Origin: Anaerolineae bacterium
Lineage (GTDB): Bacteria > Chloroflexota > Anaerolineae > UBA1429
Direction of reading: 5' to 3'
NCBI GenBank assembly: GCA_040767425.1
Contig: JAXGON010000005.1
Location: 26,969 to 90,968 of the forward strand
Length of the DNA stretch: 64,000 nt
Shown: piece after piece, positions 1 to 64,000 of the stretch
How the letters are laid out: every line of letters begins with the position of its first letter
How positions within the stretch are numbered: position 1 is the first letter of the stretch
Made by a program: the position numbers and the translations under genes
Notes under the pieces: generated by a model
Told to the model about the DNA's origin: nothing
The model's database searches: none
Seen by the model: the letters and a program-made list of their open reading frames with translations, nothing else

Positions 1-1224
1 GACACCACGTTTCGTGACGGCCAGCAGGCCCGCCAGCCGTATACCGTGGAGCAGATCGTCCAGCTCTATACCTTTATGCATCACTTGGGCGGCCCCAATG
101 GCATGATTCGCCAGAGCGAGTTCTTTTTGTACACCGAAAAGGATCGCGCAGCGGTCGAGGCCTGTCAGGCCCTGGGGTTCCGCTTTCCCGAGATCACGGC
201 CTGGATCCGCGCCCGCAAAGAGGATTTCAAGCTGGTCAAGGGCATGGGCATCGAAGAGACGGGCATTCTGGCCTCTTGTTCCGATTATCACATCTTTCGC
301 AAGCTGCGCATGACCCGCCGCCAGGCCATGGACCAGTTCCTGGGCGTGGTCAAGGAGGCCCTGTCCGAGGGCGTGCGGCCGCGGGTGCACCTGGAGGACA
401 TCACCCGAGCCGATTTCTACGGCTTTGTGGTTCCGTTGGCTCTAGAGTTGCGCCGCCTCTCACAGGAAAGCGGCATCCCCATCAAGCTGCGCGCCTGCGA
501 TACCCTCGGCTTTGGCGTCAGCTATCCTGGCGTGGCGCTGCCGCGCTCGGTGTGCGGCATCGCCTACGGCCTGTGGCACCATGCCCGCTTCCCGGCCGAG
601 CTGCTCGAGTGGCACGGGCACAATGACTTTCACCATGCGGTGACCAACGCCTCGACGGCCTGGCTCTATGGCATCGCGGCGGTCAACGCGACCTTGCTGG
701 GCATCGGCGAGCGCACCGGCAATACGCCCATGGAGGCGATGGTGTTCGAGTACGCCGCCCTGCGCGGCACCACCAACGGCATGGATACAACGGTCATCAC
801 CGAGATCGCTGACTATTACGAAAAAGAGCTGGGATACGAGATCCCGCCGATGACGCCGCTGGTGGGGCGCGACTTTGCCACCACCCGGGCGGGCATCCAC
901 GCCGATGGTCTGCTCAAGGACGAAGAGATCTATAACATCTTTGATACCCAAAAGCTGTTGAGGCGAAGTCCGCGGGTGCTCATCAATCAGACCTCTGGGG
1001 CTGCCGGGCTGTTACACTGGATCCGCTCGCACTTTCGGGTGCCGGCCGATTTCAGCCTCGACAAGCGCGATGCCCGGCTTGAGCAACTGGTGGCTTATGT
1101 GCAGCGCAGCTATGACGAGGGCCGGGTGACCGCCTTTGGCGACGACGAGCTCGAGAGCGCCATGGCCAACCTGACCCCCGATCTCTATGCGCAGCTCAAA
1201 GCGCTGCGAGACGGGACCAGCTAG
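1..1224 (+). CDS. DRE-TIM metallolyase (isopropylmalate/homocitrate synthase superfamily), most like Re-citrate synthase; 5' truncated by window edge
   Basis: Frame 1 reads DTTFRDGQQAR from base 1. It also contains EWHGHNDF (HxH metal site) and GIGERTGN. Confidence 0.85.
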   Translation, partial: DTTFRDGQQARQPYTVEQIVQLYTFMHHLGGPNGMIRQSEFFLYTEKDRAAVEACQALGFRFPEITAWIRARKEDFKLVKGMGIEETGILASCSDYHIFRKLRMTRRQAMDQFLGVVKEALSEGVRPRVHLEDITRADFYGFVVPLALELRRLSQESGIPIKLRACDTLGFGVSYPGVALPRSVCGIAYGLWHHARFPAELLEWHGHNDFHHAVTNASTAWLYGIAAVNATLLGIGERTGNTPMEAMVFEYAALRGTTNGMDTTVITEIADYYEKELGYEIPPMTPLVGRDFATTRAGIHADGLLKDEEIYNIFDTQKLLRRSPRVLINQTSGAAGLLHWIRSHFRVPADFSLDKRDARLEQLVAYVQRSYDEGRVTAFGDDELESAMANLTPDLYAQLKALRDGTS

Positions 1225-1257
1225 GCACGCGGCCATGCTGCGCTCGCCCTGAATACG

Positions 1258-1286
1258 AGAGAGGGCCTTGAGGGGCCCTCTCTTTT
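1258..1286 (+). terminator. Intrinsic terminator
   Basis: AGAGAGGGCC/GGCCCTCTCT stem followed by T-run, just after the stop at 1224. Confidence 0.7.
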
Positions 1287-1341
1287 GTGTTACCCTGCGC
1301 GCGTGATGGAGCGTCCAAGCCCAGAGCTGCGGGAGGTGGGG

Positions 1342-3243
1342 ATGACCAAAGGTGCCTATGGATTCTGGCGCAGCCAGCTGACGCCGACCATGATGGCGGA
1401 GGAGCGACGACTCTCCGAGGTGGCGTGGAGCCTAGCCGGGGATCGCTTGATCTGGGTCGAGGGACGCTCGTCAAAGAACGTCCTGGTCGCCGCCGCCGAC
1501 GGCGACGCTCCCCGCGATCTCACCGTCGAGGGCTCGGTTCGTGGCGGCGTGGGCTATGGGGGGGGCGAGATGGCCGCCGTGGAAGACGGCGTCGTCTACT
1601 GCTCTGGGGGGCGGCTCTATCGGCTGGCCTATGATCACGGTGAGCCGCGTCCGCTGACGCCTGCGTATGGCTCGGTGGCGTCGCCGGCGCCTTCGCCCGA
1701 CGGGCGCTGCGTTGCCTATGTGCACTCTGATGGGACCGAAGACGTGCTGGCGGTGGTCGATGCCGACGGCAGGCGGTGGCCCCAGAAACTGGCCTCAGGC
1801 GCCGATTTCTATACCGGCCCTACCTGGCACCCCGACGGTCGCCACCTGGCGTGGGTCGAGTGGGACCACCCCAACATGCCCTGGGATGCGACTCGGCTGG
1901 TCTTGGCGACGCTTTCGGGCGACGACCCAGCTGACACAGCAGGAACAGCTGGCGATGATACCTTCCCCCGTCTGGAGCGTACAGCCACCATCGCTGGTGA
2001 CGACGACACCGCCGCCACCGAGCCCTCGTTCTCGCCCGACGGCCGCTGGCTGGCCTATATCTGCGATGCCGACGGCTGGGACGATCTCTACCTCTATGAC
2101 CTTCAACGTGGCCAAGCGCGTCGGCTGACCTTGGGCGGGGCCGACTATGGCCAGCCAGCCTGGGCGCAAGGGATCCGCAGCTATGCCTGGGCCGCCGATA
2201 GCAGCGCCCTCTATGCTGTGCGGCGTGGTGAGGCGCGCGATGCCCTATGGCGCGTGTCCCTCGAAGGAGGTGAGCCCGAGCCGATTCGGGCGCTGGCTGA
2301 CTATGGCTCCATCCAGCAGCCCACGGTGAGCGCCGACGGACGCCTGGCCTGCATCGCCTCCAGCCATGGCATCCCGCCGCGCTTGCTGGTGTGGAATCCC
2401 CACGATGACACGGTGCAGGTGCGCGCGCGGGCCTCAGCTGAGCGCCTAGATCCCGCCAGCCTGGTTGAGCCCAGCCTGCTGACGTGGCGCGGCGAGGACG
2501 GCGAGGAGGTCTATGGCCTGCTCTACCAGCCCATGGGCGGGCCGCCGGGGCAACGGCCTCCGCTGATGGTCTCGGTGCACGGTGGGCCGACGGGCCGCGC
2601 CAAACGCGGGTGGGACCCCGCCGCCCAGTTCCTGGCGACGCGCGGGTGGGCCGTATTGGCGCTGGACTATCGCGGCAGCAGCGGATACGGGCGTGCCTAC
2701 CGCAACCGCCTACGCGGCAACTGGGGCCTGCTGGATGTAGCCGACGTCGTGAGCGGGGCGCGGCACTGCGCTCAGCGCGGCTTGGTCGACGGCGATCGCA
2801 TGGCCATCATGGGGGGCAGTGCTGGCGGCTACACGGTGCTGGAGACGCTGGCCCAGCATCCCGGCGTCTTTGCGGCCGGCGTGTGCATGTACGGCGTCAC
2901 CGATCTCTTTGCGCTGGCCGAGGAGACCCACAAGTTCGAGGCCCACTATACCGACCGGCTGGTGGGTCCCCTGCCCGAGGCCGCAGCCGCCTACCGTGAG
3001 CGCAGTCCGGCCCGCCATGCCGAACGCATCCGCGACGCGGTGGCGATCTTTCAGGGCGAAGAGGACAAGGTCGTGCCGCTCTCGCAGGCCGAGGCGCTGG
3101 TGGCAGCCTTGCGTGAGCGAGGGGTCCCGCACACTTATCGTACCTTTGCCGGCGAGGGCCATGGCTGGCGTCGCCGCGAAACCATCGTCGCTTTCTGGGA
3201 AGAGACCCTCACGTTCCTGAGGAGGCATCTGCTCTATGCCTGA
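1342..3243 (+). CDS. S9 family prolyl oligopeptidase / acylaminoacyl peptidase
   Basis: PD40/TolB-like SPDG repeats, VHGGP, DYRGSSGYG, nucleophile GGSAGG, D-x-x-V and GEGHG. GGAGG precedes ATG 1342. Confidence 0.93.
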   Translation: MTKGAYGFWRSQLTPTMMAEERRLSEVAWSLAGDRLIWVEGRSSKNVLVAAADGDAPRDLTVEGSVRGGVGYGGGEMAAVEDGVVYCSGGRLYRLAYDHGEPRPLTPAYGSVASPAPSPDGRCVAYVHSDGTEDVLAVVDADGRRWPQKLASGADFYTGPTWHPDGRHLAWVEWDHPNMPWDATRLVLATLSGDDPADTAGTAGDDTFPRLERTATIAGDDDTAATEPSFSPDGRWLAYICDADGWDDLYLYDLQRGQARRLTLGGADYGQPAWAQGIRSYAWAADSSALYAVRRGEARDALWRVSLEGGEPEPIRALADYGSIQQPTVSADGRLACIASSHGIPPRLLVWNPHDDTVQVRARASAERLDPASLVEPSLLTWRGEDGEEVYGLLYQPMGGPPGQRPPLMVSVHGGPTGRAKRGWDPAAQFLATRGWAVLALDYRGSSGYGRAYRNRLRGNWGLLDVADVVSGARHCAQRGLVDGDRMAIMGGSAGGYTVLETLAQHPGVFAAGVCMYGVTDLFALAEETHKFEAHYTDRLVGPLPEAAAAYRERSPARHAERIRDAVAIFQGEEDKVVPLSQAEALVAALRERGVPHTYRTFAGEGHGWRRRETIVAFWEETLTFLRRHLLYA

Positions 3244-5611
3244 GCCATCATCCCTGAGGCCAGCCATGGCGCGGCGGCTGGCCGAGGTGACTCTGGACGA
3301 CCTGGCGGCGGTGGGCGGCAAGGCCGCTCGCCTGGGCGACGCCCATCGTTTGGGTTGCCCGGTGCCCCCTGGCGTGGTGCTGACGACCGATCTCTATCGC
3401 GGGTTTATGCGGCAGGGGGGGCTGGCCGGCGAGATCGCCTCGATCCTGGGGGCTATGCATCCCACCGCCATGGCGCACTTTCAGGCGGCCGAATGGGCCA
3501 TCCGATCGGCCTTTGCGGTGCGGCGGGTGCCTACGGACGTGCGCGACGCCGTGGCGGCGGCGCTTGACGAGTTGGGCGCCCCGGCCTTGGCCGTGCGCTC
3601 GTCGGCGCTCAACGAGGATAGCCCCCGCCAGAGCTTTGTGGGTCAGCACGATACCTTGCTGGGCGTCGAGGGGCTTGAGGCGGCCGTCGAGGCCGTAGTG
3701 GCCTGCTGGATGTCCCTCTTTTCTGCACGCGCCTTGGCCTATGCCGCTCGCTTCGGGGTTGACCTGCTCAACTCGGCCATGGCCGTTCTGATCCAGCCCG
3801 AGCTCTCGCTAGACGAGCAAGGCTCGCTCTTTACCGTCGATCCCATCACTGGCAACCCGGATGTGTTTCTGCTCGAGAGCCAGTGCAAAGGCCAGCCCGA
3901 GCTCTCGCGGCTCGATCCCTACGACAAGACGCCAGCTGCGCCCGGCCATGTCTCCGAGCTGTGCCGGATGGGGTTGCTGCTGGACGAGCACTACCAAAGC
4001 TATCAGGCGCTCGAGTGGGCCCTGGTCGGCGACGCGGTGCAGGTCTTGCGGGTGCGTCCCTTGAGCCGTGTGCCCGGCTATCTGCCCGTCTCGCTGCGGC
4101 GAGGCCGCGATGATCGCAAGCCGCTGCGCCTCATCCTGGCGCCGGGCGTCAAGCCCCGCGAGGCGGCGCCCTACTCCTGGTATCACCGCAGCCGCAGCGG
4201 GGTGCTCACCGCAGCCTACTACCGGGAGCGCCTGACCGGCCTGAGTGGTGAGCGCGGCAAGGTGCAGTTCTATCTGCGCGGCTATCTCTACGAGCGGCCC
4301 CAGCGCCAGCCCCTGGCCGCCGATACCTCTCGCTTGCCCAGTGGCATGTGGCTGCTGATGGCCGCCCGCCACCTCTGGGCAGCGCGCTCGCTGGATCGGG
4401 CCTTTCACGCGCTGGAGCGGTCGCGCAGGCCGCAACTGGAGGCCTGGGCGCAGCGTGACCTCACCGAGCTCGACGATCGTGCCTTGGGCGGCTATCTGCA
4501 AGACCTGGCTCGCCTGCACGAGCAGTACACCGTCGAGCGGGGGCGGCTGGATGGTGCCGCCGATGCGCTGGCAGATCTGTTCGCCCGTCTGCATGAGCGT
4601 TGGGTCGGCGAGGGCAGCGCCCCCGAGCTCTTGCCGGTCGCCGGCCAGGCGGTGGCGCGCCGAGATGCCGCCGTGGCTGAACTGGCTCAACAACACCCGG
4701 AGCCCGGGCCAGCTCGCGACGCGGCGATCGAGGGGTTGCGCCAACGTTTTGGCCACCTGTTTCTCGGCGGCGATCCATTGGGAGAGCAGCGTGACCTGGC
4801 GTGCTGGGCGGTGGACGAGAATCTGCTACGCCAGGCTCTGGAGCACCCTCCCAAAGCCAAAGCGCGCGCCAAGGCGTTGCCCCCTGACATGGTGGCAAAG
4901 GTGCCATGGCCGCGGCGTTGGGTCTATGCTCGGGTGCTCAGGCTGGCCCAGCGTTATGCTCCGCTGCGCGCTGACAAGGACGAGCCGGTCTTGCGCTGCG
5001 GGTGGCTGGAGCATCTGGCCATCGCCGAGGTGGGGCGGCGGCTGTTGAGAGCCGGTGCCGTTAGCGACGCGGACCACGCCTTTTTGCTGCGCGACGACGA
5101 GCTGCTCGACTGGCTTTTGGGCGAGACCGAGACGCAGCATCTGGCCAAGCTAGTGGCCGAGCGGCGTGACTTGGTGCGGCGGTGGTGGCGCTATGCGCCG
5201 CCGCTAACCCTGGGAGGCGAGGAAGAGGGCGAGCCGCCCCAGCCCGAGGGAGGGCTGGACGGAGCCCGCGTGCTCCGCGGCCGCGCCATCTCGCCGGGGG
5301 TGGCCCAGGGCCGTGTCTGCGTCGTCCAGATGCTGTCTGACGGCGCTCGCGTCCGCCCTGGCGATGTGCTCTGCTCGCGGACTCCGTTGTATGATCTGAG
5401 CCCGTGGTTTGGCATGGCGTCGGCGGTGGTTACCGAGCGCGGTGGCTTGCTGGATCACGCCGCCGTCCTGGTGCGCGAGTACGGTATTCCGGCCGTCTTT
5501 GGCGTCCCGGGGCTGCTCAAGAACGTCGCCGATGGCGATACGCTCTGGGTGGATGGCGGGCGCGGCCTGGTACAGCCCAGTCGCCACGATCCAGGTTGGG
5601 ACATCCTATGA
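3236..5611 (+). CDS. PEP/pyruvate-binding (ATP-grasp) domain + PEP-utilising mobile His domain protein (rifampin-phosphotransferase-like architecture)
   Basis: VGGKA, VRSSA..ED..SF.GQ at the N-terminus. C-terminal [19 protein letters not shown] and VDGGRG. Overlaps the upstream stop. Confidence 0.85.
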
Positions 5612-5636
5612 CCTACATGAACCTAGGAGGAAGCTG

Positions 5637-6536
5637 ATGGGCGTGTATGGCGGCATCGAGGCGGGCGGCACCAAGTTCGTCTGCGCCGTGGGCACGGCGC
5701 CCGATGATATCCGCGCCGAGGAGCGGTTCGCCACCAGCGCGCCAGAGGACGCCATCCCTCGGGCCGCGCGGTTCTTTCAGGCGAACACCGCCCCCGGCGA
5801 GCTGGACGCGGTGGGCATCGCCTCCTTTGGGCCGGTGGATCCGAACCCCGCCTCGCCCACGTGGGGCTATGTGACCACCACGCCCAAGCCGGGTTGGGCT
5901 CAGACCGACTTTGCCGGCCAGGTGCAGCGAGCCTTGGGCGTGCCGGTGGGGTTCGATACCGACGTGAATGCGGCCGCCCTGGGCGAACATCGCTGGGGCG
6001 CCGCCCGCGGCCTGCACACGTTCATCTACCTGACGGTGGGCACCGGCATCGGGGGCGGTGCCATGGTGGAGGGCAAGCTGCTCCACGGGATGATGCACCC
6101 CGAGATGGGCCATATCTATGTGCCGCACAATCGCGAGACCGATCCCTTCCCGGGGTCTTGCCCTTACCACGGTGACTGTCTGGAGGGCCTCGCGGCCGGC
6201 CCGGCCATCGAGGCGCGCTGGGGCCAACGTGGCGAGACGCTGCCGCCCAATCACCCCGCCTGGGAGCTCGAAGCCCGCTACCTGGCGCTGGGCGTGGTCA
6301 ACTATGCCCTGACCTTGGCCCCGCAACGCGTGATCATGGGCGGCGGCGTGATGGCGCAGGCGCATCTCTTTCCCATGATCCGCCGCCAGGTGCGCGGCTT
6401 GCTCAATGACTATCTCCAGGTGCCGCAGATCGCCAGCGACCTGGATCGCTTTGTGGTGCCGCCCCAGCTCGGCGGGCGCGCCGGTGTGTTGGGGGCCATC
6501 GCGTTGGCCGAGCGCGCGGCCCTGGGGCATCGCTGA
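5637..6536 (+). CDS. ROK family sugar kinase (fructokinase-like)
   Basis: [54 protein letters not shown]. Confidence 0.93.
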
Positions 6537-6673
6537 TGCGGGATTCGGGCGACGAGGGCCGGAGAGGCCTGCAGGTTTGGTGGGAGGTGTGGCTGCCGCT
6601 GCTGCTGACCGGAGTGGCCCTGGTGGGGCTGAACCTGATGCTCTACCTCAAACTGGCGCCGGCGGCACCATGA
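6536..6673 (+). CDS. 45-aa single-pass membrane small protein (not in ORF track)
   Basis: [45 protein letters not shown]. The start overlaps the kinase stop (TGATG) and the stop overlaps the next ATG (ATGA). Confidence 0.7.
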   Translation: MRDSGDEGRRGLQVWWEVWLPLLLTGVALVGLNLMLYLKLAPAAP

Positions 6674-7893
6674 ACCAACTACGGTCGCGCTGGATGCGTC
6701 TGCGCCGCTGGTGGGCTGCTCGCGATCTGGGCTGGATCATCCACCCGCTGCTGGCTTTTGTGGCGACGCGAGCGGCCCTGTGGGCGGCCGCCTATCTGGG
6801 CGAGCTGGCCATCCCCGGCCTGGACGAGAGTTGGGTGTGGCATGCGCGCCCCGATAACATGTTCCTGGACGTGTGGGCGCGCTGGGATGCCGGTTGGTAC
6901 TTGAGCATCGTGCGACAAGGTTATACCTTTTCGCGCGAGGCTCAGAGTTCGATGGCCTTTTTCCCGCTCTACCCGAGCTTGGTATGCGCGCTGCAATGGG
7001 TCGTGCGCGACGAGGTTGTTGCCGGGCTGTTGATCAGCCACGCGTCACTCTTGGGCGCGCTGTTCTACCTCTACCGGTTCACTGAGCAACTCACGGGCGA
7101 GCGGTCCGACGCCGAGCGAGCCGTGTTCTATGCCGCGGCCTTTCCCAGCGCCTTCTTTTTTTCGGCCATGTATACCGAAAGTCTCTTTCTGCTGGTCACG
7201 GTGGCGGCGGCCTACCACGCGCGGCGCCAGCAATGGGTCTGGGCGGCCTTTTGGGGGACGCTGGCGACGGCCACGCGGGTGCCTGGGCTGGCTATCCTGG
7301 GCTTGGTGGGGCTGGAATGGCTGCGGGCCCACGGCTGGACGCTGAGCACGGCCTGGCGCGGCGAGGCCTGGCGCAGCCTGTGGCGCAGCCTGCGCGATGA
7401 CTGGGGCGGGCTGCTGGTGATGGCGCTGATCCCGCTGGGCCTGCTCAGCTTTATGGCGTTCGGGGCGCGCATGTTCGGCGACCCCTGGGCCTTTCGGGTG
7501 GCGGCGGGTACCTGGAATCGCCGCATGGCGGGGCCCTATTTGATCGTCCGCGGGGCGGTGGATCGCCTAATCGCCGGCAGTTTCAAGTGCGGCAAGGTGC
7601 CCTGGCGCGAGATCATCGATCTGGCCGCGTTCTTTGGCGCGGTGGCGTTGGTGCCGATCATCTGGAAGCGGCTGGGGGAGGCCTATGCCCTCTACACCCT
7701 GAGCATCGTGTTGCTTCCCATCTGGAGCCACACCATGTCCATGACGCGCTATGTGGTGGTGGCGTTTCCGATCTATGTGCTGTTGGCGCGCTGGGCCAGG
7801 CACCGGGCCGTCGACCGCGCCCTGCTGGCCAGCTTTGCCATCCTCTTGGGCATGCTGGTGACTGTTAACGCCAACTGGTACTTTGTGGGGTAG
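6670..7893 (+). CDS. Membrane mannosyltransferase-like protein (PIG-V/GT-C family)
   Basis: WARWDAGWYLSI, AFFPLYP, YTESLFL motifs and multiple TM segments. Confidence 0.85.
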   Translation: MNQLRSRWMRLRRWWAARDLGWIIHPLLAFVATRAALWAAAYLGELAIPGLDESWVWHARPDNMFLDVWARWDAGWYLSIVRQGYTFSREAQSSMAFFPLYPSLVCALQWVVRDEVVAGLLISHASLLGALFYLYRFTEQLTGERSDAERAVFYAAAFPSAFFFSAMYTESLFLLVTVAAAYHARRQQWVWAAFWGTLATATRVPGLAILGLVGLEWLRAHGWTLSTAWRGEAWRSLWRSLRDDWGGLLVMALIPLGLLSFMAFGARMFGDPWAFRVAAGTWNRRMAGPYLIVRGAVDRLIAGSFKCGKVPWREIIDLAAFFGAVALVPIIWKRLGEAYALYTLSIVLLPIWSHTMSMTRYVVVAFPIYVLLARWARHRAVDRALLASFAILLGMLVTVNANWYFVG

Positions 7894-7899
7894 GGCGGC

Positions 7900-8772
7900 T
7901 CACGCTGCATTAGGCCAGGCATCGCTGCGCTTGAGGATGAGGCTGCCCTGCGGTAGGCCCAGATGCCGCGCGATGACGGCGCACTTGGCCCGCAGCAGGA
8001 AAAAGACCCGCCCCGGTGTCTGGCTCAGCGCCTCAAAGTTGCCCTGGCCCTTGGCGATGACCACACTGGCGTCCTCCCACGCCTGGCGCAGCGCGGGTGA
8101 GGCATGCTCCAGCAGCGTACCAGGGGCGTCGAATCCGCCATCGAGCAACGTGGCCACCTCGTCCAACCCGGCCTGCAGCGCATCCTCCAGCACGGCATCG
8201 TTCAGCACCGGCGTCGCCTTGACCACATAGGTCACCGGCGCGGCGATCTGCCCGATGAACAGGCGATCGAACACCGTCTCGCCGGCGTTGTCTCCCAGAT
8301 AGAGCACCCGGGTGGCGCCGCCAACCTCGGCGCGCAGGGCTTCCAGGTCGTTCACCGTCAGGGGCGTCCGCAGCACGGTTTCAATATCATCTCGCAGCGC
8401 CTCGCCGTCATAGGGCGCGTCGGGGACGCCCAGATCGATGATGTTGCCGGCGATAGCCAGGCGGGCAGCCGTGGCAAAGGGGTCATCAGAGTCAGCGACC
8501 CGTTGCACCAATGCTGGATAGAGAGCCAGGGCGTGTTCAGTGGATGCCCGCTTGAGGGCGCGATACGGATCGGGGTTGCCCGTCACCTCGCGGACCAGGC
8601 GATGCACCGCCGCGCCGATCTCGGGTGGCGTGCTTCGTAGGTCGATCTCTTGCAGGATGGCCAACGTGCCGTCCAGCACCCGGCGGATGATGCGCTCGTC
8701 ATCGGTGGCCAAGCGGGCGGCCTCCAGCGCCTGACGCACAAAACAGGGATAGCAGTCCAGATAGGTCTGCAC
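7900..8772 (-). CDS. ARMT1-like / DUF89 damage-control phosphatase
   Basis: DCYPC, DPY, GNIID, DNAGE..FD, KGQGNFE, AKC motifs. Confidence 0.9.
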   Translation of the reverse strand: MQTYLDCYPCFVRQALEAARLATDDERIIRRVLDGTLAILQEIDLRSTPPEIGAAVHRLVREVTGNPDPYRALKRASTEHALALYPALVQRVADSDDPFATAARLAIAGNIIDLGVPDAPYDGEALRDDIETVLRTPLTVNDLEALRAEVGGATRVLYLGDNAGETVFDRLFIGQIAAPVTYVVKATPVLNDAVLEDALQAGLDEVATLLDGGFDAPGTLLEHASPALRQAWEDASVVIAKGQGNFEALSQTPGRVFFLLRAKCAVIARHLGLPQGSLILKRSDAWPNAA

Positions 8773-8945
8773 AGCGGATCCTTTCGTCTTGGTGGATCGG
8801 TGGGTGATGATGTGGCTCGACCTTAGGTCGGCGACCGGCTCTTGTCAAACTTGGCGTGGCTGGCCGCAACCAGCGCACGGCTCTGACGTAGAGTGAGTGC
8901 ATCAATGGGTACCGGCATGGGGCACGCATACGGGAGGGCGGAGGC

Positions 8946-9587
8946 ATGGAGCGACGAAACGGAGCCTTGATCTGGGGTGTCTTGCTGATCGTGTTCGGCA
9001 TCGGCTTTCTGATGCAGAGCTTGAATCTGTTCCAGGGCATGGGGGAGCTCTTGTGGGCCGGGTTCCTGGCCTTGGGCGGGGCTATCTTTATCTATGTGCG
9101 CACGCAGAACGTCGAGAACTGGTGGGCGTTCATCCCGGGCTTGAGCCTCTTGGGCCTGGCGGCACTCGTCGCCTGGGATGCCATCTTCCGGGGCTCGGAT
9201 CTAGGCGTGGTGGCGTTCATGGGGGGCATCAGCCTGGGCTTTTGGGCCGTCTACCTGGACCGCCACGAGCACTGGTGGGCCATGATCCCAGGCGGCGTGT
9301 TGGCGGCCTTGGCCCTGATGCTGCTCTCGGAGGGGCTCAACATCCCCGTGGATGCCGGCGGGCTGTTCATGCTGCTGATGGGCGTGGCGTTCGCGGTGGT
9401 GGCGCTCTTTTCGCCCGCCGACGTCGACACCCGCTGGGCGTTCATCCCAGCCGCGATTCTAGGCCTCATTGGCATCCTGATCATCCTGGCAAGCGCCGAG
9501 CTGGCCAAGTATGTGGTGCCGGTCGGGCTGCTGGGCGGGGGCATCTACCTGCTGCTGCGGGGGTACACCCGCGCGGACGCGGACTAG
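8946..9587 (+). CDS. Multi-pass membrane protein with repeated WWAxIPG motifs
   Basis: GGAGG SD, about 8 hydrophobic helices, WWAFIPG/WWAMIPG/RWAFIPA repeats. Confidence 0.8.
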   Translation: MERRNGALIWGVLLIVFGIGFLMQSLNLFQGMGELLWAGFLALGGAIFIYVRTQNVENWWAFIPGLSLLGLAALVAWDAIFRGSDLGVVAFMGGISLGFWAVYLDRHEHWWAMIPGGVLAALALMLLSEGLNIPVDAGGLFMLLMGVAFAVVALFSPADVDTRWAFIPAAILGLIGILIILASAELAKYVVPVGLLGGGIYLLLRGYTRADAD

Positions 9588-9687
9588 ATCCGGCGTTCGG
9601 TATCGTTGTCATGAGGGCGCAGCGGGTTCACCAAGGGATCCGCCGCGCCGCTAGCTGGCTAATTGGACGCGCATCACGGCCCGGCGC

Positions 9688-10815
9688 TCACCCCCGCGGA
9701 ACGACCGGATACCGCCCTCGCTCCTCCAGCAGGTCGCTCACCCAGGCCACCCGCTCGATCAGCGAGTCGGGCATGACGTTATCGGCCACGCCCAGGATGA
9801 ACGCGTCGCCGGGCGCCACCACGTCCAGCACGTGATGCACCTCGGCGCGGAACTCGTCCTCGGGCACGCTAGGCGACAAGAGCAGCGAGGGCAACCCGCC
9901 CCAGATGATCACCCGCGTGCCCCAGGTCTCGCGAGCTTGCTTGAGGGTAAAGGGCACCATGGGCGCCGTCACAAAGCACTCGACCATGTCATAGCCGGCC
10001 TGCTCGATCAGCGTTGCTATGCGCGAGGTGTCATTATCCGCGTGCAGCGCCACGGCCTTGCCGGCGGACTGCATCCGGGGGTTGAACGCCTGGTAGTAGG
10101 GCAGGATGTAGCGCTCATACATGCGGGGTGGGGTGTAGCTGGAGGAATGATGCACCCCGTGCAGCAGCAAGCGCGCCGGCGACGCCTCTAGCACCGGCCA
10201 GAGACGGTCGCGTTCCACCTCGGTCATCACGGCTAGCAGATGCTCCACCTCGCGGCGGTGATCCTGAAGCTGCAGGTAGCCGTCCTCATAGCCGGCGCCG
10301 TCCAGCAGGAACCAGTGGAAGGGCGCATCGCCAGCCGACACCATGGGCAGGCCATCCTCGCCGATCTCGGCGTCATAGGCGCGGTAGGCGTCATAGGTGG
10401 CGTCCCAGTAGGTGTGCTCCGTGACCCACTCCCACACGGCATAATCGTCGGGGCCCTTGAGCAGGGGCTCCATGACCCGGCCGCCCATGTCCAGCCCGCG
10501 CAACGTCTCCGAGCTATGGCTGACCTGACGGACGCTTCCGACGGGCGTGTGATAGCTGAGGACCTCGAGCCCGTCCTCCAGGCGTCGTTCTACGGTGACG
10601 CTCTCATAGCGCCGTTGCGCCACCTGGCCGTCGCGAGCGGGCGTGCCGCAACCCAGAGCGCGCTCCACCTCGCGCAGCGAGAGCTCCTCCCACTCTGGTG
10701 GCAACGTGCCCGTGGCGCGACGGGCGTTGTACCAGAGTAGCAGCCGTGGCACCCAGGGGACGCGGTCCGGCGCGCGACCGGCAAGAACGGCGAGCAGACG
10801 CTGGCGGGTGTGCAT
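9688..10815 (-). CDS. Uroporphyrinogen decarboxylase-like (URO-D/MtaA/CmuA family) protein
   Basis: MHTRQRLLAVLAGRAPDRVPW N-terminus, IIWGG, FILG..DNV. GAGGAG SD. Confidence 0.85.
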   Translation of the reverse strand: MHTRQRLLAVLAGRAPDRVPWVPRLLLWYNARRATGTLPPEWEELSLREVERALGCGTPARDGQVAQRRYESVTVERRLEDGLEVLSYHTPVGSVRQVSHSSETLRGLDMGGRVMEPLLKGPDDYAVWEWVTEHTYWDATYDAYRAYDAEIGEDGLPMVSAGDAPFHWFLLDGAGYEDGYLQLQDHRREVEHLLAVMTEVERDRLWPVLEASPARLLLHGVHHSSSYTPPRMYERYILPYYQAFNPRMQSAGKAVALHADNDTSRIATLIEQAGYDMVECFVTAPMVPFTLKQARETWGTRVIIWGGLPSLLLSPSVPEDEFRAEVHHVLDVVAPGDAFILGVADNVMPDSLIERVAWVSDLLEERGRYPVVPRG

Positions 10816-11013
10816 GGGTGCTCCTCTAATCGGCTGGGCGCGGCGTTGCCGAGCCTGGCGGCCATCGTACCCGAGGCCACGCATGCTGCCAAGCCGATCT
10901 CTACCAAATCTCCACAGCTTCTTGACATGCTCGACTCCCACGCTTAGCATAATGCACACGGTAACGATACCGATGGATGCGATACACGCTTGCGTTCAAG
11001 GACGGAGGTAGCC

Positions 11014-12270
11014 ATGCGGAACAGGGTTTGGACGTTGGCGCTGGTGAGTTTCTTGGTGATCGTGGCGGTGGCGCTGTCAGGATGCTGTGGCGTGGCCAGT
11101 CGCTTGGCTTCCAGCCGTTCGGGTTCCACTCCCCAGGTCGTCACTGAGGTGGTTGAGCGTGTGGTCACGGCCGTTCCTGAGCCCACGCCGGTGCCCCCTG
11201 CGCAGCCGGTAGCCGAGGTGCTGCCGGGCGATTCGGTGCTGCCCTCTATCTATGAGCGCGCCAACCCCGCCGTGGTGAACATCACGACCCTGACCCGCCT
11301 GTCACAGCTTTATGGCCGCTACTATCGTCCTAGCCCTAACATGGACCAGGAGGACAGCTTGGTTCCGCAAGGCGAAGGATCGGGATGGGTCTATGATGGC
11401 GAGGGCCACATCGTGACCAATAACCACGTGGTGGCCAACGCCGAGCAGGTGCAGGTGACCTTCTGGAACGACGTCACCGCCGTCGCCGAGGTGGTGGGCA
11501 CCGATCCCGATAGCGACTTGGCCGTCATCCGCGTGGAGGTGGAGGATGAGCAGCTACACCCCCTCGGCCTGGCCGATTCTGACCAGCTCAAAGTAGGCGA
11601 CCGCGTGGTAGCCATCGGGAACCCGTATGGCCTGGAGGGCACCATGACCAGCGGCATCGTCAGCGCGCTGGGGCGCCTCATGCCGACGTCGTCCTCGGCC
11701 TCGGGGGGCTCGTACACCCTGCCCGACATTATCCAGACCGATGCCGCCATCAATCCCGGCAACTCGGGCGGCCCGCTGCTGGATCTCAACGGCAACGTGG
11801 TCGGCGTCAATACCGCCATCACGTCGCCAACCGCGGGGTTCACCGGCGTGGGGTTCGCGGTGCCCTCTAGCATCGTCGCTCGCGTCGTCCCAGACCTGAT
11901 CGCCCAGGGCTACTATGAGCATCCTTATCTGGGCGTGACCACCTTTACGCTGACGCCCACCTACAACCAGGTTGCCGGTCTCCCCACCGACCAGCGCGGC
12001 GTGCTGGTGCTAGAAGTCACCCGAGGCGGCCCCGCGGCCCAAGCCGGCCTGCGCCCCTCCAATGAGACCGTCGAGTATATGGGCTCCTCGGTGCCGGCGG
12101 GTGGCGATATCATCGTCGCCATCGATGGCCAGAAGGTGGACAAGTTCGACGACCTGATCTCGTACCTGACGCGCAAAGTCGAGGTTGGGCAGCGCATCAC
12201 ACTGACAGTTCTGAGGGACGGCGAGCAGGTGGATGTCGAGGTGACGGTGGGAGCTCGTCCCAGAAGCTAG
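11014..12270 (+). CDS. HtrA/DegP-type trypsin-like serine protease with PDZ domain
   Basis: [28 protein letters not shown]-terminal PDZ, lipoprotein-like N-terminus (LSGC). Confidence 0.95.
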
Positions 12271-12298
12271 GTTCCCCCCCAATCTCATTGACGCGCGA

Positions 12299-12343
12299 CG
12301 AGGGCGAGCCAGGGTGCGACGAGTGTCCCGGGGCTCGCCCTCG
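12299..12343. terminator. Hairpin between convergent genes
   Basis: CGAGGGCGAGCC...GGCTCGCCCTCG inverted repeat. Confidence 0.5.
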
Positions 12344-12417
12344 CTCCTATTCGTGACGCTGCCTGGAGGTCCGGTTGAGGGGCGAAGGACCTCAGACTTT
12401 GGCGCTGAGGCCGCCAG

Positions 12418-13764
12418 CTACCAGTTGCGGGCGACCAGCGGCAGGGCCACCCGCGGCTCGATATGCATGGCCAGCCACAACGAACGCTCCACGTCCAGGC
12501 GGCCGGCGCCATAGGAGGCGTCGGGGCCGGGGGTGCCCAGGTCGTGGGCGCCAGCCTTTAGCAGGGCTTCGACCAACCCGGGCGACATTCTCAAGCCTGG
12601 TGCCAGCAACGGCTCAATGGTGAACAGCAGCGCCACCGCCCCCGCCACGTGGGGCGTGGCCATGGAAGTGCCCTGTAAATGCCGATAGAGATCTCCCCCC
12701 CACAGCCACGGCCAAGTGCTGTACACCTGATCGGCTGTATTGCCGCTAGAGTCATCCCCGCCGGGTGCCGCCAGGTCGCAATGATCGCCCACCATACTGT
12801 ACGGGGCACGCACGTCCGTGGGGCCGGTGGCCGCCACGGCGATGACGTGGTTCATGGCAGCCGGGGCCATCAGATCGGTGACCGAGCAATCCTGGCCTGC
12901 AAAGCAGTTCCCCATAGCCGCCACCGAGACGGTGCCCTGCGCATAGGCATAGTCCAGCGCGTCTTGGAGGTACTGGTAATCCTGGGGCCGCGTCGGATTG
13001 TAGGCGGCGCCCAGGCTCATATTCAGCACCTGCGCGCCATGATCCACCGCCCATTCGATGCCGTCGGCCACCGCAGACATGGACCCTTGTCCCGTAGCCC
13101 CCAGCACCTTGATGGGCATGATCTGCGCGCCCCAAGAGACGCCGGCGATGCCGATGCCGTTGTTGGTCGCCGCCGCCGCGATGCCGGCCACATGGGTGCC
13201 GTGGCCGTGGTCGTCGCTAGGGACACTGTCGTCGTTATGAAAGTCATAGCCGCTGACCAGCTTGCTCTGGAGATCGGGATGCGTCAGCGCCACGCCCGTA
13301 TCTAGCACCGCGATGATCACCGGCCCGCCGGTGGTCACGTCCCAGGCGGCAGGGGCCTTGATGATAGGCAAGTTCCACTGGAACAGGCTGTAGCTGGGGT
13401 CGTTGGGGATGGTGTCCAGTGCGTAGACGATCCAGTCTGGGTGAGCATAGGCCACGTCGGGGCGCTCGCGCAGCGCGTCGATGACCTCCATCTCGCGGCC
13501 GGCGGCTACCTCCCACACCTCGCCGCCGGTGGCGGGAGAGCGCTGGATGAGTGCAGCATCGAACTGAGCCAGCACGTCGCCAGCCCCCCGCAGCACCGCG
13601 TCCCGCTGAAACCGCACCAGGATCCGTCCCGGCACATAGGCCGGCTCGCTGGGGGGCTGTGGCAGATCCACCACCACAGGGCCCTGGGGCGTCTGGGCCA
13701 CAGCGGCCGGTACGACCAGCAACCACAGGGCCAAGACCACGAGTCCGAGACGGCGTGTTGGCAT
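12418..13764 (-). CDS. Secreted S8 subtilisin/thermitase-like serine protease
   Basis: Signal peptide, catalytic triad AVLDTG / HGTHVAG / GTSMATPHVAG. Start could alternatively be 13800. Confidence 0.93.
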   Translation of the reverse strand: MPTRRLGLVVLALWLLVVPAAVAQTPQGPVVVDLPQPPSEPAYVPGRILVRFQRDAVLRGAGDVLAQFDAALIQRSPATGGEVWEVAAGREMEVIDALRERPDVAYAHPDWIVYALDTIPNDPSYSLFQWNLPIIKAPAAWDVTTGGPVIIAVLDTGVALTHPDLQSKLVSGYDFHNDDSVPSDDHGHGTHVAGIAAAATNNGIGIAGVSWGAQIMPIKVLGATGQGSMSAVADGIEWAVDHGAQVLNMSLGAAYNPTRPQDYQYLQDALDYAYAQGTVSVAAMGNCFAGQDCSVTDLMAPAAMNHVIAVAATGPTDVRAPYSMVGDHCDLAAPGGDDSSGNTADQVYSTWPWLWGGDLYRHLQGTSMATPHVAGAVALLFTIEPLLAPGLRMSPGLVEALLKAGAHDLGTPGPDASYGAGRLDVERSLWLAMHIEPRVALPLVARNW

Positions 13765-13966
13765 CGGAACGTCCTCTGCTATTCTCGTGACCGACACCAT
13801 AGACTCGCCATGATACCGGCGCAAAGGTTTCATGTCAATCTTACGTACACTCGGGCAAGTTGCCGCTTTACCGGTTCGCCTCTGAGGTGCAGACGTGCTA
13901 TGATGCAGGCGTGTCCCCACGCAAGGAGTAGTGTCGTCCCATGGACACGCGCGAGAAGGAGCCAAG

Positions 13967-15679
13967 ATGAGCCCGGAAAAGTTCTGTGTGAACTGCGGCG
14001 CGCCTTTGGAGGATGGGCAGAGGTTCTGTCCCAGTTGCGGCCAGCCCACGGACAGCCTTCCCGAGGACGAGGCGGATGTGACCCCGATCGACGAGGCCTG
14101 GGAGGCTGAGTCGGAGGGCCCCCGCGACGACGAGCCCGCACCGCCTCCGCCCCCGCCGCCCAGCGGAGGGCTACGGCCGGTGGCCTCGTCGTCGGCGCAC
14201 GATGATGGGCCGACGGCCGCCGGCTCGTCCGGCCAGAGGGCTGAGCCCACCAGACCGACGCCATCGCAGCCGGCATCGCCGCCACCACCTCCCTCGCGAC
14301 CGGCTGCCCCGCCAGCGACGACCGGTGGAGGGGGCAGCGTGCCGCCTCTAGGCGGCCAAGGTGGGCCGGTCGGCAGCACGCCCTCCCGTCCCGCGCGGCC
14401 TGCGCGGGCGGCTCAGCCCGTGCGGACGGCTCCGCCCAGCACGGGCGCCGACGAACCCAAAAAGAACAAGACGCTCTACTGGGTGCTGGGATGCGGCTGC
14501 CTGGCGGTCCTGCTGGCTGTGGTGATTGTGGTCGTCATCGCACTGCGCGGCGCGGGCCAGCTTGGCAGCCAGATCGAGAGCGCCGTTGGCGAGGCGGGCA
14601 TCCCCATCGAGCGGGCCGTCACCGTCGAGGCGCGCCCCGAGGGGACCTTGGTGGTGGCAACCGAAGAGGCTGAGGCGACCTCGGCGCCCACCGAGCCCAC
14701 CTCGGAACCTGCTGGCGCGACGTCAGGCCTCTCCGCTATTGTGGGCGATCTGCTCTATGAGGACGACTTTGGTGATGCCGACAGCGGTTGGGATGTCTTT
14801 GCCGGTGATGACCAGACCGTGGGCTACGAGGGCGGCCGCTATGTGATCGTGATCAACGCCACCGACTGGATGTCCTGGGGTAACGCCTACCAATGGTTTG
14901 GCGACGGTATCGTGGTCGAGGTGGATGCTACCAAGATTGGTGGTCCCGACGACAACGGCTACGGCATTGTCTTTGGCTACCAGGATGTGGAAAACTTTTA
15001 CCGGTACGAGATCGCCAGCGACGGCTACTATCGCCTGGGCAAGTACGTGGCTAACGAGTGGATCGAACTGATCCCCTGGATGGAGACCGATCAGGTCAAC
15101 CCGGGCGAGGACACCAATAGCATCGCCGTGGAGATGGGCGGGGGGACGATCTGGCTGTATGCGAACGGTACCCTGCTGGACTCGGCCGTCGACCGAACCT
15201 TTTCCGACGGCGATATCGGCCTAGTGGCCAGCTCGTTCGGGCAGCCTGGCGTTCAGATCGCCTTTGACGACCTGCGCGTCTATGCGCTGCAGAGCGACGG
15301 CGGGGCGAGCGCCTCGTCCGGCGGTGAGGTGATCGCCATTGGCGCCCTCTGGGGTTCCTGGTATGGCGTCGACTCGGACGGCATCGCGGGCTACTTTCAG
15401 TTCGCCGATGACGGCGGCTTTATCATTGCCGACACCGAGATGGGGTATTGGGGCGATGCCGAGTACCGTCTCGAGGATCAGGATGGCGAGCGTTGGATCA
15501 TGGTCTATGATGCCTCGAACGATGAATGGCAACCCATCGCCTCAGTCGAGTTCATCGGGTCAGACACCATTCTGCTGACCAACCCTTGGGACGACACCAT
15601 CGAGATGGAGCGCATCTCTGATGACGAGCTTGACGACGTCCTCGCGGAGCTCGAGTACCAGCCTCTGTTCGGAGACTAG
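13967..15679 (+). CDS. Zinc-ribbon, Pro-rich, single-TM protein with acidic extracellular lectin-like (DUF1080-like) domain
   Basis: CVNCG..FCPSCG, poly-Pro linker, TM WVLGCGCLAVLL, LLYEDDF..SGW...FDDLRV. AAGGAG SD. Confidence 0.82.
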   Translation: MSPEKFCVNCGAPLEDGQRFCPSCGQPTDSLPEDEADVTPIDEAWEAESEGPRDDEPAPPPPPPPSGGLRPVASSSAHDDGPTAAGSSGQRAEPTRPTPSQPASPPPPPSRPAAPPATTGGGGSVPPLGGQGGPVGSTPSRPARPARAAQPVRTAPPSTGADEPKKNKTLYWVLGCGCLAVLLAVVIVVVIALRGAGQLGSQIESAVGEAGIPIERAVTVEARPEGTLVVATEEAEATSAPTEPTSEPAGATSGLSAIVGDLLYEDDFGDADSGWDVFAGDDQTVGYEGGRYVIVINATDWMSWGNAYQWFGDGIVVEVDATKIGGPDDNGYGIVFGYQDVENFYRYEIASDGYYRLGKYVANEWIELIPWMETDQVNPGEDTNSIAVEMGGGTIWLYANGTLLDSAVDRTFSDGDIGLVASSFGQPGVQIAFDDLRVYALQSDGGASASSGGEVIAIGALWGSWYGVDSDGIAGYFQFADDGGFIIADTEMGYWGDAEYRLEDQDGERWIMVYDASNDEWQPIASVEFIGSDTILLTNPWDDTIEMERISDDELDDVLAELEYQPLFGD

Positions 15680-15700
15680 CTAGCGGACGGCGAACGCCTA

Positions 15701-15733
15701 CGCCCCCGACGCCTCGCGGTGTCGGGGGCGTTT
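15701..15733 (+). terminator. GC-rich hairpin terminator
   Basis: CGCCCCCGAC...GTCGGGGGCG followed by TTT. Confidence 0.6.
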
Positions 15734-15823
15734 CGCGCTTCCCTCCACCCACGCCACCAGATCCGCCACGCTACCCAGCAACGCTAGCGCCGGGTACGCC
15801 GCCAGCTCCTCCCTCGGCGTGAC

Positions 15824-16420
15824 GAGATGGGCGGGGGACCCGTCCGGCTGTTATGCGAACGGTACCCTGCTGGACTGGCCGTCGACCGAACCTTTTCCGA
15901 TGGCGATGTCGGCCTGGTGGCGCTCGTTCGGGCAGCCTGGCGTTCAGATCGCCTTTGACGACCTGCGCGTCTATGCGCTGCAGAGCGACGGCAGGGCGAG
16001 CGCCTCGTCGGCGGGGAGGTGATCGCCAGTGATGCCATCTGGGGTTCCTGGTACGGCGTGACTCGGACGGCATCGCGGGCTACTTTCAGTTCGCCGATGA
16101 TGGCGACTTTATCATTGCCGACGCCGACATGGGGTACTGGAGCGATGCCGAGTACCGTCTCGAGGATCAGGATGGCGAGCGTTGGATCATGGTCTATGAT
16201 GCCTCGAACGATGAATGGCAACCCATCGCCTCGGTCGAGTTCATCGGGTCGGACACCATTCTGCTGACCAACCCTTGGGGTGACGCCGTAGAGATGGAGC
16301 GCATCTCTGATGACGAGCTTGACGACGTCCTCGCGGAGCTCGAGTACCAGCCTCTGTTCGGAGACCAGCTAGCGGACGGCGAACGCCTACGCCCCCGACA
16401 CCGCGAGGCGTCGGGGGCGT
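15824..16420 (+). pseudogene. Degenerate tandem duplicate of 15131-15731 (3' third of the preceding gene plus its terminator)
   Basis: Near-identical by eye, with substitutions, several frameshifting indels in the 5' half, and TAG changed to CAG at the stop. Confidence 0.9.
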
Positions 16421-16598
16421 GTGTTATTGTACGCCTCTACCCGCTCCAGGAGGCCATGGGCCCGCGGCTCAGCCCGGCCACGGAGTCGCGAAACGCCTTG
16501 GCAACCAGCGCCTCGCCGTTGGGAAAGCGCACCAGCGCTGCACCACCGCCTCCTCGCTCCCCGGGAGATGAGGTCGTCGAGAGCGCCCTGTCTGGCCA

Positions 16599-17552
16599 TC
16601 ACGGCTCCGCCCCTGGATTGCTGCCGGCGTCTCCGCCGTCTAGTCCCCTCTCACGCAGCGGCCACGGCTCCACGTGGATATAGGCATGGTCCACCTGGCG
16701 CAGGGCTTGCACGCGATCGCGCACCTCATGACTAGTGCGGTGCACCTCCTCCAGGCTGGTGGTGCCGTCCATGCGGATGTGGATATCGGCGTATACCTGC
16801 GGACCCTGGTGCTCGACAATCACCCGGTCGGTCATGATCACCCCGGGGACCGACCGAACGGCCGTGATGATGGCCTCATGCAGCTCGGGCGATGCAGAGC
16901 CACCCAAGAGCTGGTTGGCGGCTTCCTGGATCACTCCCCAGGCGGCGCGTAGGATCCACGCGGCAACGCCCACCGCCGTGATGGCGTCGGCCGGCGCCCA
17001 GAGCAGACTGGCAAAGGCTCCGGCTACGGCGGTGCTCGAGGTGACCACGTCGCTCAGGTTGTCCTTGGCCGAGGCGCATAGGGCCGAGCTACCAGCGGCT
17101 TGACCCAGCCGGCGTACCCGCAGGTACATGCCAATCTTTATGAGGGCTGAACCCGCCAGCACCACCAGCGGCCAGGCGTCCAGCGTGGGGCGCGAGCCGA
17201 CCATCAGGCCGCGTATGCCGGTGCGCGCCGCCTGAATGCCGGCGATGGCCATGGCCACACCGATCAGCAGGCTGACGAACGGCTCGGCCCGACGGTGCCC
17301 ATGCGGGTGACCCGAATCGGGCGGGCGTAACGCAAACCAGAGGCCGATCAACATCAGCAGACTATAGGCTAGGTCCGAGAGCGAGTTGGCTGCGTCGGCA
17401 TAGATGGCGCTCGAGCCGGTGCGCCAGGCGACGATGGCCTTGGCCGCCGCCAGAAGCAGGTTGCCGGCGAGAGCGATAAGCGCCGCCTGCCGGTAGGCGC
17501 GGCGGGTCTCGCTGGGTACGCGATCTGTGTCGACGGACTGGATGATGCTCAC
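16599..17552 (-). CDS. Cation diffusion facilitator (CDF/FieF-like) transporter
   Basis: ADAANSLSD, PPDSGHPHGHRRAE, KDNLSD, C-terminal IHVEP. GAGGTG SD before GTG. Confidence 0.9.
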   Translation of the reverse strand: MSIIQSVDTDRVPSETRRAYRQAALIALAGNLLLAAAKAIVAWRTGSSAIYADAANSLSDLAYSLLMLIGLWFALRPPDSGHPHGHRRAEPFVSLLIGVAMAIAGIQAARTGIRGLMVGSRPTLDAWPLVVLAGSALIKIGMYLRVRRLGQAAGSSALCASAKDNLSDVVTSSTAVAGAFASLLWAPADAITAVGVAAWILRAAWGVIQEAANQLLGGSASPELHEAIITAVRSVPGVIMTDRVIVEHQGPQVYADIHIRMDGTTSLEEVHRTSHEVRDRVQALRQVDHAYIHVEPWPLRERGLDGGDAGSNPGAEP

Positions 17553-17703
17553 TATCACCTCACGGTGCGAAACGTAAGGCGAGTATAGCACACCACCTCG
17601 GGGGCGTCACCCGATGCGGCCCCTGGGCGTAGCGCGGCATTGCCCATCGCGCCGCAGCTTGGCGTCCAGGCTGCTCGCGGTATGATCGTGACGGAAGGCT
17701 GGC

Positions 17704-18003
17704 TCAGCTCGCTCCCCCGGCGGCCACATCCACCAGTGGTAGACTGTAGGCGAACTCCCGGCGGCAATCCTTGCCGCCGGCATTGAAACCGCTATGCTGT
17801 ACCAGGTCCATCTCCAGATGTCCCGGTCGCGACTCGTTCCAGAAAAGGCGCTGGATCGGGATCTCCTGGGCGATCTCGTTCCTGCTCCTAGACGAGCGCC
17901 GAGACTCGAGAGACATCGGTTTCCCCACCGCATGACTCCCCCCGTAACATCATCATCTGAGGGGATCACACTCCTCCGGCGACATGTTAGCTGAAAGAGC
18001 ACA
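17704..18003 (-). mobile_element. IS remnant: internally deleted integrase-core (rve/DDE) transposase fragment plus element end
   Basis: EIPIQRLFWNESRPGHLEMDLVQHSG...EFAYSLPLVDVAAG resembles the DDE first-Asp region. Upstream motif GTAACATCATCATCTGAGGG and terminal CACA. Confidence 0.7.
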
Positions 18004-18008
18004 CTCCC

Positions 18009-18037
18009 TTGACGCCCCGCCCCCATGCGCCTATCCT
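18009..18037 (+). promoter_or_regulatory. sigma70-type promoter
   Basis: TTGACG-17 bp-TATCCT upstream of the AKR gene. Confidence 0.55.
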
Positions 18038-18072
18038 CTCCCTTCGAACACCACCCTCGTTCAGGAGGCCTC

Positions 18073-19188
18073 ATGGAGTACCGCGCCCTCGGCCGCACCG
18101 GCGCGCGCGTGAGCGCCATCTCGCTGGGCACCGAATACATCCAAGACGCCGACCAGGCCCGCATGGACGCCGTGATCGGGGCGGCGCTGGAGCATGGCGC
18201 CAACTATCTGGACGCCTGGTACGCCGAGCCAACCTTTCGCGATCGCCTGGGGAACGCCCTGCGCGGCCGCCGCGACGAGGTGCTCATCGCTGGACATCTG
18301 GGCTCGACCCACCAGAGCGGCCAGTACGTCCGCACTCGCGACGCCGACTTGGCTGAGCGGTTCGTGCTGGATATGCTGGAGCGGCTGGGCACTGATCACC
18401 TGGACGTGCTGTTCCTGCACAACTGCGACGAGCAGGACGACCTAGACGCCATCTTGGCGCCGGGCGGCCTGGCCGATCGTGCTTTGGCGCTACAACGCCA
18501 AGGGCGGGCGCGCTGGATCGGGTTCAGCGGGCACACGCCGGCCAGCTCCCAACGGGCGGTGGAGACAGGCATCGTTGACGTGCTCATGTTCCCCATCAAC
18601 CTGACCGGCCACGCCGCGCCGGGCAAGGCCGAGCTGCTGGCCGCCTGCGTCCGCGCCAACGTGGGCCTGGTGGCCATGAAGCCGTTTGCGGGCGGCATGC
18701 TGCTCCAGCCCGAGCCCACCATCCAGGCCAACCGGTACGTCTCGGCGCGTGAGGGCGAGCTGACGCGCCGCGAACCGGTGTCGCCCGCCACCTGCCTGGC
18801 CTATGCGCTAGCCCACGCCGAGGTCAGCACGGTGGTGCCGGGCTGCGCCACGGTCGAGCAGGTCCACGAGGATCTGGGCTACTGGGGGGCGCCGGCCGCG
18901 TCGCGCGACTTTAGCGGTGTGCTGGAGAGCTTTGCGACGTACGCGGAGGGGCACTGCGTCTACTGCAACCACTGCCTTCCCTGCCCTGCCGAGATCGACA
19001 TTGCCGCCATGAACCGCCTGCTCGATCGGGCGCGCATCCAGGGCGTCGACGACGCGTTGCGCCAGGCCTATGCCGCCATGCCCGCCAACGCCGACGATTG
19101 CCTGGCCTGCGCCGATTGCGAGACGCGCTGCCCCTTTGGCGTGGCGGTGGTGGATCGCATGGACGCCGCCCGCGAGCTGTTCGGATAG
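18073..19188 (+). CDS. Aldo/keto reductase with C-terminal 4Fe-4S dicluster domain
   Basis: MEYRALGRTG, GTDHLDVLFLH, GFSGH, AMKPFAGG, CVYCNHCLPC and CLACADCETRCP. Confidence 0.93.
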   Translation: MEYRALGRTGARVSAISLGTEYIQDADQARMDAVIGAALEHGANYLDAWYAEPTFRDRLGNALRGRRDEVLIAGHLGSTHQSGQYVRTRDADLAERFVLDMLERLGTDHLDVLFLHNCDEQDDLDAILAPGGLADRALALQRQGRARWIGFSGHTPASSQRAVETGIVDVLMFPINLTGHAAPGKAELLAACVRANVGLVAMKPFAGGMLLQPEPTIQANRYVSAREGELTRREPVSPATCLAYALAHAEVSTVVPGCATVEQVHEDLGYWGAPAASRDFSGVLESFATYAEGHCVYCNHCLPCPAEIDIAAMNRLLDRARIQGVDDALRQAYAAMPANADDCLACADCETRCPFGVAVVDRMDAARELFG

Positions 19189-19202
19189 CAGAGGAGGTAC
19201 CC

Positions 19203-20015
19203 ATGTCGCCCATCGCCTGTTCCAGCGGCCTCTTTCACCAACTCCCGCTCGAGCCCGCCCTCAAGGGCGTCGCCAAGCTCGGCTTCCGACGGGTGGACCT
19301 GCTGGCGGTAGAGGGCTGGAACCACATCAATCCCAGCGAGGCTGCCGATGACGTGGACGCCGTGGATGCCCGCCTGCAGCAGGCCCTGGAGGCAGCCAGC
19401 GTAGAGCTGGACGCGTTCAACATGGGCTTTTCCATGGCGCTGCATGAACGACGACCGGCGGCCTGCGAGCAGCGCCAGGCCGAGGCCGCCGCCATGGCCG
19501 AGCTGATGACCCGCTACAACCTCACCACCGCCTCATTGGTGCCCGGCCGCCCGGACCCCACCCTGCCCGCCGAGGCTCAGATCGAGCGGGCCGTGGCGTC
19601 CCTGCGCGAGATCATGGCGGTGACGCGTCCCTATGGGCTGACCATCGCGCTCGAGTGCCATGTGGATTCGATCATGGAAGACCCCGTCGTGGCGGCCCGC
19701 ATCCTGGACGAGGTGCCCGGTCTGACGGTAGCCTATGACCCCTCGCACCTGATCATGCAGGGGATTGCGCTCGAGGATACCGGCCCGCTACTGGATCGGG
19801 TCGGCCGCGTGCATCTGCGCGATGCCGCGCGTGGTGAGATGCAGGTGCGTTACGGACGGGGCGAGCTCGATCTGGACCGGTTGCTGGCCCTACTGGCGAA
19901 GCACGGGTACCGGGGCGGGTATTCGATCGAGGTGCTGGACCCCTGGGGCAGCCGCGCGGCTCGCCGAGACGTCCAAGCGCTGCAGCGGGCCTTGTCCGAG
20001 CGCGGCGTGGCCTAG
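19203..20015 (+). CDS. Sugar phosphate isomerase/epimerase (xylose-isomerase-like TIM barrel)
   Basis: LECH, YDPSH, VHLRD, GYRGGYSIE metal-binding pattern. Confidence 0.88.
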   Translation: MSPIACSSGLFHQLPLEPALKGVAKLGFRRVDLLAVEGWNHINPSEAADDVDAVDARLQQALEAASVELDAFNMGFSMALHERRPAACEQRQAEAAAMAELMTRYNLTTASLVPGRPDPTLPAEAQIERAVASLREIMAVTRPYGLTIALECHVDSIMEDPVVAARILDEVPGLTVAYDPSHLIMQGIALEDTGPLLDRVGRVHLRDAARGEMQVRYGRGELDLDRLLALLAKHGYRGGYSIEVLDPWGSRAARRDVQALQRALSERGVA

Positions 20016-20030
20016 CCCCCCAAACGCCAA

Positions 20031-20065
20031 GTGAGGCCGCCACGGTTTCCCGGTGACGGCCTCAC
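20031..20065 (-). terminator. 3' hairpin (GAAA loop) of the minus-strand ncRNA; probably bidirectional
   Basis: Minus strand GTGAGGCCGTCACCGG-GAAA-CCGTGGCGGCCTCAC followed by TTGGCGTTT. A G-U pair works only on the minus strand. Confidence 0.7.
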
Positions 20066-20069
20066 AAAG

Positions 20070-20370
20070 ATGCAGGACTCAAGTGACCTTTCTGCTCCCC
20101 TGATGATCTGCCCCTCAGCGGTTCGGACGTTTCACGATCCGTTCCACCGAAACACGTTTCTTCTGGCTTACGCGGCCGAGCGAGCCGGCTTGGCGCTCAC
20201 TGCTCTCGGACCTTGGCTCAGCGTGTGTTTCCACACGTCACACGAGCTCTCGACCCTTACCTCAGCTCACGGTTCCTGTCTAGGCTTGCGCCCTCCAGCT
20301 CCCCGTCTGCCAGACTCCCCGCTTTTTGGGGTCAGACCCGGAGATCAGTCCAATCTCTCGAGCCCTGCAC
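20070..20370 (-). ncRNA. Candidate ~300-nt structured stand-alone ncRNA of unknown family
   Basis: Own promoter and 3' hairpin, 14-bp closing stem, GCAA/GAAA tetraloop hairpins, internal 21-nt repeat, no credible ORF, no downstream gene on the same strand. Confidence 0.78.
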
Positions 20371-20374
20371 CAGT

Positions 20375-20403
20375 ATAATAGCACACCGACGAGAGGCTGT
20401 CAA
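20375..20403 (-). promoter_or_regulatory. Near-consensus sigma70 promoter driving the ncRNA
   Basis: Minus strand TTGACA (20403-20398), 17 bp spacer ending TGC, TATTAT (20380-20375): an extended -10. Confidence 0.75.
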
Positions 20404-20524
20404 GGGTTTTCCAGCCCGAATTCTGCGGGCTTTTCGGCAACAACGCATCTTTCGTGGGCCATGACCATCTGCTACAATAGGAGTGTCCGACCTGGTCGGG
20501 TCATGTCGCAAGGATGGCGCTCAG

Positions 20525-22204
20525 ATGCCCCAGACGACCGCCCTGTCGACCAATACCTCCACGGCCCGTGCGAGCGACGGGTCGCCCGCCCGCACGCCCG
20601 GCCAGATCACCCTGCAAGAGATCGTCCGCCCCCTGGCCATCGCCGTCATGCTCACCTGCATCGCCATCGCCCTCTCGGCGCTGCTGGCCCGCATCGTACC
20701 AGAGTGGCCCGGCCGCTTTTTCGTCGTGCTGGTATTCTTTGTGAGCCTAGAGAGCGTCCAGGCCTATCGCATCCTGGCTCATCGAGACGTGGGCCAGCGC
20801 GATCGTCTTCGCTTTCGCGTGGTCGAGTGGGTCACGCTCCTGCTGATCATCCGCTTTGGCGTCTATCTGCACCTGGGCTGGGATCGCCTGCTGGAAGATG
20901 CCGCCCTCTGGACCGCCAACGCCCTCGCCATCATCGACTATGGCTTTGTGATGATGGCCATGCTGACGCTGGTGTTCTGGTACATGGCCCTAACGCTGGC
21001 ACAGGCCATTTGGGAGCTCGAGGTCACGCCGCTGGAGCACATCCCCGACGTCACCGATCCGCGCTACTATTTGCGGGCCACCATGCCGCGGCACGGTCAG
21101 ACGGATCGGGCCGGTCGGATCTCTATGATCATGGCCATCTATTTGCTCGGGGGCACGTCGCTCTTGATGTTCACCGGCATGGCCCAGTTCGATCTGCAGA
21201 TGCTCGAGGCGCTGCCGAACGCGCGCCTGGGGTCGTTGGGCGCCAACGCGCTGGTCTATTTCGCCGTGGGGATGCTCCTCTTTAGCCAGGCTCGCTACAC
21301 GGTCCTGCGGGCCCAGTGGGAGTTGCAGGGCATCGCGGTGCGAGGCCGGATCGGCGAGCGCTGGATGGCCTTGGCGATCCTGTTCCTGCTGATGGTCGCG
21401 TTGGGGGCGGTGCTCTTGCCGTCAGGGTACAGCGTGCCGATCTTTGAGGCCGTTAGCGTGGCGGCACGCTGGCTGGCTTGGATCGTGACCCAACTTGTGT
21501 TGCTGATCATCTTTGCCGTCGCCGTGGCCATGCGCTGGTTGCTGGATCTCTTCACGGGCCAGCCTGGTCCGCAACCGAGATACCCCACGCTCCAGCCCAC
21601 GCCGGCCCCTCCCGAGGGCGCCACCGGGCGTGGCACCACCCTCGCCTGGCAGATACTCCGATCGTTGCTGTTCTGGTGGGCGTTGCTGGGCATCGCCGCC
21701 TATTCGGTGCTGCACTTTGTGGGAGATCGGCTGCATCTGCTGGCCTGGTTGCGTCGCACCAAGGGGTGGGCCTGGCTGAGCCAGCTGGCCGACAGGATCC
21801 GCCGGGCCTGGCGGCGGGCATGGGCACTGGCCGGAGGAGCCGTGCGCCAATGGCGCGAGGCGGCTACCCGGCGGCAGCGGGCCCAACTACCCGCTGTGCG
21901 CACCCGCCGGCACATCTCGCTCAAGCGGCTCTCGCCACGCGACCGCGCCCGCTACTATTACCTGGCAGCCCTACGGCAGACCAGCCGCGCGGGGCTGGCC
22001 CGTCCGGCGCAGCTCACGCCCAACGAGTACCGAGAGGTGCTGGTCGAGCAGATACCCGAGGCCACGTCCGAGGCCGAGGAGCTGACGGGAATCTTTCACG
22101 AGGCGCGTTACTCTAGCCATCCCATCGACGACGAGACGGCGTCCCGGGCGCGGTGGCTCCGCCGGCAGCTGGTACATTGGACCCAGGAAAAGCGCCGGCG
22201 CTAG
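20525..22204 (+). CDS. DUF4129-domain multi-pass membrane protein
   Basis: About 11 TM segments. C-terminal YYY..L...G..R...TPNEY...LT..F.EARYS. Confidence 0.85.
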   Translation: MPQTTALSTNTSTARASDGSPARTPGQITLQEIVRPLAIAVMLTCIAIALSALLARIVPEWPGRFFVVLVFFVSLESVQAYRILAHRDVGQRDRLRFRVVEWVTLLLIIRFGVYLHLGWDRLLEDAALWTANALAIIDYGFVMMAMLTLVFWYMALTLAQAIWELEVTPLEHIPDVTDPRYYLRATMPRHGQTDRAGRISMIMAIYLLGGTSLLMFTGMAQFDLQMLEALPNARLGSLGANALVYFAVGMLLFSQARYTVLRAQWELQGIAVRGRIGERWMALAILFLLMVALGAVLLPSGYSVPIFEAVSVAARWLAWIVTQLVLLIIFAVAVAMRWLLDLFTGQPGPQPRYPTLQPTPAPPEGATGRGTTLAWQILRSLLFWWALLGIAAYSVLHFVGDRLHLLAWLRRTKGWAWLSQLADRIRRAWRRAWALAGGAVRQWREAATRRQRAQLPAVRTRRHISLKRLSPRDRARYYYLAALRQTSRAGLARPAQLTPNEYREVLVEQIPEATSEAEELTGIFHEARYSSHPIDDETASRARWLRRQLVHWTQEKRRR

Positions 22205-22363
22205 AGCCCGCGGGACGCGACTAGGGCCGATCGACTCCCTGGGAAAAGTGAGCCCTAGGCCCACCATCCGCTCGCAAGCCCGGGGGATACGCGTGATCTC
22301 TTTGGCCAGCGCCAGACGGGGGCCTATCATGGTATCAACTTGTCATACCACAAAAGGAACGCC

Positions 22364-23314
22364 ATGGAAATCGCATTTGGCCCCGTTCCCTCACGTCGCC
22401 TGGGCCGCAGCCTGGGAATCAACAACGTGCCCCCCAAGCATTGCACCTATGCCTGCGTCTACTGTCAGTTGGGCCGCACGCCCAACCTGCACATCGACCG
22501 GCGCACCTTTCAACGCCCGGAGACTATTATCGCCGCGGTGTCAGAGCGACTTGAGGCACTAGAGGCCCAAGGGGAGGCGCCCCCGGATTATGTCACCTTT
22601 GTGCCCGACGGCGAGACCACCCTGGACCTCTACCTGGACGAGTCGCTGGCCGGCGTGGGCGCGCTAGGGGTACCCACAGCGGTGATCAGCAACGCCTCGC
22701 TGATCGGCGATCCAGCGGTGCGGGAGGCATTGGGGCAAGCTGACTGGGTCTCTCTCAAGGTCGACGCGGTCCATGAAAAGGTCTGGCGGGCCGTCGATCG
22801 GCCCCATGGGCGGTTGCGGCTGGATGCCATCCTACACGGCATCGTCGAATTCGCTGCGGGCTATGAGGGCATCCTGGCCACGGAGACGATGCTGGTGCGC
22901 GGGCTAAACGATGGCCAGGAAGAGATGGAGGCCGTGGCCGAGCAGCTCGCCGCCATCGGGCCAACCATCGCCTATCTTTCGATCCCCACCCGGCCCCCGG
23001 CCGAGTCGTGGGTTTTGCCTCCGGCGGAGGCAGCGCTGAACGCGGCCTTTCAGACGTTGGCGGCGCGGCTCCCCCGGGTCGAGTGGCTGGTCGGCTATGA
23101 GGGCAACGCCTTTGCTTCCACCGGCGATACGGCACAGGATCTGATGCAGATCACGGCGGTGCATCCGATGCGCCAAGATGCCGTGCTAGAGTTGCTGGAG
23201 CGCAACCAGCAGGCGTGGCAGGTGGTGGAACGACTGGTGGCCTCGGAGCAGCTACTAGAGCTTGGCTATGGGGGCGAGCGATTCTATCTGCGGCCCGTGG
23301 CACGGCGCGGCTAG
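22364..23314 (+). CDS. Radical SAM protein (COG0731/TYW1-like)
   Basis: FGPVPSRRLGRSLGIN, CTYACVYCQ. Confidence 0.92.
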   Translation: MEIAFGPVPSRRLGRSLGINNVPPKHCTYACVYCQLGRTPNLHIDRRTFQRPETIIAAVSERLEALEAQGEAPPDYVTFVPDGETTLDLYLDESLAGVGALGVPTAVISNASLIGDPAVREALGQADWVSLKVDAVHEKVWRAVDRPHGRLRLDAILHGIVEFAAGYEGILATETMLVRGLNDGQEEMEAVAEQLAAIGPTIAYLSIPTRPPAESWVLPPAEAALNAAFQTLAARLPRVEWLVGYEGNAFASTGDTAQDLMQITAVHPMRQDAVLELLERNQQAWQVVERLVASEQLLELGYGGERFYLRPVARRG

Positions 23315-23441
23315 GGCGGGCCGACGCGCTACCTCGATCCCACCGTAGCGGAACGGCCCCTTGGCGGCTTACCTTGCCAAGAGGCCCCCGAATCGGTATG
23401 CTCTGGAGTCGTCGGCATCCACACCCACGGTGGGAAACCGC

Positions 23442-24266
23442 ATGGCTCGCCCTTCTTGGTTCGTCGCACTCGTCCGACACGCGGTGCGCACCGCCCCATG
23501 GATCGCCAAGGCCACCCAGCTCCCGGTGGTGGGGCCGGTGCTGCGCGCCTTGCTATGCTTTCTCACGCGCCACGACGACGCCATCTACCTACCCAAGGAT
23601 CGGGTCATCGCGGTGCGAGAGCCCCTACCAGCCAGCGAAAGCCTGGCCCTGCCCTCGCAAATCGTGGAGCACTTTGTGCGAGAGGCCAGCTTTCGCTGGA
23701 TCATGAACCGATGCCTGTGCCGCCATGCTAATCACTGCGAACAGTACCCCATCGACCTGGGGTGCTTGTTCCTGGGAGAGGCCGCCCGCCAGATCAACCC
23801 CAGCCTGGGGCGGCCAGCCACGGTGGAAGAGGCGCTAGCCCACGTAGCACGCGCTCGCGAGCTGGGGCTGGTGCACATGGTCGGCCGCCACACCTTTGAT
23901 TCGCACTGGCTGGGCGCGCGCCCGGCCGAGCGCCTGATGACCATCTGCTCCTGCTGCCCCTGCTGCTGCGTCATCGGTCAGTTGCAGCATGTGCCGCCCC
24001 ACGTCCACCATAGCATCGCGCCCATGCCCGGCGTCCACGTGCGCGTAACCGACGCATGCACCGGATGTGGTCGCTGCACGCGGGGAATCTGCTTTACCAA
24101 CGCCATCGCGATGGTCGATGGGCGCGCGGTGATCGCGGGGTTGTGCGTGGCCTGCGGGCGCTGCGTCGAGATCTGCCCCAACCAAGCGCTGGAGCTTTGC
24201 GTGGAGGATAACGCTTATGTCGAGACGACCATCCGCCGCCTGGAGCGTCGGGTTGACGTACACTAG
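23442..24266 (+). CDS. 4Fe-4S ferredoxin-domain protein
   Basis: CLCR, ICSCCPCCC, CTGCGRC..IC, CVACGRCVEICP. Confidence 0.88.
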   Translation: MARPSWFVALVRHAVRTAPWIAKATQLPVVGPVLRALLCFLTRHDDAIYLPKDRVIAVREPLPASESLALPSQIVEHFVREASFRWIMNRCLCRHANHCEQYPIDLGCLFLGEAARQINPSLGRPATVEEALAHVARARELGLVHMVGRHTFDSHWLGARPAERLMTICSCCPCCCVIGQLQHVPPHVHHSIAPMPGVHVRVTDACTGCGRCTRGICFTNAIAMVDGRAVIAGLCVACGRCVEICPNQALELCVEDNAYVETTIRRLERRVDVH

Positions 24267-24658
24267 GGGCCTGCCCACCCATCCACGCATCAGAACGCGG
24301 AGGCTTCCCCCTCCGCGTTTTCGCACATGGGTTCAGTTGGTCGGCCGGGCATTCAGCCCGACGTCAGCTCTAGCCGCAACTGGGCAATCTGCTCCAGGCG
24401 CGGCAGAGACGGCCGCCCCCCACCAGCCCGGCGCTGAGCCGTTCGTCGCCCAGGGGCAGCAACCCTGCGGCAGCCGCCACCCGCAACAGCTCCGCTCGCG
24501 CCTGGCCGTCCAGGTCGGGAGCTTGGCCCAAGGCCTAGCTACACCCGCGCTCGGCCTTGGCCTCCTCGTCGCGATCAAGAAACACGGGTAGCGACGAGAT
24601 CAGCAACGACGGGTTCTCGTCCATAGTGCATCCACCCATCACGGCCTACCCAGCCGCT

Positions 24659-24721
24659 CGGTAACATTATCTTCTGAGGGATGGATCAGCCTTCGGTAAC
24701 ATGATCATTTGGGTAGACACA
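24659..24721 (+). mobile_element. Isolated IS end relic related to the 17944-18003 end
   Basis: Two GGTAACAT motifs 35 bp apart ending in CACA. 24661-24680 matches 17944-17963 at 18/20. Confidence 0.6.
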
Positions 24722-24899
24722 AGGGCGATCGGGTAACTCCGTAAAATCACCCACACGATTTGCGCGACATTGCCCATGCGCGAACGGGGCATCGGGCCTA
24801 TACTGTCTAGTGTAAGAGTCAGACTGATCAGATTCGACGACCCTGAACAGCCTGACGGCTCCACAACGACGTGTGAGCAACTCTCTCTCCTCCTTGGTT

Positions 24900-24945
24900 A
24901 GCGAGCCCGGTGCACCGCATTCGGCGGCGGTGCATCGGGCTCGCT
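24900..24945 (+). terminator. 19-bp hairpin (3' end of a possible sRNA, or terminator for the converging operon)
   Basis: AGCGAGCCCGGTGCACCGC / GCGGTGCATCGGGCTCGCT, with one G-U on the plus strand. Confidence 0.6.
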
Positions 24946-24974
24946 GCGTCTGCCCGGGCGGCAAACCAGAACCG

Positions 24975-25127
24975 CTACTCCGCGGCCAGGTGGCAGACCA
25001 TCTCGCTGATGCTCATGCCGCCCGACCGCACGCGAAAGGTGAGCTGTTCGTCCGAGAGGAGCGCCAGGCCGCGGCGGGGGCGGTCGCGTTCGGCGCTCCA
25101 GTTGGTGAGCAGATCCATGGCACGCAT
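24975..25127 (-). pseudogene. Truncated DinB-like gene
   Basis: GAGGAG SD. MRAMDLLTNW...LSDEQLTFR..GGMSISEMVCHLAAE*RFWF: a DinB-type first-His motif interrupted by TAG. Confidence 0.6.
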
Positions 25128-25149
25128 GGGAGGCTCCTCTATGGGGCGT

Positions 25150-26385
25150 CTAGCCCCAGATCTCGTCGGTTATCTCTCGGACAGCTCGCACCCATCGCAC
25201 GATCCGCTCCGGTTCGCCCTGGACGGTCTCGACGTCCTTGAGGGTCACATCGACGATGCAGCCGTTGCGCTGGCAAGCGGTGAGATCCTCCCACAGAATG
25301 CCGCGAACGCGGTCCTCGTCCCAGCCGTAGGCGACCATGTCGGCTGGGCTGGGGCGGTAGCTCAGGACGTAGGCATCGCCGATCTGCTCGGCGCAGCGGG
25401 CCACATCAGCCGCAGGCGCCACGCCGATGCGGCGCAGGTTCGGGATCTGCCGCAGCAGGTCGATCTTGTGGGTGAGGTCCTCGCAGCAGCCATAGGCGCT
25501 GAGACCAAAGGGCGTCATCAGCGGGATCTGGTACTGGAGCATAAACTCGTTCCAGAGGCGGGGCCCCACCGCTGTCAGCTCTTGCGAGGCGCAGTAGGTC
25601 CATAGCTGGCGACGGGTCACCGGTCGGCCATCAGCGACGGGATCGGGCAGCTCTAGGGCGTAAGGCATCGCCTGGTTCTGATGATTGGTCAGCGTCCAGT
25701 GGCCGGCGTCCTCGGCTTGCTGGTGGGTGCGCAGGATACCATCGCGCATGTGGGCCAGGAGGCGGTGTAGCCAGGCGGGGCGATCGTGCATGTCCCACAT
25801 GATCTGCTCCAGGCCGCGCAGATAGGCCAGTTGGGTGGAGATGTCGCCATCCCACATGCGGTAGGCAGGGGCGCGGTCCACCACCAGCGGCAGCAGATCG
25901 CCGATGGCGTCCTGCACGCGGGCGAGGCGTTGGGCGGTGGCCTCCTCATCGACGCCATGGACGGGCTGGTGCAGGTGGGCCAGATCGGACTCGTCCTTGA
26001 GAGGAGGATCCCACACGCCGGCGCCGCCCCCGCCGCGCCCGTGCCACCGCACCGGCAACCCCCAGACGCCCTCTGGCGGCACCACGACCGCCGCACGTAC
26101 CTCCAGCCAGGGCTCGATGATATAGTCATCGGCGAACTGGGCGCGAAACAAGGCCTGGCGCATGACGCTCTCGTAGGGATGCCAGAAGGGATCGGCGCAC
26201 TGGAGGCGCGACTCGGGCAGCTCTTCCCAGGCAAACGCGCGCACATAGATGGGCACCCCCACGCGTTGGAGGCTATTGTGGCGACGCCAGAGATCGCGGC
26301 GACGGTCCTGAATGGGGTCGGCAGCCAGCTCCGCATAGCAGCTCGCCAACTGGCGTAGAATGGCGACGTCATGGGTGAGTGACAT
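25150..26385 (-). CDS. URO-D-like TIM-barrel protein of unknown function
   Basis: YLRGLEQIMWD..DRP, SQE..V.P..W.EF, YGCCEDL, LKDVETV. Confidence 0.8.
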   Translation of the reverse strand: MSLTHDVAILRQLASCYAELAADPIQDRRRDLWRRHNSLQRVGVPIYVRAFAWEELPESRLQCADPFWHPYESVMRQALFRAQFADDYIIEPWLEVRAAVVVPPEGVWGLPVRWHGRGGGGAGVWDPPLKDESDLAHLHQPVHGVDEEATAQRLARVQDAIGDLLPLVVDRAPAYRMWDGDISTQLAYLRGLEQIMWDMHDRPAWLHRLLAHMRDGILRTHQQAEDAGHWTLTNHQNQAMPYALELPDPVADGRPVTRRQLWTYCASQELTAVGPRLWNEFMLQYQIPLMTPFGLSAYGCCEDLTHKIDLLRQIPNLRRIGVAPAADVARCAEQIGDAYVLSYRPSPADMVAYGWDEDRVRGILWEDLTACQRNGCIVDVTLKDVETVQGEPERIVRWVRAVREITDEIWG

Positions 26386-26482
26386 GAACAGGGCTCCCTG
26401 TGTGTGATGGATCGAGACGGCAAGGGCTCACATGAGACCAATCTAGGCCAACATTATAGCGCAGAGCGCCAGCTTGGTACCA

Positions 26483-26511
26483 TTGACCCGGCCCCGTTCA
26501 CAGGCCATAAT
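26483..26511 (+). promoter_or_regulatory. sigma70-type promoter of pfkA
   Basis: TTGACC-17 bp-CATAAT. Confidence 0.6.
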
Positions 26512-26545
26512 GGCGGCGTGGCGCGATAGCTGTAGGAGGTGGCCC

Positions 26546-27616
26546 ATGGGCGGCAAGCTGATCGGCGTCCTGACATCGGGCGGTGATTGCCCCGGCTTGA
26601 ACGCCGCCATTCGGGCGGTGGGCAAGGCGGCGCATTCACGCGGCATCGAGGTCGTGGGGTTCCTGGACGGGTTTCGCGGCTTGGTGGAGAACCGCTACAT
26701 CCGACTGGACAATGCGCGGCTCTCAGGTATCCTGACGCTGGGCGGCACCATCCTGGGCACCAGCCGAGACAAGCCTCACAAGATGGTCATGGGCTCGGGC
26801 GAGGTGATGAACATGCTGCCCGTGGCAGTGGACAACTATGATCGTCTGCACCTCGATGCACTGGTCTGCCTGGGCGGCAACGGCACGCAAAAGAACGCCT
26901 ACCGCCTGGCCAAGGAGGGGCTGAATATCCTGACGCTCCCCAAGACCATCGACAATGACGTGGCCGGAACCGACGTGACCTTTGGCTTTGATACCGCCAT
27001 GAGCATCGCCACCGACGCCATCGACCGACTGCATACGACGGCGGATAGCCATCAGCGTACCATGGTGGTCGAGATCATGGGCCACGAGGTGGGCTGGTTG
27101 ACGCTGGGGGCTGGCCTGGCGGGTGGAGCCGATGTGATCCTGATCCCCGAGATCCCCTATGATGTGGAGCGGGTGGTGGAGCCGATCCTTTCGCGCAGCC
27201 GCCGAGGCAAGCGGTTTAGCATCGTGGCCGTGGCCGAGGGCGCCCGCCCCAAGGGCGAGGATGCCGAGCATGGCGATGACGATGATGAGGATCCCGAGGA
27301 GGCCTGGCACAGCCACAGTCTGGCGTTGGTGCAGCAGCTAGGAGAGAGGGCCGAGATCGAGGTGCGGTTCACGGCCTTGGGCCATCTGCAGCGCGGGGGC
27401 TCGCCGACGGCCTATGATCGCCTGCTGGCCACCAGGCTGGGCACGCGCTGCGCCGAACTGATCGCCGATGACGTCGGCGGGGTGATGGTGGCAGTGCGCG
27501 GCGACGACTGTGTGCCCGTTCCGCTCAAAGAGGTGGCCGGCGAGCTGCGCAAGGTGCCCAAGAACCATCCTTGGATCGCTTCGGCGCGAGCGGTGGGGAC
27601 CAGCTTTGGCGACTGA
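26546..27616 (+). CDS. pfkA: 6-phosphofructokinase (PfkA family, group III-like)
   Basis: [46 protein letters not shown]. Confidence 0.93.
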
Positions 27617-27696
27617 CGGCCGGCTTGGGCTAGGATGACGCGCGCCGGTGCGCGGCGCAATTGATCGGAGATGAGAGAGTCACGAGGAGCGTGCCC

Positions 27697-28866
27697 ATGT
27701 CGACCGCCGTAGAGATCGATGGCGCCCGATTCCTAATCAACGGGCAGCCCACGTACGAGGGCGTTACCTGGCAGGGGCGCTCCATGGAAGGCCTGCTCAT
27801 GAACTCTCGCATGGTGCAGGCCACCTTTGATGACGAGAATCCCTCCACCCGCGAGGTCTGGGCGTATCCGGACACGGGCACGTGGGACCCCGACCGCAAC
27901 ACCGACGAGTTCTGTCGTGCGCTGCCCGCATACCGGCGGCACGGGTTGCTCGCCGTCACCGTCGGCCTGCAGGGCGGTGGCGCTGTGTTCACGGACGAGG
28001 TCTATGGCCACTACCTGAACTCGGCCTTTACGCCAGAGGGGGCGCTCAAGCCTGCCTATGCCGCGCGGATGGGCCGCATCCTGGATGCCGCTGACGAGGC
28101 CGGCCTGGTGGTGATCGTGAACTATTTCTACTGGCGCCAGGCCACGCGGTTCGCTGGTGACGCCGCCGTCGTGAGGGCGGTCCAGGAGGCTACCCACTGG
28201 TTGCTCTCGACCGGTCACCGGAATCTCTTGCTGGATATCATGAACGAGGCTCACGCATGGCAGGGCATCCCAGCCTGCCTGCTGCCCGAGGAAATCCACC
28301 GTCTGATCGAGATCGCGCAGCAGGTTACCTGGCAAGGGCGCAGGATCCCCACCGCGGTCAGCACCATCGGCGGGCCAGGGCTGCCGACACCGCGCTGGCA
28401 GCGGGCTGAGGATTTCCATCTGCCCCATGGCAACGGCCTGATGGCCGATGAGCTCGCGGCCAAGCTGCGACGGCTCAAGGCGACGGAGGGCTACCGCCGC
28501 AGGCCCAAGCCCATCGTCGTGAACGAAGACTCGATCTATGTGGAGAACATGGAGGCGGCGGTCGCGGAGGGATGCTCATGGGGGTTCTACTGCCAGGGAT
28601 ACGGCAGCCACTACCGTGATCGGATGGACTGGACAACTCGCCCCCGTGAACACCGCCATTCTGACCTGAGCGGTTACCAGACGGTGCCCGTCAACTGGGA
28701 GATCAACACGCCGATCAAGCGGGCGTTCTTCCAGCGGTTGGCGCAGATGACGCAGGCGCCGGCCCCACGGGAGCCGTGCCGACTGAGCCGCGGGGCGTCC
28801 AAGGATCGACAGTTGATTCCTAGCGCCGGGGCAGGTAGGTTGGGCGCGCATACGAGCTTTACCTAG
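27697..28866 (+). CDS. Hypothetical glycoside-hydrolase-like TIM-barrel protein
   Basis: FLING..TY, GLLMNSRMVQ, IMNE and VNED putative catalytic Glu residues. GAGGAG SD. Confidence 0.7.
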   Translation: MSTAVEIDGARFLINGQPTYEGVTWQGRSMEGLLMNSRMVQATFDDENPSTREVWAYPDTGTWDPDRNTDEFCRALPAYRRHGLLAVTVGLQGGGAVFTDEVYGHYLNSAFTPEGALKPAYAARMGRILDAADEAGLVVIVNYFYWRQATRFAGDAAVVRAVQEATHWLLSTGHRNLLLDIMNEAHAWQGIPACLLPEEIHRLIEIAQQVTWQGRRIPTAVSTIGGPGLPTPRWQRAEDFHLPHGNGLMADELAAKLRRLKATEGYRRRPKPIVVNEDSIYVENMEAAVAEGCSWGFYCQGYGSHYRDRMDWTTRPREHRHSDLSGYQTVPVNWEINTPIKRAFFQRLAQMTQAPAPREPCRLSRGASKDRQLIPSAGAGRLGAHTSFT

Positions 28867-29203
28867 TGAGCACTATTGTCCTTCTGCGGGCGCACGCGGC
28901 TTTGCGCTCGACGGCAGGCCCTGCACCGCCTGGGTCGCAGAGCAGAGATCCTCGCCTCGCGTCTAGGTTCACCAGGCCGAATGATCGTTCGACATGGTTG
29001 CACCGACACCCGACCAGAAGAGGGCTGTATCCACTTTGCCGATCAGAGGGTGATCTAGCGGCCCATCGTGATGGGTCTGCCCTGTTCTACTCGCGCGCTT
29101 GTGACCTCTGGCAGCATGGCTATAATGGCGTCAGTTCCGATAGCGGCGCCGCATATCCGGAGGCGGCCATTGGGGGCTGCCAGCTCAAAGAGGAGAAGGT
29201 ACC

Positions 29204-29608
29204 ATGACCAAGCTGCTCGAGATCGAAGGTATCGGTGAGGCCTATGCCAACCAGCTCGCCGAGGTGGGCGTCCGTAGCCTGGAGGACTTGCTCGAGAAGG
29301 GATCCACGCCTAACGGGCGCAAGGACTTGGCCGAGGCCACGGGCATCAGCGGCAAGCTGATCCTTGAGTGGGTCAACCTGGCAGACCTGTTCCGCATCAA
29401 GGGTATCGGCGAAGAGTATTCGGACCTGCTCGAAGAGGCGGGTGTGGATACGGTCGTCGAGCTGGCCCAGCGCAACGCTGAGAACCTCTATGCCAAGCTC
29501 CAGGAAGTGAACGCCGAGAAAAAACTGGTGCGCAAGCTCCCGGCGCTATCACAGGTCACCAGTTGGGTGGCGCAGGCCAAGGAGCTGCCGCGGGTGGTCC
29601 AGTACTAG
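29204..29608 (+). CDS. DUF4332 helix-hairpin-helix protein
   Basis: IEGIG..YA..L, ADLFRIKGIGEEYSDLLE.AGVDTV.ELA.RN. Confidence 0.9.
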   Translation: MTKLLEIEGIGEAYANQLAEVGVRSLEDLLEKGSTPNGRKDLAEATGISGKLILEWVNLADLFRIKGIGEEYSDLLEEAGVDTVVELAQRNAENLYAKLQEVNAEKKLVRKLPALSQVTSWVAQAKELPRVVQY

Positions 29609-29634
29609 GCTCTAGCGCCGACGCGGTTGCCACG

Positions 29635-29676
29635 CAGGGCCCGCTCGACCCCAAGAGGGTTGGGTGGGCCCTGTTT
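29635..29676 (+). terminator. Intrinsic terminator
   Basis: CAGGGCCCGCTCGACCC/GGGTTGGGTGGGCCCTG + TTT. Confidence 0.65.
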
Positions 29677-29788
29677 GCCTATTCCAGCGCAAGCTCCAGG
29701 ATTCGGTGGGTACCAGCTCGCGTCTTGCCGCGGCGACGGACGTCGGCCTATACTGCATCCGAGGCACAGGACCAGCGTGGGAGCGCCG

Positions 29789-30493
29789 ATGAGTCGTATC
29801 GAGGTTCACAATCAAGGCTGTTGGGCTAGCATCGGAGACGGCGACGCGGCCGCGTACGATGCAGCCCGAGAGCCACGCTGCGAGTGGACGAGTCGCACGG
29901 CCTTTGAGCCCAACCTGCACGGTTGGCGTCTGCCGAACCACTTCCGCTGGGGGCCCCGGGGGCGTTGGGCCTATGGCTTGTGCGGTGGGCTCTGCTATGC
30001 GGCGCTGGACTATTGGGCGCAAGGCCGGCCCGTCCCGACCGATCGCGACCCAGCACGATTGCGCTCTCGCACGCTGGGCTATTTGCGGCGGCGCCAGGCG
30101 GCCAGCATGGCCCCACGACATCTCTGCAAGCTGGCGCGTTGGCTGCTCATGGCGGACGCGACCATCGCGCAAAAGGTGTTCGCAGAGGTGGTGCCGGAGC
30201 TGCGGGCAGCGCTGGAGGAGGGCCGGCCCGTGCCGCTGATGCTGGTACGCACGCGAGATCTGAGGCGTCCCTGGAACAACCATCAGGTGGTGGCGCACGG
30301 CTGCACTTGTGACGCGGTCACCGGTACGATACGCTTGCAGGTGTACGATCCCAACCACGCGGGCCAGTCTGTGGAGATCACGCTCGAGACCGCTGATGGA
30401 GATGGCACGCCACGCCTAGCCCAGTCGACGGGTGAGCCGCTGCGCGGGCTGTTCCCGTTACGCTACCGACCAGCACCTCCTCCCACCATCTGA
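29789..30493 (+). CDS. Hypothetical protein with papain-like Cys-His-Asp pattern
   Basis: GLCGGLC, NHQVVAHG, VYDPN. Confidence 0.7.
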   Translation: MSRIEVHNQGCWASIGDGDAAAYDAAREPRCEWTSRTAFEPNLHGWRLPNHFRWGPRGRWAYGLCGGLCYAALDYWAQGRPVPTDRDPARLRSRTLGYLRRRQAASMAPRHLCKLARWLLMADATIAQKVFAEVVPELRAALEEGRPVPLMLVRTRDLRRPWNNHQVVAHGCTCDAVTGTIRLQVYDPNHAGQSVEITLETADGDGTPRLAQSTGEPLRGLFPLRYRPAPPPTI

Positions 30494-30527
30494 CGGGGCC
30501 GGGATCTGGCACAAGGAGGACCACGCC

Positions 30528-32231
30528 ATGAAGCCGTTGGGGTTTGGCTCTATCCGACTAACCTCGGGCGATCTGTTGGAGCGGGCTCGGCGGTCGTTCG
30601 TCCGTCTGCAGCAAGCACCCTATCGTCCTAGCGAGGTCTTTCGTCCAGCCGACTATGACTGGCCGGGCGACTATGAGGGCCGCTTGTTGCTGGCGCAGAT
30701 CCTCCTGGCCCAGGCTTTGGGCGAGGAGCCTGCCAACCTGGCCACCATCCTCGACGCGCTGCCCGACCACCTGAACGAGAGCGGCTACCTGGGGCCGATT
30801 CGCGCCGATCACTTGGTGGACGAGCAGCAGATCTCGGGGCACAACTGGTTTCTCAGCGCCTTGGTGGCGCTCTATCGCTGGCGGGGCGAGGCTGAGACCC
30901 TTGAGGCCATTCGCCGCGTGGTGATCGGCCTGTTACTGCCGACGGCTGGCGCCTATGCGGCCTATCCCTGCGATCCGGAGCAGCGCGCGGCGATGCCCGA
31001 GGGCGCCGCCGCTGGGAGCCGTGTGGACCATCCCATCGGTCGTTGGATACCATCCACCGATGTGGGCTGCGCGTTCATCGCGCTGGACGGGGCCACTGCG
31101 GCCTACCAGGTGTTGCCCGAAGGCTCCGACCGCAAAGCGCTGGGCCAGCTCATCGACGAAATGATCGCCGCCTATCGGGCGATCGACGTTCGAGCGCTCT
31201 CTTTTCAGACCCACGCCACCCTCTCGGCTCTGCGGGGCGTCCTGCGGCACTATGAGACGACAGGCGATGGGGCGCTGCTTGAGTGTGCTGCCGAGCGTTA
31301 CGCCACCTACAAGGCGTATGGCATGACCGAGAACTATGCCAACGAAAACTGGTTCGGCCGACCGACCTGGACGGAACCCTGTGCCGTGGTGGACTCTTTC
31401 CTGGTGGCGATGGACCTGTGGCGGCATACGGGAGAGGTGGGCTACCTCGACGATGCCCATCACATCTACTGGAACGCCCTGGGCCACGGCCAGCGACCTA
31501 ACGGGGGCTTTGGGTGCGACACCTGCACCTCGGCAGAGTCCGAAAGTGGTGCGTTCTTGGCGGTTCACAGCCCGGGCGTGTATGAGGCGACCTGGTGCTG
31601 CACGATGCGGGGCGGGGCGGGGCTGGCCGAGGCGGTTCGTCAGGCCGCCTGGCAAGACGATGAGGGGGTGACGCTCCCGTTCTACCACCCAGGGGAGTAT
31701 CGGGCTCGGTTACCACAGGGCACCTTGGCTTGGACGGTGGAATCATCGTACCCCTATAGCGGCGAGGTCACACTCGCTATCAGCGAGGCGCCCGAGGCTG
31801 AGGCCGTGGCCCTCAGGCTCTATGTCCCCTCTTGGGCGCCACGGCAGTCTGTGTCATTGGTCGTCAACGGTGAGGCGGCGGTGGTGCGCATGGAGCGAGG
31901 GTTGGCGACCATCGTGCAACGGTGGGCGCCGGGCGACAGGGTGGTGATGGGCTACGAGGTGGGGCTGCGTTGGGAGCGGCTGCTGCGGGATCCCTCCCGC
32001 TACCCTGATCTGTGCACACTGCGCCACGGTCCGCTGATCCTGGGCATCGAGAACGAGAACGGACCCATTGAGCTGCCCTCCACACCACCGCGCCCCCTGG
32101 GCGCGGGCCGCTACCGCATCCCCGCGGGGGGCTATACCCTGGCGCCGATCAACCAGGCCATGTACACAAGCGATGAGGAGGCCTTGGCCAGTCGGGTGCA
32201 GATTCTGTTCCGCAGCCAGCAGCCTTGGTGA
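30528..32231 (+). CDS. GH127/GH146-like beta-L-arabinofuranosidase domain protein
   Basis: TEPC, WCC, SSYPYSG, LYVPSW, LRHGPLIL. AAGGAGG SD. Confidence 0.78.
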   Translation: MKPLGFGSIRLTSGDLLERARRSFVRLQQAPYRPSEVFRPADYDWPGDYEGRLLLAQILLAQALGEEPANLATILDALPDHLNESGYLGPIRADHLVDEQQISGHNWFLSALVALYRWRGEAETLEAIRRVVIGLLLPTAGAYAAYPCDPEQRAAMPEGAAAGSRVDHPIGRWIPSTDVGCAFIALDGATAAYQVLPEGSDRKALGQLIDEMIAAYRAIDVRALSFQTHATLSALRGVLRHYETTGDGALLECAAERYATYKAYGMTENYANENWFGRPTWTEPCAVVDSFLVAMDLWRHTGEVGYLDDAHHIYWNALGHGQRPNGGFGCDTCTSAESESGAFLAVHSPGVYEATWCCTMRGGAGLAEAVRQAAWQDDEGVTLPFYHPGEYRARLPQGTLAWTVESSYPYSGEVTLAISEAPEAEAVALRLYVPSWAPRQSVSLVVNGEAAVVRMERGLATIVQRWAPGDRVVMGYEVGLRWERLLRDPSRYPDLCTLRHGPLILGIENENGPIELPSTPPRPLGAGRYRIPAGGYTLAPINQAMYTSDEEALASRVQILFRSQQPW

Positions 32232-32272
32232 GGACCGCTGTGGTAACATCGAGCGCGGGAGCGACGAGGCGG

Positions 32273-33574
32273 ATGCCGCTGGGGCGGCTGATCGTCTGCT
32301 TGGGCCTGGTCCTGAGCCTGTCTGGAGCCGCCCCGGCTGAGGACGTACGGGGAGCCGTTGCGGCCATTGCCGCGCCCTACCGGTTTGACGCCGTTCGCTG
32401 GATGGTTTCGCAGTGGGTCCGGGGTGGGGCCTACGGCGGGCAAGCCTTGGATGAGGCGCCCGCGGCCCTTGTGTGGCGCTATCTGGCGATCACGCGCGAG
32501 ATCGAGGGGCTGGAGCAGCAACGCGAGCTGGCCATCGCACGCGAGACCGATCGCGTGCCGGCAGAGCTCGACGCGCGCTTGGCGCGGCTACGTGAGAACC
32601 AGCGGAGCATGCAGCCAGGCGTAGAACGCACCCTAACCAGCCAGATCCGCTCCGTACTGATCGACCTCGGTATCCGCAGTCCGGCCGACGGGTGGGCCGC
32701 GTGGACGCCGTTCTTTCCACCGATCTCGTTCCGCATCGAGAATCCGCCGCACCTACTGGTGGTGTCGCCGCGAGACCGCATCGAGAGCGTCGCGCAGATC
32801 ACGCTGGTGCAGGATCTCGACTTGGCCACTGCGCTGGATATCGAGAGCGAGGTCGAGGCCCTGGGCTATTCGGCGCTGGTCACAGGCATAGGGGGCTTTG
32901 GCGGCACCTATCCCACCTTTGTGGCCGAGAGCAGCTCGCTTCGGTGGATTGTCGAGACCGCTACCGAAGAGTGGTTTCACCAGTACCTTGCCTTTACGCC
33001 GGTGGGCAGCCGTTATGTGCTGCACCTGGTGGGCTGGCGGCCCGACTATGAGATCGCGCGCATCAACGAGACCGTCGCGGGGTTCGTGGCCAGCGAGGTG
33101 GCTGACCAGGTACTGGATCGGTACTATGGCGGGGAAGCGGTTCCCGCGGTGGAGACGGTCGCAAGCGAGTTCGACTATACACGGTTCATGCGCGAGACCC
33201 GCCTGACCGTAGATCGGCTGCTGGCGGACGGCGAGGTCGAGGCGGCCGAGACGTACATGGAGGCGCGACGGCAGGAGCTGGTCGCGCGGGGGTACGCCAT
33301 CCGCAAGCTGAACCAGGCCTACTTTGCTTTCCACGGCACCTACACCTATGGGCCGGCCGCCGTGGATCCGATCTACGAGGAGATCAAGCTCTTGCGGGCC
33401 AAGAGCCCCAGCTTGAGCGCGTTCGTACAGGCCGCTGCCCGGCTGACCAGTCGTGCGCACCTGCGGAGCCTGCTGGAGCTGCCGGCGCCGGAGCAAGCGT
33501 CGGTCTGGCCTCGCCCGGGGCCGTCGCTGGGGGCTTGCGCGCGCATCGATCGCCATGGTAGGATGGGGGCGTGA
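32273..33574 (+). CDS. Secreted putative zinc aminopeptidase-like protein
   Basis: Signal peptide, EEWFHQYL...INETVA, IRKLNQAYFAFHGTY. Start uncertain (32228/32273). Confidence 0.7.
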   Translation: MPLGRLIVCLGLVLSLSGAAPAEDVRGAVAAIAAPYRFDAVRWMVSQWVRGGAYGGQALDEAPAALVWRYLAITREIEGLEQQRELAIARETDRVPAELDARLARLRENQRSMQPGVERTLTSQIRSVLIDLGIRSPADGWAAWTPFFPPISFRIENPPHLLVVSPRDRIESVAQITLVQDLDLATALDIESEVEALGYSALVTGIGGFGGTYPTFVAESSSLRWIVETATEEWFHQYLAFTPVGSRYVLHLVGWRPDYEIARINETVAGFVASEVADQVLDRYYGGEAVPAVETVASEFDYTRFMRETRLTVDRLLADGEVEAAETYMEARRQELVARGYAIRKLNQAYFAFHGTYTYGPAAVDPIYEEIKLLRAKSPSLSAFVQAAARLTSRAHLRSLLELPAPEQASVWPRPGPSLGACARIDRHGRMGA

Positions 33575-33584
33575 AAGGAGCCAG

Positions 33585-33833
33585 ATGGCTATCTTTGTTC
33601 AGCGACCGCGCACCACGCCCGATGAGGTTCTGGGGCTGGCCCGGGTCTATTTCCAGACGTTGGGGCTGCGCATCACCCACCAGGACGCCTACGAGCTGGC
33701 GCTGCGCGATGGGCGCGGCTATGTGCGCGTCCAGGCGCTACCTTTGCGCGCCAACCGCCGTCGGGTTGGCCTCACCGTCGATAGCTGCGGCTGGGAGGCC
33801 TGGGCACGGCATTTCCTGAACCACACCGACTAG
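33585..33833 (+). CDS. Small hypothetical protein (82 aa)
   Basis: AAGGAG SD directly after the upstream stop; MAIFVQRPRTTPDEVL... Confidence 0.65.
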   Translation: MAIFVQRPRTTPDEVLGLARVYFQTLGLRITHQDAYELALRDGRGYVRVQALPLRANRRRVGLTVDSCGWEAWARHFLNHTD

Positions 33834-33961
33834 GGGATGGTAGGCGACGGGCTTGCGGGCTCATCCGTATCCTTTGGCGCTGGTGGACGTCCTATCAGTA
33901 GAGGCGGGGTGTGCAGCCCGCCGTAGATAGGTATGTCTGTGCGGATGCATGAGGAGGTGCT

Positions 33962-34597
33962 ATGCGGTACAAGGCTATGGCGCTGATGGTGCTGTTGTTG
34001 TTCTGCCTAGCGCAACTGGTGGTGCTGGCTGACAAACCTGTCGGCCACGACAAGACGTTCTGCGCGGGCAACTCGCACGTCTGCTTCGAGGACGGCGTCA
34101 AGATCAAGGATCCCGAGCGTTTCCCGGGGAACGGCGCTCCCGCTGAGGATCGTGAGCCACCGCGCCAGGGTGAGCACGGGATCATCGGCCAGGCGGGCCG
34201 CTCGAACAATGCGTTCATGGAGCTAGTGAGCAAGAACCCCGAGAGCTGGGAGATCCGTCTCGGCGAGGGCTGGGGCAAGCTTCGCTACAGGCTAGAGGCC
34301 CCCGAGTTTGCCTACCACTTTACCGGACAATTGTTGACGCCTGGCACCGAGTACGCGTTGATCATCTATGTGGATCCGTGGCCAGGGACGGGCAGCGTGT
34401 TGCTTGCTAGCGGCTATGCCGACGAGTATGGCAGCCTGCTGCTGAAAGGCTCCCTAGACCTGGACGCCAGTCTCAGCGATGCCAAGGTCTGGCTGGTGTA
34501 TGCCGATGACTTTGACGGTGAAAAGCTGACGGGCTGGAATCCCGAGGGCTACCTGTTCGAGTACGACCTGATCTCGTACACCGATACGGACGCCTAG
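33962..34597 (+). CDS. Secreted hypothetical protein
   Basis: GAGGAGG SD, signal peptide, acidic beta-rich mature part. Confidence 0.75.
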   Translation: MRYKAMALMVLLLFCLAQLVVLADKPVGHDKTFCAGNSHVCFEDGVKIKDPERFPGNGAPAEDREPPRQGEHGIIGQAGRSNNAFMELVSKNPESWEIRLGEGWGKLRYRLEAPEFAYHFTGQLLTPGTEYALIIYVDPWPGTGSVLLASGYADEYGSLLLKGSLDLDASLSDAKVWLVYADDFDGEKLTGWNPEGYLFEYDLISYTDTDA

Positions 34598-34653
34598 TTG
34601 GTCGAACCTTCCGAGGCGTGAGGTCTGAGCCTAGCGCCAGGTGGCAATCTCTC

Positions 34654-34687
34654 GAGCCGTCGCAATCACTCGCGACGGCTCCTTTTT
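34654..34687 (+). terminator. Intrinsic terminator
   Basis: GAGCCGTCGC/GCGACGGCTC + CTTTTT. Confidence 0.7.
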
Positions 34688-35097
34688 CCCCCGGATAGCC
34701 TGCCCCTAGGCCAAGACGATCAGCGCCACCACGGCCGGCGCGAGGACCGCCCCAAGCGGTCGCGACCAGTCCCAGAGCTGGCGCCCGTTGTCCCCACCGA
34801 AGGGAATCAGCCGGCTGAATCCGGCGAATCTCGCCGCGAGGCATGATCGGTTCGTCGGGCATGTGGCGTCGTTCCTCTCGCAGGGGGGCTACTGGCGGGG
34901 GAGCAACACCGCAAAGTCGTCGTTGGTGCGCCCCAGCCCCATCGTGGCGTTGTGGCGACAGGTAGCCCGGGCGCGGCCGCCGGTTCGCCCGGGCCAAGGG
35001 TGCTGGTCGCCTCGAGCGACAGTCTGTGCTATCATCGGTGTTCGGCGTCCATCGCCGGCATCATGCTGCCATCCAGCCTACCCCATAGGAGCTCGCC

Positions 35098-36003
35098 ATG
35101 CCGCGCAAGGCCCTGATCGCCCTCCTGGTAACCGTCGCCGTTTGGGGCTCGACCTACACCATCACGCGAGCCGCACTGGCCGAGATCGGGCCGTTCGCGC
35201 TGAGCGTGCTGCGACTGCTCATCGCCTTTGTGGCCTTGTACCCCCTGGCCCACCGTCGCGGCTACCGGCCCGCGATGAGCCTTCAGCCCCGCTACCTGGG
35301 CTTTGGTCTGACGGGCATCGCCGCCTATTTTGGCCTACAGAACCTGGCGCTGGGCTATACCTCGGCGGTGAGTGCCGTGCTAATCCAGGGGCTAATCCCG
35401 GCCGTCACGGCGGTGGCCGCCGTGCTGCTGCTGGGCGAACGGCTTCGTCCGGTGCAGTGGGGCGGCATCGCGTTGGCGATAGTGGGAACGGCCATCGTCA
35501 GCCAGACCGAGGGGCAAGAGGCGGTCGGCGCAAACCCCCTGCTGGGCAACCTACTGATGGTGGCCTGCGTGCTGGTGTGGGCGGCCTATACCATCCAAGG
35601 CAAGCGACTGAGCACGCGCGAGCCCGCCGCGGTCAACACGACGGCGTCCATCCTGGCGGGCACGCTGATGCTGACCCCCCTGGCCGCCTGGGAGCTACGC
35701 GGCGGCCTGCCAGCCCTCAGCGTGGGCACCTGGCTAGCCATCCTGTATCTGGGGCTGGTGGCCTCGGCGTTGACTCTGTTCCTCTGGAACTATGCCCTAG
35801 AGACGGTGCCGGCCTCGCTGGCCACCGCCTACCTCAACCTGATGCCCATCGTCGGGGTGGCCTTTGGCCTGGCCGCCGGCGAGCCGCTGCTCCTGCCCCA
35901 GATGCTGGGTGGCGCCTTGACCCTGGCCGGGGTCTGGGTGGCGGATCGATGCGGGCATTCGGATGCACGGCGGCCGGCGACACAGCAGCAAGCTGCGGGC
36001 TAG
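35098..36003 (+). CDS. DMT/EamA family transporter
   Basis: VWG..Y, LLLGER, two EamA repeats, about 10 TM segments. Confidence 0.92.
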   Translation: MPRKALIALLVTVAVWGSTYTITRAALAEIGPFALSVLRLLIAFVALYPLAHRRGYRPAMSLQPRYLGFGLTGIAAYFGLQNLALGYTSAVSAVLIQGLIPAVTAVAAVLLLGERLRPVQWGGIALAIVGTAIVSQTEGQEAVGANPLLGNLLMVACVLVWAAYTIQGKRLSTREPAAVNTTASILAGTLMLTPLAAWELRGGLPALSVGTWLAILYLGLVASALTLFLWNYALETVPASLATAYLNLMPIVGVAFGLAAGEPLLLPQMLGGALTLAGVWVADRCGHSDARRPATQQQAAG

Positions 36004-36031
36004 CCGTCGGTCCACTTGAGCGGCCAACCCA

Positions 36032-38806
36032 CTACTCGACGTCGAACTGGGCGATGATGCCGCCTTTGGCGGTCTCGCCCGACGGCCACGTGATGTCCAG
36101 CTCTACTCCTGTCTCCAGGTCATACCAGACGACCGCCACCTGGTATCGGCCGGGCGGCAGTTCGAGGGACTCGTCAAGGCGATAGACGTCAGTCACATAC
36201 TCGCCCGGGAGCCAAGCCGTGGTCGGCCAGGCGCCATCGCCGGGGATGCGGTCCTCCTGGGCCACTATCCGTCCCGTCACATCGGTGATCCGCACCGACA
36301 CAGTGTAGGAGACGTCCATAGGACGTAACGCGCGCCAGTGCAGGATTAACCGCGGCGATTGATCCGTGACCCGTGATGAGCTCCTGGCGTAATACCCCAC
36401 CAGCTCGATGGACTGGCCGAAGCGCAGCGACGCGGCCCTGGGAAGCACCGACTCGCGGAACTGGCGTACATAATCGTCGACCGTCACCGTCCCCAGCAGA
36501 GCAGGGGACGAACCTGCATCGCCCGGATCCAGAGAGGCTCGCAGGGCATAGCGGCCCGGCGCGATGTCTCGCTCCACCCTGAGGCGAATCTGTTGGCGCA
36601 GCACATCGCCAGGCCGCCAGACGCCCGAGCCGGTGGAGCCGGCGACCGGCCCGCTAGCATGGCCGGCCGCGCCTGCCTCGCCCAGGTCAAGCCGCAGCCG
36701 ATGGTCGCAGGCCTCAGGCTCCACGCACCGCCACCAGAGCGAGAGCTCGATGGTATCGCCCGGGAGAACGTGCTCGGGGACGGGCGAGACGCCCACAAGC
36801 TCGATGCCCGGCGCCAAGGCCAGGCCCAGCCGTGTGTGGATAGGCAGAGCGTCCACGTCGCAAGGCTCGGAGGCAGGCAGCACCGTCACCGTGCCGAGGT
36901 CGACGTCGTAGCCCAGCCGATGGCCGTCGGCGCTCAAGACGGGAAGCCCCGTCCAACGCTCCGCCGGGTGGACCCGCGCCACGACCTGATAGCGCCCCGG
37001 CGGTGTCGCCAGGTCCACCGGCAGCTCATGCACCTGCAGCGAGGTCTCACCGGCCGGCCACTGGGAACTGGGGCGCAAGACCGCCGTCTCGATGTTGTCG
37101 TCGCTCAGTAGCGTCTCGGCGTCCATGTCGACCAGCGCCTTGCTGCCCAAACCCCAACGATGGCCCTCTGCGTCCACCAGCCGCAGCGAGGCGTTCAAGT
37201 CCACCGGCAACGCTGCCAGAGCCTGCCATCGCACCAACACGCTCAGATTCTGGCCCGGCTCGGCCTGGGCCACCTCCCACTGGTACCCCGTCAACGCCAA
37301 CACATGGCCAAAGTCGTACTCGGTGATCTCGCCCGGCCAGTGGTCCTCCCGCGTGTACACCTCGATCGGTCGGCTGTCATAGAGGAGCCTACCTACCAGG
37401 TGAAAATGGGTCTGGACATACTGCTTCCACTCGGCATAGTCAACCAGGTTCACGAGCTGATGAGCGCCCGGTCCCACATTGAGAAGGACCACCTGGACGT
37501 CATAGGCCTCGATCTCCTGGATCAGATCGCGCCCGGTGATCTGGCCACTCTCGGTGGCCCCCTCGGAGAGCCCAGCGCCCAGCGGCGTGGTGCGTCGCCG
37601 CGCCGCCACGTTGATGCCGGGATAGTCCGACAGCACATAGTCGCTGGGATCGGTGATCTCGCTCAGGTACGCCGCCCAGCGCGGCGTGTCCTCCTCCCGC
37701 CAACGTCCTACCGTGAGGTTGCGCTGATGCTCGGGATAGAGCGCCAACCCTGCCAGGAACAAAAGGGTGCCAACGCCCAACGCCCGCCCCCAGCCGCGGG
37801 CGGGGATCCGCTCCGCCAGGCCGTCCAGACCGACGCCACCCAGCGCGGCCAGCGTGGGGATCAGGTAGGTCAGGTGCCGTAGCTGGAGATCCCGAGTCAT
37901 CCCCATAAAGACCAGGGCGGTGGCCACCTGGCACGCCAACGCCACAGCCAACGCCGGCTTTTTCGCATAGGCCACGGCCAGCCCGGCCACCGCCAACAGA
38001 GTGTACACCGGCTGTGTACGCACGGCCTCCCAGTACATGGAGAGCGCCTTGCGGACGACCTCTTTCCACGGCGTGCCGGCACCTTGCCCCAGATGGTGCC
38101 CCACCACGGCGCCCAAAAAGCCAGGCTCTAGCGCCGAGTAGACGCCCACCACCCCTGCAACCAGCGCCAAATACCCGACCGCGAACCAGCCCACCCGCCG
38201 CAAGGCCTCGCGTCGATCAGGCGAGCGCCACGCCCAGAGGACGGCCCACAGCCCCAGCCCGCCAGCCATCAGCGCGCCGAACAGCTTGGTCATGGTGGCC
38301 AAGCCCAACGCCACCCCCGCCAGACACGTCAGCCACGAACGCCGGCGATGATGGCCCAGGGCGTAGAGGGCATAGCCCACCACCCCCCAGAAGAGCATGC
38401 CGGCCTCGGGCCGGAAAAAGCGGGCAGCGAAAAAGACTTCATGCTGCGGCAGAAAGAGCAACAGGCTAAAAAACGCCGCCCGCTCGCCGACGATGCGCCG
38501 CATGAGCAGGAATCCGACCAGCGCCGTGAGCAGCACCAGCGCCACCATGCTGAGGCGCATCCACAAGACCGAGCCGTCGGTCAGCGCGAAAAGCAGCCCG
38601 CCTGGATAGAGAAATCCGGGGAGCTGCGGGGTGAGGAAATCCCGATAGGGCATCTCGCCCTCGGCAATCCGCCAGGCAGCATAGAGGTACCCACCCTCGT
38701 CGTCATAGGCCTGGTAGCTCGTGAGGCCCAGGGCATAGCCGATGCCCGCGAGCAGCAACACCAGCAGCAGTGCCACGATGGTTCGTCGACGTGAAGCGTA
38801 ACCCAT
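36032..38806 (-). CDS. GT39/ArnT-PMT-like membrane glycosyltransferase with repeated C-terminal extracellular domains
   Basis: DDEGGYLYAA..I..G..PYRDF..PQ.PG, followed by repeated L.W / W.PG..V...PPGRY modules. Confidence 0.85.
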   Translation of the reverse strand: MGYASRRRTIVALLLVLLLAGIGYALGLTSYQAYDDEGGYLYAAWRIAEGEMPYRDFLTPQLPGFLYPGGLLFALTDGSVLWMRLSMVALVLLTALVGFLLMRRIVGERAAFFSLLLFLPQHEVFFAARFFRPEAGMLFWGVVGYALYALGHHRRRSWLTCLAGVALGLATMTKLFGALMAGGLGLWAVLWAWRSPDRREALRRVGWFAVGYLALVAGVVGVYSALEPGFLGAVVGHHLGQGAGTPWKEVVRKALSMYWEAVRTQPVYTLLAVAGLAVAYAKKPALAVALACQVATALVFMGMTRDLQLRHLTYLIPTLAALGGVGLDGLAERIPARGWGRALGVGTLLFLAGLALYPEHQRNLTVGRWREEDTPRWAAYLSEITDPSDYVLSDYPGINVAARRRTTPLGAGLSEGATESGQITGRDLIQEIEAYDVQVVLLNVGPGAHQLVNLVDYAEWKQYVQTHFHLVGRLLYDSRPIEVYTREDHWPGEITEYDFGHVLALTGYQWEVAQAEPGQNLSVLVRWQALAALPVDLNASLRLVDAEGHRWGLGSKALVDMDAETLLSDDNIETAVLRPSSQWPAGETSLQVHELPVDLATPPGRYQVVARVHPAERWTGLPVLSADGHRLGYDVDLGTVTVLPASEPCDVDALPIHTRLGLALAPGIELVGVSPVPEHVLPGDTIELSLWWRCVEPEACDHRLRLDLGEAGAAGHASGPVAGSTGSGVWRPGDVLRQQIRLRVERDIAPGRYALRASLDPGDAGSSPALLGTVTVDDYVRQFRESVLPRAASLRFGQSIELVGYYARSSSRVTDQSPRLILHWRALRPMDVSYTVSVRITDVTGRIVAQEDRIPGDGAWPTTAWLPGEYVTDVYRLDESLELPPGRYQVAVVWYDLETGVELDITWPSGETAKGGIIAQFDVE

Positions 38807-39064
38807 GAACGCGAGATCCCCTCCCTTGAGACCATGTTCACCCAGGCCCGGCGTGGTGATAGCCAGACGTGCCGGAAGCGACCCAGGCAGCCCCAGCGCC
38901 TTGCCCCCTTTCTTCTACGAGCGGCGCGCGTTTGGTAGTCGGTTCTGCGGGCGGCCGGCCTCTATTGCAGCGGCCAGTGCTCGACGGGTCGCCGCCTTGA
39001 CAAGCCACCCCCCTTCTGCGAGACTGCGGCCTCGTGTGATCGCCCACGCGCCCCCAGGAGTCCA

Positions 39065-40306
39065 ATGCACCGCGATACCCGCGTCGCCTGGATCCTAGCT
39101 GGCTGCACGGCGCTGTCGCTCTTTGGCGATGCGACACTCTATGCCGTGCTACCCTCGCAACACGCCCAGGCCGGTGTGGCACTGGCGTCGGTCGGCTGGC
39201 TGCTCTCGGTGAACCGATTGGTGCGCCTGCCGCTCAACCTGCCGGTCGGCTGGCTGACCGATCGGGTCGACCCCAAGCGCCTGTACCTGCTGGGTATCGC
39301 GCTGGGGGCCGCTTCCACCGCCGGCTATGGCCTGGTGCGCGGGTTGTGGCCGCTGCTGGCGCTGCGCGCCCTGTGGGGCATCGCCTGGACTTTGATTGCG
39401 GTGGCTGGCACTACCTTGCTGCTCAACGTCAGCCACCCCGCCCGACGCGGCCGCCTGATGGGGCTGTACGACTCGTTTGCCTTTCTCGGCGGCGCGGTGG
39501 GGCCCATCCTGGGCGGCTACCTGGCGGACACGCGAGGCTTTCCGCTAGCCATGCTGGTGTTGGCTGCCTGCACGGGAGCGGGCCTGCTCCTGGGGATCGC
39601 GCTGGTGCCGGCCACGCCACCGGCTCGTGGCGCTCCGCCCCCCCAGCGAGTTGGCTGGACCCGGGTCCGGACCGGGGCAGCGCGCGCCCTGCAAGCTCTG
39701 CGCGAGGCCGGACGCCCTCTGGCGGTGATCCTAGCCCTAAACGGAGCGCACCGCTTCTTTTTTGCTGGGGTATTCTACGCGACCTTTGGCCGTTATCTCC
39801 TGGAGGCGTTGGGCGAGGAGGTCCGCGTCGGAGCCCTGCTCCTGGGCGTCGCCGGGCTGACGGGCACGCTCTTGTTCGTACGGAACGTGATCACGGCGTT
39901 GGTGGGGCCTCTGCTGGGCCACCTGAGCGACCTGCTGCAGAGCCGCGCCCGGGTGTTGATCCTGGGAGAGATTTGCGGTGTGCTGGGCCTAGCCGTCTAC
40001 GGGCTGAGCGGCCATCCTGCGGCCATCGCTGCCGGCCTTGGGCTGACGGCCGTCGCCTACGGGATCGTTCCCTCGCTGCTGATGGCGTGGGCCGGCGACA
40101 TCACCGACGCCGCCAACCGCGGACCGGTGGTGGGAGCCTACCAGACCCTAGGCGACCTTGGATCTGGCGTGGCGCCAGCTGTTGTGTACCCGTTGATGGC
40201 GTTGATCGGCCTGGCGCCGGTCTACTTGGCCAGCGCCGCCTGTCTGATCGCCACCATCCCGCTGATCGTATGGGCCATGGGATCGAGCGCTCCCGCGCGA
40301 GCCTAG
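39065..40306 (+). CDS. MFS transporter
   Basis: About 12 TM segments, GWLTDRV, RGRLMGLY, GPILGG. Confidence 0.9.
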   Translation: MHRDTRVAWILAGCTALSLFGDATLYAVLPSQHAQAGVALASVGWLLSVNRLVRLPLNLPVGWLTDRVDPKRLYLLGIALGAASTAGYGLVRGLWPLLALRALWGIAWTLIAVAGTTLLLNVSHPARRGRLMGLYDSFAFLGGAVGPILGGYLADTRGFPLAMLVLAACTGAGLLLGIALVPATPPARGAPPPQRVGWTRVRTGAARALQALREAGRPLAVILALNGAHRFFFAGVFYATFGRYLLEALGEEVRVGALLLGVAGLTGTLLFVRNVITALVGPLLGHLSDLLQSRARVLILGEICGVLGLAVYGLSGHPAAIAAGLGLTAVAYGIVPSLLMAWAGDITDAANRGPVVGAYQTLGDLGSGVAPAVVYPLMALIGLAPVYLASAACLIATIPLIVWAMGSSAPARA

Positions 40307-40434
40307 GGCGCCCGCTACCACCGTAGACACCCATCAGGCCATCACCTGCTCTCCACACCCCCTTCACGCGTGTCTGCTATACTTTGCCTGTGATCGAGGA
40401 TTCAATAAGGCGCAAGAGAGTTGGAGGCAGCATC

Positions 40435-41031
40435 ATGAAGAGAATCGGCACTATGATAATCGTTGCGTTGGCATCGTTGGCGGTGCTGGTCACGCCCGTG
40501 GCGGCAGACACCTCGTTGCCGTGTCCCATCTGTGACACGGCTGCCACAAGCAGCTATGTGGGGGCCCTAACCGAGAGCGAGGTCGAGGGGCTGCTGCTAG
40601 CCCTGAATGACGAGTACCACGCCTGGGCGGTATACGATCAGGTGCTGGTCGATTTCGATGACGTGCGGCCCTTTAGCCGGATCATCAAGTCTGAGGAGCG
40701 GCATATCGAGGCCCTGGTCGATCTCTTTGACACCTATGGCCTGTCCGTGCCCGCGAACCCTTGGATCGGCGAGGTGCCCTCCTTCGCTAGTGTTCAGGAA
40801 GCTGCACAGGCCGGCGTGGATGCCGAGGTCGCTAACGCGGAGCTGTACGACCAGCTTTTCGCGAGCACCGATCGCGAGGATATTGAGCGAGTCTATACGT
40901 CGCTGCAACGAGCGTCGCTAGAGAATCACTTGCCAGCCTTTGAGCGCGCAGCGTCCCGTGAATCGACGACCAGACAGGCTGCCGGTCGCGGCAGGGCACC
41001 GATGGCCGCCCGGGGCCGCGCCTCGCAGTAG
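40435..41031 (+). CDS. Secreted ferritin-like (DUF2202-like) protein
   Basis: Signal peptide, ALNDEY.A, SEERH, AEVAN..LY, S.ENHLPAF. Confidence 0.8.
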   Translation: MKRIGTMIIVALASLAVLVTPVAADTSLPCPICDTAATSSYVGALTESEVEGLLLALNDEYHAWAVYDQVLVDFDDVRPFSRIIKSEERHIEALVDLFDTYGLSVPANPWIGEVPSFASVQEAAQAGVDAEVANAELYDQLFASTDREDIERVYTSLQRASLENHLPAFERAASRESTTRQAAGRGRAPMAARGRASQ

Positions 41032-41053
41032 GCACGACATGTTGCCCGACCGG

Positions 41054-41084
41054 ACAGAGGGGCTGAAACAGCCCCTCTGTTTTC
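41054..41084 (+). terminator. Intrinsic terminator
   Basis: ACAGAGGGGCTG-AAA-CAGCCCCTCTGT + TTTC. Confidence 0.75.
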
Positions 41085-41153
41085 TGTCCCCCTTGACGCC
41101 CACCGCCCCTCCCAGCAGAATCAGCTTCAAGACGCATACGGAGGGGAGTCCCC

Positions 41154-42260
41154 ATGGCACATCTGACCTGCTCGAGCTGCGGCGCCGACTATTCGCTGAC
41201 CGAGCCAGTCTGGCGATGTGCTTGTGGCGGCCTCCTGGATATTGTCCACACGCCCAAGCTCGATCCGGCGGCCCTGGCCCAGCTCCCGCCGACCCTGTGG
41301 CGCTACCGCGAGGCCATGGCCCTCGCTCCCAACGCTCAGCCGGTCACCATGGGCGAGGGATTCACGCCGCTGCTCCCGATCCAACTAGAGCGTACGCGCT
41401 TTCTGGCCAAGCTGGACCAGCTCTTTCCGACCGGCTCCTTCAAAGACCGCGGGGCCACCGCCCTGGTCACGCAGATGGCGGCTCTGCGGGTGCGCGTCGC
41501 GGTAGAGGACTCGTCCGGCAATGCCGGTTGCGCCATCGCGGCGTACGCGGCCCGCGCGGGCATTCGCTGCCACATCTATGTGCCCGCGTCCAACGCGCCG
41601 GCCAAGCTGGCCCAGATCGCGGCCTATGGTGCGCGGCTGCATCAGGTGCCGGGCACGCGACAGGATACGGCCGCGGCCGCCCTGGCGGCCGCTGAACACG
41701 CCTACTATGCCAGCCATGTGTGGAACCCCTTTTTCTTTGAGGGCACCAAGACCTGGGCGTATGAGGTGTGTGAGCAGATGGGCTGGCGAGCGCCCGACGT
41801 CGTGGTGCTGCCCGTGGGGAACGGTTCGCTGCTGCTGGGGGCCGCCATCGGTTTTCGCGAGCTGAACGAGATGGGCCTCATCGGCGAGATGCCTCGCCTG
41901 ATCGGCGTGCAGGCCGAGGGCTGTGCCCCGCTGGCTGAGGCCTACCGGCAAGGGCTCAGCGAGCCGGCACCAGCGGCCGCCGTCCACACCATGGCCGAGG
42001 GCATCGCCATCGCAGTGCCCCGGCGCGGCCGCCAGATCCTGGAGGCCATCCATGCCAGCCGAGGCACCGTGCTCACGGTGACTGACGACGCGTTGGCATC
42101 GGTGCAGCATGGCCTGGCGCGTCAGGGCCTCTACATAGAGCCCACCGCGGCAGCGGGGCCAGCGGGCGTGCTGCGCCTGCGGCAGCTCCAGGTGCTGCCC
42201 AAGGGCGCCACCGTGGTCACATCGCTAACGGGGCACGGCCTCAAGACGTTGCGCGCCTGA
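41154..42260 (+). CDS. thrC: Threonine synthase-like PLP enzyme
   Basis: CSSCG..CACGG, GEGFTPL, PTGSFKDRG, SSGNAG, PVGNG. Exact substrate not certain. Confidence 0.8.
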   Translation: MAHLTCSSCGADYSLTEPVWRCACGGLLDIVHTPKLDPAALAQLPPTLWRYREAMALAPNAQPVTMGEGFTPLLPIQLERTRFLAKLDQLFPTGSFKDRGATALVTQMAALRVRVAVEDSSGNAGCAIAAYAARAGIRCHIYVPASNAPAKLAQIAAYGARLHQVPGTRQDTAAAALAAAEHAYYASHVWNPFFFEGTKTWAYEVCEQMGWRAPDVVVLPVGNGSLLLGAAIGFRELNEMGLIGEMPRLIGVQAEGCAPLAEAYRQGLSEPAPAAAVHTMAEGIAIAVPRRGRQILEAIHASRGTVLTVTDDALASVQHGLARQGLYIEPTAAAGPAGVLRLRQLQVLPKGATVVTSLTGHGLKTLRA

Positions 42261-42387
42261 GGGTGGGCACAGCTCTACAGACTTGGCGTTGGCACTGTAC
42301 AGCCACGGCGGATTGGCTATACTAGGTGGCGGAGGAGCAGGCCGACGGCCTGCACAGGTATGCGACAAGGGAATAGGAGAGAAAGAG

Positions 42388-43395
42388 ATGCGCAAGACAC
42401 TGCTCGGCATCGTGGCTATCATGTTGATTGCGTCGCTGGGCCTGGCCGGCTGCGACGCGGTAGGTGGCGGCGGCGGCAAGTTCCAGATCGGTTTGGTAAC
42501 CGACGTGGGTCGTGTGAACGACCGCAGCTTTAACCAGGCGGCCTGGGAAGGCGTCCAACTGGCAGTGGAGAAGCTGGGCGCTGAGGCCAAGTACATCGAG
42601 ACGACCGATGCCAAGGACTATGAGGACAATATCCGTCAGTTCGCCGAAGAGGGCTATGACGTCATCGTGACGGTCGGCTTTGCCCTCGGCGAGGCCACCA
42701 CCAAGATGGCGGCCGAGTACCCCGACATCTACTTTATCGGGGTGGACCAGTTCCAGTCGAATCCGATGCCCAATGTGGTGGGCTTGGTCTTTCATGAGGA
42801 CCAGGCCGGCTATCTGGCCGGCATCCTGGCCGCCAGCCTGAGTGAGACGGGCACCATCGCTGGCGTGTTTGGCACCGACTTGATCCCGGCCGTCAAGGCC
42901 TTCAAGGAGGGTTACGAGGCCGGCGCCAAGTCCATTAATCCGGACATCGAGATTCTGTCCACCTACCATCCGGGCGAGATCAGCCAGGCGTTCACCGACC
43001 CCGAGTGGGGCGCGGCGACCGCAGCCCAGGCCATCGACCGGGGGGCTGACGTGGTCTTTGCCGCCGGTGGCATGACCGGGAACGGCGCCCTGGAGGAAAC
43101 GGCCACGCATGACGGGCTCTACTGCATCGGCGTGGATAGCGACCAGTGGGAGACGGTGCCCGGCGCCCGTCCTTGTCTGGTCAGCAGCGCCATGAAGCTG
43201 ATCACCCCGGCCGTGGCCGAGCTTTGCGAGCTGGCCCAAAAGGGCGATGCGCCGTCGGGCGACTATTACGGGTTGGCCGGCCTGGCCCCCTTCCACGACT
43301 TTGAGGACCAGATCCCCCAGGATCTCAAGGACCTGCTCGAAGAGACGGCCAAGGGGCTGGAAGACGGCACCATCAGCACGGGCTATGGCGGCTAG
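42388..43395 (+). CDS. BMP family ABC substrate-binding lipoprotein (nucleoside type)
   Basis: LAGC lipobox, DRSFNQ, GADVVFAAGG.TG.G, IGVDSDQ. Confidence 0.93.
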   Translation: MRKTLLGIVAIMLIASLGLAGCDAVGGGGGKFQIGLVTDVGRVNDRSFNQAAWEGVQLAVEKLGAEAKYIETTDAKDYEDNIRQFAEEGYDVIVTVGFALGEATTKMAAEYPDIYFIGVDQFQSNPMPNVVGLVFHEDQAGYLAGILAASLSETGTIAGVFGTDLIPAVKAFKEGYEAGAKSINPDIEILSTYHPGEISQAFTDPEWGAATAAQAIDRGADVVFAAGGMTGNGALEETATHDGLYCIGVDSDQWETVPGARPCLVSSAMKLITPAVAELCELAQKGDAPSGDYYGLAGLAPFHDFEDQIPQDLKDLLEETAKGLEDGTISTGYGG

Positions 43396-43418
43396 GGCTT
43401 GCTAGCGCGAGAGCGATT

Positions 43419-43452
43419 CACAAGGGGAGGCCCGCGCCTCCCCTTGTGTTTT
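43419..43452 (+). terminator. Intra-operon hairpin/terminator after the binding-protein gene
   Basis: CACAAGGGGAGGC-CCGC-GCCTCCCCTTGTG + TTTT. Confidence 0.7.
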
Positions 43453-43517
43453 GCGGGGAGCCTGCATAGAATCGTCTCTGTGCGAACCTGCTCATCTACC
43501 GCCACCGGGGAGTGCCT

Positions 43518-44693
43518 ATGCGTACCAAGAGCGCCCTGACCCGATCGGCTCCCTCAGGTCCCTCAATCCTCCGCTCCATCCGGATCCCGGGCCTGGCCAT
43601 CGTCACCGCCCTGCGAGTAGGGGCGATCATCATGGTGCTCTCGGGCGATAACCCCCTAGCGGCCTACTCGGGCCTGCTGCGCGGCTCGGTCGGAAATGCC
43701 TCGGCCATCTCGCAGACCTTGCGCAAAGCCTGCCCCCTGCTCCTCACCGGCCTCTCGGTGGCCTTTGCCTTCAAGGGTGGCCTCTTCAATATCGGCGCGT
43801 CGGGCCAGTTCCTGATGGGCACCATCTGCTCGGTGGCCGTCGGTGTCAGCTTTGAGGGGCTCGCGCCGGCCGTCCACATGCCGCTCGCGCTCCTAGCCGG
43901 CATGATCGGCGGGGCGCTCTGGGGAGCCATCCCGGGGGCCCTCAAGGTCTGGCGCGGCTCGCACGAGGTCATCACCACCATCATGCTGAACTATGTGGCG
44001 TCTCAGTTCGTCGGCTGGACCGTCTATGCCGGCGGGACCCAAGGCCAGCGCCCGGGGCCGCTCTCGGACCCAACTGCCGCCTCCTATGGGATCTCGGAGA
44101 CGCATGACGTCCTGGTCTCGGCTCGGATCCCCCTGTTCCTTCCCAACCTGCTGGATCGCGTCCATTGGGGCATCTTTATGGCCATTGGCGTTGCCTTGGT
44201 GATTTGGTGGGTGCTGAACCGCACCGTGCTCGGATACGAGGTCAAGACGGTGGGCAAGAACCAGGATGCCGCCCGCTACGCCGGCATGCGGGTGAACGGC
44301 ATCGTGGTGCTGACCATGGCCATCGCCGGGGCCCTGGCTGGACTGGCCGGCGCCATCGAGACCCTGGGGCTGAACTACAAGTTCGCACCCGAGTTCACCG
44401 GGAGCGCCGGCTTTGAAGGCATCACCGTGGCGCTGCTGGGCAAGGTGCACCCGTTAGGCGTGGCGCTCTCTGCCCTACTCATCGGCGCGCTGGACGCCGG
44501 ATCCGCCCGTATGCAGTTCCTCTCGGGCGTGGACGTCCAGATCATCCAGGTGGTGCAAGCGCTGGTGCTGGCCTTTGTGGCCGCGCCCGAGATCATCCGT
44601 GGCATCTATCGCCTGCGAGACCTGGGCGAAGGTTCGCCCGAGTTGCAGGCCCGAGTCGTCACCGCAGCAGAGGAGGCATCCGATGCAGGATAG
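43518..44693 (+). CDS. Nucleoside ABC transporter permease
   Basis: GLFNIGASGQ, HEVITTIMLNY, GFEGITVALLG. Confidence 0.92.
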   Translation: MRTKSALTRSAPSGPSILRSIRIPGLAIVTALRVGAIIMVLSGDNPLAAYSGLLRGSVGNASAISQTLRKACPLLLTGLSVAFAFKGGLFNIGASGQFLMGTICSVAVGVSFEGLAPAVHMPLALLAGMIGGALWGAIPGALKVWRGSHEVITTIMLNYVASQFVGWTVYAGGTQGQRPGPLSDPTAASYGISETHDVLVSARIPLFLPNLLDRVHWGIFMAIGVALVIWWVLNRTVLGYEVKTVGKNQDAARYAGMRVNGIVVLTMAIAGALAGLAGAIETLGLNYKFAPEFTGSAGFEGITVALLGKVHPLGVALSALLIGALDAGSARMQFLSGVDVQIIQVVQALVLAFVAAPEIIRGIYRLRDLGEGSPELQARVVTAAEEASDAG

Positions 44694-45738
44694 CGCCAGT
44701 CCCCGCCTGCAACGGTTCCTGCGCTGGTTCTCGCACGGTAGCGTCATCGCCACGTTGGTCGTCATGGCCGCCGCCGTCATCGTCGAAGTGACGGGCCTGG
44801 GCGAAGGCTGGCCGGGGATCTTTTTGGGGCGCGGCGTGCTCAGCTTTGCCTTGCGCGCGGCGGTGCCACTGACGTTGGGTGCACTCTGCGGCCTGCTCTG
44901 CGAGCGCTCGGGCATCATCAACATCGGCATCGAGGGGATGATGCTGGCGGGAGCCTTTGGCGCCTTTGCTGCCAAGGTCAACACCGCTAGCCTGCCCCTC
45001 TGGCTGAGCCTCACCATCGCGGTGGCGGCCGCGCTGGCCGTCGGCGCAGCCATGGGCTATATCCACGCGCTGCTCAGCATCCGCTTCAAGGTCGACCAGA
45101 TCATCAGCGGCACGGTGATCATCATCCTGGCCACCGGCCTGACCACCTACTATTTCAACCCAGACTGGGTCAGCATCGGCAAGATGGGTAGCGTGCCGAT
45201 CCCCCTGCTGAGCGACATTCCCATCCTGGGACCCGTCCTGTTCGACAATGGCGCCATCACCTATGCCACCTTGGCGCTGGTGGCGCTGCTCCAGATCCTG
45301 CTCTTCCATACTCGCTGGGGCCTGCGTACCCGGGCCGTGGGCGAGCACCCCCGCGCGGCCGATACCGTGGGCATCCGCGTGAACCGCATGCGTTATGTCA
45401 ATACCGTCTTGGGCGGCGTGCTGGCGGGCCTGGCGGGGGCGTTCCTGGTGCTGGAGGCTGTAGGTCAGTTCAAAGAGGGCATGACGGCTGGCCGCGGTTT
45501 TATCGCGCTGGCGGCCATGATCTTTGGCAACTGGAACCCGGTGGGCGCCTTTGGCGCGTCGCTGCTCTTTGGCTACAGCCAAGCCTTACAGAATGAGCTG
45601 CTGCTCGCAGGCATCACCACCATCCCGCGTCACTTTATCAGCATGCTCCCCTACCTCGTTACCATCATCGTGTTGGCCGGTTTCGTCGGGCGTTCGCGGC
45701 CACCCGCCGCCGAGGGCGAGGTCTATGAGACGGAGTGA
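44683..45738 (+). CDS. Nucleoside ABC transporter permease
   Basis: ERSGIINIGIEGMM, GLRTRAVGEHP.AAD, GRGFIALAAMIFG.W.P. Confidence 0.92.
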   Translation: MQDSASPRLQRFLRWFSHGSVIATLVVMAAAVIVEVTGLGEGWPGIFLGRGVLSFALRAAVPLTLGALCGLLCERSGIINIGIEGMMLAGAFGAFAAKVNTASLPLWLSLTIAVAAALAVGAAMGYIHALLSIRFKVDQIISGTVIIILATGLTTYYFNPDWVSIGKMGSVPIPLLSDIPILGPVLFDNGAITYATLALVALLQILLFHTRWGLRTRAVGEHPRAADTVGIRVNRMRYVNTVLGGVLAGLAGAFLVLEAVGQFKEGMTAGRGFIALAAMIFGNWNPVGAFGASLLFGYSQALQNELLLAGITTIPRHFISMLPYLVTIIVLAGFVGRSRPPAAEGEVYETE

Positions 45739-45742
45739 GGCC

Positions 45743-47308
45743 ATGGACCAAATCGCGTCCGACCGCGCACCCATCCTTCAAGCCCGCGGCATCACTAAAC
45801 GGTTCCCGGGGGTGGTGGCCAACGACCAGGTCGACCTGGACCTGTACCCGGGCGAGATCGTGGCGCTGCTGGGCGAGAACGGCGCCGGCAAGACCACCCT
45901 GATGAACGTGATCTATGGGCTGTACCGCGCCGATGAGGGCGAAATCCTGGTGGATGGAGAGCCGGTGGAGCTGGAAAACCCCGGCGACGCCATCGCCCGC
46001 GGCATCGGCATGGTGCACCAGCACTTTCAGCTGGTACAGCCCATGACCGTGACCGAGAACTTGATCTTGGGGGCCGAAATCACCGGGCGGCTGGGGCTCC
46101 TGGATCTTGACCGCGCCCGACGCCGCGTGCAGCAGCTCTCCGACGAGCACGGCCTGGCGGTGAACCCCGATGCCATCATCGAGGAGCTGCCGGTGGGCGT
46201 ACAGCAGCGGGTAGAGATCCTCAAGGCTCTCTACCGCGAGGCGCGCATCCTGATCCTGGATGAGCCCACCGCCGTCCTGACGCCGCAAGAGATCCGCGAT
46301 CTGTTCCGGGTGATGCGCGGCCTGGCAGAGCGCGGGCACGCCATCATCTTTATCACGCACAAGCTGCGTGAGGTGCTGGAAGTGGCGAACCGCATCGTGG
46401 TCATGCGGGGCGGCCGCCTGGTCGGACAGGCACTGCCGCAGGAATCCACCCAACAATCGCTGGCATCGATGATGGTGGGCCGCGAGGTGATTCTTCAGGT
46501 GCCCAAAGGCGTCGCGCAGCCCGGGCCGGTGGTGCTGAACGTGGACCGACTCCAGGTGGCGGGCGACCGCCCCGCCGGCGCTGGAGGAAGGCATCTGGTG
46601 GTGCGTGACGCCAGCCTCCATGTGCGCGCCGGCGAGATTCTGGGCGTCGCCGGCGTGCAGGGCAACGGCCAGACCGAGCTGGTAGAGGCATTGACGGGCC
46701 TAACCAAGCCCGTGGGCGGCACGGTGACCATCAGCGGCACCGATGTCACCCAGGCCTCGCCACGAGCGCGCATCATGCTGGGCATGGCCCACATCCCCGA
46801 GAACCGGCACCGCTATGGCATGGTGGACGAGGATCCGATCAGGGACAACCTGGTGCTGGACACCTACCACCAACCGCCGTTCTCGCGACGGGGTCTGCGC
46901 AATGATGATGCCATCGACGCCAATGCGCGGCGCCTGGTCGAGCAGTTCAGCGTACACACACCCAGCATCGATACGCCCGTGGGATCGCTCTCGGGCGGCA
47001 ACCAGCAAAAGGTCGTCGTCGCTCGCGAGCTGGGGCGCCCCATCAAGCTGTTGATCGCGGCGCAGCCCACCCGCGGCCTGGATGTCGGGTCCATCGAGTT
47101 CATCCACGGGCGCATCGTCGAGCAGCGCGACAGCGGCGTGGCCGTGCTGTTGGTCTCGGCCGAGCTGGACGAGATCCTGTCGCTCTCGGACCGCATCGCC
47201 GTCATGTACGAGGGCGAGATCATCGCTACGTTGGACGCTGCCGAGGCCACGCGGGAGCGCGTCGGCCTGCTGATGGCGGGCGTGCGGGAAGAGGCGGTGG
47301 TAGTGTGA
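45743..47308 (+). CDS. Nucleoside ABC transporter ATP-binding protein (two ATPase domains)
   Basis: GENGAGKTT, ILDEPT, LSGGNQQK, QPTRGLD. Confidence 0.95.
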   Translation: MDQIASDRAPILQARGITKRFPGVVANDQVDLDLYPGEIVALLGENGAGKTTLMNVIYGLYRADEGEILVDGEPVELENPGDAIARGIGMVHQHFQLVQPMTVTENLILGAEITGRLGLLDLDRARRRVQQLSDEHGLAVNPDAIIEELPVGVQQRVEILKALYREARILILDEPTAVLTPQEIRDLFRVMRGLAERGHAIIFITHKLREVLEVANRIVVMRGGRLVGQALPQESTQQSLASMMVGREVILQVPKGVAQPGPVVLNVDRLQVAGDRPAGAGGRHLVVRDASLHVRAGEILGVAGVQGNGQTELVEALTGLTKPVGGTVTISGTDVTQASPRARIMLGMAHIPENRHRYGMVDEDPIRDNLVLDTYHQPPFSRRGLRNDDAIDANARRLVEQFSVHTPSIDTPVGSLSGGNQQKVVVARELGRPIKLLIAAQPTRGLDVGSIEFIHGRIVEQRDSGVAVLLVSAELDEILSLSDRIAVMYEGEIIATLDAAEATRERVGLLMAGVREEAVVV

Positions 47309-47411
47309 CCATCTTGGGTAGGCAGGAACTGGCCACAGAGACCACCTCCAACTTCAGAGCAACGATACGGCGCTCGACGCCATCGTCTACCTGACCAAGA
47401 GCGAATAACTT

Positions 47412-49382
47412 GTGAACTCGTTCCTGAACACTGCTCGCATCTCGAGATCGACGAGGCGACTGAACACCGTACCGCTGGGGTCTTGGGCTTGGTTACCGCT
47501 ATTCCTTGCATGCCTCGCTGCGTTTTCCCTCTTGGGCATTCGACAGCACGTGAGCTTCCATACGTATGCCCTCGACATGGGCCAGTTCGATCAAGCCATC
47601 TGGAACACAAGTCAACGGCGCCTGATGGTCAACACTCTCAAGCCGCCCAACACTCTGGCGTGGCATTTTTCGCCCGGTCTGGTCCTGATCGCCCCACTCT
47701 ACTGGGTTTGGGAAGACATTCGAGTATTGATCCTCCTGCAGGCGACTGCGTATGCAGCCTCAGGGCTCCCGTTCTACTTTTATGCTCGAAAACGCTGGGG
47801 TACTCTTCCCTCGGTTGGCGTGCTCGCCGCCTACTATGGCTCGGCCACGCTACATCGACTTGCATTAGGAGAGTTCCGGCGCATCTCGCTAGCGGTCCCC
47901 GGCATCGCCCTCGCCTGGTACGGTCTCCGCGAGGAGCGCAATGGACCGTTGCTAGCAGGCCTGGGATGGGCGATACTCTTCAAGGAAGACGTGACAGCGC
48001 TGGTAATGGCTTTCGGGCTGTACCTGGCGTTGGCCCCGGGACAACGGAAAAAGCTGGGAGGCGCCCTCGTGGTAGCCAGCATCGCATGGCTAGGCCTCGC
48101 GCTGGGCGTCGCCATCCCTCACTTCCAAGGCACCTCACCGAGCGAAAGCGCCTACGGACAACTGGGCTACTACCAGGCCCTTGACCACGAGAACACGATG
48201 GCAGCCATAACCTCGCTGTTGCGGCAACCATGGCAGATCCTACGAAATGTTGTTCAGATCGATCGGCTCCGTGCTCTCCTTCGCGAACTAGCCTCCCTGG
48301 CAATGCTGCCGCTGCTGGCACCAGAGTGGCTGGCCTTGGCTCTACCATCCCTGATGCTCATGTTCGCCACCGATGTGTCAGCAGTCTACTCTCTGCAGGC
48401 CTGGTATATGGCAGCAATCTGGCCGGTCTTTTATGGGGCGGCGTTGGTTGGCATCGAACGTCTCGGGCAATGGAAGGGCCCTAGATTGCGAGACTGGGGC
48501 ATGGTAGCGCTCATCCTGGCCGTATTGGGGGGCTACCTCGCCCATAGTCCTGCACCAGGGGGCGGTCGATATGAGCCGTCGCGCTACAGGGTCGACCCGC
48601 GTCACCTTGCCGGCGCCCAAGCTCTGGCCGTCATCGCCGACGATGCCGCCGTTAGCGCACAAACGGGCACGGCGACTCACCTCAGCCATCGCGAGTTGAT
48701 ATGGGAGTATCCGCGAGGACTGGAAAAAGCCGACAATGTTGCACTAGACCTCTATGGCCATACCTACCCCTTGGGAAAAGAGGAGTACGTCGTCACCACG
48801 CGCGAACTTCTCATGGATACCAGTTGGTACATTGCTGCGGATGGCGGGGGCTTTATCGTACTGGAGCGGACGTCGGAACGAGGGCCAATGAGGGCCACGA
48901 ATCAGAGCCTAAGCGGAATGGCCACCCTAGTTGGCTGGGATATATGCGGTGGATCGCCCGAAAGAGTCTTGCAGCCCCTGCATGGAGATACCTTGAGGAT
49001 CGAGCCGGGTGACCGACTGCGAATCGACTTGTACTGGCGCGCGGACACCTCGATCGCAGCGGACTATTCCGTGTTTGTACATCTGCTGACAGACCAGGAT
49101 AGGCTCGTAGCCCAACATGATGCGCCACCTGGGTGGTTGGACCTTTGGCCTGACACCTGGGTACCCCCCGGTGCCCCCCAATGTACCAGGGCTTGGACAC
49201 CAGACCAGACCGTCCGCGATGTGCACTACATCGACGTCCCCATCGATGCCGAGGCAGTCACGGGAAAGATCGTGGTGGGGTGGTACGATAGCGTTACTAT
49301 GGAACGGCTCGGTGTGGATGGAGGCACTGACCATATCACACTCGTCGAGTTTGAGATCAGCGAAGGGGGTATATCAAGGTAG
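47412..49382 (+). CDS. DUF2079-like membrane protein (putative GT-C glycosyltransferase)
   Basis: DMGQFDQAIWN, HFSP, FKED, C-terminal DYSVFVHL..QHD domain. Start uncertain. Confidence 0.8.
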   Translation: MNSFLNTARISRSTRRLNTVPLGSWAWLPLFLACLAAFSLLGIRQHVSFHTYALDMGQFDQAIWNTSQRRLMVNTLKPPNTLAWHFSPGLVLIAPLYWVWEDIRVLILLQATAYAASGLPFYFYARKRWGTLPSVGVLAAYYGSATLHRLALGEFRRISLAVPGIALAWYGLREERNGPLLAGLGWAILFKEDVTALVMAFGLYLALAPGQRKKLGGALVVASIAWLGLALGVAIPHFQGTSPSESAYGQLGYYQALDHENTMAAITSLLRQPWQILRNVVQIDRLRALLRELASLAMLPLLAPEWLALALPSLMLMFATDVSAVYSLQAWYMAAIWPVFYGAALVGIERLGQWKGPRLRDWGMVALILAVLGGYLAHSPAPGGGRYEPSRYRVDPRHLAGAQALAVIADDAAVSAQTGTATHLSHRELIWEYPRGLEKADNVALDLYGHTYPLGKEEYVVTTRELLMDTSWYIAADGGGFIVLERTSERGPMRATNQSLSGMATLVGWDICGGSPERVLQPLHGDTLRIEPGDRLRIDLYWRADTSIAADYSVFVHLLTDQDRLVAQHDAPPGWLDLWPDTWVPPGAPQCTRAWTPDQTVRDVHYIDVPIDAEAVTGKIVVGWYDSVTMERLGVDGGTDHITLVEFEISEGGISR

Positions 49383-49436
49383 TCCCAGTGTCACATCAAG
49401 ACGTGCACGGTAAAAGCAACCAAAGGAGAGAGCCCC

Positions 49437-50309
49437 ATGTTCATCGACATCCACGTGCACACGAGAACGCTCCCCGGCCCCAGCCGCGACGGCAAACAGC
49501 CCTATGCTACACCGGCGCAGCTCATCGAGCGGTATGACGCCATCGAGGTCGAGCGGGCGGTGATCCTACCGGGTGTGAGCCCCGAATGCTCGCTTCAGCC
49601 GCAATCCAACGAAGAAGTGCTGGCCATTGCGCGGGAGAACGACCGTTTCATCGCCTTCTGCAACGTGGACCCCCGCGCCGTCGCCAATAGCCCCACGGCC
49701 GACTTGGGCCCAGTGCTGCGCCACTACAAGGAGCAAGGCGCCAAGGGCCTGGGTGAGATCACCGCCAACCTGCCGTTCCTAGACCCCATGGTGCAGAACC
49801 TGTTCCGCCACTGCCAAGAGGTGGGGTTCCCGGTCACGTTCCACATCGCGCCGGCGGTAGGCGGCTATTACGGGCTGTACGATGACCCCGGCCTGCCGCA
49901 GCTCGAACTGACGCTGAAACGGTACCCCGACCTGATCTTTTTGGGGCACTCGCAGCCGTTCTGGGCCGAGATGGCCCCGCTGCCCACGGTGGGCGCGCGC
50001 GACGGGTACCCCGATACCCCCATCACCAGCGAGGGGGCCATCCCCCGCCTGATGCGGCGCTACCCCAACCTGTGCGGCGACCTATCGGCCAACAGCGGCC
50101 GCAACGCCCTGGCCCGCGACAAGGCCTATGCGGCCAAGTTCCTGACCGAGTTCCAGGATCGCCTCTTTTTCGGCACCGACATCTGCGCGCCCGATACACC
50201 CACCGGCCTGGTAGACCTGCTACTGGAGCTGCGCGGATCTGGCGCCATCAGCGAGGCCGTCTTCCAAAAGGTGGCCCGCGAGAACGCCATCCGGCTGCTG
50301 GGCCTGTAG
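49437..50309 (+). CDS. Amidohydrolase_2 family metal-dependent hydrolase
   Basis: IDIHVH, KGLGE, FH, FLGH, FFGTD, ENA.RLL. Confidence 0.9.
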   Translation: MFIDIHVHTRTLPGPSRDGKQPYATPAQLIERYDAIEVERAVILPGVSPECSLQPQSNEEVLAIARENDRFIAFCNVDPRAVANSPTADLGPVLRHYKEQGAKGLGEITANLPFLDPMVQNLFRHCQEVGFPVTFHIAPAVGGYYGLYDDPGLPQLELTLKRYPDLIFLGHSQPFWAEMAPLPTVGARDGYPDTPITSEGAIPRLMRRYPNLCGDLSANSGRNALARDKAYAAKFLTEFQDRLFFGTDICAPDTPTGLVDLLLELRGSGAISEAVFQKVARENAIRLLGL

Positions 50310-50321
50310 GCTACTACCACC

Positions 50322-50354
50322 AACGGGGCTGGCTCTAGCGAGCCAGCCCCGTTT
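50322..50354. terminator. Bidirectional terminator
   Basis: AACGGGGCTGGCTC/GAGCCAGCCCCGTT between convergent genes. Confidence 0.7.
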
Positions 50355-50380
50355 CCCCTGCCTGCGCCACAACCGTGCCG

Positions 50381-50956
50381 TCAGCCTCCCTGGCGCTCCC
50401 GCAGGGCGCGGGCCATGCGGCGAGCCAGGTTCGTCACCGTCTGCAGGCCTACCACGTCCTCGGAGGCCTGCCCTACCACCGCCGCACCCGAGTGGCTAAA
50501 GTGGGGACCATCGGAGAGGGCTTGCATATCCTGCTGCAAAAAGAAGGTTTGCATATTCTGCAGCGTCAGCTCCTGGCCGCCGTTGCGGAACCCCCCGCAA
50601 GCGATCCCCGCGCCTAGTTTGCCCGACAGTCCGAAATCGCCGCCGGTGCGGAACATGACGCTCCGGTCCATCAACAGCTTCATCTGACCCGAAACCATGC
50701 CCATGTACACCGGCGAGGCCAGGATCAGGCCGTCACAGGCGGCCATCTGGTCCAGGATCGGGTCGGCGTCGTCATGATGGACACAGGTGCCATAGCGGCA
50801 ACGAAAGCAGCCCTCACAGGGATGGATGGTCAGCCCGGCCAGCGACAGATACTGTGTGTCGAACCCATCCTGATCCAACCAAGCCAGGGCGTGCCGCAGG
50901 GCGTAGGCCGTGTTCCCGCTCTCGTGCGGGCTGCCGCAGATTCCCAGAACCTTCAT
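50381..50956 (-). CDS. Iron-sulfur flavoprotein / NADPH-dependent FMN reductase family
   Basis: MKVLGICGSP..GNT, CEGCFRC...C, SPVY, RNGGQE. Own AAGGAGGT SD. Confidence 0.9.
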   Translation of the reverse strand: MKVLGICGSPHESGNTAYALRHALAWLDQDGFDTQYLSLAGLTIHPCEGCFRCRYGTCVHHDDADPILDQMAACDGLILASPVYMGMVSGQMKLLMDRSVMFRTGGDFGLSGKLGAGIACGGFRNGGQELTLQNMQTFFLQQDMQALSDGPHFSHSGAAVVGQASEDVVGLQTVTNLARRMARALRERQGG

Positions 50957-51439
50957 CGGCTCGAACCTCCTTGCTGAAGATCGACCGGCCCACAGATAGT
51001 ATATCTGACGCCGCACGCCATGGGGGTCGCGGGTTATCTCGCCCGGCCGAAACCCCAGCGCCTGGTAAAAGGCCCGCGCCGGCGCACCTAGAGGATCATC
51101 CTCACAAAAAGTGACCACCCGTACCTCTTCGCCCGCCGGCACCTGGGCCAAAAAGCCCTGCACCAGGGCACGGCCCACGCCCTGATGACGCGCGGCGGCG
51201 GCGACCGCCAGCCAGCCGATCTCGTAGGCCCCATCGGATCCACTCCAGAGCAGGCCGCCCAGCAGCGTCCCCTCAGCTCCATGGACGCAGAGGGCGCGCC
51301 CTTGCGCGATGGCATTCCCAACAGCCCGCGCAAAGCCAGGATCGTCGGCCATGGGCGCGCCGAACAGCGGCTCCACTTGGCGCGCCAACTCGCACCAAGC
51401 GGGGATGTCGGCCTCTTGGGCCGCGACCACACGAAACAT
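50957..51439 (-). CDS. GNAT acetyltransferase, reading in frame without a stop into the flavoprotein
   Basis: LAV...ARHQGVGRAL, ARAFYQALGF. AAGGAG SD before ATG 51439. Confidence 0.8.
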
Positions 51440-51575
51440 CGGGCACAGGCTCCTTGTCTCTCGCTGCGGAGGCATCACCGGCACAGTATAGCCTCACAGA
51501 GCTCGCCCTTGCCAGCAGTTCCACCAGCGTTATACTTGGCTGCGATCGGCTCGCCTAGGCAGAGAGGAGCCCGCC

Positions 51576-53255
51576 ATGTCCGCATCCTATCGCATCGGTC
51601 TGGCTGATCCGGCCTCCCCGTCTTTGGCCACCGCTGCGCGCCTGCTCAACGCCGAGATCGTGCGGCACGGCGCGCCACCCCTCCCCACGGAGGGTCCTGC
51701 CCCCACCCTCTCGCTAGCGCTGGATCCGACCCTCCCCGCCGAAGGGTATGCCCTGCGCGACGCGCCCGAGGAGGGTCTAGCGCTGGCCGGGGCCGATGCC
51801 CGCGGGTTGGTCTACGGCGTGGGGCGGCTCTTGCGCGAAGGAGAGTTCACGGCCCAAGGCTGGACCCCCGGCGCCTGGCGCGGGGCCGACCGGCCGGCGC
51901 TGCCGGTACGGGGGATCTATTTCGCCACCCACTTTTACAACTATTACCACGTAGCCCCCATCGAAGAGATCCAACGCTATGTCCAGGAGCTGGCGCTGTG
52001 GGGCATCAACGTGGTGGCCGTCTGGTTCGACCTCCACCATTTCCGCGGCCTCGATGATCCCGCCGCCCAGGCCATGTTGGAGCGGCTGCGGGCCATCCTG
52101 CAGGCCGCCCGCGACGTGGGGCTGGATACGGCGCTCACCACCATCGCCAACGAGGGCTATGACGACAGCCCGCCGGACCTGCGCGCCGACTGGACCGCTG
52201 GTCACAACGGCTATCATCATCCCCCAGGCGGGCACTACCACCGCGAGCTATGCCCCAGCCAGCCGGGCGCCATCGAGCTAGAGCTGCGCTGGGCGGCCGA
52301 GCGGCTGGAGGCGTTCTCGGACGTGGGCATCGACTATCTCTGGCTTTGGCCCTATGACCAGGGCGGCTGCACCTGCCCCCAGTGCGCGCCCTGGGGCGCC
52401 AACGGCTTTCTCAAGATGGCCGAGCCGCTAGCTCGCCAGTTCAAGGAGCACAACCCCCAAGGCCAAGTGCTGCTCTCTACCTGGTATTTCGACCACTTTA
52501 TCCAGGGAGAGTGGGAGGCGTTCGACGAGGCGCTGCCGCGACCCTGTCCGTGGGCCGACTATCTCATCGTCGATGACGCCGTGGACCTGTTCCCGCCCTA
52601 CCCCCGCAGGCACGGCGCGCCTGGCGGCCTGCCCATGGTGGGCTTTCCCGAGATCAGCATGTTCGCCAACTGGCCCTGGGGCGGCTACGGCGCCAACCCC
52701 TATCCGGCGCGGCTGCAGCGCTACTGGGACGAGGCCGGATCGCGGCTGGCGGGAGGGTTCCCTTACTCGGAAGGCATCTATGAGGATCTAAACAAGGCCC
52801 TCTGCGCCGGGCTCTACTGGCATCCCGGCTCTCCGGTGCAGGACACGCTGCGAGCCTACCTGGCCTACGAGTTCGGCGCCGACCACGCTGACGACCTGGC
52901 CACGGCCGTGGCGGCGATGGAGGGCGCCCTGCCGCACCACCTGGATTACCGTTCGGATCCGCCGCGGGTGCACGCGCCCGCCATGCCACAAGCCGCCCTT
53001 GCTTGGGAGATCGTCTCCGGCGTGGATACCGCCCTGCCGCCAGCGGTGCGGCAAGGCTGGCGCTGGCGCGTGCTCTATCTCCGGGCGTGGATCGATGCCG
53101 AGCTCGCGGAGAGTAACGGCGTGCTCACCGAGGCCTGCTACGCCGCGGCGGAAGAGCTAGCCAGCATCTACCACGCCGGGCGGGCGGGCATCGAGGGATC
53201 GGTCTACCCGCCGACGAGGCGGATGGTGGCGAACATGCAACACAAAGAGAACTAG
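51576..53255 (+). CDS. Putative glycoside hydrolase (GH20/GH67-like N-terminal domain + TIM barrel)
   Basis: EGYAL...GADARGLVYGVGRLL, P...VRGIY, WPYDQGGCTC..C. Confidence 0.72.
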   Translation: MSASYRIGLADPASPSLATAARLLNAEIVRHGAPPLPTEGPAPTLSLALDPTLPAEGYALRDAPEEGLALAGADARGLVYGVGRLLREGEFTAQGWTPGAWRGADRPALPVRGIYFATHFYNYYHVAPIEEIQRYVQELALWGINVVAVWFDLHHFRGLDDPAAQAMLERLRAILQAARDVGLDTALTTIANEGYDDSPPDLRADWTAGHNGYHHPPGGHYHRELCPSQPGAIELELRWAAERLEAFSDVGIDYLWLWPYDQGGCTCPQCAPWGANGFLKMAEPLARQFKEHNPQGQVLLSTWYFDHFIQGEWEAFDEALPRPCPWADYLIVDDAVDLFPPYPRRHGAPGGLPMVGFPEISMFANWPWGGYGANPYPARLQRYWDEAGSRLAGGFPYSEGIYEDLNKALCAGLYWHPGSPVQDTLRAYLAYEFGADHADDLATAVAAMEGALPHHLDYRSDPPRVHAPAMPQAALAWEIVSGVDTALPPAVRQGWRWRVLYLRAWIDAELAESNGVLTEACYAAAEELASIYHAGRAGIEGSVYPPTRRMVANMQHKEN

Positions 53256-53259
53256 CCCG

Positions 53260-54201
53260 ATGCAACCTATTGCTCTCACGCCAATTGACCTGTTTGACAT
53301 GCTAGACCTGCCGGCACTGCACTATGGACCTGACGAGTGGGCCCAGTGCTTTGCTGACCTGGCGAGAGACCGCTTCACCATGGTGTGCGTACAGATGTCC
53401 GTGCTGCGAGACCGGGCCGCCTATCCCAGCCGCGCCGTGCCTCAGCAGCTCCCCTATGACGCACTGGGCATGGTGTTCGAGCTGGCCGAACGGCACGGCC
53501 TGCAGGTGGTCTTGGGCCTGGCCGACGTCACCTATTTTCGGCAGTTCCAGGACAGGGGTGGGCGGTGGGATCCGGAGCAAGATCTGCAGGTGAACCTGCG
53601 CGTCGCCCCTGAGCTGAACGCACGCTACGGCGACCATCCGGCCCTGTGGGGCTGGTACATCCCGCACGAAGCCGGCGATCGGATCCATCGGGGCGACGTG
53701 ATGCGGATTCTCACGCGGCTCCCGCGCTTCCTGAAAGCGATGCGCCCCGATCTGCCGGTGGCCCACGGCCCCTGGTTCACCTCGCGGCTGACGCTGGGCG
53801 ACGACGCCACCACGCCCGCCCAGTTCGCCGACGAGTGGGACGCGATGTTGAGCGAGATCGAGGGCATCGACGTCTATGCCATTCAGGATGGCACCGCCCC
53901 CGACGACGAGATGGACGATTGGTACGCCGCCGCGGCGCCAGTGTTCGCCGCCCACGGCGCAAAGCTCTGGGCCGTCAATGAGGCCTTTCCCCGCACGGAA
54001 CGCACCGCCGACGTGAATCGCGCCATCACCTGGGAGCGCCTTGCTCGGAGGATGGCCATCACCGAGGCATACGTCGAGCGCCACGCCGTGTTCGACTATC
54101 CGCACTATATGAGCCCACGCTCGCCGGTGGCGGGAGCGGCCGAGCTCAACGCGGCCTATCGGCAATGGCTGAGTCAAGCCACCGACGGACCACGCCCGTA
54201 G
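53260..54201 (+). CDS. DUF4434-like putative glycoside hydrolase
   Basis: YPS, G.QV.LGL, YGDHPALWGWYIPHE, QDG, W..NEAF. Confidence 0.75.
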   Translation: MQPIALTPIDLFDMLDLPALHYGPDEWAQCFADLARDRFTMVCVQMSVLRDRAAYPSRAVPQQLPYDALGMVFELAERHGLQVVLGLADVTYFRQFQDRGGRWDPEQDLQVNLRVAPELNARYGDHPALWGWYIPHEAGDRIHRGDVMRILTRLPRFLKAMRPDLPVAHGPWFTSRLTLGDDATTPAQFADEWDAMLSEIEGIDVYAIQDGTAPDDEMDDWYAAAAPVFAAHGAKLWAVNEAFPRTERTADVNRAITWERLARRMAITEAYVERHAVFDYPHYMSPRSPVAGAAELNAAYRQWLSQATDGPRP

Positions 54202-54211
54202 AGGAGTCGCC

Positions 54212-55795
54212 ATGCCAGCAATCATGCGCCAGGGCCAAGTTCACGAGTGGACCTTGTACGCCGCCTCAAGCTACCGCAATCCCTTTGCCGACGTCCTGCT
54301 GGATGCCAGCTTGACCGCGCCGGACGGGGCCATCCATCAGATGCCCGCGTTCTACGATGGCGAGGGACGCTGGCGGATCCGGTTCACGCCGCGGCAGCCC
54401 GGCCGCTGGACCCTGCGTACGCTGCCACGCCCTCACGACGACGGCCTCTGCCAGGAGATCGTCTTTGACGTGGCCCCAGCAGAGGGCCGCGGCACGCTGC
54501 GAGCTACGCCCGGCCGCGCCTGGGGCTTTCACTGGGATGATGGCCAACCTGCATTTCTGCTGGGCGATACGGTTTACAACCTGTTCGGCATGGCCCACTG
54601 CGGCCTGGGGGTGGACGCGTTCCTTGACCGCCGCGCCGCGCAAGGCTTCAACCTGCTACGGGTTCGCCTGCCGGTCAGCCCGTTTCATCCGCCCGAGGGG
54701 TACTCGAGCTGGCAACACCGTCGCACCTGGCCTTGGGGCGGGAGCGAGCAGTCGCCCCAGTTTGACCGCTTCAACCTGGACTATTTCGCCACCGTGGATC
54801 GGGTCGTGCGCCGCGTGGAGGCGCTGGGCCTCGGCCTGGAGATGATCATGGAGGCCTGGGGATTCGAGTTTCCCTTCAATGCGCGCCAGCGCTTTGTCGC
54901 CGAGTGGGAAGAGCTGTGGATGCGTTACCTGATCGCCCGCTATGACGCCTACAACTGCGTCTGGTTCTGGACGCCACTGAACGAGTACGAGTACTATCCC
55001 GATGGCGATTGGCGCCACAGTCCCGTGGCCGACCGCTGGGCGCTGCGCATCGCCCGCTGGATCAAGCGCACCGCTCCTCACGGCCACATCATATCGGTGC
55101 ATAACGGCCCCACCACGCCGCCCTTTGCCGAGCGCTTCTGCCAAGACCCGACTGCCATCGACGCCATCATGCTTCAAACCTGGGGCACCACCGGAGCCGA
55201 CGACGGCTGGCTGGCCGCGGGGATCGAGGATACCGCGGCGCGAGCCCTGGCAGGGTGGCAGGGATCAGCACTGCTGGCCGAATGGGGCTATGAGCGCAAT
55301 CCGGGCTTTGAGCTGCGCATGCCTGGGCACCGCTACTGCGATGTGGACCACACGCGCCGCGGCGCTTGGCGCGGCCTGTTCAGCGGGTTGGGGATCATCC
55401 ACGGCTTTGAGAACTCGTGGGGGCCCTGGGGCGTGCTAGATCAGGACCAACCCGGCCTCGCGCAGCTGCTGCTGGCTCACCACTTTGTGACCGAGATCGC
55501 GCCCTTTGCCCGGCTCGCTCCGGCGCCAGAGTTGGTCCCGCCCGAGGACGTGGCCACCGGACGCAGGCCCTTGGCCTTGGCCAGCGCCGAACGTGATGTG
55601 CTGTGCTACTATCTGCCCGCAGGCGAGACCATCTCGCCACCTGGCAACCTGGGGTCATGGCAGCAGGCTCGCTGGTTCGACCCACGGGAGGGATCGCTGC
55701 GAGCCGCCCGCCCCACCGACGCCGGCGGATTTGATGCGCCCCAGAGCGGCCCCGCCGACCGACCGTGGGACTGGGTTTTGCTGCTGGAGCGGTAG
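54212..55795 (+). CDS. DUF5060/DUF4038 GH140 (apiosidase)-like protein
   Basis: NPF.DV, FYDG..W.IRF.P..PG.W, LGDT, NEY, E.GYE, WFDPR.G, DWVLLL. Confidence 0.82.
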   Translation: MPAIMRQGQVHEWTLYAASSYRNPFADVLLDASLTAPDGAIHQMPAFYDGEGRWRIRFTPRQPGRWTLRTLPRPHDDGLCQEIVFDVAPAEGRGTLRATPGRAWGFHWDDGQPAFLLGDTVYNLFGMAHCGLGVDAFLDRRAAQGFNLLRVRLPVSPFHPPEGYSSWQHRRTWPWGGSEQSPQFDRFNLDYFATVDRVVRRVEALGLGLEMIMEAWGFEFPFNARQRFVAEWEELWMRYLIARYDAYNCVWFWTPLNEYEYYPDGDWRHSPVADRWALRIARWIKRTAPHGHIISVHNGPTTPPFAERFCQDPTAIDAIMLQTWGTTGADDGWLAAGIEDTAARALAGWQGSALLAEWGYERNPGFELRMPGHRYCDVDHTRRGAWRGLFSGLGIIHGFENSWGPWGVLDQDQPGLAQLLLAHHFVTEIAPFARLAPAPELVPPEDVATGRRPLALASAERDVLCYYLPAGETISPPGNLGSWQQARWFDPREGSLRAARPTDAGGFDAPQSGPADRPWDWVLLLER

Positions 55796-55825
55796 GCCGA
55801 ACCTCAAGACCCACCCTCGGAACAA

Positions 55826-55858
55826 AACCGCGCTCGATGGTGTACATCGAGCGCGGTT
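55826..55858. terminator. Bidirectional hairpin
   Basis: AACCGCGCTCGATG/CATCGAGCGCGGTT between convergent genes. Confidence 0.65.
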
Positions 55859-55967
55859 CTTCGGTCTATGCAGTTGTACGGTCCTGACGGCGATCGGATT
55901 GCGAGCTTGATCCTGGCGCTAGCCGGGAATCACCCTCAGCGCTCGCCCGCGCCGCCGACGTTGCGAG

Positions 55968-56258
55968 TTACCAGCGACGCCCGCGGTCACCACCGCGATC
56001 GGAGCGCTCGCGAGGCGGGTTCGCCTCGGCAACCTTGAGGTTGCGGCCATCGAGATCCTTGCCGTCCAGCTCGGAAATGGCCGTAGCGGCGTCCGCCTCG
56101 TTCTCCATGGTCACAAAGCCAAACCCGCGAGCACGGCCGGTCTCGCGGTCCGTGATTACGGCGGCTTCGGCCACGGGGCCGATGGCCTCAAAGTGACGGC
56201 GTAGGCCGTCCTCGGTCGTGTTATAGGACAGATTGCCTACGTACAGTTTCTTACCCAT
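55968..56258 (-). CDS. RRM (RNP-1) RNA-binding protein
   Basis: RNP2 LYVGNL, RNP1 RGFGFVTM, RGG tail. Confidence 0.95.
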   Translation of the reverse strand: MGKKLYVGNLSYNTTEDGLRRHFEAIGPVAEAAVITDRETGRARGFGFVTMENEADAATAISELDGKDLDGRNLKVAEANPPRERSDRGGDRGRRW

Positions 56259-56527
56259 CGATTCTCTTCCTCATTTTCCTGTGGTCAGTTCTCGGCCAGG
56301 GCACTCAGACCCACCGGGTCAGCGTGACTGCTGAGGGCGCTAGAAACGCGTCAAGGGTTTCGCTGCATGAGGGTCCTACGTAGCCCAGTCCTCGTAACGA
56401 GCTCTCTTGGAAGAGGATCGACGGTCAGGAACCGGTTTTCGTCAGGCCTTCTCAGTGCGCCATGGCCTTCAATGGTAACACATACAATATGGACCCATTT
56501 GCTTGTGCCGTCAAATTGGGACAGTAG

Positions 56528-56970
56528 CTGCAGGCCCGCGGCGAGCCGGTCGACCTAACCGAGCTCATGGGCGCCAGCGGGTGGGCCTTTCGCATCATCG
56601 CCTACGAGGAGCTTTGTCCCTCCGCCACCAGCGTGTTCGATTGGGGCACCATCCTGCCCAAGACGGTGCGCCAGGCCATCAGGTAGGTGACCTCATAGCC
56701 TTGAGCGAGGAACAGCGCCGCGAGCTGCGCCCCCAGGCCCTGGACGCCATCCGCACCGCCCTGGATGACGGCATCTTGCCCATCGGCTGGGATATCCAGG
56801 AGCCACCCGAATGGGGCGTGATCACCGGCTATGACGACGGCGCCGCCCCGCTCCATACCCAGTACGAGGGCCAGCCCAGCACGCTGCCCTATGACCGGCT
56901 GGGCAAGCGCGAGATCGCCATCCTCGCGGTAATCATCGAGCGGTTTCTGACGCAGGGCGAGGCGAACGCT
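56528..56970 (+). pseudogene. Fragmented gene of an uncharacterised family (BtrH N-terminal-like)
   Basis: One frame gives PVDLTELMGASGWAFRI..LCPSATSVFDW to TAG 56684. A second frame gives AIRTALDDG..IGWD..PEWGVITGYDD. No start or SD. Confidence 0.55.
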
Positions 56971-58090
56971 ACGGCGTCGTGGGCAGACGGCGCCGATGAC
57001 GGCGGGTGGCCAAGGCGGCCAGCGCGGTGCAGATCGGCACCGTGGCCACCATGCCGCAGCTCGTCACCAGCATCCGCACGATCTCTTCGGAGACCGGCTC
57101 GAGGCTGAGAGCATAGAGCGGCGACATGTTCTGGTCGGACATGAGGAGCAGCAGCGGCAAGGCGGCGCCGGCAAAGACCAGCACCAAGGTATTCACCATG
57201 GACGCGATATGGTCCTGCCCCACCTGCATGGCCCGCTGATAGAGCTGTTGCCAGGAATACGAGGGATTAGCTCGGTGGAGCTGCTCCACCACGGCCGCCT
57301 GCGCCACGGTGATGTCATCCAGCACCCCCAACATGCTGACGATCATCCCTGCCAGCAGCAGGCCGCGCACATCGGCCACCTCCGGGCGCATCACCCGCAG
57401 CAGCCCCACCTCCTCGGAGGCGTACCCGCTGAGCTGCGCCACCTCTACCGCGGCCACGGCCATCAGCCCCGTCAGCACTAGCCCGACCAGCGATCCCACC
57501 AGGGCCACGGTGGTCTTGCGATTGAATCCGTGCGCCAAATAGTAGCTTACCGGCATGGTCACCGCCGCGCCGAGCAGCGCGCTGGTCACCGGTTCGCGCC
57601 CCTCGGCCAGCCGCGGCAGCACCAGCATAAAGATAACCGCGAACGAAAAGGCCATTCCGAGGAGCGCCAGCGCGCCCCGGTCTCGAGCGATCAGCACCAC
57701 CAGGGCCACCAGTGCGACGGCCAAAAAGCCCAGACGCGGCCAGCGGACATACCCTACCACGTAATAGGACGGCTCTGTGCCCTCGATGATGGTCTCGGTA
57801 ACATACACCAGGTCGCCGACTTGATAGGGCACCTGCCCGGCATACGTCTCGATATGATGCTCGACCTCCAGTAACTCGTCAGCGCGCGGTCCGGAGCGAA
57901 CTACCAGCTCGAGATGCTGCACCAGACGCGGATAGCCGAGCACCTCGATCTCCTGCTCGTCGGCCACATAGGCCACCACCGCCACCAACGTCTGGTCGCT
58001 GGCGGGCTCGGCCGTATCGGCCACCACGACGGTACCCACCAGCAACAGCGTCAGGATCACCAGCAGCCCACGGATCGTTCGCTTGTGCAT
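56969..58090 (-). CDS. YibE/F family membrane protein
   Basis: LGVLDDITVAQ, VGQDHIASMVNTLVL..AGA.LP, EIVR.L. Confidence 0.9.
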   Translation of the reverse strand: MHKRTIRGLLVILTLLLVGTVVVADTAEPASDQTLVAVVAYVADEQEIEVLGYPRLVQHLELVVRSGPRADELLEVEHHIETYAGQVPYQVGDLVYVTETIIEGTEPSYYVVGYVRWPRLGFLAVALVALVVLIARDRGALALLGMAFSFAVIFMLVLPRLAEGREPVTSALLGAAVTMPVSYYLAHGFNRKTTVALVGSLVGLVLTGLMAVAAVEVAQLSGYASEEVGLLRVMRPEVADVRGLLLAGMIVSMLGVLDDITVAQAAVVEQLHRANPSYSWQQLYQRAMQVGQDHIASMVNTLVLVFAGAALPLLLLMSDQNMSPLYALSLEPVSEEIVRMLVTSCGMVATVPICTALAALATRRHRRRLPTTP

Positions 58091-58190
58091 GCTCACCACC
58101 TCTCCCTGGCGAGGCAGCGCCCCACCCGAGCAAAGAGCGCCAGGCGCGGGCGCCCAGCGCTCTCTCGTTGCCTAACCGACGTGAGCCGCA

Positions 58191-58640
58191 TTAGCCTGCT
58201 GGCTCATCCTCCAGCGCCTGTGAACAGGCGCGACACAGTCCCGCGATGGTCAGCTTTTCGGGGATAGCCGTGAAACCGTACATCTCTTGCAGGGCGTTCA
58301 AGAACGGGCGCGCCTCGTCCAGCGGCATCCCCTCCACCGCCCCGCAACGCTGGCACACCAGATGGAGATGCGGCCCATGAACGCCCAGCAGCTCATAGCG
58401 CCGCTGACCGTCCTCGCCCTCCAGCACGGCCACAAAGCCGAACTGGCTCAAGAGGTCGAGCGTGCGATAGACCGTAGAGATGTCGACGGCGCTGGCGCTG
58501 GACTGCACCAAATGGTGGATCTCTTCTGCCGTGGCCAAGCCTTCGATGTCGTGGAGCGCCCGCAACACCAGCTCGCGCTGAGGCGTCAGCCTCAGCCCGG
58601 CCTCATGCAACCGCTTGAGAAACTCGGCCTCACAAGCCAT
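58191..58640 (-). CDS. Fur family metalloregulator
   Basis: GLRLTPQR, STVYRTL, HLHLVCQRCG, GLCRAC. Confidence 0.92.
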   Translation of the reverse strand: MACEAEFLKRLHEAGLRLTPQRELVLRALHDIEGLATAEEIHHLVQSSASAVDISTVYRTLDLLSQFGFVAVLEGEDGQRRYELLGVHGPHLHLVCQRCGAVEGMPLDEARPFLNALQEMYGFTAIPEKLTIAGLCRACSQALEDEPAG

Positions 58641-58738
58641 GTTGACCTCACCACTGTGCTACGGGCCCCACCTTAGCACAGCAAACGCCCCGCGTCCAAT
58701 GGAGGACGTGGGGCGCTGAAGGCAAGATATGGGATGGA

Positions 58739-59152
58739 TCAGGACCCGCAAAAGCCTTCCACGGCCGAGGCAAAATCCTGGGTGTTGATCGGCTTGAGCA
58801 TAAAGGCCATGCGCGGATCGTTGGATAGCAATTGGGTGAGCTCTCCGTCGGGGGGAGCAGCAGAGACCAGAAGGATCCCCAGCTCGGGATAGCGGCTACG
58901 CAGACGTCGCGCCAGCGAGGTGCCCAGCTCACCGGGCATGTGCACGTCCGACACCACCGCGCCGAGCGCGCCGTCACGGGCGGTGATGATGGCATCCGCC
59001 TCGGCGGCGTTACCGGCGCCCAAGACCTCATACCCAAAACGCTGGAGGATGCGATGGCAGAGCACCCGCATATCCGGATGATCATCGACCACCAAGACCG
59101 TACGCCTAACCTGGGTTGCAGTGTCCGTCTCAGCGCTCAAGGATGTATCCAC
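58739..59152 (-). CDS. Single-domain response regulator (REC)
   Basis: VLVVDD, SDVHMPG, VSA, LKP. GGAGG SD. Confidence 0.88.
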   Translation of the reverse strand: MDTSLSAETDTATQVRRTVLVVDDHPDMRVLCHRILQRFGYEVLGAGNAAEADAIITARDGALGAVVSDVHMPGELGTSLARRLRSRYPELGILLVSAAPPDGELTQLLSNDPRMAFMLKPINTQDFASAVEGFCGS

Positions 59153-59263
59153 GATGTTGTCCTCCCGACGCTAGCTGTTGCGAAAGTTTGACTAGGTCGC
59201 TCACATCGCCTTGGGCGACGCCGCAGCATCGGGGCGCGGATATCGACGGAGCAGACGCCACCG

Positions 59264-59292
59264 AGAATAGGACAATAAGGCTATACGGTCAA
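59264..59292 (-). promoter_or_regulatory. sigma70-type promoter for the response regulator
   Basis: Minus strand TTGACC-17 bp-TATTCT. Confidence 0.55.
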
Positions 59293-59449
59293 GCGTTTTT
59301 ATCCCCAAAATGCGTCATATTTGTGCCATCTTTCTGCCATCCGTAGGCCATGCCCGGATGATCCGTTGGCCAAGGCCGAGGGGAACGTTTGGCCCGCTCG
59401 CGCCGTCTTCTGTATGATGCACGCTACGCCGTAATGGGAGTGCCAGGCC

Positions 59450-61051
59450 ATGTCCACCGACGCAGACCGGTACGAGACACAGCCCCTGGAGAGGCCGACC
59501 CGCCAGCCTGAACCGGCTCCGGCGGGGCGGCGTTATGCCCATCCGCTGGTGGGGTTCGCGGCGGTCTTTTTGGGGCTGGCCATGGGCTTGGCGCTGCTCT
59601 ATGGGCTGCTCGTCGGCAGCCAACGTCTCTATGCCGACCGCATGTTGCCAAACACCTATGTGCTCGGCATCGACATTTCGGGCCTCACTCTGGAGCAGGC
59701 GGCGGCCGCGCTGGGGGACGCTCCGGCCCCGGCGCACCAAGGCATCCTCCTGCTGGATGCGGGCGACCGCGTCTACGAGAGCAGCTGGCATGACGCCGGC
59801 TTGCGTTATGACCCCCAAGCCACAGCCCAGACGGCCTTTCGCATCGGCCACGAGCCAGCTGATCTCGATCCACGCCGCTGGATACGCGTCCTTCGCGCGC
59901 GCCATGATGTCCCACCCACCTACCGGCTGGATGCCGACCAGGCCCGCCAGATGCTCAACCTGGCTGCGCCAGCGCTGGCCGTGGCGCCAGGCCCTAGCTC
60001 GCTGTCCCTGGAGGAAGGCCGCGTCACTGTCCACCCAGGCGCTCCCGGACGCACGCTGGATGTCGAGGCGACCCTGGCCAACCTGGTAACCCAAGCCGGC
60101 AGGGGCGACCTCGTCTCGCCCGTCGCCATGGTGTTCACTCCCCAAGAGGCGCCAGCGCTGGATACGGGCCCCATCCAAAGCCAGGTCGACGCGTTGCTGG
60201 CCCCGCGGATCGTCGTTGAGAGCTATGACCTGGTGCAGGACCGGTGGTACCAATGGCAACTGGACGCCGAAGAGATGGCGACCTGGATCCGCCTGCGGCG
60301 CTCGGAGGATCGGCCGGACGACCCCGCCGCCGTCGAGGCGTTCCTGGCCGAGGAGGCCGTGGCATCCACCGTCGAGCGCTTGTCGCAAGAGCTGCCCAAT
60401 GGCTATCGCCTCCGCCCATACGAGGCCGTCCCGGCCCTGCTGCAGGCCCACGCGGCCGGCGGCGGCACGGTCACCCTCTACCTGAGCCATGATCCGCGCG
60501 AGTACACCGTCCAGGCGGGCGATACGGGCGAAAAGATCGCTGAGCGCCACGGCATGCCGCTATGGACCCTCCAGCAGGCCAACCCCGATACCGACCTGAA
60601 CATGCTCCGCGTCGGCCAGACGCTGGTGATCCCTTCGCAGGACGTGCTTACCCCGCTGATGCCCGTGGCCCACAAGCGGATCGTCATCAGCGTGAGCCAG
60701 CGGCGGCTGCGCGCCTACGAGCATGGCCAGCTCATCTGGGACTGGCTGGTGGCCGTGGGCCGAGATAGCTCGCCCACCCATCCCGGCATCTATCAGGTGC
60801 TCGACCGCGAGGAGGAAGCCTACGCCAGCCTGTGGGATCTGCACATGCCCCACTTTATCTCCGTGTACGAAGCCGGGCCCGGCTTTTACAACGGCATCCA
60901 CGGCCTGCCGCTGCTCTCCTCGGGGTATCGCTTGTGGGAGGGCGCATTGGGCACCGACGCCTCCTACGGCTGCATCGTGCTGGGCTTGGCCGAGGCCGAG
61001 CAGCTCTACCACTGGGCCGAGCCCGGCGTGCCGGTGATCATCGAGCCGTAG
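59450..61051 (+). CDS. L,D-transpeptidase family protein with PG_binding_4-like and LysM domains
   Basis: TM anchor, GIDISGLT, LysM YTVQAGDT..IA..HG, catalytic GIHG...SYGCI. Confidence 0.9.
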   Translation: MSTDADRYETQPLERPTRQPEPAPAGRRYAHPLVGFAAVFLGLAMGLALLYGLLVGSQRLYADRMLPNTYVLGIDISGLTLEQAAAALGDAPAPAHQGILLLDAGDRVYESSWHDAGLRYDPQATAQTAFRIGHEPADLDPRRWIRVLRARHDVPPTYRLDADQARQMLNLAAPALAVAPGPSSLSLEEGRVTVHPGAPGRTLDVEATLANLVTQAGRGDLVSPVAMVFTPQEAPALDTGPIQSQVDALLAPRIVVESYDLVQDRWYQWQLDAEEMATWIRLRRSEDRPDDPAAVEAFLAEEAVASTVERLSQELPNGYRLRPYEAVPALLQAHAAGGGTVTLYLSHDPREYTVQAGDTGEKIAERHGMPLWTLQQANPDTDLNMLRVGQTLVIPSQDVLTPLMPVAHKRIVISVSQRRLRAYEHGQLIWDWLVAVGRDSSPTHPGIYQVLDREEEAYASLWDLHMPHFISVYEAGPGFYNGIHGLPLLSSGYRLWEGALGTDASYGCIVLGLAEAEQLYHWAEPGVPVIIEP

Positions 61052-61151
61052 CCCCCGCCTGATCGTTTCCGATCGTCCTTGCCCTGGCACCACCCCAGCG
61101 GGTATACTCGCCCCGTGGCAAGACGTTTCCCGCGGAAGGACGGATCACACC

Positions 61152-61613
61152 ATGCCCAAGACGGCCGTCATTGGCGCCCGCAAGCGCATCGCCCTGGTGG
61201 CGCATGACAACAAAAAGCGCGACCTGATCGAATGGGCACGCTACAACCGAGACTTTTTGGCGTCGCACGTCATCTATGCCACTGGCACGACCGGCAAGCT
61301 CCTGGAGCTGACGCTGGGGATTGACATCCAGTGCGTGAACTCTGGCCCGCTCGGCGGCGACATGCAGATCGGCGCTCGCATCGCCGATGGCGAGATCGAT
61401 TTCCTGATCTTTTTCTGGGATCCCCTCGACTCTGTTCCCCACGACCCCGACGTCAAGGCGCTGCTACGCATCGCCCAGGTGTGGAACATCCCCGTGGCCA
61501 CCAACCGCGCCTCGGCCGACTTTATGGTGTCGTCGCGCCTGATGGACCAGGCCTACGAGCGAATCCTCCCCGACATGGAGGCCTATCTCAATCGACGGAT
61601 CGAGGAGATCTAG
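61152..61613 (+). CDS. mgsA: Methylglyoxal synthase
   Basis: IALVAHDNKK, ATGTTG, SGPLGGD.QIG, PHDPDVKALLR. Confidence 0.96.
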   Translation: MPKTAVIGARKRIALVAHDNKKRDLIEWARYNRDFLASHVIYATGTTGKLLELTLGIDIQCVNSGPLGGDMQIGARIADGEIDFLIFFWDPLDSVPHDPDVKALLRIAQVWNIPVATNRASADFMVSSRLMDQAYERILPDMEAYLNRRIEEI

Positions 61614-61617
61614 GCGT

Positions 61618-61863
61618 ATGGACGAGCTGCACTCCCAAGCCGAGAGCGACCTAGAGGAGGACTCGCTCCCCCTGCAGGAACAAGAGTTCTCAGAGCTGGT
61701 GCGTTATACCGGCGTGGGATACGTGGGCGGCCTGCTCCTGGGCCTGGCACTGGACGCGTTGGGGTTTCAGGCCAGCGGCCTGGGCCAGGCGCTGGGGCCG
61801 CTACCCCCTGGCCTGAGACTGACGGTCTGGCCCCTGAGCAAGGCGATCATAGGAGGGCAGTAG
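61618..61863 (+). pseudogene. Short membrane-protein ORF, probably a truncated fragment
   Basis: FSELVRYT..GYVGGLLLG..LD.LGFQ looks like a protein N-terminus and then runs into the next gene's SD region. Confidence 0.45.
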
Positions 61864-61865
61864 GA

Positions 61866-63593
61866 ATGAGACACCTAAAGCACGAGGCCGAGTTCTGTGT
61901 CGTAGGCGGGGGCCTCTCCGGCATGGCCGCCGCCATCGCGGCGGCGCGGCACGGCGTCAAGACCGTGCTCATGCAGGATCGGCCCGTCCTGGGCGGCAAC
62001 GCCTCCTCGGAGGTCCGCATGTGGGTGTGCGGCGCCCGCGGCCGCGACAATCGCGAGACCGGGATCATCGAGGAGATCCTGCTGGAGAACCTGTATCGCA
62101 ACCCCATGCGCAACTATACCATGTGGGACGCCATCCTCTGGGCCAAGGTGCGCTACCAGGAGAACCTCACGCTGCTGCTGAACTGCTCCTGCAATGACCT
62201 GGTGATGGATGGCGACCGGATCCGCTCGGTCAAGGGGTGGCAGGGCACCGCCGAGACCTGGCACACGGTGGAAGCTGCTCTGTTCGCCGACTGCTCGGGC
62301 GATAGCGTCCTAGCGCCGCTCTCGGGGGCCGAGTTCCGCGTGGGCCGCGAGGCCAGATCCGAGTTTGACGAGTCGATCGAGCCAGAGCAGGCCGACAAAA
62401 AGACCATGGGCATGAGCTGCTTGATCCAAGCGCGAGAGACCGACCGCCCCCAGCAGTTCATCCCCTTTCCGTGGGCCGAGGTCTTCCCAAGCGAGGACAG
62501 CCTGCCCCATCGCGACCATCGCCTGCCCCAATCCAATTTCTGGTGGATCGAGCTGGGCGGCGAGCAGGACAGCATTCACGACACCGAAGAGGTCCGGGAT
62601 GAGCTGCTGCGGGCCGCGTTTGGCATCTGGGATCATATCAAGAACCGCGGCGACCATGGCGCCGATAACTGGGCACTGGAGTGGATCGGGTTCCTGCCCG
62701 GCAAGCGCGAGAGCCGCCGCTATGTGGGCGATCACATTCTGACCCAGAACGAGGTGCGAGCCGAGGGGCGCTTTGATGACCTGGTGGCCTATGGCGGCTG
62801 GCCGATGGATGACCATCACCCTGGCGGCCTGCGCTGGCAGGGCGAACCAACCATCTTTCATCCGGCGCCGTCGCCCTTTGGCATCCCGTACCGCTGCCTC
62901 TATTCGCGCAATATTGCCAACCTCTTCTGCGCCGGCCGAAACATCAGCACCAGCCATGCCGCCCTCAGCTCCACGCGGGTGATGGCCACCTGCGCGTTGC
63001 TGGGCCAGGCCGTCGGCACCGCTGCCGCGCTAGCGACCCACCACTCCCTGACTCCACGTGGTGTCTACCAGGAGCGGATCGATGAGCTCAAGCAAACCCT
63101 GATGGACGACGACTGCTACCTCCCCTGGAACGTCCGCCAAGTGCCCGCCCTGAGCCGAACGGCCCAGCTCACGGCGACCGACGGCGACCCCGAGCCATTG
63201 CGCAACGGCATCGACCGCGCCATCGGCGACGACTATAACGGGTGGGTGGCGCCCAAGGGGGCATCGGTCGAGTATCGCTTTGCCGAGCCGCAGACCGTGC
63301 GTCAGATACGCCTGGTGTTCGATAGCCACCTGAACCGCACCGGCCAGAACATGCCCTGCGCCTACCCGCTGCAGGCCGAGCCGGCCAACGTGCCGCCCAC
63401 CATGGTGCGCGCCTTTCGCCTGGAGGCGGAGGACGATGCAGGCCGCTGGAAGGTCATACATCGCGAGCGTGAGAACTATCAGCGGCTGGTGCGCGTCCCG
63501 ACCGACCTGACCACGCGCGCCGTGCGGCTGGTACCCGAGGAGACCTGGGGCGACGACGAGGTGCGCCTATTCGCCTGGGATCTGGACGCGTAA
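61866..63593 (+). CDS. FAD-dependent oxidoreductase (FAD_oxidored family) with C-terminal discoidin-like domain
   Basis: VVGGGLSG, LGGNASSE, DCSGD, KRESRR, IPYRCL, STRVMATC. Confidence 0.9.
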   Translation: MRHLKHEAEFCVVGGGLSGMAAAIAAARHGVKTVLMQDRPVLGGNASSEVRMWVCGARGRDNRETGIIEEILLENLYRNPMRNYTMWDAILWAKVRYQENLTLLLNCSCNDLVMDGDRIRSVKGWQGTAETWHTVEAALFADCSGDSVLAPLSGAEFRVGREARSEFDESIEPEQADKKTMGMSCLIQARETDRPQQFIPFPWAEVFPSEDSLPHRDHRLPQSNFWWIELGGEQDSIHDTEEVRDELLRAAFGIWDHIKNRGDHGADNWALEWIGFLPGKRESRRYVGDHILTQNEVRAEGRFDDLVAYGGWPMDDHHPGGLRWQGEPTIFHPAPSPFGIPYRCLYSRNIANLFCAGRNISTSHAALSSTRVMATCALLGQAVGTAAALATHHSLTPRGVYQERIDELKQTLMDDDCYLPWNVRQVPALSRTAQLTATDGDPEPLRNGIDRAIGDDYNGWVAPKGASVEYRFAEPQTVRQIRLVFDSHLNRTGQNMPCAYPLQAEPANVPPTMVRAFRLEAEDDAGRWKVIHRERENYQRLVRVPTDLTTRAVRLVPEETWGDDEVRLFAWDLDA

Positions 63594-63747
63594 CGCCCGG
63601 CCGGCTACGCGTCCCCAGTTGGCGCCAGACACGCGGGTAAGGTAGCCCATCTCCTGCCCGCGTGTGTCTTTCGGATGCCGGCGCGAGAGCGAGTCAAAAA
63701 GCTCCAGCGCATCAAGATGCCAAGAGGGAACAGAAGGTGAGGCGACC

Positions 63748-64000
63748 ATGAGCCTATCCGCTCATGCGGTGCAGAGCAGCCAGAGCTCGTGGCTTACCGA
63801 GTTGCAGGAAAAGGCGACGGCCGTCGGGATCGCGGGCCTGTACGCCGCCGGGCTGATGCTCGCCTTTAGCCAGGAGATCCTGGCCCAGAATCCGGTGCGT
63901 TTGTGGTTGCCTGTGGCGGCGCTGCTCCTAACGGGTGCGATCACCCTGCTGCTGCGGTGGGCGCCGATGGTCGCTCGGACGCTGCTCATCATCGCGATGG
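63748..64000 (+). CDS. Membrane protein N-terminus, possibly a sensor kinase; runs off the window
   Basis: AGGTGAGG SD, open frame with TM segments to the end of the window. Confidence 0.6.
   Translation, partial: MSLSAHAVQSSQSSWLTELQEKATAVGIAGLYAAGLMLAFSQEILAQNPVRLWLPVAALLLTGAITLLLRWAPMVARTLLIIAM

What the first reader, a model, noticed from the sequence alone, without database searches (positions are those of the whole stretch)
20031..20403. Stand-alone ~300-nt ornate ncRNA candidate with its own promoter and terminator
Seen on the minus strand: TTGACA-17-TATTAT with a TGn extension places the start at about 20370. That is exactly where GTGCAGGGCTCGAG begins, and it pairs with CTTGAGTCCTGCAT at 20083-20070 (14 bp, 3 G-U pairs that would be A-C mismatches on the plus strand). 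Inside are the hairpins GAGATTG-GAC-TGATCTC, GTCTG..CCCC-AAAAAGC-GGGG..CAGAC, GGC-GCAA-GCC, CGTGTG-GAAA-CACACG, GTGAGC..GCTCGC and CGGT..CGGATCG-TGAAA-CGTCCG..ACCG. A GAAA-loop hairpin follows immediately. The next gene converges, so this is not a riboswitch leader. Established knowledge: it lacks RNase P GAGGAAAGUCC, the tmRNA/tRNA CCA end, the SRP GGAAGGAAGCAGC-type loop and group II domain V, and it is longer and more branched than 6S. Inference: a large multi-branched functional RNA, possibly a new class of the raiA/OLE/ROOL kind.
Basis: partly seen in the sequence, partly recalled or inferred. Interest (0 to 1): 0.88.

Follow-up and report, generated by a model that had tools for sequence, protein, structure and literature searches.

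The report
New abundant ornate RNA of Anaerolineae
A roughly 300-base, intricately folded RNA gene with its own strong promoter sits here; relatives are found across one group of filamentous bacteria, it appears as a discrete RNA in sludge samples, it matches no catalogued RNA family, and its job is still unknown.

Summary
On the minus strand a near-consensus sigma-70 promoter (20403-20375) precedes a ~301-nt RNA (20370-20070). Its ends pair in a 14-bp stem plus a 4-bp extension, and a terminator-like hairpin follows (20065-20031).

It is a real gene. All 5 same-genus genomes and 37 of 42 genomes of the same family carry 1-4 copies. Across 52 distinct copies the terminal stem is 99.4% paired, with compensatory changes at 9 of 17 pairs. 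A conserved four-way-junction core also covaries. By my reading that core reaches 9 more genomes in 6 other families of the class, and one genome of another class. Record titles name Chloroflexota/Anaerolineae/Anaerolineales MAGs.

Three metatranscriptomes hold contigs that cover only 20072-20359 and none of the flanking genes. No Rfam 15 family matches. 6S, SRP and RNase P RNAs lie elsewhere in the genome, and tmRNA is present in relatives. Ro, CsrA and Hfq were not found. Neighbouring genes vary.

Best reading: an undescribed class of abundant, ornate, trans-acting structured RNA. Its function is unknown; an RNP or architectural role seems most likely.

The parts
20375..20410 (-). Promoter: A-tract (20410-20407), -35 TTGACA (20403-20398), 17-nt spacer with TG extension (20383-20382), -10 TATTAT (20380-20375)
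   Evidence: 11 of 12 matches, TG present, 1 site found against 0.2 expected. The same layout stands directly upstream of 48 of 49 distinct full-length family members, 45 of them with the TG extension (alignment).
20070..20370 (-). The RNA, about 301 nt, from the inferred start (G at 20370, about 5 nt after the -10 hexamer) to the last paired base of the closing stem
   Evidence: R1 covariance-model match at 20069-20370. Metatranscriptome contigs cover 20078-20359, 20072-20354 and 20083-20348 and nothing outside. The exact ends are inferred, not mapped.
20357..20370 (-). P1, 5' strand (GUGCAGGGCUCGAG); pairs with 20070-20083
   Evidence: 14 bp with 3 G-U pairs. Family-wide, P1+P2 are 99.4% paired over 52 distinct sequences, and 9 of 17 pairs show changes on both sides.
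20070..20083 (-). P1, 3' strand (CUUGAGUCCUGCAU)
20352..20355 (-). P2, 5' strand (GAUU), separated from P1 by an A-A mismatch (20356 with 20084); pairs with 20085-20088 (GGUC)
   Evidence: the four P2 pairs are conserved, with G-U/A-U and U-G/U-A/C-G exchanges. One search gives the window coordinates.
20328..20348 (-). 5' strand of the stalk (P3-P6); pairs with 20092-20114
   Evidence: Consensus fold of the five same-genus copies. P3 has two pairs that change C-G to U-A and U-A to C-G. P5 keeps pairing through two one-sided changes. Support comes from the genus only.
20092..20114 (-). 3' strand of the stalk (P3-P6)
20162..20314 (-). Core domain closed by P8 (20309-20314 with 20162-20167). It holds Pa (20303-20306 with 20269-20272) enclosing the GCAA hairpin (20282-20293); Pb (20263-20266 with 20199-20202) carrying the GAAA-loop arm (20222-20237); and the Pc hairpin (20170-20196)
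   Evidence: R2 core model matches 20195-20314. Pa is 98.3% paired. Pb is 95.0% paired, with changes on both sides at all 4 pairs, over 45 distinct sequences.
20115..20150 (-). Side hairpin on the 3' strand of the stalk (UCGGUGG..CGGAU..loop..GUCCG..CCGCUGA)
   Evidence: 12 pairs, all kept in the 5 same-genus copies through one-sided changes.
20031..20065 (-). Terminator-like hairpin with GAAA loop, followed by UUGGCGUUUG. It lies outside the RNA seen in RNA libraries
   Evidence: 13-bp stem. It covaries among same-genus copies (A-U to G-C at one pair). The metatranscriptome contigs do not cover it. Of 47 family members with enough downstream sequence, 27 have a stable hairpin plus a T4 run within 90 nt.

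Best explanation
This is the gene of a stand-alone, highly structured, abundant non-coding RNA of a class that has not been catalogued.

Shown:
- It has its own near-consensus sigma-70 promoter, followed by about 301 nt whose two ends pair.
- The gene is kept, in 1-4 diverged copies per genome, throughout one bacterial family. Related forms occur in other families of the same class, sometimes as operons of tandem units.
- The terminal stem (P1/P2) and two core helices (Pa, Pb) are maintained by compensatory changes.
- The RNA appears in metatranscriptomes as a discrete piece without its neighbours.

Inferred:
- Transcription starts at about 20370 on the minus strand.
- The transcript is trimmed or terminated at the foot of P1, near 20070, which removes the terminator hairpin. 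In tandem operons this would release single units.
- The product is a rod: a long 5'/3' stalk carrying a four-way junction with conserved purine-rich joining strands.

Most likely mode of action (my estimate about 40%): it works in trans through its fold, as the RNA part or scaffold of a ribonucleoprotein. It is not an antisense regulator. The sequence-invariant inner end of the stalk (C-G, G-U, A-U, G-C, a purine-A mismatch, then wobble-rich P2) would serve as the protein or processing handle. The junction would be the functional centre, and the variable arms would distinguish paralogues. What it binds or does is not known.
For: Promoter and fold:
- Promoter 11 of 12 with TG; the only such site in 1.5 kb.
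- Fold z -6.6 on the minus strand against -2.5 on the plus strand.

Conservation:
- BLAST finds it in 5 of 5 same-genus genomes at 81-93% identity, in conserved synteny.
- Model R1 finds it in 37 of 42 genomes and 20 of 24 genera of the family, with 1-4 matches each.
- A pattern scan of 185,579 species genomes gave 28 loci. Twenty-seven are titled Chloroflexota/Anaerolineae/Anaerolineales MAGs and one is a chance match.

Covariation:
- P1+P2: 17 pairs, 99.4% paired over 52 distinct sequences. Nine pairs change on both sides. 0 of 500 shuffles reach the observed values, and slid controls are 39-51% paired.
- Core Pa/Pb: 96.7% paired over 45 distinct sequences. Six of 8 pairs change on both sides; slid controls are 28-41% paired.
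- A second subtype folds to the same architecture: 81 pairs, 11 of them with compensatory changes.

Spread beyond the family:
- The core model hits 16 of 151 sampled genomes of the class. By my reading 9 of these, outside the family, have promoter, P1/P2 and terminator.
- One of 150 other genomes of the phylum sample has it.

Expression:
- 15 runs on record as RNA hold 0.60-0.68 of the sampled words.
- In 3 of 3 contig-kept runs that were laid, a single contig covers 20078-20359 (depth 147), 20072-20354 (21.5) or 20083-20348 (4). Depth is zero over 19700-20069 and 20366-20800.

Not a known RNA:
- Rfam gives no match.
- 6S, SRP and RNase P RNAs are elsewhere in the genome.
- Canonical tmRNA is present in relatives that also carry this RNA.
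- The raiA model does not hit the locus.

Stand-alone gene:
- Neighbours differ between subtypes and families.
- 48 of 49 members have their own promoter.

Processing:
- Four units lie under one promoter and one terminator, with 5-7 nt spacers, in L103.
Against: - The strand and the exact ends are not shown. Contigs carry no strand, and their ends are not RNA ends. The one raw-read run laid (X21) had no reads.
- Alignments A6 and A9 were fitted to the models, so they lean towards the tested helices. Related sequences can also beat shuffles without any structure.
- The interior of the window's own subtype rests on 5 sequences of 81-93% identity. Some helices there have rival pairings.
- Model E-values are rough. 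Deciding which class and phylum hits are real was done by eye.
- No partner protein, ligand or target is known. No conserved neighbour points to one. The RNP reading is an analogy.
- Supplementary files of the RNA-discovery papers were closed, so an unnamed candidate motif listed only there cannot be excluded.
Confidence: 0.8

Rival explanations
1. It is a diverged member of a known housekeeping or widespread RNA family (6S, SRP, RNase P, tmRNA, Y RNA, raiA, OLE/ROOL/GOLLD/HEARO).
For: Its size, its abundance, its strong promoter and its paired 5'/3' ends are shared with 6S, 4.5S/SRP, Y and raiA RNAs. The raiA paper states that Anaerolineae have few if any raiA genes (PMC10861870, section 5, read), which leaves room for a replacement.
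Against: - No Rfam 15 model matches the locus or 21 related loci, even at E up to 1-10.
- 6S (62 bits), small SRP (79 bits) and RNase P (286 bits) RNAs are found elsewhere in the same genome.
- Canonical tmRNA is present in 4 of 5 same-genus genomes that also have this RNA.
- No TROVE/Ro protein was found in the genome, which is 90.7% complete.
- The raiA model's best hits in the genome (18.8 and 9.1 bits) lie elsewhere.
Confidence: 0.04
2. It is a trans-acting base-pairing regulator, or a protein sponge of the CsrB kind. The structure would serve mainly for stability, and a short exposed seed or repeated GGA loops would do the work.
For: It is a stand-alone gene with its own promoter and terminator. 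Several diverged paralogues occur per genome, as with many sRNA families. Conserved unpaired stretches exist, for example AUAAAAACGA after the GGAG hairpin in most subtypes.
Against: - It is 250-420 nt long with about 80-100 conserved pairs and a conserved multi-helix junction. That is far more structure than such regulators keep.
- No Hfq and no CsrA were found in the genome, which is 90.7% complete.
- The unpaired motif is not kept in the window's subtype, or outside the family, in the same form.
Confidence: 0.1
3. It is a cis-regulatory leader or riboswitch, or an antisense element, of a neighbouring gene.
For: It lies in a 510-nt gap between two plus-strand genes, and the DUF4129 membrane-protein gene starts about 110-160 nt away on the other strand.
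Against: - The promoter and hairpin face away from the DUF4129 gene, and the downstream gene converges.
- The plus strand folds much worse.
- Neighbours differ among subtypes and families.
- RNA-library contigs stop at the RNA's borders and do not run into either gene.
Confidence: 0.02
4. It is a repeat or mobile-element RNA: a guide or scaffold RNA of a transposon nuclease or recombinase, a retron-like RNA, or a phage RNA.
For: It is multi-copy, sometimes tandem, with highly conserved ends and a variable interior.
Against: - No nuclease, reverse transcriptase or recombinase gene recurs beside it.
- The position is syntenic within the genus.
- There were 0 matches in the viral contig collection with the pattern that found 27 true loci in genomes.
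- HEARO and similar Rfam models do not match.
Confidence: 0.03
5. It is a protein-coding region or a chance structure.
For: A 115-codon plus-strand ORF (20031-20378) overlaps it.
Against: - No Pfam match for the three overlapping ORFs at E up to 1.
- The same-genus copies differ by 1- and 2-nt indels.
- Covariation and the expression pattern argue for RNA.
Confidence: 0.01

Closest known systems
raiA motif RNA (ModT), Rfam RF03072
   Same: Both are stand-alone, about 200-300 nt, many-helix RNAs with numerous conserved junction nucleotides. Both are lineage-wide and stably inherited, and their biochemical function is unknown. raiA is very abundant in cells (abstract of PMC12968392, seen in the listing; PMC10861870 section 5, read).
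   Different: The raiA covariance model does not match this locus or related loci. raiA is usually described as a single conserved gene in Bacillota and Actinomycetota. This RNA occurs in 1-4 diverged copies and tandem operons in Anaerolineae, a class which that paper says has few or no raiA genes.
6S RNA, and Ms1 RNA of actinobacteria
   Same: They are abundant, come from strong promoters, and have 5' and 3' ends paired into a long irregular rod. Ms1 is also about 300 nt (Ms1 properties are recalled, not from a call).
   Different: A canonical 6S RNA is present elsewhere in this genome. No large central bubble is predicted; instead the rod carries a four-way junction. Binding to RNA polymerase was not testable here.
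Y RNAs (Ro60 RNPs)
   Same: The paired termini form a sequence-conserved helix with a non-canonical interruption, and the rest of the molecule varies between paralogues (the Y RNA description is recalled).
   Different: No TROVE/Ro60 gene was found in the genome. This RNA is much longer, and no tRNA-like module was found.
OLE, ROOL and GOLLD: large ornate RNAs of unknown function
   Same: All are large, ornate, covariation-supported orphan RNAs. ROOL, GOLLD and OLE form RNA-only multimers (abstract of 10.1101/2024.12.08.627333, seen in the listings).
   Different: There is no model match. This RNA is half their size or less, lives in a different phylum, is not found on viral contigs, and has a different gene organisation (own promoter per copy, or tandem operons). 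Multimer formation was not tested.
4.5S/SRP RNA and tRNA operons, as models for maturation only
   Same: Units whose 5' and 3' ends pair are cut out of longer or multi-unit precursors (recalled knowledge). Here four units share one promoter and one terminator in L103, and the RNA seen in libraries lacks the terminator hairpin.
   Different: The SRP RNA of this genome is elsewhere. The processing enzymes here are unknown.

Membership tests
6S RNA (RF00013) | Match to the family covariance model; rod with a large central bubble | tested here: not met
   No Rfam hit at the locus. The genome's 6S match (62 bits, over cut-off) is on another contig. The consensus fold shows a junction, not a bubble.
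Bacterial SRP RNA (RF00169 / RF01854) | Match to the family model, including the conserved helix-8 motif | tested here: not met
   The window-wide Rfam scan gave no hit. Small SRP RNA (79.4 bits) is on another contig. The separate whole-genome search with RF01854 failed technically and was not repeated.
RNase P RNA (RF00010) | Match to the family model | tested here: not met
   No hit at the locus. RNase P RNA (286 bits) is on another contig.
tmRNA (RF00023) | tRNA-like domain with CCA end plus tag reading frame; match to the model or to ARAGORN | tested here: not met
   ARAGORN finds nothing in 19000-21500 or in the whole genome. The Rfam model has no hit over cut-off in this genome. Canonical tmRNA occurs in 4 of 5 same-genus genomes that also carry this RNA.
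Y RNA / Ro60 RNP | Presence of the Ro60 (TROVE) partner protein | tested here: not met
   PF05731 has 0 matches in the genome (90.7% complete). The control rings in Deinococcus.
raiA motif RNA (RF03072) | Match to the family covariance model (gathering score 101.3 bits) | tested here: not met
   The best matches in the genome are 18.8 and 9.1 bits, at other places. There are no raiA rows in the E-value scans of 22 loci.
OLE, ROOL, GOLLD, HEARO and all other Rfam 15 families | Match to a family covariance model | tested here: not met
   0 matches at gathering thresholds in 64 kb. Only stray sub-threshold rows appear in the E-value scans.
Riboswitch / cis-regulatory leader | Lies upstream of, and is co-transcribed with, the gene it controls; the gene association is conserved | tested here: not met
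   The downstream gene converges and the upstream gene diverges. Neighbours vary. Contigs from RNA libraries end at the RNA's borders.
CsrB/RsmZ-type protein sponge | CsrA partner present; many GGA loops | tested here: not met
   PF02599 has 0 matches in the genome. GGA-loop enrichment was not tested.
Hfq-dependent base-pairing sRNA | Hfq present; short RNA with an exposed seed and a terminator U-tail | tested here: not met
   PF17209 has 0 matches in the genome. The RNA is about 300 nt and almost fully structured.
Large, highly structured orphan ncRNA (descriptive category, not a homology family) | More than 200 nt, many helices supported by covariation, conserved junction nucleotides, own transcription unit | tested here: met
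   About 301 nt. P1, P2, Pa and Pb covary. There are 81-105 consensus pairs in two subtypes. It has its own promoter.

The most novel reading that the evidence does not exclude
The RNA acts without a protein. In this reading the conserved four-way junction is a catalytic or ligand-binding centre, for example one that helps release units from tandem precursors. Alternatively, the co-transcribed or paralogous units assemble into a defined RNA-only homo- or hetero-oligomer, as recently seen for ROOL, GOLLD and OLE.

This would make it a new natural ribozyme or a new self-assembling RNA of a whole bacterial class. Nothing here excludes it: no partner protein or conserved neighbour was found, units occur as 4-unit operons with 5-7 nt spacers, and the junction strands are purine-rich and conserved across families.
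Probability: 0.15. Interest if true: 0.92.

Novelty: categorically new. Interest (0 to 1): 0.78.

Why it matters
Large, intricately folded bacterial RNAs are rare. Almost every one whose function was solved turned out to be a ribozyme, an RNP core or a new kind of regulator.

This one is kept across a whole class of environmentally dominant but hardly cultivable filamentous bacteria (Anaerolineae, by the record titles). It has a promoter as good as the consensus. It is assembled as a discrete RNA even in small sludge and biofilm metatranscriptomes. It exists as families of paralogues and tandem operons.

It therefore gives a concrete, testable object: a defined sequence, a supported secondary structure and many natural variants. 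These suit cryo-EM, pull-downs and probing. It also gives a marker RNA for reading the activity of these bacteria in metatranscriptomes.

If it works without protein, it would add a new natural ribozyme or RNA assembly.

Tried and rejected
Y RNA idea. The ends recalled the Ro-binding helix, but no TROVE protein was found.

Housekeeping RNA ideas. 6S, SRP and RNase P are elsewhere in the genome. For tmRNA. For raiA.

CsrA or Hfq partner. Neither was found.

Phage link. 0 matches on viral contigs.

Conserved neighbour.
- Clustering of flanking ORFs gave only orthologous synteny blocks within subtypes.
- Pfam names were unrelated: xylose-isomerase-like, DUF4129, phosphoribosyltransferase, aminotransferase, TauE, AFOR, NTP transferase and others.

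More diversity for the window's own subtype.
- The metagenome scan with a subtype motif returned 9 loci.
- Five were near-identical copies and 4 were chance matches in coding-like DNA, so interior helices of this subtype stay weakly supported.

Raw-read run X21. No reads were laid, so there is no strand or end information.

Literature. Five full-text searches and term look-ups in four papers found no description of such an RNA in Anaerolineae or Chloroflexota.

Doubtful model hits.
- Class sample: hits in G061, G073, G101, G123 and G128 were set aside because they lack promoter, P1/P2 and terminator and look coding.
- Phylum sample: 7 of 8 hits were set aside for the same reason.

Full report
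WHAT IS AT THE LOCUS

The stretch lies in a 510-nt gap between two plus-strand genes. One is a xylose-isomerase-like TIM-barrel gene ending at 20015. The other is a DUF4129 membrane-protein gene starting at 20483 or about 20527.

Read on the minus strand, the following elements appear in order:
- An A-tract.
- TTGACA (20403-20398).
- A 17-nt spacer ending in TGTGC.
- TATTAT (20380-20375).
- After a further 4 nt, GUGCAGGGCUCGAG (20370-20357).

That 14-mer pairs with CUUGAGUCCUGCAU (20083-20070), giving 14 bp with 3 G-U pairs. After a short U-containing linker comes a 13-bp hairpin with a GAAA loop (20065-20031).

The promoter-like site scores 11 of 12 and has the TG extension. It is the only one in 19500-21000, against 0.2 expected. 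The minus strand folds to -167.3 kcal/mol (z -6.6; 0 of 100 shuffles as good). The plus strand gives -128.4 kcal/mol (z -2.5).

The three ORFs that overlap the stretch have no Pfam match at E up to 1. The same-genus copies differ by 1- and 2-nt indels. ARAGORN finds no tRNA or tmRNA here.

IT IS NOT A CATALOGUED RNA

Rfam 15 (4227 models) gives nothing at gathering thresholds in the 64-kb window. On the locus at E up to 10 it gives only stray rows. The same is true at E up to 1 for 11 diverse family members and for 10 distant members.

The genome's other housekeeping RNAs are accounted for:
- 6S RNA (62 bits), small SRP RNA (79.4 bits) and RNase P RNA (286 bits) all lie on other contigs.
- tmRNA was not found in this 90.7%-complete assembly by the Rfam model or by ARAGORN. 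A canonical tmRNA is present in 4 of 5 same-genus genomes and in most sampled relatives, which also carry the RNA studied here. The gap is therefore an assembly matter.
- The raiA model scores at most 18.8 bits in the genome, at another place.
- No TROVE/Ro60, CsrA or Hfq gene was found.

THE FAMILY

BLAST with the locus found full-length copies in 5 of 5 same-genus genomes, at 81-93% identity, between the same two genes. It also found short patches in 7 further genera of the same family, and extra partial copies in two genomes.

The first alignment showed an almost invariant promoter, an invariant 5' end and an invariant 3' end around a diverged interior.

A pattern made of the promoter and the 5' end was scanned over one genome for each of 185,579 species. 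It gave 28 loci. Twenty-seven are titled Chloroflexota, Anaerolineae or Anaerolineales MAGs. One, in an AT-rich Flavobacteriales contig, is a chance match without the 3' motif.

The copies fall into about ten subtypes of 250-300 nt, plus two long forms of about 410-420 nt.

A covariance model built from 19 copies of the shorter subtypes (R1) finds the RNA in 37 of 42 genomes and 20 of 24 genera of the family. Each genome has 1-4 matches, and some copies are adjacent. In the window's own genome only this one copy is found.

Of 49 distinct full-length copies, 48 have TTGAC-N17-19-TRnnnT directly upstream, 45 of them with the TG extension. Of 47 copies with enough downstream sequence, 27 have a stable hairpin plus a T4 run within 90 nt.

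STRUCTURE

On the R1-based alignment (71 matches, 52 distinct) the terminal helix was tested:
- It consists of P1 (13 pairs in the model), a purine-A mismatch, then P2 (4 pairs).
- It is 99.4% paired.
- Nine of its 17 pairs show changes on both sides; for example G-C 27 against A-U 21, and C-G 25 against U-A 21.
- No shuffle out of 500 reaches the observed values.
- Sliding the partner strand by 1-3 columns drops pairing to 39-51%.

The inner end of the helix hardly varies in sequence: C-G, G-U, A-U, G-C, then the mismatch, then wobble-rich P2. That pattern suggests recognition by a protein or an enzyme (inference).

Inside, most subtypes share a core. It reads (G/A)A-RCGG, a hairpin, CCGY, RAG, helix Pb, a purine-rich internal loop (GAAAGG ... 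GGGAAG), then CAAG..AGUA, a further hairpin, and GAAAG.

A core-only model was built from 16 sequences (R2, 96 positions). It aligns 45 distinct sequences:
- Pa is 98.3% paired.
- Pb is 95.0% paired, and all four Pb pairs change on both sides (for example C-G 13, U-A 13, G-C 12).
- Slid controls are 28-41% paired.

Both alignments were fitted to their models, which favours the tested helices. The size of the contrast and the many pair types still argue for real structure.

An independent RNAalifold fold of nine copies of another subtype gives 81 pairs, 11 with compensatory changes, and the same plan. That plan has four parts:
- A long stalk made by the 5' and 3' quarters.
- A side hairpin on the 3' strand.
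- A closing helix.
- A four-way junction.

For the window's subtype, the consensus fold of the five same-genus copies is unchanged when P1, P2, Pa and Pb are enforced (-131.56 kcal/mol in both cases). It places:
- P3-P6 at 20348-20328 with 20114-20092.
- The core at 20314-20162.
- The side hairpin at 20150-20115.

P2 is conserved family-wide, and P3 has two compensatory pairs, so I prefer the stalk. With five close sequences this part remains the least certain.

RANGE BEYOND THE FAMILY

R1 found only 2 weak matches among 146 genomes of other families of the class.

The core model R2 hit 16 of 151 genomes of the class sample. Reading the flanks, I accept 9 genomes outside the family as true homologues: G036, G069, G079, G113, G126, G138, G143, G153 and G186. 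They belong to six families.
- Each has an upstream promoter-like site.
- Each has a P1/P2 of the same design but other sequence: 5' ..YCCGAG-GAGCUG.., 3' ..AAGGUUACUUGGG...
- Each has a terminator.
- Five further genomes were set aside as probable chance hits.

In a sample of the phylum, 1 of 8 hits is convincing (G210, another class).

R2 misses subtypes with a diverged core. It missed 3 of the 4 family genomes in the class sample that R1 detects. These counts are therefore lower bounds.

In four genomes of one family the units are tandem. In L103, one promoter is followed by four units of about 262 nt, each with its own P1. The units are separated by 5-7 nt and followed by one terminator.

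EXPRESSION

An index of public runs lists 15 runs on record as RNA that hold 0.60-0.68 of the sampled words of 20030-20400. They come from activated sludge, wastewater, digester and biofilm samples and many studies. Several runs hold only 61-215 million letters.

Four runs were laid on 19700-20800:

| Run | Type | Result | Depth |
|---|---|---|---|
| X1 | contigs | one contig, 20078-20359 | 147 |
| X4 | contigs | one contig, 20072-20354 | 21.5 |
| X5 | contigs | one contig, 20083-20348 | 4 |
| X21 | raw reads | no reads laid | - |

In all three contig runs, depth is zero over both flanking genes, over the promoter and over the terminator hairpin.

DNA contamination would have covered the flanks, so this is a discrete, comparatively abundant RNA. 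Its limits lie within about 2-22 nt of the predicted start (20370) and of the foot of P1 (20070).

Contigs show neither strand nor true ends, so the strand remains inferred. The absence of the terminator hairpin, together with the tandem operons, suggests maturation at the foot of P1 (inference).

CONTEXT

Within the genus the gene sits between the same two genes. In other subtypes and families the neighbours are unrelated enzymes and transporters. The only recurring blocks are orthologous synteny.

The pattern that found the family in genomes finds nothing on viral contigs.

WHAT IT MOST LIKELY IS

It is a new class of stand-alone, abundant, ornate RNA of Anaerolineae that acts in trans through its fold.

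I put about 80% on that statement. Within it I estimate:
- About 40% on an RNP or scaffold role. The invariant inner stalk would be the handle and the junction the functional centre.
- About 15% on an RNA-only role (ribozyme, ligand sensor or self-assembly).
- About 10% on a regulator or sponge role.
- The rest is open.

The closest analogues are raiA, 6S/Ms1, Y RNAs and the OLE/ROOL/GOLLD group. Membership in each was tested with models or partner genes and was not met.

LITERATURE

Five full-text searches found no description of such an RNA. Passages or sections were read in PMC10861870, a 2026 bioRxiv preprint, PMC11109978 and PMC5737381; these gave none either.

The raiA paper notes that Anaerolineae have few if any raiA genes.

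Noticed in passing
L103: about 225-1360, minus strand: In a genome of another family of the class, one promoter is followed by four tandem units of the RNA. The units have a period of about 262 nt, 5-7 nt purine-rich spacers and a single terminator. L101, L107 and L108 show at least two adjacent units each.
   Followed up: partly
L014: about 1519-1685, minus strand: One same-genus genome has a third, short copy of about 165 nt. It keeps the stalk and the 3' side hairpin but lacks the whole junction core, and its promoter is degenerate. It may be a decaying copy or a mini-variant.
   Followed up: no
L020, L023, L036, L037: the 60-150 nt after the RNA's terminator (e.g. L023 about 2630-2740, minus strand): A second promoter-like site and a conserved leader-like stretch follow directly. 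They precede a 142-codon ORF without a Pfam match and a phosphoribosyltransferase gene. This may be a separate regulatory leader.
   Followed up: partly
whole genome G000: No tmRNA gene is detectable in the window's genome, by the Rfam model (no hit over cut-off) or by ARAGORN (0 tmRNA, 43 tRNAs). Relatives have a canonical one. This is most likely an assembly gap, since the genome is 90.7% complete in 35 contigs.
   Followed up: partly
window 20013-20065: The hairpin after the RNA begins only 16 nt beyond the stop codon (20013-20015) of the convergent xylose-isomerase-like gene. It might end both transcripts, but neither side has a good U run.
   Followed up: no
window 20359 (run X1): The metatranscriptome contig of run X1 continues after 20359 with 21 letters that read like an Illumina adapter. 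Many inserts therefore ended there, 11 nt inside the predicted 5' end. This could be a reverse-transcription stop at the stable P1 stem, or a real end.
   Followed up: no
L023 2746-3377; L027 1343-1958; L032 4414-5921; L076 1315-1773: Within the family, paralogous copies often lie side by side, each with its own promoter. In L023 and L027 the neighbours score very differently against the R1 model and look like different subtypes.
   Followed up: partly
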